From Perkinsus chesapeaki ATCC PRA-425 (lineage: Eukaryota; Protista; Perkinsozoa), in assembly GCA_013115145.1 (NCBI GenBank), contig JAAPAO010000393.1, positions 1 to 33,432 on the forward strand: a DNA stretch of 33,432 nt, written 5' to 3'. Below are positions 1 to 33,432 of this stretch, in pieces. The notes beneath the pieces are model-generated. The model did no database searches. It saw nothing but the letters and a program-made list of their open reading frames with translations, and had not been told where the DNA came from. The position numbers and the translations under genes are program-made. Each line of letters opens with the position of its first letter. The first letter of the stretch is position 1.

Positions 1-2
1 CC

Positions 3-310
3 TTGACGTTGAGAAAGTCTTTGCCTCATGCGTTACTTATCGCCTCAATTGAAGGCGGATATGATCCTTTACAGACCAGTGAATCTGTGCGGAGCTTAGC
101 GACTGGTCTAAGGAGAATGACGGAGAAAGCTAGGATGCTTGAATTAGAGAAAAGCAATTCTCTTACTAAGGCTGCAATGGTAAGGATTGATGTGATTAGG
201 AATGCTCCCCTGTGATGTGTGTATTTTAGGATGTATGGCGAACTCACGTGTCCCCTCAAGTTGGTTTGTACCGTTCGACAGGATGGAGGATTGGAAATCT
301 ATCAGACTGA
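3..310 (+). CDS. 3' end of a hypothetical spliced protein (5' part outside window)
   Basis: Open frame from nt 3 to ATG|gtaagg; 50-nt GT-AG intron 180-229 (..tattttag); in-frame exon DVWRTHVSPQVGLYRSTGWRIGNLSD* ending TGA 308-310. No recognisable motif. Confidence 0.45.
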
Positions 311-528
311 GTCGTCTCTTCCCCAGGCAACAACATTACGATGTAGAAGATATATCATTCTATAATATAATGGCTTAACAAAGGCTGGCCTCACTTGCTC
401 ACTTCATTCTTATGGCTTTTGAGTACCATCTGACGTATACCATTCCATCCAATACTAGCAAATGCGTTTTACACTAAATGCTCCGGGTTGAGAGAACTTG
501 AGTTTGCAGTATCCAATACGACATTTAG

Positions 529-619
529 CTAGCTGCCGGCAGCTAGGCTTCACTGAAGCCTGAAGCCGCTCCAGGCTTCTACGGTGGCCGCCGATTTTTC
601 GGAATTTGAAATTCAAATT
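529..619. repeat. Cluster of short palindromes/inverted repeats
   Basis: Perfect 18-bp palindrome CTAGCTGCCGGCAGCTAG (529-546); AGGCTTCA-C-TGAAGCCT (545-561); GAAGCCTG..CAGGCTTC (555-562/572-579); AATTTGAA-A-TTCAAATT (603-619). Confidence 0.8.
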
Positions 620-1657
620 TATCGCCAACTCACGAGCTGACTAAGATGTTTGGTGTTTGGTGTCTATTAGCTGAGTAATTGTTTTTCTGATTGACATCTA
701 TTTGCCAAGATGTATTAGCATGGTATGCTAAAAAAGTTGAAGTGGTGTACAAGTCACCGAAGTATTTCACCTTGCCGAGGAATCATCTCTTAGAGTTCAT
801 CAACCGCTACCGCGACTGACATTAGTCGACTCTCAGCTCGTTGGCTATAAAGATGACTTCAAAGGCTTGACCATCACGGGCAAGTCTTGGAAGGGCATCG
901 AACAATCCTTACGATATGGCAACAACCTTCAGAGCACAAGAGTTTTCGGGGAACCGGGACCGTAATGTGTAGGCCTTCTTACGCCACAAGCATATGTCGG
1001 AGTATCCGGCTAATGGGACGGTATTTGCCGAATACTATGTTGTTGCTACACTAATGTATGCCGAATACGGTAACAATCGGTAGTTAGGAATTGACCGGGA
1101 AGTGCGCCCTGCACGCAAGTACAAATGAGAGCAAGCGTCAAACAACAAGTAACATGGTTGTCAGCAGGAGATCTCGCTCTTAACTTGCTAATTTTAGTAA
1201 GTGATTATTGCCAGCATCTCCGGTGCTTGTGGGCTTCTCGATCGGCTAACGCTATGCCTGAATGGTCGGGAGGCAACGGATGTATTGAGCGGCACGCCTA
1301 CATTCTAGGTTCCGAAGCGCGCGCAAAATCGCGCCGGCGGCAGCTATAATAACAATTTTTCTGCAAATTCCGCAATGCAAAAGTTTCACTATACCATAGA
1401 AAAGCCGCCGCCTTAAGGTTTTGCTTAACTATGGTTTCGCAATTGGTTCGGTGAGGCATCACTAGGATACTCATCGATCCTTTGGAACCGTCCCTATTCG
1501 CGATAAGTGACGCCATTGCTCGGTGCTTCTCAACTTGGGCTCTCGTCGTATTATTGATGATATGTTTTCCAAGCCCGGTTGTCATTTGTTGAGTTGATGA
1601 TAAATTTGTCCTGCAACGGGTAGGGTAGGTTAATTCTATCATTTCACTTCGAGCATA

Positions 1658-3818
1658 ATGAGCAAGACCTATCGTGTGCTCATTGGAGGGAAGCTGGGGT
1701 CTACGACTCGGTACTTTCCAAAGCACAACCCGGCCAATGGAAATATGCTCGGGAATGTAAGTCATACTCTCATTTTCCCCAAAACCTGAGTTACTATAAA
1801 TAATCAGATTCCGGAAGCGACTCCTAAGCAAATTGACGCTGCAGTGGCGGCCGCTCAAGAGGCGTTCAAGACGTTTGGCCATACAAAAAAAGCAAATAAT
1901 TTTTGACTGTTGTGATTTGTAACATGCATGCCGTCAGGATGAACGGATCCCCCTACTTCTGGCTTGTTCTGAGGCCATTATGGCCCACTTCACTGAGTTG
2001 GCAGAGCTGCTATGCAATGAGCAAGGAAAGCCGCTGTCTAACGCAAGCAAAGAAGTCGAATGGGCGGCCAGCTGCTTTAAGAAAGCTGCGAGGGTAGGCT
2101 CAAAACAGGTTCCCGAATTCGACGACATAGCTATTGATTGCTAGTTATGTCAGGCGCATGAGAATGAGAAACATTTGTCAGATACCGATCCCGATCAAGC
2201 TCCTTCACGAAGATGGTTCCTGCAGAGTAGAAGTTCGCCATCGACCGGTCGGTCCAGTAGCCGCGATAGTGCCTTGGAATTTTCCCCTCGGAATCGCTGC
2301 TTGTAATCATCATGCAAGCGACGGCTCGGAATGATGGGCTCTCCTAATGTCAGCAAGGGCGGCAAAGGCGTTGGCTTTCGGTAATCCAGTGATCATCAAG
2401 CCATCACCTCAAACCCCGATAACTGCCCTTCGTCTGGGGGAAATCTTGGGCGATATTGTGCCGCCAGGTGTTATACAAGTTGTCACTGGATCTGACTCTC
2501 CGGTGAGCTGCATTATTCGTCTTCCGTCTATTATCTTTCCCGCAGGGTGAGTTCAACGTTGGAGACTACTTGGTACGCCACTCTGGTATTCGCAAGGTGT
2601 CATTTACAGGAAGTGTCAAGACGGGTAGGAAAGACAGTGTCACACCTGACTGACTAAAAACCTCAATCGTGATGCGCTGATGTCAAACGTCACTCGTTCA
2701 GTACAATATTCAATTGTCGAGCCGCTCTATTAATCTATTTGTCCTAGGAGCTCAAGTTTAGGTAAAAGCGTGTTGGCCAGCTCCGTGAATGACCTGACAA
2801 GATGCACTTTGGAACTGGGTGGAAATGATCCGGCAATTGTTTTGGCCGACGCCGACGTTACACAAGTCGTGACCCCAATACTGAGGGCAGCATTCATGAA
2901 CTCTGGACAGGTCGACTTACAGTCTCCTGAAGGTCAGTTCTGACTCTAGTTCTTGTATGTAGGTTTGCAGTGCCATCAAGCGTATCTATGTGCATGCTGC
3001 AATTTACGAGAAGTTCGTTGAAGCAGCATCGATTGAAGTAAAGAAGCTCAGCAGTCTTGTGGGTGATGGAATGGACCCAAACGTTAAGTGAGAAACGTTT
3101 CCTTTGGCGTCTAGGCCTTAACCATTGTGATATATCAGGTATGGTCCTATTAATAATGAGATGCAATACAACAGGGTCCGAGAGTTGGTCGCAGATGCTA
3201 CCAGTCATGGAGGCTGCGTGGTCCAGGGAGAACTGCACGCGAATCTTCCCAAGAATGGGTAGGCATTACTCTCGAAAGCGAATCCGCTCGTATCCCTCTA
3301 AGGTTCTTCATGGCTCCCGCTATCGTCACCGGCATTACTGATGGAGTCCGTCTAGTGGATGAAGAGCAGTTTGGGCCAGTCGTGCCGATAATGAAGTCAG
3401 CGTATTACTTAGTTGTTAAGATGACTGTAAACAGGTACACGGACGAGAGTGAAGTTATTTCTCGTGCTAATGGAACCCCTTATGGATTATCGGCATCAGT
3501 GTGGGGGAGTGACAGTACCATGCTCAATCGAGTAGCTGAACAGATCCTTGCTGGAGTCGTTCATATCAACAGTCACGGACCGAGTAAGAGATTCCTCCCA
3601 ATAAGGAGTTCCTCTCATGATCCAAATTGGATCATCCAATATCAAATGACCCTTCGCGTCCTGTTTCTACTGGTTTATTCATTGACTGTTCAGGAGCGAA
3701 TTATGATAATCCTTTCGGTGGATTCAAGGACTCTGGACTTGGTCGAGAGGGCGACTACTCGGATGCCGATCTCCTTGCCTATACTGAGATGCAAACTATA
3801 GCTGTTGCCATGCCATGA
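1658..3818 (+). CDS. NAD(P)-dependent aldehyde dehydrogenase, paralog 1 (multi-exon)
   Basis: Spliced model MSKTYRVLIGGK..NPANG..EQGKP..PWNFP..KPSPQTP..FTGSVKTG..LELGGND (catalytic Glu)..NSGQVCSAIKR (catalytic Cys)..EEQFGPV..PFGGFKDSGLGRE..AVAMP*. All ALDH superfamily motifs are present and in order. Confidence 0.95.
2372..3617 (+). repeat. Near-identical direct repeat, copy A (copy B at 6074-7310), internal to the two ALDH genes
   Basis: By-eye alignment: about 21 substitutions over ~1.2 kb, plus one remodelled intron (52 vs 43 nt). Flanking exons and introns are much more diverged. Confidence 0.9.
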
Positions 3819-5376
3819 GTCCAGCGGTAAGCTTTCCAAGACGCATAGTATTATTGCAAATCGTGGGTTGTAGTTGAATTTTTTCAAGCCAGGGTGAGTG
3901 AGATGCGTTATAAACACGGATTTATTCTATCGCCCGCGAGTTGCACAGACGGCGAGAAGGACGGCCATCGAGGCTGCCGGCGTCATACTAGACTCTAACA
4001 TCATCAGGGAAGATTACATCAGTCACGATATTCCATATCTGAAGTACTTTACTACTGTATGGGAAGCTTACACACAGCAGATATTTCCATTTGTGATAGT
4101 TCATAATTCATGGAAAAGACAGTTAGCGGGACACGATATGGTGTCGAAGTTCGACAGTCGAACAATGATGATCATTGAATGATCTGTTTTACGCTTGGCT
4201 GGGGAATCCTGCTCACTGGTTGCAATTGTATGTCGATTGTGTACAGGAAACATATTCGCTCAATGATTCTCTTTTACGCATGCCAAGGGCGGAAGAGTCG
4301 AGTTAACGACTGCGGGTGGGACTTAAGGTTACCATCAATGGAGCCGAGAAGCTTGAATGGAGAAGCAAGGCGCCCTGGCTTGAGAGTTTAAGATCGAGGC
4401 GACATGTGCGCAGGAAGTTGATGAGAGGGCAAGATGAATTAGAATACGGTCCTATTCTGCTTACTTGAGGGTGTCCGTGTGTAGTTTTGATACAACCCAG
4501 TAAATATGTTTGACTTCGGTTAGTTGTATCACGGTTGATTTTTCCCCACCCACTGCCACCCGTTTGGGCAGGTATCATTGAGCGTATTATCCTTGCTTGA
4601 CGCCTCATCGGACAGGGCTCGAGAATGGAAGAATTGCGGGATCCGAACTTTAGACACACGAATATCGATTGCACTCGCGCACGGTGCTCATATGCAGCCA
4701 CGCACAATGCATGTACGCTTTCAGTCCCTCAAGCCTCACCTTAACTTGAGTCCTCCTTCTCATCTCGAATCAGGAGTGGTATCTAACTCCCGAAGGTTAT
4801 TGGTCTATATTTACGGTTATATTTTAATGGCTTGTCGGGCTCAGACCTTTAAAGGTCAATTTATAGATAAAGGATCGACATGATTTGCTGCAACTGGGAG
4901 TGATCTTTCATTCATGTCTTCCCTGAAGAATCCAGGACCACAGATTTCCGCAGATTTACACTTTGGTTTATTCCATGACATGGAATCCGTGCTGTTGGGG
5001 TTGGTTACACCTTCCCACGATCGTCACTTTCTGCTTCGCGCGCACGAACAATGGAGCGCACGGCGCTCAACGAGCACCTGTCGCGGAGTTAATCGACGTT
5101 CTCCTGAAGGGCGCTATATTGAGTTGACCTACCAGCTCGTTTGAAGTCTTTCTCCTAGCTGCTTTCGTCGATCTGATTTTGTCACTGGGTTCAAATGCGA
5201 TACATCGTTAAGGACCTTTCTCCTTGGAGTCGGGTTGTGCGTGCAGCACAGCGTGCTCACCAGTGGGACGCTGCAACTGTTGTATCCCAACAGGAACAGA
5301 GGTCAGCTTGGAACTCTGAGCGGTACAGTACGATAATATGTAGAGTAGGGAGAACATTTGTTTTTTACCCAAACAT

Positions 5377-7496
5377 ATGAGCATGGTCTATCGCATGAGT
5401 AACGGAGGAAAACATATATCGACTGCGCAGCACTTTCCGAAGTACAACCCAGCTAACGGAGAACTACTAGCAGAGGTGGGTGGGCTTCTCGTTCCCTTCA
5501 AGCAGTATGTCCGTTATTATGTTACCTTTACCGACTAGGTTCCGCAAGCTACCCCCGAACAAGTCGACAGCGCTGTTGCGGCCGCTCAAGCCGCATTCGA
5601 GACGTTCAGTTGCACGAAGAAAGTGAAATGCGTCTCGGTTGTCAAAGATAGCGGGCATGCTGTCAGGAAGAGAGACACCCAACCTTGTTGGCCTGCTCGG
5701 AGATAATTACGAATAGATTTGCTGAATTGTCAGAGTTGTTATGTAAAGAGCAGGGAAAGCCTATATCTTCCGCTCAGGAAGAGGTTGAATGGGCAGCAGA
5801 CTGTTTCAAGAGAGCAACAAGTGTAGGCCAGAGAGCGCGTCGCCGATTCGTTAACAAATCCAGGGTGGCTTGATTATCAGATATCGATACCTACCAAAGT
5901 CCTGTATAGTGACGAAGATTACAGGGTCGAGGTCCGCCACCGCCCGGTCGGCCCGGTCGCCGTCATAGTGCCTTGGAATTTTCCTCTCGGAATTGCAGCC
6001 TGTAGTTCTCATAACGGCCATTACCAAGGCCGAGCAGTACGTTGCTTCGTTTCAGTCCAGGCGGCACGGGCCATGGCTTTCGGTAATCCAGTGATCATCA
6101 AGCCATCACCTCAAACCCCGATAACTGCCCTTCGTCTGGGGGAAATCTTGGGCGATATTGTGCCGCCAGGTGTTATACAAGTTGTCACTGGATCTGACTC
6201 TCCTGTAAGCTGCATTATTCGTCTTCCGTCTATTATCTTTCCCGCAGGGTGAGTTCAACGTTGGAGACTACTTGGTACGCCACTCTGGTATTCGCAAGGT
6301 GTCATTTACAGGAAGTGTCAAGACGGGTAGGAAAGACAGTGTCACACCTGACTGACTAAAAACCTCAATCGTGATGCGCTGATGTCAAACGTCACTCGTT
6401 CAGTACAATATTCAATTGTCGAGCCGCTCTATTGATCTATTTGTCCTAGGAGCTCAAGTTTAGGTAAAAGCGTGTTGGCCAGCTCCGTGAATGACCTGAC
6501 AAGATGCACTTTGGAACTGGGTGGAAATGATCCGGCAATTGTTTTGGCCGACGCCGACATTACACAAGTCGTGACCCCAATACTGAGGGCAGCATTCATG
6601 AACTCTGGACAGGTCTGACTTATAGTTTCTTGAAGCTGCCAGTTCTCGTATGTAGGTTTGCAGTGCCATCAAGCGTATCTATGTACACGCCTCACTTTAC
6701 GAGAAGTTCGTTGAAGCAGCATCGATCGAAGTAAAGAAGCTCAGCAGCCTTGTGGGTGATGGAATGGACCCAAACGTTAAGTGAGAAACGTTTCCTTTGA
6801 CGTCCAGGCCTTAACCATTGTGATATATCAGGTATGGTCCTATTAATAATGAGATGCAATACAACAGAGTCCGAGAGTTGGTCGCAGATGCTATCAGTCA
6901 TGGAGGCTGCGTGGTCCAGGGAGAACTGCACGCGAATCTTCCCAAGAATGGGTAGGCATTACTCTCGAAAGCGAATCCACCCGTATCCTTCTAAGGTTCT
7001 TCATGGCTCCCGCTATCGTCACCGGCATTACTGATGGAGTCCGTCTAGTGGATGAAGAGCAGTTTGGGCCAGTCGTGCCGATAATGAAGTCAGCGTATTA
7101 CTTAGTTGTTAAGATGACTGTAAACAGGTATACGGACGAGAGTGAAGTTATTTCTCGTGCTAATGGAACCCCTTATGGATTATCGGCATCAGTGTGGGGG
7201 AGTGACAGTACCATGCTCAATCGAGTAGCTGAACAGATCCTTGCTGGAGTCGTTCATATCAACAGTCACGGACCGAGTAAGAAATTCCTTCCAATAAGGA
7301 GTTCCTCTCAAATTTCAACATGAAAGGGCCCTATGCGTACTCTTCACATATTTGGTTCACTGGTTGTTCAGGAGGGGACTATGACGAGCCCGGCGGAGGT
7401 TTCAAGGATTCTGGACTTGGTCGAGAGGGAGACTACTCGGATGCCGATCTAATTGCTTATACTGAGATGCAAACTATTACTGTTGCCACTGGATAG
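5377..7496 (+). CDS. NAD(P)-dependent aldehyde dehydrogenase, paralog 2 (multi-exon, tandem duplicate)
   Basis: MSMVYRMSNGGK..NPANG..EQGKP..PWNFP..LELGGND..NSGQVCSAIKR..EEQFGPV..GFKDSGLGRE..TVATG* (TAG 7494-7496). Intron positions match paralog 1. Confidence 0.95.
6074..7310 (+). repeat. Near-identical direct repeat, copy B (copy A at 2372-3617)
   Basis: Starts TGGCTTTCGGTAATCC and ends ATAAGGAGTTCCTCTCA, as does copy A. Confidence 0.9.
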
Positions 7497-9072
7497 TGTT
7501 TTTGCTTCTTCTTCCACTTTTTACAGTCAATCAGTGCTATCGGTTGCCGGAATTGCTGAATCACTATCAACTGGTGACCATTGTGACCATTGTTGCATTG
7601 GCAGTGCGTGAATATCGACCGAGTCGGGAGAAAGAATAGCTCAATGGAAATAACAAATATTGTGATGTAGCAGAACAGGAGAACTTTCCGCTATTCAGTA
7701 ACCTACACCTACTGGCTATCATCCATGAGAAAGTGCGGACCTTCTAGCACACAACAGGTTGAATCGCTTAAACCCCGCTTCCTCCGAGGAAGTTTATCGG
7801 TTAGATGTACTAAACCACTCTGCCGCTGACGGTTTCAAGACACTGCTCGGATTCTGTCAATGCAACCCATGTAGGTGACTCAAGATCCGTTATTCCAGAC
7901 GGGAGCCTTTCAAAAACGTTGTGCTGTATCCGACCGTGCCGACTCAATCTACTGTACTGCTTCATGTCAATCCTAGCTCGTGTGAGATTCGTTACTTGAT
8001 GATTGGTCATATCCCATTATTGTCCCATGCACATCCGATAGTACCCCTACAAAACGAAATGTAACATTACTGTACTATTAACGAAGTACAGAGTATAGCA
8101 TCACCAGGGTTTCTCACTCCCCACAGGGCGTTTTAAATCGACCAAGTTGAAGTATAACACAAGTAAGCCTCCTCTACACAGAACTTTCCAACGCAACATC
8201 ATCCATTTGTAACCATTGATGACTTATGAAAAAGGCAGCTAGGGTCGCATGATAGCACCACTAGCCACGCGATGCGATATCCAACCAAGTCACACTCATA
8301 AACTCTGAATACACTCCTGGCCAGTAATGGTTATTATTAGCAGTAATGAAGATCACTGGATACGATGCTGATCGCAACCAAAACGGAGGTTCACAACCAC
8401 GCTTCAATAACCGCTGTCAAGGAGTTACACGGGCGTTGAAAACACAGTAATAACTACCATCTGTTGGTAACGCACGAGAAGGCAAGAGATGACATTTCAA
8501 TGCTACGGACAAAAACATACTTTTTCAATCTTGTCATCAACATCTTGACTCATATAGGGATACAGGAAATTATCGCGAGAAATATTATCACTACTCAAAC
8601 ACCAGTAGGTCTTGCTGCTGCCGGAAATCCCGGAACATTATTCTTCCTCGCATACTACTAAGATGATAACGACGTCAATAGAAGCAGCAGCTGTTATAGC
8701 ATAGTAGCAGCAACAACCAGACGTATAGGACGGTGGACAATAGAACAACACACTTGTGATGACTTGTGTCTTAGCCGGCAAACTGCCACTGCTTTTCAAC
8801 ATCAATACGCATATCATCTACTAAGTTATAAAGGAGGAGTAGCTGGGGATTGGCAGTTACTCGATAGGGATCATTTATAAGGTGTTAAGCAGCGGAGCAA
8901 CAGCAGCAGCAGTAGCTTCAGGGTCATCTTACAAATATAGCCAACACCACCACCACCACAACCACCACCGACTGCTCTAGCGCTATTAAACTACTACAAG
9001 ACCAGTGGAGTTAATATCATCATAGTCAAAATCTACTTATAAGTAGGATGACTTTCACATAAAGATTTACCT

Positions 9073-10559
9073 CTATTGGAGCCAATCTATTAGCTCCAAT
9101 GCAACCACCAATTCATCGAATTTGATGGCTTGTACTACACCACTATCATGAGGTGCTTCACCCTTATCGGTGCTCAGCTTGGCAGCATCGAAATCAACAT
9201 AGTAAGCGTTGCCCATGAGGACCTTAGTACCGCTGCAAACACCACCGATGCTGATGCGGAACTTCATACGAGCTCCCTGGGGGCAGTCGAGCTCAACGGC
9301 AACACAACCGGGCGCGGATTTGCCAGAAATGCCGAAAGGGAAGAACTTGAACTTCATTGGTGGACCAGGAGTGAAGTCGTCAAGAGGTAACCGAAAGGTT
9401 GCGCTGACCAAGCCTTCACCAGGAGCAATAGTCTTCAGTTGGTCACGGACTGCACCAAGATTCCAGCTAACCTTGCGGAGTTGGGCGTTGACACGAACTC
9501 CCTGTTGGAGATGGGCATTTCTAAAGAGTTGTTCAATACTACTGCTGTTGGTACCAAATGCCTTCGACTGGATGGGTGACTGAGCAGACATCTTCTGTTG
9601 GCTTTGATGGGGTACAAACGGCGGGGCAGATGCGGACAAAGACGATTGGCATGGGACAAATGCAGGAGCGTCAGCAGACAAGGGTGTTGTCGGATGACGT
9701 GGCTTGCCATTCCTAGAAGAGTGCCTACGATAATAATAAACATATAGCGTATAGTTGTTGGAGTTGTAGCTTACTTAGATGATTTCTCACTACTGTCGCT
9801 CGTGGCCACATTGCCACTGGCGGTAGCAGCCTCCATCTGAGCTTGAGCATTAGCGAGCAAATTGGTAAGGGAAATCTTCTGTTGCTCCTTCGTTGACTTA
9901 TCCACGGGCTTCTTGGTGGGGCTGCCGATATGAAGCTGCTTCTTGATGAGTGCTGTGGCATCTACTGCTGTTGGAGAGCTGCCAGCCGAAACGGCTACTG
10001 CTGTAGTGGTGGTGGACGAGGAGGAAGCCATGACTAGACGGGCGTCCATAGTCTCAATAGAATTGAACTTGCCATTATCGTCTTTAATCTCCCATCTAAA
10101 CTCACAATCCGACTTGTTAACAGGTTTAACGCACCGAGCCACAACGAAAAAGCTACCCTCAGAAGAGTCCCCATCCAGCCATCCTACAACCCAGCCAGCT
10201 AGGCCGCCGCTGCTGCTGCAGTCATCAGCACCCTTTGGAGAGGTGCCTAGCTCAGGGACACCCTCACCATAACACATTATTTTTTTACCCCCTACAGACT
10301 TCCCCGCATCACTGGTAGTCTTGGTATAACGAAATTGCCATTTCTTGTCCATATTATCGATAGTGGAGGATGACTGTAGTACGTAGCTTCCATTGATGTC
10401 ATTGGCGTAGCAACCAGTGGCACCACTAAGTTGGACATGGCTCGGGAAGGACACAGCGGTGGTCGAAGGGGGTTGACCAGAGGCACCGTTGGCCGTGACG
10501 GCAGGTTTACCAGTAGAGTTTTGGGGGGTATCATGGGAGCTTGCGAGAACCAAAGGCAT
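9073..10559 (-). CDS. Hypothetical protein with two PAM2-like motifs and a C-terminal MATH/TRAF-like domain
   Basis: Two long ORFs joined in frame by a 50-nt GT-AG intron (9725-9774: TCT AA|gtaagc..tcgtag|G CAC). LSADAPAFVP and LSASAPPFVP fit the PAM2 consensus. The C-terminus (VSWNLGAV..ATFRL..MKFKFFPFG..CVAVELDC) resembles MATH. First in-frame ATG is 10559; upstream exons are possible. Confidence 0.75.
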
Positions 10560-11174
10560 GGATTCAATGGCCTTCGTTACATTAACTACGATAGAGAGCA
10601 CAAGCCACGAACAGCATCGGGATGACGGAGGCGACTGTGCGACACAAGCTAGGAGACAGCAGCACTGACGATGGCTTTGGACTCAAGATCTACCTACGGT
10701 AGGCAGAGGCAATCTAAGGCAGGTAGAGTGCACTATACGAAACCAAACGAGCTAGGAATGCACAATACTGTAGGGAACCGCCGCAACCGAGAAGAGCTTA
10801 GCCTAGGAGACGAAGGAAAAGGCAGACCCGATTCGTGAAACTTAACCTATCGATTGCTATTGAGAGGGCGTACCCCTTCATCATATCAGCTAACCTAACA
10901 GCTAACAACAGTACCGATCTTGGCGGTATCCTCAACTAGGACCTTTCGACAGAAACAGCCGAGGATGCTGCCGGCGGGCGAGAAAAGCTTTACGACGGAG
11001 CGAAGCTTATCAACGAATTTTCGAGGAGAGGGTGACCTGTTTTGAAGTTCAGCCAGAAATGCTCTTTACACTTAAAATGCGTTGCTAAAATCGAATCTGC
11101 ATCCCAGAATGGATTTAATGAAGAGTAGATGAAACTTTTGCAGCAGTAGCATTGAATAGTATTATATATCGTCA

Positions 11175-12287
11175 ATGGCTTCCCTCGAAACAACCAATCC
11201 CCATTCATCCAGCTTTGTCCCTAAAGTGTATGAAGCACCAAAAGGGGCCTCACCGAAGGAGCAGTCTCTAGCCAAGTGGAAGTAATAGGAGGCTTATAGG
11301 CACCACCACCACCGGCATTCACCTACTTGGACAGGTCAGCCGCTGGGTGCCCCATCTACGAGGATGCGAAGCCTCGGATGACCTTCGAATTTAATAATCA
11401 TGATTTTGTGCTGGCCGATGTCCGTCTGATGCGCGTCCAGGACAGCGACGACGGTGTCCGCTTGGAACTCTTCTATGATGGAGAGATTGCGGATGTTGGT
11501 AGGTCCTAGGTTCGATCCTCGGGTCCGGCAGCATTCTAGGGCAGGCACTGATTTACAGGGGTTCGTAGACGCCATACAGGCTTCGGTGTCGAAGGGATTG
11601 CAGGAGCGGAAAATGCAGAGGTTCCGTCACATGCTGGAGAGGAAGGAAGCTGGTCACAAAGAGGAGTGGGAGAAATATATGAAAGAAGTAAACCCTCGAG
11701 CCCAGTAGCATGCCTATTGCTGATAACAGACTAATGAGAAAGGGGATGTAGAGATCAAAATGGATATCGATTTGAACGGCGCTACATCAGCGGAGGACAC
11801 CTGCTCCCCGTTCCGTGAGGCTGGCTGTGTACTCTCGTTTGTGGTACGATTTACATCTGCAACACTTCGAATACCCACGGATTCAGGCTGTCTCCGTTAC
11901 ACTGTCTCCCGACACTGCTGACCTCCTTGGTGAGATATGCTTCCCCGAGTAAGCTCGACGACTTCACAGATGCTTGCTGTTGATGAATGTTGTCGGACAG
12001 GTACTTCCTTGACAAGGATTGCTCGGAGCGAAAGGCTTTTATGGATAAACAAAACGAGGCGACTCTTCCTTGGTGGGTCTACTTGTTCTTCATCCCCATT
12101 GTAATAACATCGACGCATTCGCCTGGTCAAGTGTCACCGCCGTTGGTAGGTCATCTGCTTCATAGCAGTCGTCTTTGCATGGAGCCGAGTAGCTCAAGTG
12201 TTGTACAGCAAGTACTTCAATGGAGACGTCTCTGGCGATATGGGCACCTCTCCTGCCTTCAACTTCTCCACAGAGGTTGAGTTGTGA
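11175..12287 (+). CDS. Hypothetical single-pass membrane protein (multi-exon)
   Basis: ATG 11175 and a frame-consistent chain of short GT-AG introns give MASLETTNPH..KWKSAAGCPIYEDAKP..EWEKYMKETNEKGDVEIK..LPWWVYLFFIPIVICFIAVVFAW (hydrophobic helix)..NFSTEVEL* (TGA 12285-12287). Some junctions are ambiguous. Confidence 0.65.
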
Positions 12288-12466
12288 TGAGTTCCTCCTA
12301 GTTCCTTAAGTGGCCTATATTCCCACTGTAATTTTGGTGCTTGTAAAGCAGCCTAGCATAAATAGCAACAACCACAGCTGTCCAATTCCACCGTTTCGTG
12401 CTACCCCCGGGCCTAGCGTTCAAGTTACTCACCCGTCGACCACTATAGCCGTCCTCCCTCACTTAA

Positions 12467-14651
12467 ATGTGGCGACAGCATCGGCTCGGATGCCGGCTCG
12501 GATCGAGGCCTTTCCTGCGGACATCAAGTCGGGCATATGGGTATGTGGAGCCCAAGGATCCCACACAACTGGCTGGTACTATCACTGGGGGTTCAGAAGG
12601 CTGTGGTTCAGCGAAGGTGATCAGGTCTTTCTGGACCGTACGTGGCACCACGGACCAATATGACACAGCAGTCGGTGTTGGATACGATGCTACCTAAGGA
12701 GCTTAAAAAGATGGACCTCACACGGTAGCTGTGGGTTAGAATGGTATTAGTCGAACCACTGTTCGATAGGATATATCAAATGATACCACCAGGAGGGATG
12801 TCGGAGTTCTTTCTTAAGCGCTTACATAAGACCATGCGGAAGGGAGGGAATCCAGCCAGGGTAGTACCAGCGGGTAGATGCTGGATAGGCCGTGGATGTG
12901 GCGAAGGTACTTGGCCTGTATAAGCAGTACCAAAAGCGTGAAGACTACCCTTCTATGGAGTTCTTAGTGCGGTAGTGTACAACTGAACCTTATATAGGGT
13001 TAATTCAATGGTGTTAGGTGTATGGTCTGCCTCGGCTACTGCTTTGATTGGCATTCTTTCTGGTCTGTTCGGGATCGCCAAACCTTAACCGCAACCAAAA
13101 TGTTCCGTTTCTTGGCATCAGACCTCGTCAGTGGGGCTGATAAAGTAGCACTATCCGTCTTAAACCCTCGTTATCATATAGCTTCAGATTCGGCCTCGTG
13201 ATCACCTTGGCCTCCTCTATGCCTTAGCTTGCCTCCACTACCGCCCTCCGGCCTTGGTCCCTATACTGTTACAAGGCATAGAGAGTAGCCTATTGGTGTG
13301 TGTAGGGAAAACCGTGTTGGTAGGTAACTATACACAGTACAGGTTAGAAGCACTGGCAAATGCAGCTCACAGCATGGCCGTCCTTGGACTTGGTGATAGC
13401 CAAGGCGAAAACCGCTTCAATTCCTTCAGAGGCGGGGATGACAGAAAACGTACCTTTTAAGCTGGTGTATGGTGAAGTAGGGATGCTCAGATTCAAAGGA
13501 CCTAATGGTGGTCTACGAGTGTTATAATAAGGACTTTACTGGCCTATTAGATAGGGTAATCACGGAGGCCTACGTTCGATACGGTAGCATGCCTGAGGCT
13601 GGCTCCATCCATGACTGGGCGCAGCTCGCCTATGCCATGACGCTTCATGGCTTGTAAGGAAGGCAGCACTTCTAAGGCCTGTATGGTTACATGCGTCGGG
13701 TAGGTACGATCTGAAGGGCCCAGCTGGGGAGCTCGTGCTGCCGGTGTTCCTTGCCAATGCCTGTAGTGGCATAACGAGTGAAAGCATCGCCGAGAATATG
13801 GGTAAGGTACAGAGAGAGACTCCCTATCGGGGACGGGTGCTGTACAGGGTGGGCTGGTTACCACATATACATGACATTGTACTCCTTGGATGTGGAGAAG
13901 CCTGAGGCGGAGATACCTGCGAAGAAGGCAGTTCCTATGGACATACAGCTCAAGCTGCATACTACCTGGCTGAGGAATGTACTGCCATAAGGAGCATTGA
14001 TGGTCGGATGAGTTGAGTTAGATATTATTGCCAGCTCAACCACAGGGATCAGAAAGGCTGCAGCTCGATGTCGATGCAGCATTCAAGCGCACCAACACCC
14101 AGGCCCTCATCAACTGCAGTGTCGGGCGCCCAGGTGACGCAACTCTCTTCGGGAATGGTGAAAGATGACCGACCTTAGATGACGAGCAGCACACTATATT
14201 TGCCGGACATAAACTGAATCCAGGCATCGCATTCGAATACGACTACCTGCATCCTATAGCACCGGACACTCCTAAGGTTGGCGTGGTGTAGTGAGGCTGT
14301 TGATTGTTGCAGAACAGGTGTCGGGTGTGGTGGCCCACAAGCTTAGGCTTATGCGACATTTCGGCATCTACTCTGTTGTGGTCCATGATTGCTTTTGGAG
14401 CAAGCTGACAGATGATCAGAAGGACGAACAAGTTGTGGTGCTGCGGACGAAATTAGGGTAGGTCGCATGGTGTAAGATGTAGTTAAAATATTATTAATGT
14501 TAGATACATCCACGACAAGGCAATGGAGGATAGCGCCATAAGAGACCATCGACAGTCCCATCATCGACCATCTCCACCTAATACTGGCCTTTCTTATTCT
14601 AGTGACATTCATCCTGTACCAGAGATGCAACGTGCTACTGCTAAGAAATGA
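12467..14651 (+). CDS. RAP-domain helical-repeat RNA-binding protein, probably mitochondrial
   Basis: N-terminus MWRQHRLGCRLGSRPFLRTSSRAYG is Arg-rich with no acidic residues. Helical repeats: LEALANAAHSMAVLG, DWAQLAYAMTLHG, HLGLLYALACL. RAP-like C-terminus: SERLQLDVDAAF..GIAFEYD..KLRLMRHFGIYSVVVHDCFWSKL. Stop TGA 14649-14651. Several internal junctions are inferred. Confidence 0.75.
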
Positions 14652-14971
14652 GGCATGTTTTTGAAGTGATGTGTTTCTGGCAAGTATCTGCTTGAGTGCC
14701 GTACTAGTGTGCGATAGCATGGGGGCTCATAGAGGAACATCTGATGTTCCCAGGAAGAATGCGTTCGATGTTTTCTGCCTGTTTCTAGGAACACCTCTTC
14801 TGTCGAATTCTTCTTGTACTATTTTCGCGTTAGGAACAGTTTTTGACCCTCGAGGAATGAATTTCTGTGAGGCTGGAAGACTTGCTGGATGCCAGCGGAC
14901 AGGTTTTCCGACTGTAATGATTCTTTCGCAACCGTATGTGTAAAAGCAGGGATAACGGCTTTCAAGTTCAA

Positions 14972-15043
14972 GTCGCTATCGTCTAGTGGTTAGGACGTCA
15001 CGTTGTGGCCGTGACAACCCCGGTTCAAATCCGGGTAGCGACT
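14972..15043 (+). tRNA. tRNA-His: tRNA-His, anticodon GUG
   Basis: Full cloverleaf: acceptor GTCGCTA/TAGCGAC, D arm GTCT-AGTGGTT-AGGAC, anticodon arm TCACG-TTGTGGC-CGTGA, T arm CCCGG-TTCAAAT-CCGGG. Discriminator is T (15043). Confidence 0.97.
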
Positions 15044-15061
15044 TCTTCGAAAACTCTCAAC

Positions 15062-15665
15062 TCAACTATATCTCAGCCATAGTATGACTTCTTCTGCTTC
15101 GCTCCACTCATCCCAATCATTCACTTTTCCACCCTCTGCCCCTCCATCAAAGGAGACCTCAATGTCATACACGAATTCAGGGTCATCTGGTCGAACCTGA
15201 CAAAACAGACATGGCCAGTTCACGGACTCGTGACGCCTAACCTGATTCTGCTTAAAAGTAACTTCCATCTGCGCCTTAACTTTTTGTAGTTTATCATCTC
15301 CGAGTTTATTCAGGTCTCTCTCCTCTGATTCTATCTGTTGCTCTTTCCCGCTTCGAGGAGCTCCATCTCTCAACCTTCTCACCAATCCAAGCAACTATCA
15401 CACCGAAATCGAATACTGTTACGCAACAATTTACCTGCTCATCAGATATCAGGTGTCGCGGTAGATAGTCTCGGAACCGCTTCCTCAATCTCTGAACTAT
15501 TTCTTCGGGATCAGACTGGGCATCAAGCCTCGGCAGAGGCATCCGCCTGTGATACAATTTCCCGTTCAATTTAGCGAACTCGAGGACGAGTGTAGGAGTC
15601 GGTGTGTAGAGTAAACCGATTCGTCTCGGCCTTATTGGGGACTCGTCATCTCCATACGAGGTCAT
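15062..15665 (-). CDS. CEP19: CEP19-like centrosomal/ciliary protein (3 exons)
   Basis: N-terminal RRIGLLYTPTPTLVLEF..KLYHRRMPL and C-terminal DLNKLGDDKLQKVKAQMEVTFKQNQVRPDDPEFVYDIEVSF..DWDE match the conserved CEP19 blocks (DLNKL.D..L...K..MD..F..N....DP.FVYD.EV.F). Confidence 0.85.
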
Positions 15666-15780
15666 GTTTCGGACAGGTGGGACCCGAATGGCAATTTGTG
15701 CTTAGCGGAAAGATCGTCCGAGTGGTGAATTCTTGATACAGCTGAGAATTGACCAACTCAACGAAAAGTGGCAGTAGACA

Positions 15781-18700
15781 CTAGTGTTGATAAAGCTTTC
15801 GCTCTCGTATAAAATCAAGTAGCTGAGGGTTCATACCAGTCACCCCTCCTTCCGGCGCCGCAGCTATGGCAGATCTTATCCGAGTTGAAGACAACGCTGG
15901 GTAAGGATCTGAATAGTCTTCCGCCACCGACACCTATAAAGGTCAACAATTCGCAAAGGGCAAGGGAAAGCTTCACCTACTTTTCGACGGATTCTTGGAG
16001 GAACCTCTTCAACAGCAGCCTTTAGGGGTTCGGTGTTCTGTGACCTCGGGAACACCAGAATGCTGGTGTCAAGATCGGCAAGCCCAATGAAATGGCGTGT
16101 GGTCTTATCTCGTGTACTCCCCTTTAAAGCCTTCATGAAGGAATCCTCTCCGCATAATATCATCGGCACAAGTATGTCAGTGGTCTTGGCAGCCATATCC
16201 CCGACAAGGGCATGCGCCAAGGCCTCTCGGTCGGCCCAGCGTTGGCTGTTCCTCGAGTAACCTGACGCGACTGACACTCTATCGCCTACGTCTGAGGCGA
16301 TGACGCGTTCTCGAAGCAGTTCCTGTCGGGTGGCAAGGGCGGAGGCTTTCGGCTTGGAAGGGTTGTTCTCAGCATTCGCAACCAGTATGACAGAAGACAC
16401 CAGACCATTAGACAACGCGTGCTCGACGACTGCCCAGTGGTTCTCGTGGATCGGGTCGAAGGTGCCGAAGAAGACGCCGACAAAGGTTGTTTTAGCGTTC
16501 TCGAAGGTGAACCGCTTCAATCCTTGCTCGGCAAGGTACCCCAAGGCCACCGTACGGGAAGTAGCCTCGATTGGCGATGTGAGCCAATACCTGAGTGAAG
16601 GTGAGGGACGCGCATAGATGGGGGATGCCTACCTGGCCTGGTTTCTAAGGCAGGTCTCGTTGACATCCCCGAGCCACTGACGAAACGTGGAGTACCTTAG
16701 GAGATTAATTCTGGATCGTCAGAAGACGGGTCAGAAGTTCGGTATTACAGTGTGCAAGTCATCGGGGCCAATGGCGTGGAAACATCCCCAGCGGCCAGGC
16801 TATCCCGCAGAGCCCTCAAGCTCGACTTTGCTCGACCGCCGGTGAGCCGACCGATACACACAAGCCAGCTGCTGCTCCTCAGTACAGAGGTATCTGACGC
16901 GGGAGCAAGAGTTCTGCTCCACAGGATCTTCCCCGATTCCTCACCTGAAGACGGCTGGACAAGTTTCACCTTGTGGAATAACTGACCAAGGCGAAACACT
17001 ACACTGCCGACCCACACGGCCACCACTGGGGCGGCCCCAATCTCTAGCAACAGTACGCTCGAGTGGTCCATGGCAAGAGCTTCAATGCCTTCAATTGCCG
17101 ACTCCAGCAACACTTTCCGGGCCGCGGGATCGAACTGACTATAAAACGGATCGACAAAGATCGTCGGATCGCGCAACGCCCTCACGCTGACGTGAGCAGT
17201 GCCAGCTGCGGGAGCGGGGTGGGATGCAGAGTCCCAAGTAGAGACATGGTCCGGATCGATGCCCACATGTTCTCTGAGGAGTTCCGACACTGTCGTTCGC
17301 CTGCATTCCTCCAAAGTTAGAGAGCACGTCACGGCGTCACCAATCGCTCTTGGCGGGATCGTTGGAAACTTATCGAACCGTATAAGCCTCTTTCGGACGA
17401 GATCTTTAAGCTCTTTTGCATTCCAAACCAGAGGACTGTAGACCACTGAGCTTGACGTGGGAATCTTGCGGTTGTTGTGGGAATCGAAGCCCGTCATCCT
17501 CCTGTAGGCCCCTGGGCAATCAGAGATCTGTTGTGTTGTCAGAATCAGCTCAGGCCACTCTGTAGAGGGTGAAACAGTGGGCCGTGGAGCTCCAGTGGAC
17601 CGTTCGTCCACGCTGGTCAAGGTGAAAGCAGCGCCGCTCGGTAGTTTTTTTCGGAGACCCACAAGGGCCACGTCCTCGTCATGAGCATGAACCCTATCAG
17701 TAACGGTGCCACGACTGACCCTCCTGCTGTCCACACCTCCAAGTCGACCAGCAGTGTCGGACGACAACAGGGGCTTCACCGATCTCAGGTCACACTTGTC
17801 CGGTAGGAGCTTAGAGACGTACTCGGCGATGGAACTCGAGGATGTCTTCCGTCTCTTCGTGTAGGGATGAGGGTCCGAGTCCTCGACATCTCGCCACCTC
17901 GCCAACTTGCCTTCAATCGCCGATGCCTGCCGACTTGCCAGCGATACCGCAGCCTGCTGGGCCGCAACGATAAACTCACCAAGACCTTTACCAGGGCAAG
18001 ACGGAAGCTGGAGCTCCCTCGTGGGGTCTGGACACGCTGGATATGCGAGCGTGAGTCACGTGGCCGTACCTTGAAGACCAAGGAAACCCTTTAGCCATTT
18101 CGCATCATCTTTGGCCAGGCCACGGAAGCCCAGACAAACCCAGTACCTATGGACACAACATTGCCAACTAAACAGCGACAGAGCCCCTACGTCTCACTGT
18201 TAGCAGGCTTGCTTGCCGCTGGCTTCACTATCTCGATCTTGTCGAACATGGAGCCAGCCAAACACAGTGCAGCAACAGTAGAGTCATCAAGGAGGGAATA
18301 CGCCTTCATAACACAGGAGCCACCGGCACCCAGCAGTCCAATGGCCAGAATAAGTTCTCGAACAATAAGGGGAAGGCAGAGACTCTCTTGCCTATACTAT
18401 TAGTTGATTCAAAGAGTCTGCTTCGCCAAAGGCCTACTTATTAGGGGCATACTGTACGTCCATGCTACCATCAGCCGTAACCAGTTGACACTTTCCTTCA
18501 GGTGCCCTACAACTATACCTGGACATCACTATTGGCTACTCGGATGGTTGAGAGGGAAATCTCACCATCTCCACAAGTCTTGGGCAGCACCTGCTTGGAG
18601 AATATTTCCGGAACCATCTGGGCCCGTCCACCTGAGGGAAGTGATAAGCCTGATGGAGACCAAAGTCTACCAGCGGTCCTGTGTCCTGCGATATAAGGCG

Positions 18701-19305
18701 TCATCGTCGACCATTTGCTCGAGGTCGTTCCCCTCATAGTAAGGGTTCAACGAGGCTCCCATCCACTTCCAGTCAGCCCTCGGTCTCGTAAGGGCTGAGC
18801 AAATCACCTTCACAAGCTACGCAGCGGTGATTACACAGATAAACGTTGAGAGCTGCGACGAAGCCGCCAGGGCACTCGCAGAGGTGCATGGTCCGGAGGG
18901 TGGCGGAATCTTGCTCTTCAGGACCAAGAAGCGATGGCCCGAATGTCGACAGTACTTCATAAAACTTAGCCCAAGCATTGTTGATCAGTGGCGCGTCCAC
19001 ACCAACTCGAGAACGTATCTGATACCGGTAAGGCAATCTGTATGAACATGTCGGCCTACTACCTCTTTGGTGAGGCCGTCAAGAGCATTATGGTGCTTAG
19101 AGAAGGCCCGCCACTCAGAGATGTCAACAGTGTCTATTTCATCCCTTGCTTTATTGAGGCGGAAACGGGCCTTCTCGACCGCATCATCTGCCGAACTCTT
19201 CCCCATCTTTTGTGAAGGTGCTTGCAGCAGCCCTCCTAACAAGCTCGAATCGTGCGGTAAATTGGGCAAGGGCAGTCGGAGGATCTCAACAGTTGGTTCG
19301 GCCAT
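15781..19305 (-). CDS. CMTR2: Cap-specific 2'-O-ribose methyltransferase (CMTR2-like; active plus degenerate RFM domain) fused to a C-terminal NadD/NMNAT-like HIGH-family nucleotidyltransferase domain
   Basis: Exons from ATG 19305 give CMTR2 motifs: NNAWAKFYE, MHLCECPGGF, WKWMGASLNPYYEGND, GPDGSGNI, LVTADGSMD, GSCVMKAY, KPAASKPANSETYWVCLGF (intact K-D-K-E). A second RFM-like segment follows (FRLGQLFHKVKLVQP..SWLVCIG). Introns 16696-16748, 16591-16632 and 15934-15980 then lead in frame to FFGTFDPIHENH..NPSKP..LCGEDSF..VFPR..LSSTRIR..FIRERKLY* (TAG 15781-15783). Confidence 0.8.
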
Positions 19306-19561
19306 TGAGGATACCGGGAGAAATTACTGGATGGTGACTCCTTCACGAACTGCTCTTCTAAATCATATACACGACGATTTTCCAGCTTGGTATATTGGAT
19401 GCCCATACTTATCAAAACCACCAAGATCTCCGCGGAGCCCTGACTCAACTCCCAACATGTCTTCATGAAAACTAATACCGAGTAGCAGGAAAGTATCACC
19501 ATTATAAACGCCATGCGGTAAGCTGGCAAGTCCCGTCACGCCGGATCATGGGAATAACAAA

Positions 19562-22500
19562 TCAATCGGCCGCAATCTCATAGCCGATAGTCGAAGACCC
19601 GAGCCATCGCTCTGACTCTGCCACTGAGCAGTCACGTCGTGCGGAGTAGTCCGCCACTTGGTCCTTATTTATCTGTCCAACTGCGAAGTACTTTGCCTGA
19701 ACGAAGTATGTAAAGCGGAGGCCGCAAGTACTCACTTTTCCGTGGGCAAAACAGAGGGCGCACACGCTGGCTGCCGGTTGCATCATCAAAGATTCTGTTA
19801 AGACCATTTTACCCTGAATAAAAGTGTATCCTCGCCAACTTGGCATCGACCTTACTCCAGAGAGGCTCTCCGCATCCAGTAGCCTCCAAAGGGTTTCCTT
19901 CTCTCGGTGATCCGGTTGAGTTGGGTAGCCCGGGGCTGGCCGGATCCCAACGTATTTCACCTAACCGCGAAGATGCCACCAACATAGAGCACCTGGGCTC
20001 GACCTTAAGCATGTCCGAGAGCGATAGGTCCTCCTCTGGTACATAACCCCAAAACTGTGGGTCAGTACGTATCTTGTGATGAATGAGCTCCGCGAAAGCC
20101 TCTGCCAGGCGGTCAGCCAAGGCCTCCAGCATAATGGACTTATCTATGTCATTAGTAGCATCATAAACCTATTGTACCATGGAGAGCTTGAACGACGTTA
20201 AGATATACGCTCACTTTCTTCCGCTCCGCTACACCAACGCCTGCTTGACAGCAAAACATGGCGATGTGATCTGGCAGACCGGAGGACTCTGGGGCTACGA
20301 AATCACCTACAGTGCAACCGACTGTTAAGTGAGACCTGCGGATGAGCTAACCAAGAGCGAAGGTCTGATCCTGCTCGGTGTCCAGCTGCTGGCGAAGGCC
20401 ATAAAATGTCTCGATAAGATCACCTTCCTCGGAGAGGACCTACGAGGATCTCGCGCCGCTATCTGTTGTAATACTAGTTAGCTACTACCTTAACATCATC
20501 TCCAGACCCACATGCACGGTACACCCCAACAACTGCCGTAGCGCATATCCACTTCTCTCGAATAACCGTAGCGAGCAATTCCTAAGTGTACAGTTTAAAG
20601 AGGCGGTGCTCATCACCTCTACCTGGGCTTCCTCAAAGAGCTGCTTAGCCTCCTCACCAACCCTTTTATCGTCGAATATCTTCGGGTAGTCTTTATTAGG
20701 GTACCGTCCACGCAGCTGATATACCTGTTCAACCACAGCAGTAGGTAGAACAAGAAGCAGTGTAAGTCTTATGAAAACATAGTGAAGGCCTGCTAGGAAC
20801 ACTTGGGCACGCCGTTGTGCGGTCAAGTTACGGTTACGTCGTCCAATATATCTATGAACCCTGACCTGGAAGAATGGTGTCCAGTCTATATATTGGCTGA
20901 TCTCCTCCAGTGAGTAGTTGTCCAGGTATGTGTTACCAACCCTTCTAGGCGCTGGGGCTGGAGGATACTTTGCAAAGTCGATAGTGTACCTGAGAAAGAT
21001 GCCTACCTACGTCGCTCAATGGTATTAATGTAGGAACCCATAAAGGCTATTAGCTACCTCATCTTCCTAGCCTCATGTATAGGAAGCCATCTCTTATCAA
21101 CAAGTGTACTATAATAGTCCTCCCTCAAGGCATCATACTCCTCCTTTATATCCTCCATATACTCTATCTGACAACACGACAACCAATAAGCGCTACTGCA
21201 TTATGAGGGCCATGCCCTCCCAAGGTGGTTTCCCTCCCTTACGGCTAGTCTCCGTTTCCCTCAAAAGTACTAGGTGTTATGTAATTACTTACAGATCAAT
21301 ATTCTACATCTGCGCATCCCTCGCCCGGCCTACCCGCCGCTCAGGGTTCTGTATCAAGCTATTAACAACAACCACACTCCTACTGGCGTCCAGTACATGG
21401 ACCACTCCTCCTACAGGCACCACTCCCTAAAACACCACACAGTTGAAGGCAGCCTAACTCCTCGGAGGACCTTCTCTCCCGACCGCTCGCTCGCTTCGTA
21501 CTGCGGCCATATCTTCACTGCTGTGTGCTTACGGCTGGTCGTAGCACCTCCGATGAGCAAGGGGATCTGCATGCCCTCTTTTCGCATTTGCTGGGCTACG
21601 AATCTGCCATCGCATAACTGGGGATAGGCCATGCCCACCGCTGCTCGCTCCTACACCATCTCATCAAGACTAGGCGTAATTAAGCCGCTGAGACCAACCA
21701 CGTCAGCCTTCTCCTCCTGGGCTTTCTTAAGTATTTGGTCACATGGCACCATAACACCCATATCGATAACCTAACAAAAAACAATTACCTCCGTAATGTC
21801 CATCTTGATCAAGATATCCGATGGACCTTCCAGCATATCGACAAGGTAAGCATACAGAAGAACTCCAATTATTGATGATGCAGAGCAATGAGCAATCAAA
21901 CTTGACCTATTCGGTGTTGTTCCGCATTACCAATGACGAAGTGTATAATGTAGCCTTGTCGTCATCCTCCGACCCCAAATGCAGAGGATGCCTTCAAACC
22001 CCTTACCCTGAAGTTGTTGCAGCCAAGGACCACTCCAACGATATTCTTACCAATATCATGCACATCACCTAACATCATACACCATAAACCATCTCCCTGG
22101 TATATAGTATCTTACCCTTTACAGTTGCCAAAAGTACCGTACCATTCCAGTTGGGACGGTCGGGGTCCAGACCCTCCTCTAGGGCCTTACGTCTGTTCTC
22201 AGTTTCCATTATCGGTACTAAGTGCGCTACGGCTTTCTTCATCACCCTAGCAGACTTGATGACCTGAACACGACTGTTATGCTGATGATGCTGCTCGAGC
22301 CGCCACACCTCACCTGTGGGAGGAACATTTTTCCTGAACCAAAGAGATCACCAACCACTGACATCCCAGCCATTAGAGGACCCTCGATAACCTGAAAGCA
22401 TAGTACAAGCCAATAACAACAACCCGCTGCTGTTCCTGGCAGAGCCGCACAGCCCTCGGCAGCCAGAAGGCGTTATTACCTCCAAGGGCCGAAGTTGAAG

Positions 22501-25500
22501 ATCATCTAGGCACTCCTGTACATCACCAACTATATACTTGTCAATGCCCTTCACAAGACTATGTTCAAGCCTCTTCTCCACGCCTTGTGTCCTCCACTCC
22601 TCCACAGCCTTCACCGCTAACCCACCCAGCATAGCCCCCCATCACAGGGCATCCCCTCACCTCCAGTCTCCCCGCCTCCCTTTTGGGCCTTTTTCTCCTT
22701 CAATTCGCTGGCGAACTCTAGCAGCTTCTCGGTCGCCTCGGGGCTAACATTCATCACCACATCCTCCAACAGCCGCCTCATCTCATCCGGTATGTCCGTG
22801 TAGATCGGCAACGCTCCGGCGTTAACCTGTCCGAATCTTATTCCCCCTCGAACTGATGTTGCCTCTCACTATGGCCATACTGAGGCCTTTAGGAATGGCA
22901 TGGTACAGGAACACCGAGTGCATTGCCTCTCGAAGCTCAGTGAGGCCTCGAAACGAAAACGAGAGGTTCGAAAGACCTGAGACGGTTAATAGATGGATCA
23001 GCAACCGTGTCTCCGCGAGCAGCCTACCGCCGCTGGTGTAGCATCCGGGACATTTCCTCCGAACAACCTCAATAGCATCAATGAAGTCCTTAGCGTAGTT
23101 GTTATGTTCCTCCATGCCTGAGGAAGGCTGCTGATGGTGGTGCAGCTGCCTAAATGCTCATCACCTGTCGCTATGGTAAGAATGTTGCAATCAAAGATTA
23201 TGTCCCGGCCTTCGTAGCCACACCTCTCTGTGAGGATCTTATACGTCCTTTCGCATATCCGAACCTGATACCAGCAGCAGCACCACAAGTCAGATCCTCT
23301 ACAATGCTAAACGGCAAACTGAGAAGCATGTTTTAGACTTCTCCTTCGGCTATTGAGAATCTAGATGTAAAAGGATACTAGTAGAACATTACTACTTGAC
23401 AACTAGTAATAGTGTATATTGTAATGCGTTAGGAGGGGGAATAATATCCGATTATAACTACTGAAATTTACTATTATTCTGCCCAGTCTATTCGGTATCA
23501 ATACCGAGTTACCACTATAACACATACCAATACCCTTGCTTTCCCTCCCCCTCCTTCCCTACTCTATTACTACCTTATCCTCAAAGGTAGCAGCCTGACC
23601 TTGCTCATCAAACGCCATACACACCAGGCTGGCACCATATTTACGGACCTAATACCAATATTATACCTCCTAAGGGAAGTAGTAGCAGCAGTAGCACCAG
23701 CTTGGCATGTGATATAAAATCGTCCTCTCCCACTTTCAAAGATAACGAGTTTACTATGCACTTGCCCTGTACACACTGAAGGCCCTCTTCGATCACCTAA
23801 CAATAACAACAACAATCTAAGACCACCCACACGATGAGGACAAGTTAAACCGGAGATTGCCGTCTGGCGGAGGCGCTTTGGTATTAGTTCAATTTACGAG
23901 GTAGCCTTATATGTTAAAGAAACCAACAATGAGGGCCTCACACAACCCGTAGAGCTATTTGTCCATTTTGTCTCCCGTTAGGAATTATAATAATACTACA
24001 GAGAACGATTGAGTAATAATTGAGCAGCAGTACTATAGGATTGAGGAAATGCTCATACCCACCCACTCAAGAGTATCCTACCTTAAACTTGGAACTATCA
24101 ATCATAAACGGCACCCTCGCTATAGCTGGCTCAGTAACACATGATCTCATAAACCTGCCCATTGCCAACTGACCATCGATCAGATCAGCATCGAAGTTGA
24201 AGTCCAAAATCTGTGCTCCATTCTCGACCTTAAAACAACCGTTCTCCTCAGCGCCCTACCCGAACCTGTTCTACCTGTTCCTTGGCCACCTCCAACGCCT
24301 CATCCCACCGACTCTGCTCTACCATCTTTTTGAACCGCAGACTGCCCATAAGGTTGCACCGTTCACCAACGTTCACAAACCCCAGCTCTGGTGTGAGATA
24401 GAGCGGCTCCAATCCCGACAAGTGCATAACAGGATCATGCCGGACATGAAGGGGTCTCGGAGGGAAGCCCTAAAGCGCCTTACACTTGAAAAGCAAGACT
24501 AGCGCCCCCCAAGTCGGCTGCACATAGATAATTTATCGACAAATCGACCCTTGGCAATCCTCGATGAGTAATAGCAGCACACGAGCCGGATGTTTTCCCT
24601 TTTTCATTGGAATGGAGTAAATAAGCGAGTTAACTACTATGATTGTAACTAGGGTCTCCCGACTCACCTTAAGCCGATCATGAACCGCTTTAATGTGAGC
24701 CGGAAAGGTACCGCAGCAGCCACCAACCATATTGAGGAGATGGTCTTGGGCGTAAAGGACGAGGGACTCTCCAAAGGACTCTGGTGTCTCATCATAGCCA
24801 CCCATAGCATTCGGTAGCCCCGCATTAGGATACCTAGATACCGTCCCCTTATTACTCATACCGCCGCTCTCTTATACTACACATGAACATTGACTGTTGC
24901 CAGCTTTGCCAAGGTCTCGAAGAAGGGCCTCATTTGTGCCGCTCCCAGAGCGCAGTTGATCCCGACACACAGCGGCCGGGCGTGCTGAGAACAGGCCGAA
25001 GAGTACTGGTAAACACGACCGAAATGTCCTACCATAACCGAAACCAGAAACGCATCGATGGTTTGGCCAGACAAAGTGCGGCCACTCTGAAAGAGAGCGT
25101 TCAATCTCAACCATAAGAGTCCCTTACCTGATCCACGATCGTAGCCGATATTATTGTTGGCAGTCTAGGCTGTTCGGGATGATCCTCATAATAGCTATCA
25201 ATAGCAAAGAGGGCCGCCTTAGCGTTAAGAGTATCAAATATAGTCTCAACCAGTAGAACATCAGAGCCACCAGCTACCAATGCATCCACCTGAACTCCCC
25301 CTCGCACCACAGCTCCCTTCACCACCGCCCTACTTGCTCGTAATACGCCTTTACCAGCTCCGTCCACGTAACATTCCTAAAGCTAGAGTCCTCTACACTT
25401 GGAGATACGCTTAACGTCCGACTGGTGGGACCAATAGCTCCTGCTACCAGTCTTCTGATGCCCGTCTCGGCTCCCACCTACCGAACCCACCGTAACACAG

Positions 25501-26159
25501 AGCCAGTAGCCGTCGTCCCAGACCTCTTGGCAGGCTTGCTTGGCCAGCCTGGCCGCTTCGAAGTTGAGATCCCTCACTAGATGCTCACACTGATACTCTG
25601 CCTGTGATATGGTTGTGCCATTAAAGGTGTTTGTCTCTATCATATCAGCTCCAGCATTCAAGTACCTACATTAGGCTACAAGTGACCGAAAGATCTGTGT
25701 ACGGTACCGTGGGAAAATATGAGTTACAAAAGCCATGAGCATGAGCTTCAGGGGAGAGTAAACGAAATAACGCACAGCTCAATTATCATCCCTTTGCCCG
25801 GCACTACTCTTTATGGATCTTCACCACAAGCTCTGGTCTAGTAAGGCAAAGCAGGTCATTATCTCCTTTCAACTCCTTAGGATGATCCTTCAATATATCC
25901 CCTCGGAAATCTTCCTCCTGTAGACGCTCCGCTTGTATCCTACCCCACTCCGCCCTACACCACACCTCCACTTTATCAACCTACCTTGTTCCCATACCGC
26001 CATCCAAGAATACAATCCTCTCCGAAAACAGCTGACGGAGGTAGCTCGTCGACTCCGACTCCCCACCCGGATGCTACAACACCAAATCCTTACAACACCT
26101 GACCTTCCCCCGTTTCCTACGTCGGCATGAGAGGCGACCGGCGGCGCAATTTCACCCAT
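19562..26159 (-). CDS. metH: Cobalamin-dependent methionine synthase (intron-rich)
   Basis: ATG 26159: [28 protein letters not shown] and GGCCGT (Zn ligands), [48 protein letters not shown] (B12 DxHxxG), [38 protein letters not shown]. All MetH modules are in order. Confidence 0.97.
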
Positions 26160-26432
26160 TTAAAAACAACTACGTTGAACTCTCGAGGTATCCGTGGTCC
26201 AGAGCTCTGCTTTAGTCCAATAATTGACTTTAATAACTGCTAACACAAGACATACTATTGATAATACTCCCTTTATAGGTAATACTCTCTACTAACAAAA
26301 TACTACCAAACCTTTATCACACTTTATTCCTTCGGGAAAATATAAGACTTATGTCGTATCATAACGTTACTAGGGAGACCTAAGGGCAGATAGAGCCCCG
26401 CACATGGGGCAGCAGCAGCAGCGTGGCATTCC

Positions 26433-29400
26433 TTATCTCCTGCTACGGTCTCTCGAATCGCTTCTATCTCTTCTAGACCTGCGGGATCTATCACGGGAGG
26501 AGGACCTCGGACGGGCGTAGCGGCCTTCACGACTACGAGAGCGATCATCTCTGAGGAAGCAAGAAATGCTATCACCAAACCATCGCCAAAAGCCTCAAGA
26601 TTTCTTAGCGTCGTGTACTATAGCCGAGTCATCTACAGTAGTAGTGAAGACTGAAATGTACTCGAGACAGTGATGTCAAGACTTCATCGAATAGATCCCC
26701 ACAGTGGCTCATTAGTTAGGGACGACCCTCTACAGTAATAACCATTCGTTTATTATTTTGGGGTCCTTATAATACCCTTACTAATACTTATTACAATAAC
26801 CCACTGCTAATTCCTTCCGCTATTATTACCTGCTTCTGCGGTCCCTAGGACTAGCCTCCCTTCTCCTACTAGATCTACGCTCCGACTCCGATCTCGATCT
26901 ACTACGCCTCCTATCTCCACTGCGTGATCGACTGCGTCGGCGGCGGCTGCTATCTCTCGGACTCTCAGACCTATCTCTCTTGGGAGGTGACATCGGCTCC
27001 ACATCACTTCCCTCATCGACCTTCCCATTCTTCGAAGGCGACTTCTCGTCTGATCTGCGTCTCGGGCTATCCTTATCCACCGAAGCCGGGCTTCTGGCCC
27101 TATCGTCTTTACGCACAGATCTATCGCGCGAAATAGACCTGTCGCCACTGCGGGACATAGACCGTCCGCCACTCCTTGAGCGCCTTCTCTTGCGCTCCCT
27201 CGGAGATCTGTCGTCACCAGAGCGAGATCGGCGCCTAGAGCCACTTCTAGACCTTCGGGCTGCCTCAGCTTCCCTGGCAGCTCTAGCCTCCCGTTCCTCG
27301 CGCTCCCTAGCCTCCTGTTCCTCTTTCTGTTTGGCCAACATAGCGTCCTCCTCTTCAATGGATGGTAGGCCTAGACGCTCGCGACGCTTGGTCTCTATCT
27401 CAGGGTTACTATGGCGATTCAGGAACGGGCGGTGAATACCTCCTTTACCTACGAAAATAATTTAACAAGGACAACTGCACTACTACTAAATAAGAACAAT
27501 ATAAGCCATACATATAGTCCACATCAAACCACCACTATAGAGTTTAACAGCAAGTGCACTGTCCCATGCAGCAATGGCTATACCATATCTACTCGTTATA
27601 TCACAAATGATATCATAATATAGTCCCTCAAACCCAATTCCACCTTTATTACCTCTTTCTTTATCCTGTTCAATCTTCCTATGTATCCTGCCCCTAACCA
27701 TCTCCTCAGCATCATCTCTACGTCTCGAATCATAACAGAATATCAGCAGCCTCGGAGGAGGTCCATCTCTTGGACGCCGACGAGCTCTCTCTCTATCATC
27801 CCTCCAACTCGAATATCCCTTCCCCTTTCCTCTGCTGCCCCAACCACCTTTCCCTTTACCCCACCATGGACCATCAGATCGGACAAAGCTCTGATCGCAG
27901 CCATCAACAAAGCAAAATGTACCAGTGCGCTCTTCAATAGAGCGGAGCTCGCTGCCTTTATGACCGGTGATGAAACCGATGTATTCCTCTGGAGTCTCAA
28001 CTGCCGTCACATCCTCCCGGCCCTCCAATTTCACATTAACCTACCAGAACACTTCCACACATACACTAAGGAACAATTTCCAAAGTGAGAGAGATTTCGG
28101 CAAACTTAAGGCACCGACGCCTTCGAACTGCATCTACTATGGATTATAACGCATGACGAGGCCCCTCTATATTTTGCCAGAGCCCCTCATCTTCATGGTA
28201 GATACGTTGAGACTCGAGGTATATAGTATATCCATGCAAGACACATATAAGGCTTACACTTGCGGAGGCCCCAGACCAGACTATAACAGATCGAGTAGGA
28301 CAGTTAGAAACACACTTTCCGGAGGCGATTTCGACTGTACGACATGACCAGTTTCCCCTTTCTCCCAGCTCACCTCGCCTTCACGTTGATCGAGCAAGAA
28401 GTTGAGATAATCACGACCCCGGCGCCTCTCTGGCTTACTTCCAGAGATGAATGCCGTATAACCGATGTATCTAAACAAAACCAAACCTTTACCGACAGCA
28501 ACGGGTGAACCACAGCAAAATGAATCTCCTTTATATATTCTTATGCTTCGCTCCGCTAAGATAAGTGGAATATTTCCTTCCTCCACTGGGCACCTACTCC
28601 TCAGCTATTTTCAATCATGGTGATGGTGAATTCGATTAGTCCCTCGATCCCGCGAAATCGTCTCCGATCGAAGAGCATGATGATCTTTTCGGATTGAGCG
28701 TCTCCTCCTCCTCCGCCCGATCTTCCTCCTCTCAGTCCATCTCTCAAATTATCGATCACATTGTCATTCCACCAAATCACTGCCACCACTTTACTCAGTT
28801 TCCACTGACGGACAAATCGATCAACATGGCCCCGCCACTGCCGTCGTCCTATCTCCGTCACCCCCATCCCTAATAAACCCCTTATATTCCCCCAGCCTAC
28901 TCAATAATAGCTCCGCTGGCTCTCTCCAACTTCTTCCTAGTAGCCCCGCGCCTTCCCAGAGCGTAAGTAAACTGTGCCTCCGTCCTGCCAACACATATCC
29001 ACAGCAATCCCCAGTAAAAGTAACCGCTACATTTTAACTGTTGTTAGTCCGAGTTTGCCGCCATGAGTGTCATCCAGGTTCCATCTCTCGCGATGGTCCA
29101 AAAAGAAGCCCGGAGACTTGGACTCGATCGCCGACATCAACTGAGCTACCATATTGCCTATCACAGCCTCCACTCCTTCACCTTCAGTTGTGCAATGCGG
29201 CGTCCTCGTGTGGGCCCCAGTATAATAAGCTTCTCGATCTCATCAGAGCGGCCTCTGACTCGTGGCCCAGCGTCCCCTCCAACGTCCTTATCTGAACCAG
29301 CGGCGGTAATGCAGTATCTCAGACTCCCTATCACAAGTCTACCTTGGAAGAACATAAGGGTTTCTGTCTCCTCCTCTAAAGCATGTAGAGTAGATCTCTC

Positions 29401-30221
29401 ACGACCAGTAACATAACCAATGGTATCCTGAGGCACCTACCACACACGACAAGACTTTCCCCCCCCCCCCACACAATTCAACCTAATTCCAATAAAAAGT
29501 TTTTGTTGGGATTAAAAATAACGTGTCTTTTGAAACACATCATATCACATTATTATGATTAAAAACAGTCTTCATAAATTCGTGAATGAAATTCCCCGTA
29601 TTGTCGCTGGAACTAGTCGAGCAAGACTCCTCGGCATAGATCCTGCACCAGCAGTGATGGGCAGCAGCAGCAGCTGCAGCTCACTTCTCTGGTGGTGACT
29701 CTGTAGCCCGGCCCTACTCTCCCATATTACGTCTATCCAACTACAGTCATCACGCTCCTCCGGGTCAAGATCAAGCGGCTCATTCTTCTTATTAAGAAGG
29801 AGAAAGCAGATGTAGTCTCGGCCAAGCTCCCTGTTACGTGCTGGCCCTCTCAACTCCACATTAGAGTCGCCACCCTCTGACAAAAATGACAATTAAAAAG
29901 AGCGGAGCGGAGCACATCGGACTACCAGTATTAACAAGCTCGATATCGCAGTCGGCGGCATTCTCCAATTTCCTTTTAGTACTGCCACCTCTCCCCAATA
30001 CCAAAGCTGCCTCATCTGACTTAACCTTTATAACAGACAGGCCCTCGGCTCCAGGATCCGACGCCTTCGATGACAGAGAGCTAGATCTGAAAATATATAT
30101 TCAATTACTAAGAGGGCTCCCAAACCTACCTGGATCTCGACGAGCCGGACCTAGAGCCCGAGCGACTACCGCTCTTCCCCCTCCTACTGCTGGCGGAGCT
30201 ACGGGAGCGAGAGCGAGGCAT
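26433..30221 (-). CDS. Four-KH-domain RNA-binding protein with N- and C-terminal RS-rich regions
   Basis: ATG 30221 MPRSRSRSS..; KH-like motifs LVLGRGGSTK, YVTGRERST, YALGRRGATR, FITGHKGSE; long RS/RD tail. A last exon (DDRSRSREGR..RDRSRR*, TAA 26433-26435) joins in frame via intron 26551-26829. Confidence 0.85.
29459..29470 (-). repeat. G12 homopolymer (sense strand) in an intron of the KH/RS gene
   Basis: Twelve consecutive C on the + strand, about 20 nt upstream of the 3' splice site at 29437. Confidence 0.9.
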
Positions 30222-30489
30222 GCCTTAACTAGGGACACTGTGGAGGTCAGTGTGATGCGGTCGTCAACTCAACAACAGTGGAAGATAAATGAATTGGTGA
30301 GCAGGATTAAAAATGTGTAATGATAAGAAGTGATATGCTGCCACGTGAACCCGAGTTACGGAATGATTACATCTTCAGAGTCGCTCAACACTTCAATCCG
30401 AGCAAGGCATAAAACCGAATCACGAATGTGGCAATTTTTCTATGGCACAGCAGTAGCAGTAGTCTCAGCACCGGACGATATCGATGCGT

Positions 30490-32198
30490 TCAGATTCTTG
30501 AATTCTCCACCGCTCCCGAGAGCCCATAATCGTTCGACCGTTCACGAGCCTCATCATCATCGTTTGTAAGGAAGTCCTGGTAGGAGGGATACCTACTAGC
30601 ATTCTTCCTCAGAACATCAGTGATAGGACCAAGCACTCTACTGAAGGCTTCGCGATCGACCGAGAGGACCTATGCCGACGACTATACAAGTACACGGCAG
30701 CGCGGCAAATGCCTACCCGACATCCATCATCTCCAGCCTTAATCGTGGCCTTACGTGGCTCTCCTGGCTTTAGTAAAGCAATCTCACCGAAGTACTCCCC
30801 GGGCGTAGTATATTTCTTAACCTAAGATGCCATCTTCATCGACAGGCTAGCAGCAGCGTGAGACTACCTCCACTTCACCCTCCTCACCAGACATGAACGC
30901 GGTACATTCACCGTCCTCCAGTACATAGAAACTGAACACAAAGATTGTCCCGTATGGACCTGGGACCTGGTCTTCTTACTTGTCCCCAGTGGTATCCCCT
31001 TGAGTCACTATAACCTCGCCTTTCTTAAAGACCTCTGATGTTAGCATGTCCGATAGTTGAGACAGCTCGAACCTGTACAATGACACTAACACTCTATGAG
31101 AGCCAATAGACTACTTGTTCAGATCAGCCAGGATCGGCACCTTCTCCAGGAACCCCTCATACTCCTTCTTCTTGATATTCTCACTCGTCACCACCATCAA
31201 CTGGAAGCAGTCTCTATCCAGGCACCTACACCCCAGACACGATCTCCATAATGTGCCGATCAACAACAGGACTAACCACAGTTTGGCGTCAGATGTGGCG
31301 GTGACAGTAGCAGCTCTCGGAGCGTTGTACATCAGGGCTAGCTCCCCAAATGATGACCCTGGCCCACACTCCATCACCTACATAGAAGTATCTTTCACCG
31401 CAGCTGATGCACGGATCTACCTTCACTGGCTCCTTATCCCCACGCTTAACATAGATATCAAAAGTGCCTTCATCAACTATATAAAACGCATCTCCAAAGT
31501 TGCCCTGATCACCACGTCGTAAGCAGCCCTCCGATCTCATGTGGCAGCCTACCTGTTGGATGACACATTCCCCTTTAGTGACATCCCTCCTCCGCATCGC
31601 CATGACAACCTTCTCGATGTCGCGCTCTCGAAGATGACCAAAGAGAATCTGATACCCACATTCCCACCCTATCCCCGCCCACTTCCCCGCTTTACCTGTC
31701 TCTTGCCGCTCTCATCAGATGCCATCATCTTTTTAATGGCTTCTATCTCCTCCGGTGTCTTATGGTACATAGGGGCCCTCCAACTGTCCATTCTCTCCAC
31801 AGTGCATGCCTCAGCCGACACTCCAGCTCGTCGCCCACTAGCCTTCTGTACTGTTATCCTATGCTCCTCCTCCTACATAGACAACAACATTCCCCGTCTC
31901 TGGTCACCCTCTACTACCAACCTCCTTATCATCAGAGACGCCAACTGCAGCGCCAGAGGGAGATGAGTCCCTTTCGCTTATAGGACTGCCGACATCTATG
32001 GTCACTGGGGCAGGCGGCAGAGACGTCCCAGCTGTGGCTGCCACAGTGTCCGAAATAGTCGATCGAATGTCCAGCTAATTCAACTAATCCCTGTCGGTCG
32101 ATTGTCATCCCTATTACATGCTGGCTGCCATCAGGTGGGGGCGGGGATGGGTCGCTGTCCGATCCTGGCTTCCCTTTGCTGCAGAAGTTGTTACCCAT
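30490..32198 (-). CDS. PKAR: cAMP-dependent protein kinase regulatory subunit
   Basis: MGNNFCSK N-terminus; inhibitor motif GRRAGVSAE; [20 protein letters not shown]; [22 protein letters not shown]; frame-consistent introns; TGA 30490-30492. Confidence 0.93.
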
Positions 32199-32309
32199 AG
32201 TGGGGAACTATAGGGCTGATGAGACCAAAGGGTGGTATGGCCGGGTAACTCAAAGCAACAGCGGAGAGGCGAAATGATACACAATGGAAACACTGTATTG
32301 AAAATGACG

Positions 32310-33138
32310 TTATCGTGGAGGGGCTGCCATCGCACGGTCCTTCACTACTACCTCGGTAGCCCCGCTCTCCTGTGCTACTCTCGAGATCGAATGGCGCTGT
32401 AGGAGGGCCTTTGCCCGCTCTGTCACCGCTGGGTCGGACTTCACAGGCAGTACCGGCCGAGGCGCTGCTGATAGGGTTGATGGCGCTTTAACGTGCCGCC
32501 ACTTGCAATTGTTTCCAGCGCGGCAACTGCCATGCCAGAAGAACCTATAGATGTTAAAATGACTGATGGATCAGACGGAGACGACCTACTTGCAAACATC
32601 TGGTGGAGGCCCTCCTTGGCTATTGGGTGCCGACTCTGGTAGGTGATGCGAGAACCGACAGGAGCTGCCATTGCGGCAGTTACCGTGGAGGAAATAAGTG
32701 CACACTACCGCCTTGTAATCATGTCGGAAGGGACAGGAGGAGCCATTACGGCACATACCTGCACAGAGGCTCGAAAGGCACCCAGCAACCAAGGCAAAAA
32801 TAGTCCAAAGCTGAATAATTGAACCACCCATGTGCCGATTACCTTTCACAAAGAAACGACAGAGCGGTTGCTCCTCGGTCACAGCCCCTTGCGGTGGGGC
32901 TGGTGATGCTTGGGGACTGCTCCTCTCAGGTGCCGTCTCCTGCTCTGGTGCAGAGCCTTCCGTATCTTCGACAAATAAAGGGCCTAAATAACCATAGTAG
33001 GCCACGACGATCATTGACATGAGACAGCCGGCCGATCTTACCGCTGTTACCAGCTACTGGCGGTGCCTGCTCCTCTCTAGCCCTCTTTTCTGGAGACGAC
33101 TCTGCAGCAGATTCTGGGGTATCGGAGGAACGCTTCAT
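32310..33138 (-). CDS. Protein with three CCCH (C-x7-C-x5-C-x3-H) zinc fingers
   Basis: ATG 33138; spliced fingers CRFFVKGMCRNGSSCPFRH, CTYFLHGNCRNGSSCRFSH, CKFFWHGSCRAGNNCKWRH; TAA 32310-32312. Confidence 0.85.
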
Positions 33139-33432
33139 TGTGTTATGGTTGAATTAGACGTGCTACGCGGAGAGTACGGTATGAGCAACAATAACCGGTT
33201 AACACCCTGATTGTAGCCGTGTGAATTCAAGGCGGAATCGAGGAATAACCCATTCCCACTTCACACGGCATTTCACCATTCAAGATACGCGCCACGAAAT
33301 ACCGCGCACGCCCAAAAACCAGCCCGCGGCACGTTGGCGGCGACGGAGCGTACCAGGTAGTGTAGATGCATGACGTTTGTATATCTGTGATACTTCGCTT
33401 CGCTCATGCGAGCGCGGTTTCATTTCCGTTTC

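Follow-up and report, generated by a model that had tools for sequence, protein, structure and literature searches.

To our knowledge, every cellular m7G cap described so far is the product of a covalent lysyl-GMP capping enzyme. In trypanosomes, TbCgm1 unites a guanylyltransferase of this type with an N7 methyltransferase. Other bifunctional cap enzymes occur in the same lineage, which uses spliced-leader trans-splicing with a hypermethylated cap; TbCe1, for example, is a recapping enzyme that combines RNA kinase and guanylyltransferase (PMC11417388). Cap 2'-O-methyltransferases, for their part, carry non-catalytic enzyme-like domains: CMTR1 has a C-terminal guanylyltransferase-like domain that assists its function, and in CMTR2 (FTSJD1; adrift in Drosophila) an N-terminal catalytic domain of the RrmJ/FtsJ fold (RFM), with K-D-K-E residues and a SAM motif, is followed by a second, non-catalytic RFM (PMC3941023). 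A different group of nucleotidyltransferases is the HIGH-type superfamily (PF01467), to which NadD and NMNAT belong; in NadR and NadM-Nudix the NMNAT-type domain has a P-loop kinase or a different nucleotide enzyme as its partner. Enzymes with HxxH and ISSTxxR motifs join a nucleotide to a phosphate acceptor through a 5'-5' pyrophosphate link, or reverse this reaction.

Here we describe a gene of the protist Perkinsus chesapeaki that combines a CMTR2-type methyltransferase with a transferase of the NadD/NMNAT kind. The window analysed is the whole 33,432-nucleotide stretch of contig JAAPAO010000393.1. In the spliced model, the minus-strand gene at 19305-15781 has 11 exons and encodes 1029 amino acids, from a start ATG at 19305 to a TAG stop at 15783-15781. 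All ten introns are GT-AG and 33-53 nt long, and splicing leaves one open frame. The order of domains is a CMTR2-type catalytic RFM, a non-catalytic RFM, a linker and a NadD/NMNAT-like nucleotidyltransferase. The features, all on the minus strand, are as follows.

15781..19305, minus strand: whole coding region (all-GT-AG spliced model, single stop)
18070..19305, minus strand: exons 1-7, catalytic cap 2'-O-methyltransferase domain (Pfam FtsJ fragments, PDB matches, named homologues, motif alignment)
19305-19063, 19018-18835, 18794-18671 and 18631-18566, minus strand: exons 1-4
18518-18438, 18391-18191 and 18146-18070, minus strand: exons 5-7
16749..18036, minus strand: exon 8 (1288 nt), a low-complexity spacer and then the second RFM-like domain; 3' end ...APMTCT/L
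about 16772-17314, minus strand: core of the second RFM-like domain, within exon 8, with motif FRLGQLFHKVKLVQP at 16996-16967
16760..16762, minus strand: in-frame ATG, M751 (...APMTCTL), 14 nt upstream of the intron-8 donor; kept in the P. olseni-like orthologue
16696..16748, minus strand: intron 8 (53 nt), GT-AG (ct|GTAATA...CCTAAG|gt)
16633..16695, minus strand: linker exon 9 (63 nt), encoding (L)YSTFRQWLGDVNETCLRNQA(R)
16591..16632, minus strand: intron 9 (42 nt), GT-AG (ag|GTAGGC...ACTCAG|gt), with an in-frame TAG at the donor
15981..16590, minus strand: exon 10, NadD/NMNAT-like nucleotidyltransferase core (Pfam PF01467, TIGR00125, clade profile)
16466-16437, 16367-16347 and 16244-16224, minus strand: exon 10 motifs GTFDPIHENH, NNPSKPK and QRWADRE
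16154-16137 and 16055-16041, minus strand: exon 10 motifs CGEDSF and VFPRS
15934..15980, minus strand: intron 10 (47 nt), GT-AG; same junction in the public model
15781..15933, minus strand: exon 11, C-terminal subdomain with LSSTRIR at 15894-15874 (ISSTxxR motif), family C-terminus ...LLDFIRERKLYQH and TAG stop

Intron 2 (40 nt, 18834-18795) was placed from the P. olseni model. The sequence-only reading had proposed that a single frame runs from the CMTR2-like part through intron 16748-16696, the 63-nt linker and intron 16632-16591 into the NadD-like part, and every one of these elements lies where it was placed. Introns 8 and 9 are like the other eight introns of the gene in size and in the form of their donors and acceptors. 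That reading had also held that the NadD ORF lacks an in-frame ATG before its first motif. This is true of the NadD exon and the linker exon, but the spliced frame does contain one, at 16762-16760 (M751), so a stand-alone transferase isoform starting there is possible.

The methyltransferase part is CMTR2-like. Motif alignment shows the catalytic residues intact (K99 in AWAKFYE, D222 in TADGS, K262 in VMKAY and E299 in ANSET), together with the SAM motif LCECPGGF, and the domain matches the PDB entries of ASFV EP424R (E = 8.5e-22) and CMTR1 (2e-13). Its nearest named relatives are CMTR2 proteins rather than CMTR1 or the rRNA/tRNA FtsJ enzymes: named CMTR2/adrift homologues match at E 1e-48 to 1e-54. 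Apicomplexan 'adrift-FTSJ'/CMTR2 reaches about 1e-53 and a JGI protein named 'cap2 methyltransferase' 2e-50; vertebrate CMTR2, 36% identical over the catalytic domain, gives values of 1e-39 to 1e-48. In the second RFM-like domain, the catalytic K and E are replaced by other residues. An AF2 model of this domain (mean pLDDT 64) has only FtsJ-type methyltransferases among its top matches (FtsJ/Spb1/CMTR1/EP424R and CMTR2), all weak, including that to human/mouse CMTR2 at residues 512-715 (517-710 for the C-terminal domain of the human protein; E about 2e-3, TM < 0.35); its profile found no match among PDB sequences. We predict that the Perkinsus protein is an active CMTR2-type cap 2'-O-methyltransferase, which would act on the ribose of the second transcribed nucleotide. 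It differs from CMTR2 in the addition of a C-terminal nucleotidyltransferase of ~250 amino acids, which hmmsearch did not find in vertebrate or apicomplexan CMTR2 (E > 0.3). In the dinoflagellate homologues, the first RFM of the CMTR2-like/transferase protein is without its K-D-K residues.

Is the fusion real? A syntenic orthologue from a P. olseni-like genome, with MetH upstream and CEP19 downstream as in P. chesapeaki, has the donors and acceptors of both junction introns at identical positions and the same stop position, while the introns themselves are 51 and 49 nt long versus 53 and 42 nt. Its 51-nt intron at the intron-8 site has a TGA in the donor, and since its intron 9 is not a multiple of three, the frame there is kept only by splicing. 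At 63 nt, the linker exon has the same length in the two species; its nucleotide identity of 70% resembles that of the flanking exons, and its codon differences (9 synonymous versus 7 non-synonymous) are mostly synonymous or conservative changes. At the protein level the transferase is 75-86% identical between Perkinsus species versus 58-59% for the middle of the protein, and this identity, together with the intact frame and motifs, led us to reject a pseudogene.

More distant homologues agree. Residues 700-1011 of the spliced model align by phmmer, unbroken at either junction, with three dinoflagellate proteins derived from transcripts (P0017, residues 807-1138; P0009, 525-833; P0015, 746-1008), and the alignments of five intronless metagenomic homologues (P0002, P0004, P0006, P0008 and P0019) start in the second RFM, cover the linker and reach the C-terminal end (E 1e-38 to 1e-45). 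The linker motif WL..VN(E/A) is unbroken in both groups. The homology becomes clear only with the spliced model and phmmer: a BLASTP search of dinoflagellate proteins with the 386-aa ORF stayed near noise (best E 0.09). The expectation that orthologues would retain the fusion was borne out by both introns' sites in the P. olseni-like genome and by the continuity of the intronless and dinoflagellate proteins. The proposed search for co-occurring FtsJ and transferase domains likewise found CMTR2-like and transferase parts joined in Perkinsus and in dinoflagellates, with no transferase seen by hmmsearch in apicomplexan CMTR2. On these comparisons, we consider it highly probable that the CMTR2-transferase fusion is genuine.

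The competing view is that the locus makes two products, the CMTR2 part ending at TAA 16747-16745 and the transferase being expressed on its own, either starting at M751 following spliced-leader trans-splicing at an internal site or using some other start, with the fused isoform minor or non-existent in Perkinsus. The TAA overlaps the intron-8 donor, so a retained intron 8 would stop the protein after the CMTR2 part; both the stop codon inside the donor and the in-frame ATG at 16762 are conserved in the two species. Only three very small sequencing runs were available and no RNA read lay over the junction, a point in favour of separate products; the sole match from an RNA library, a contig of 189 nt from a 454 marine metatranscriptome, fell in exon 1 (19114-19296). 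Short stand-alone homologues are known as well (P0003, 296 aa; P0010, 215 aa), but P0010 is probably a fragment, given its 561-aa cluster-mate. A fused model, P0097, identical across the junction, is present in the public P. chesapeaki annotation. However, the pipeline over-merges genes at this very locus: P0097 runs on into the neighbouring CEP19, an extension that we reject because it deletes the conserved C-terminus of the clade and because a stop codon and a new ATG occur at this place in both species. Since P0097 wrongly includes CEP19, it is not independent support for the fusion. What speaks against two products is that the second RFM, linker and transferase form a single uninterrupted ORF in the intronless homologues and in dinoflagellate transcripts, and that conservation extends to the linker exon and both splice sites, the frame being held only through splicing. 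We therefore regard separate products as very improbable.

The transferase domain matches Pfam CTP_transf_like (PF01467; E = 6e-6) and TIGR00125 (8.6e-7), and the profile of its clade matches NadD (E = 4e-13) and NMNAT1 (6e-13) in PDB. Because the domain of the window's own gene is split by an intron, the fold was assigned from an AF2 model of the homologue P0002 (34-36% identical; domain pLDDT > 90), whose best Foldseek PDB matches reach E = 9e-11 and whose top 50 hits are all NadD/NMNAT, with TM up to 0.82 (Bacillus anthracis NadD). A shape search of the ESM Atlas returned bacterial NadD-like clusters only. The domain shares with NadD/NMNAT the fold, the GxFxPxHxxH and SSTxxR motifs, the N..P.KP segment and a C-terminal ...LY. 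GTFDPIHENH (residues 818-827) and LSSTRIR (993-999) are invariant or nearly so across the clade, as are, in about 30 diverse members, both His of HxxH, the SS..R arginine and the conserved K/R/D. The invariant columns read G.F.P.H.NH ... K ... R ... W ... G.D ... R, and the C-terminal HP..v..yi....LY motif is kept throughout. These features suggest a catalytically competent domain. At the same time, the clade is distinct from NadD/NMNAT in having HENH instead of HxGH and in scoring far under the equivalog cut-offs: 28.1 bits versus 112.45 for TIGR00482 (NadD) and 14-25 bits versus 150-240 for the PRK00071 models. In addition, an invariant W..RE takes the place of the SYTxDT-type segment of the NadD nicotinate site. 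In the profile alignment, the invariant Trp coincides with the Trp of the KEWKET segment of human NMNAT1, which we take to be W92, a residue that contacts the nicotinamide ring.

The clade is small, with 80 representatives among 1.84 billion proteins, and comprises Perkinsus, dinoflagellates and unidentified compact-genome eukaryotes. Its members are seen in fusions with cap enzymes or kinases, alongside the two short homologues mentioned above. Three partners recur in differing orders: an Abd1/RNMT-type cap guanine-N7 methyltransferase, which is an Abd1/RNMT orthologue, adenylate/UMP-CMP-kinase-type domains and CMTR2-like domains. The multi-domain proteins come from Alexandrium, Prorocentrum, Effrenium, Symbiodinium, Cladocopium, Amoebophrya and MMETSP/Trinity transcripts. 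The tree has two clades, both including N7 fusions, in different domain orders; the clade-B paralogues are transferase-kinase proteins, and dinoflagellates also have transferase-kinase-N7 and transferase-N7 proteins. The kinase belongs to the AK1/UMP-CMP family (E = 6e-27), so we rejected the idea of a polynucleotide 5'-kinase comparable to the recapping module of TbCe1. Against a cap-linked role, such a kinase acts on mononucleotides, and small-molecule nucleotide metabolism accounts for it no less well than a direct effect on RNA would. The joining of an NMNAT-type domain to a P-loop kinase recalls NadR, but the kinase is not a ribosylnicotinamide kinase, and the gene in the window has none: a six-frame scan across the window found no downstream exon for an N7 methyltransferase or kinase, and we discarded such an extension of the gene.

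The best explanation, to which we give a probability of about 0.6, is one real gene whose main product, of 1029 amino acids, unites an active CMTR2-type methyltransferase and a catalytically competent NadD/NMNAT-like transferase in the cap machinery. A functional tie of the transferase to cap biology had been suggested from the single gene; it is strongly reinforced by the fusions of the same clade to cap guanine-N7 methyltransferase in several independent orders. These recurrent fusions favour cap-linked nucleotidyl transfer over plain NAD synthesis, and the N7 partner points to G-cap chemistry. Judged by domain association, a cap-linked catalytic role has slightly better than even odds. The transferase would then be part of the cap machinery rather than a housekeeping NAD synthase, and would most likely couple a nucleotide to a phosphate acceptor by a 5'-5' pyrophosphate link or, with pyrophosphate, reverse that coupling. 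Its partners would be at or bound for the RNA 5' end (e.g., NTP and ppRNA, pppRNA and GDP/m7GDP, or a free cap dinucleotide), and the methyltransferase domains may receive the product in cis, with the heavily modified spliced-leader cap as a plausible target. Any single chemistry is rather doubtful. This includes the boldest version, in which the HENH clade is a new kind of RNA 5'-end capping or recapping enzyme of Perkinsus and dinoflagellates, a non-covalent HIGH-type enzyme building the 5'-5' polyphosphate bridge. It might use GTP and ppRNA, pppRNA together with GDP or m7GDP that the fused mononucleotide kinase provides, or pppA-RNA to form a NAD-like cap; the fused N7 and 2'-O methyltransferases would finish the cap, possibly on the spliced leader specifically. 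Canonical capping enzymes have been reported in dinoflagellates (10.1101/2024.02.20.581179), so there is no pathway gap that demands a new enzyme. Moreover, unpublished data cited in a review indicate that E. coli NadD and NadR gave no RNA capping in vitro (PMC8131947).

The comparison with known cap enzymes is instructive. The dinoflagellate transferase-kinase-N7 and transferase-N7 proteins share the logic of TbCgm1 and TbCe1, a cap-forming transferase fused to cap methylation or kinase activities, but the trypanosome transferase is of the covalent lysyl-GMP type whereas the Perkinsus/dinoflagellate domain is predicted to be of the non-covalent HIGH type, with a mononucleotide-type kinase. 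Pfam searches gave no match to mRNA_cap_enzyme, the canonical guanylyltransferase domain with the KxDG lysine, in the pieces of the window or in 26 related multi-domain proteins. Like CMTR1, the Perkinsus protein is a cap 2'-O-methyltransferase with a C-terminal transferase-like domain; that of CMTR1, however, has the capping-enzyme fold and is inactive, whereas the Perkinsus domain has the NMNAT fold and intact catalytic motifs.

Could the domain instead be a true NMN/NaMN adenylyltransferase, serving housekeeping or local supply of NAD(-like) compounds, or making NAD-capped RNA with pppA-RNA in place of ATP, and merely co-localised with cap enzymes by the fusion? Its nearest relatives in sequence and structure are indeed NadD and NMNAT, the invariant Trp aligns with that of NMNAT1, the kinase fusions recall NadR, and NMNAT-like enzymes have been put forward as agents of post-transcriptional NAD capping, with no enzyme known (PMC8131947). 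On the other hand, the scores lie far under the curated NadD/NMNAT cut-offs, the nicotinate site is swapped for W..RE, the partner kinase is of the wrong type and the recurrent N7 methyltransferase would be without substrate in a NAD cap. A NAD/NaAD or metabolite-cap function is thus possible but less favoured by the data, and we hold it to be unlikely. The domain might also work without turnover, its NMNAT-like pocket binding GpppN/m7GpppN or a nucleotide effector and thereby positioning or regulating the methyltransferases, just as catalysis is aided by the second RFM in CMTR2 and by the guanylyltransferase-like domain in CMTR1. Non-catalytic enzyme-like domains have precedents in known cap 2'-O-methyltransferases (PMC3941023), and the loss of K-D-K from the dinoflagellate first RFM points to a tendency toward pseudo-enzyme domains. 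Nevertheless, the near-invariance of the catalytic residues in about 30 members is unexpected for mere binding, making this quite unlikely.

The sequence-only reading knew of no such fusion. In fact, the fused P. chesapeaki gene model was already public and related fusions are present in UniRef and transcriptome sets, but we found no paper describing the CMTR2-transferase fusion or the related fusions of the clade; according to one preprint, the capping enzymes of dinoflagellates are found 'without fusions' (10.1101/2024.02.20.581179). What is new is the transferase clade and its recurrent fusions to cap enzymes.

NMNAT-type chemistry forms a 5'-5' pyrophosphate-linked dinucleotide, and here such a domain is physically built into cap methyltransferases. 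The transferase-cap enzyme fusions span Perkinsus, Syndiniales and core dinoflagellates, with those to the N7 methyltransferase arising independently. These organisms rely on a heavily modified spliced-leader cap and post-transcriptional control (10.1101/2024.02.20.581179), and no enzyme has been identified for the post-transcriptional addition of NAD-type or other nucleotide caps (PMC8131947). Should the domain prove to be an ordinary NMNAT, the fusion would be curious but modest. As it stands, the gene provides a concrete protein for testing alternative or salvage cap synthesis, cap-dinucleotide metabolism and metabolite capping. Perkinsus, a parasite of oysters and clams, can be cultured and transfected; a cap enzyme domain that is specific to the parasite and missing in animals and apicomplexans would also be of practical interest.

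The spliced model of the gene, on the minus strand of a 33,432-bp Perkinsus chesapeaki contig, is one open frame of 1029 aa composed of 11 exons and ten GT–AG introns of 33–53 nt. It contains, exactly as the sequence-only reading had claimed, a 63-nt linker exon between introns of 53 and 42 nt, and both of these junction introns resemble the remaining introns of the gene.

The CMTR2–transferase gene and its neighbors (window coordinates, except the last line)
19305, minus: start codon ATG
19305–19063, minus: exon 1
19018–18835, minus: exon 2
18794–18671, minus: exon 3
18631–18566, minus: exon 4
18518–18438, minus: exon 5
18391–18191, minus: exon 6
18146–18070, minus: exon 7
18036–16749, minus: exon 8
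16748–16696, minus: first junction intron, 53 nt
16695–16633, minus: linker exon 9, 63 nt
16632–16591, minus: second junction intron, 42 nt
16590–15981, minus: exon 10
15933–15781, minus: exon 11
15783–15781, minus: stop codon TAG
19562–20132 and beyond, minus: B12-dependent methionine synthase (activation domain), directly upstream
15062–15665, minus: CEP19-like gene (Pfam PF14933), directly downstream
L001 3762–4329: B12-dependent methionine synthase in the P. olseni-like contig

Exons 1–7 encode an RrmJ/FtsJ-type methyltransferase (RFM) domain with K99, D222, K262, E299 and the SAM motif LCECPGGF. Its nearest solved structures are ASFV EP424R (8.5e-22) and human CMTR1 (2e-13), and its nearest named relatives are apicomplexan 'adrift-FTSJ'/CMTR2 proteins (~1e-53), a 'cap2 methyltransferase' and vertebrate CMTR2 (36% identity, 1e-39 to 1e-48). 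The C-terminal third of exon 8, modeled with a pLDDT of 64 from a shallow alignment, matches FtsJ-type methyltransferases only, weakly (E ~2e-3), and the match falls at the expected place, residues 517–710 of human CMTR2. Other residues occupy the catalytic K and E positions of this second RFM-like domain (RFM2). CMTR2 combines a catalytic and a non-catalytic RFM domain (PMC3941023). The methyltransferase part is of this architecture, with the intact K-D-K-E tetrad proposed earlier plainly seen and the degenerate second domain predicted from weak matches.

The CTP_transf_like domain encoded by exons 10–11 (PF01467, 6e-6) carries the motifs GTFDPIHENH and LSSTRIR. Taken alone, this transferase is only marginally NadD-like, with a PDB E of 0.08 and a score of 28 bits where the NadD cut-off is 112. 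The profile of its clade matches B. subtilis NadD at 4e-13 and human NMNAT1 at 6e-13, with phosphopantetheine adenylyltransferases ranking lower (~1e-7). For the homologue P0002 (34–36% identical), the AF2 transferase domain has pLDDT > 90, and its top 50 PDB matches are all NadD/NMNAT proteins (TM up to 0.82). Twelve columns (G, F, P, H, N, H, K, R, W, G, D, R) are invariant in the clade, whereas the SYTxDT region of NadD reads W..RE.

Three comparative lines agree in pointing to a single-frame fusion, as the sequence-only reading had suggested. One is a syntenic orthologue (58–75% aa identity) on the 25.6-kb P. olseni-like Logan contig L001, which shares the gene order MetH, CMTR2–transferase, CEP19. 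The GT and AG of both junction introns are at identical positions, and the linker exon has the same 63-nt length, while the introns measure 51 and 49 nt. Since one intron in each species is not a multiple of three (the first in the window, the second in L001), the frame is kept only through splicing. DNA identity is 70% in the linker and 70–71% in the flanking exons, compared with 60% and 45% in the introns; synonymous differences affect 9 of the 22 linker codons and non-synonymous ones 7.

The second line comprises stand-alone intronless RFM2–transferase genes on very compact eukaryotic metagenome contigs (L003, L004 and L005/L006). Their products (552–591 aa) align in one piece from RFM2 across the linker and on to the C-terminal end of the transferase (E 1e-38 to 1e-45), matching their motif ...PPVCF.DP....WL..VNAQL... 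with ...APMTCTL followed by YSTFRQWLGDVNETCL... in the window, and they have the insertion RDKTTRHFIG in common with Perkinsus. Their neighbors include Use1, a protein kinase, PP1 and an always adjacent RFC/Rad17-like AAA gene. Finally, dinoflagellate proteins align unbroken across both junctions (residues 700–1011 of the model pair with 807–1138 of P0017, for example). They derive from transcript assemblies and genomes, including Alexandrium monilatum, Prorocentrum cordatum, Effrenium voratum, Amoebophrya, EukProt Trinity contigs and near-full-length Logan contigs.

A fused model already exists in public annotation: P0097, 'FtsJ methyltransferase domain containing 1 [Perkinsus chesapeaki]' (1178 aa), is letter-identical to our model across nearly its full length and uses both junction introns. 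The idea that no such fusion was known therefore holds only for the literature, in which our search found no description of a CMTR2–NMNAT-like or NMNAT-like–RNMT fusion. P0097 excises GQLFHKVKLVQPSS, a conserved stretch of 14 residues, as though a further intron lay there, and lacks the conserved segment FRLGQLFHKVKLVQP. It also joins the transferase C-terminus to CEP19, losing the conserved end ...MNPQLLDFIRERKLYQH. Because of this splice, probably an annotation over-merge, we did not count P0097 as independent evidence for the fusion. On the plus strand, GC skew over ~11 kb (window ~21000–32000) is strongly negative, with values of -0.16 to -0.33 for each kb, and differs in this from the remainder of the window.

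The gene structure would also permit CMTR2-only and transferase-only isoforms besides the fused protein. An in-frame ATG at 16762 is conserved in L001, and the first junction intron has, in each species, a donor that overlaps with a stop codon (TAA or TGA; window 16745–16748, L001 7284–7287), so intron retention would yield a clean CMTR2-only protein. Judging from these conserved signals, retention at the junction could be a regulatory switch. No RNA spanning the junction was found. The sole RNA-library contig found is 189 nt long and comes from run X1, a marine metatranscriptome (454, 'RT-PCR'). Its 183 aligned letters are identical to exon 1 at 19114–19296, so the sample contained a P. chesapeaki-like organism or RNA from one.

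When 1.84 billion representatives were searched in full with HMMER, only 80 proteins fell in the transferase clade at E below 1e-3. Domain assignment relied on Pfam scans for 26 of these proteins and on local domain searches for the whole set.

Domain architectures in the transferase clade (N7, cap guanine-N7 methyltransferase; counts approximate, as a few later-added cluster-mates are included)
CMTR2-like + transferase + N7: 8
transferase + N7: 6
N7 + transferase: 2
transferase + kinase + N7: 3
N7 + transferase + kinase: 2
transferase with kinase only: 15
RFM2 + transferase: 9

The fused N7 methyltransferase is the orthologue of Abd1/RNMT: it bears the name 'ABD1' in Symbiodinium and hits fungal Abd1 with E-values of 1e-20 to 1e-26. 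The fused kinase belongs to the mononucleotide kinases of AK1/UMP-CMP type (6e-27). Neither domain occurs in the window. The tree built from 46 transferase domains splits into two halves, both well supported. The RFM-linked half unites the window's transferase, the intronless group and dinoflagellate tri-domain proteins, and the kinase-linked half (P0026, P0032, P0042, P0028, P0057, P0011 and others, from dinoflagellate genomes and transcriptomes) often carries N7 too, in both transferase–kinase–N7 and N7–transferase–kinase order. As N7 fusions are found in both halves with different domain orders, they arose more than once. CMTR2 of vertebrates and apicomplexans lacks the transferase, in contrast to the window's protein. 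The first RFM, intact in Perkinsus, has lost K, D, K and the SAM motif in the dinoflagellate tri-domain proteins P0017, P0018, P0015, P0007 and P0014 (N-terminal 60–340; degenerate motifs AWCQAYE, HIGHSAPAW and CLCQSF), whereas their N7 and transferase domains remain intact, so that in these proteins the first RFM is a pseudo-enzyme scaffold.

Repeated independent fusion to enzymes acting on GpppN-RNA and cap-adjacent riboses, together with a strictly conserved catalytic signature, argues that the transferase may work on the cap or on cap nucleotide precursors. Plain NAD supply is less probable. A role in cap binding without catalysis is conceivable, although a poor fit to the conservation. 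The NadD/NMNAT family transfers a nucleotidyl group to a phosphate, giving a 5'-5' pyrophosphate-linked dinucleotide, and a cap is the same kind of thing. Candidate reactions would include NTP with ppRNA; pppRNA with GDP or m7GDP, the diphosphate being supplied by the fused mononucleotide kinase; synthesis of free cap dinucleotides; and the reverse reaction, pyrophosphorolysis. NAD-type capping, the idea raised earlier, would be another; according to a review (PMC8131947), no enzyme is known that adds NAD caps post-transcriptionally, NMNATs being only speculative candidates for it. We caution against assuming direct RNA capping, because the fused kinase is of the mononucleotide type and canonical capping enzymes have been reported in dinoflagellates (preprint 10.1101/2024.02.20.581179). 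With a cap-linked role as the preferred reading, the transferase, found here with CMTR2 and itself akin to NadD/NMNAT-like enzymes, both known kinds, is a credible but unproven candidate for a new kind of cap enzyme.
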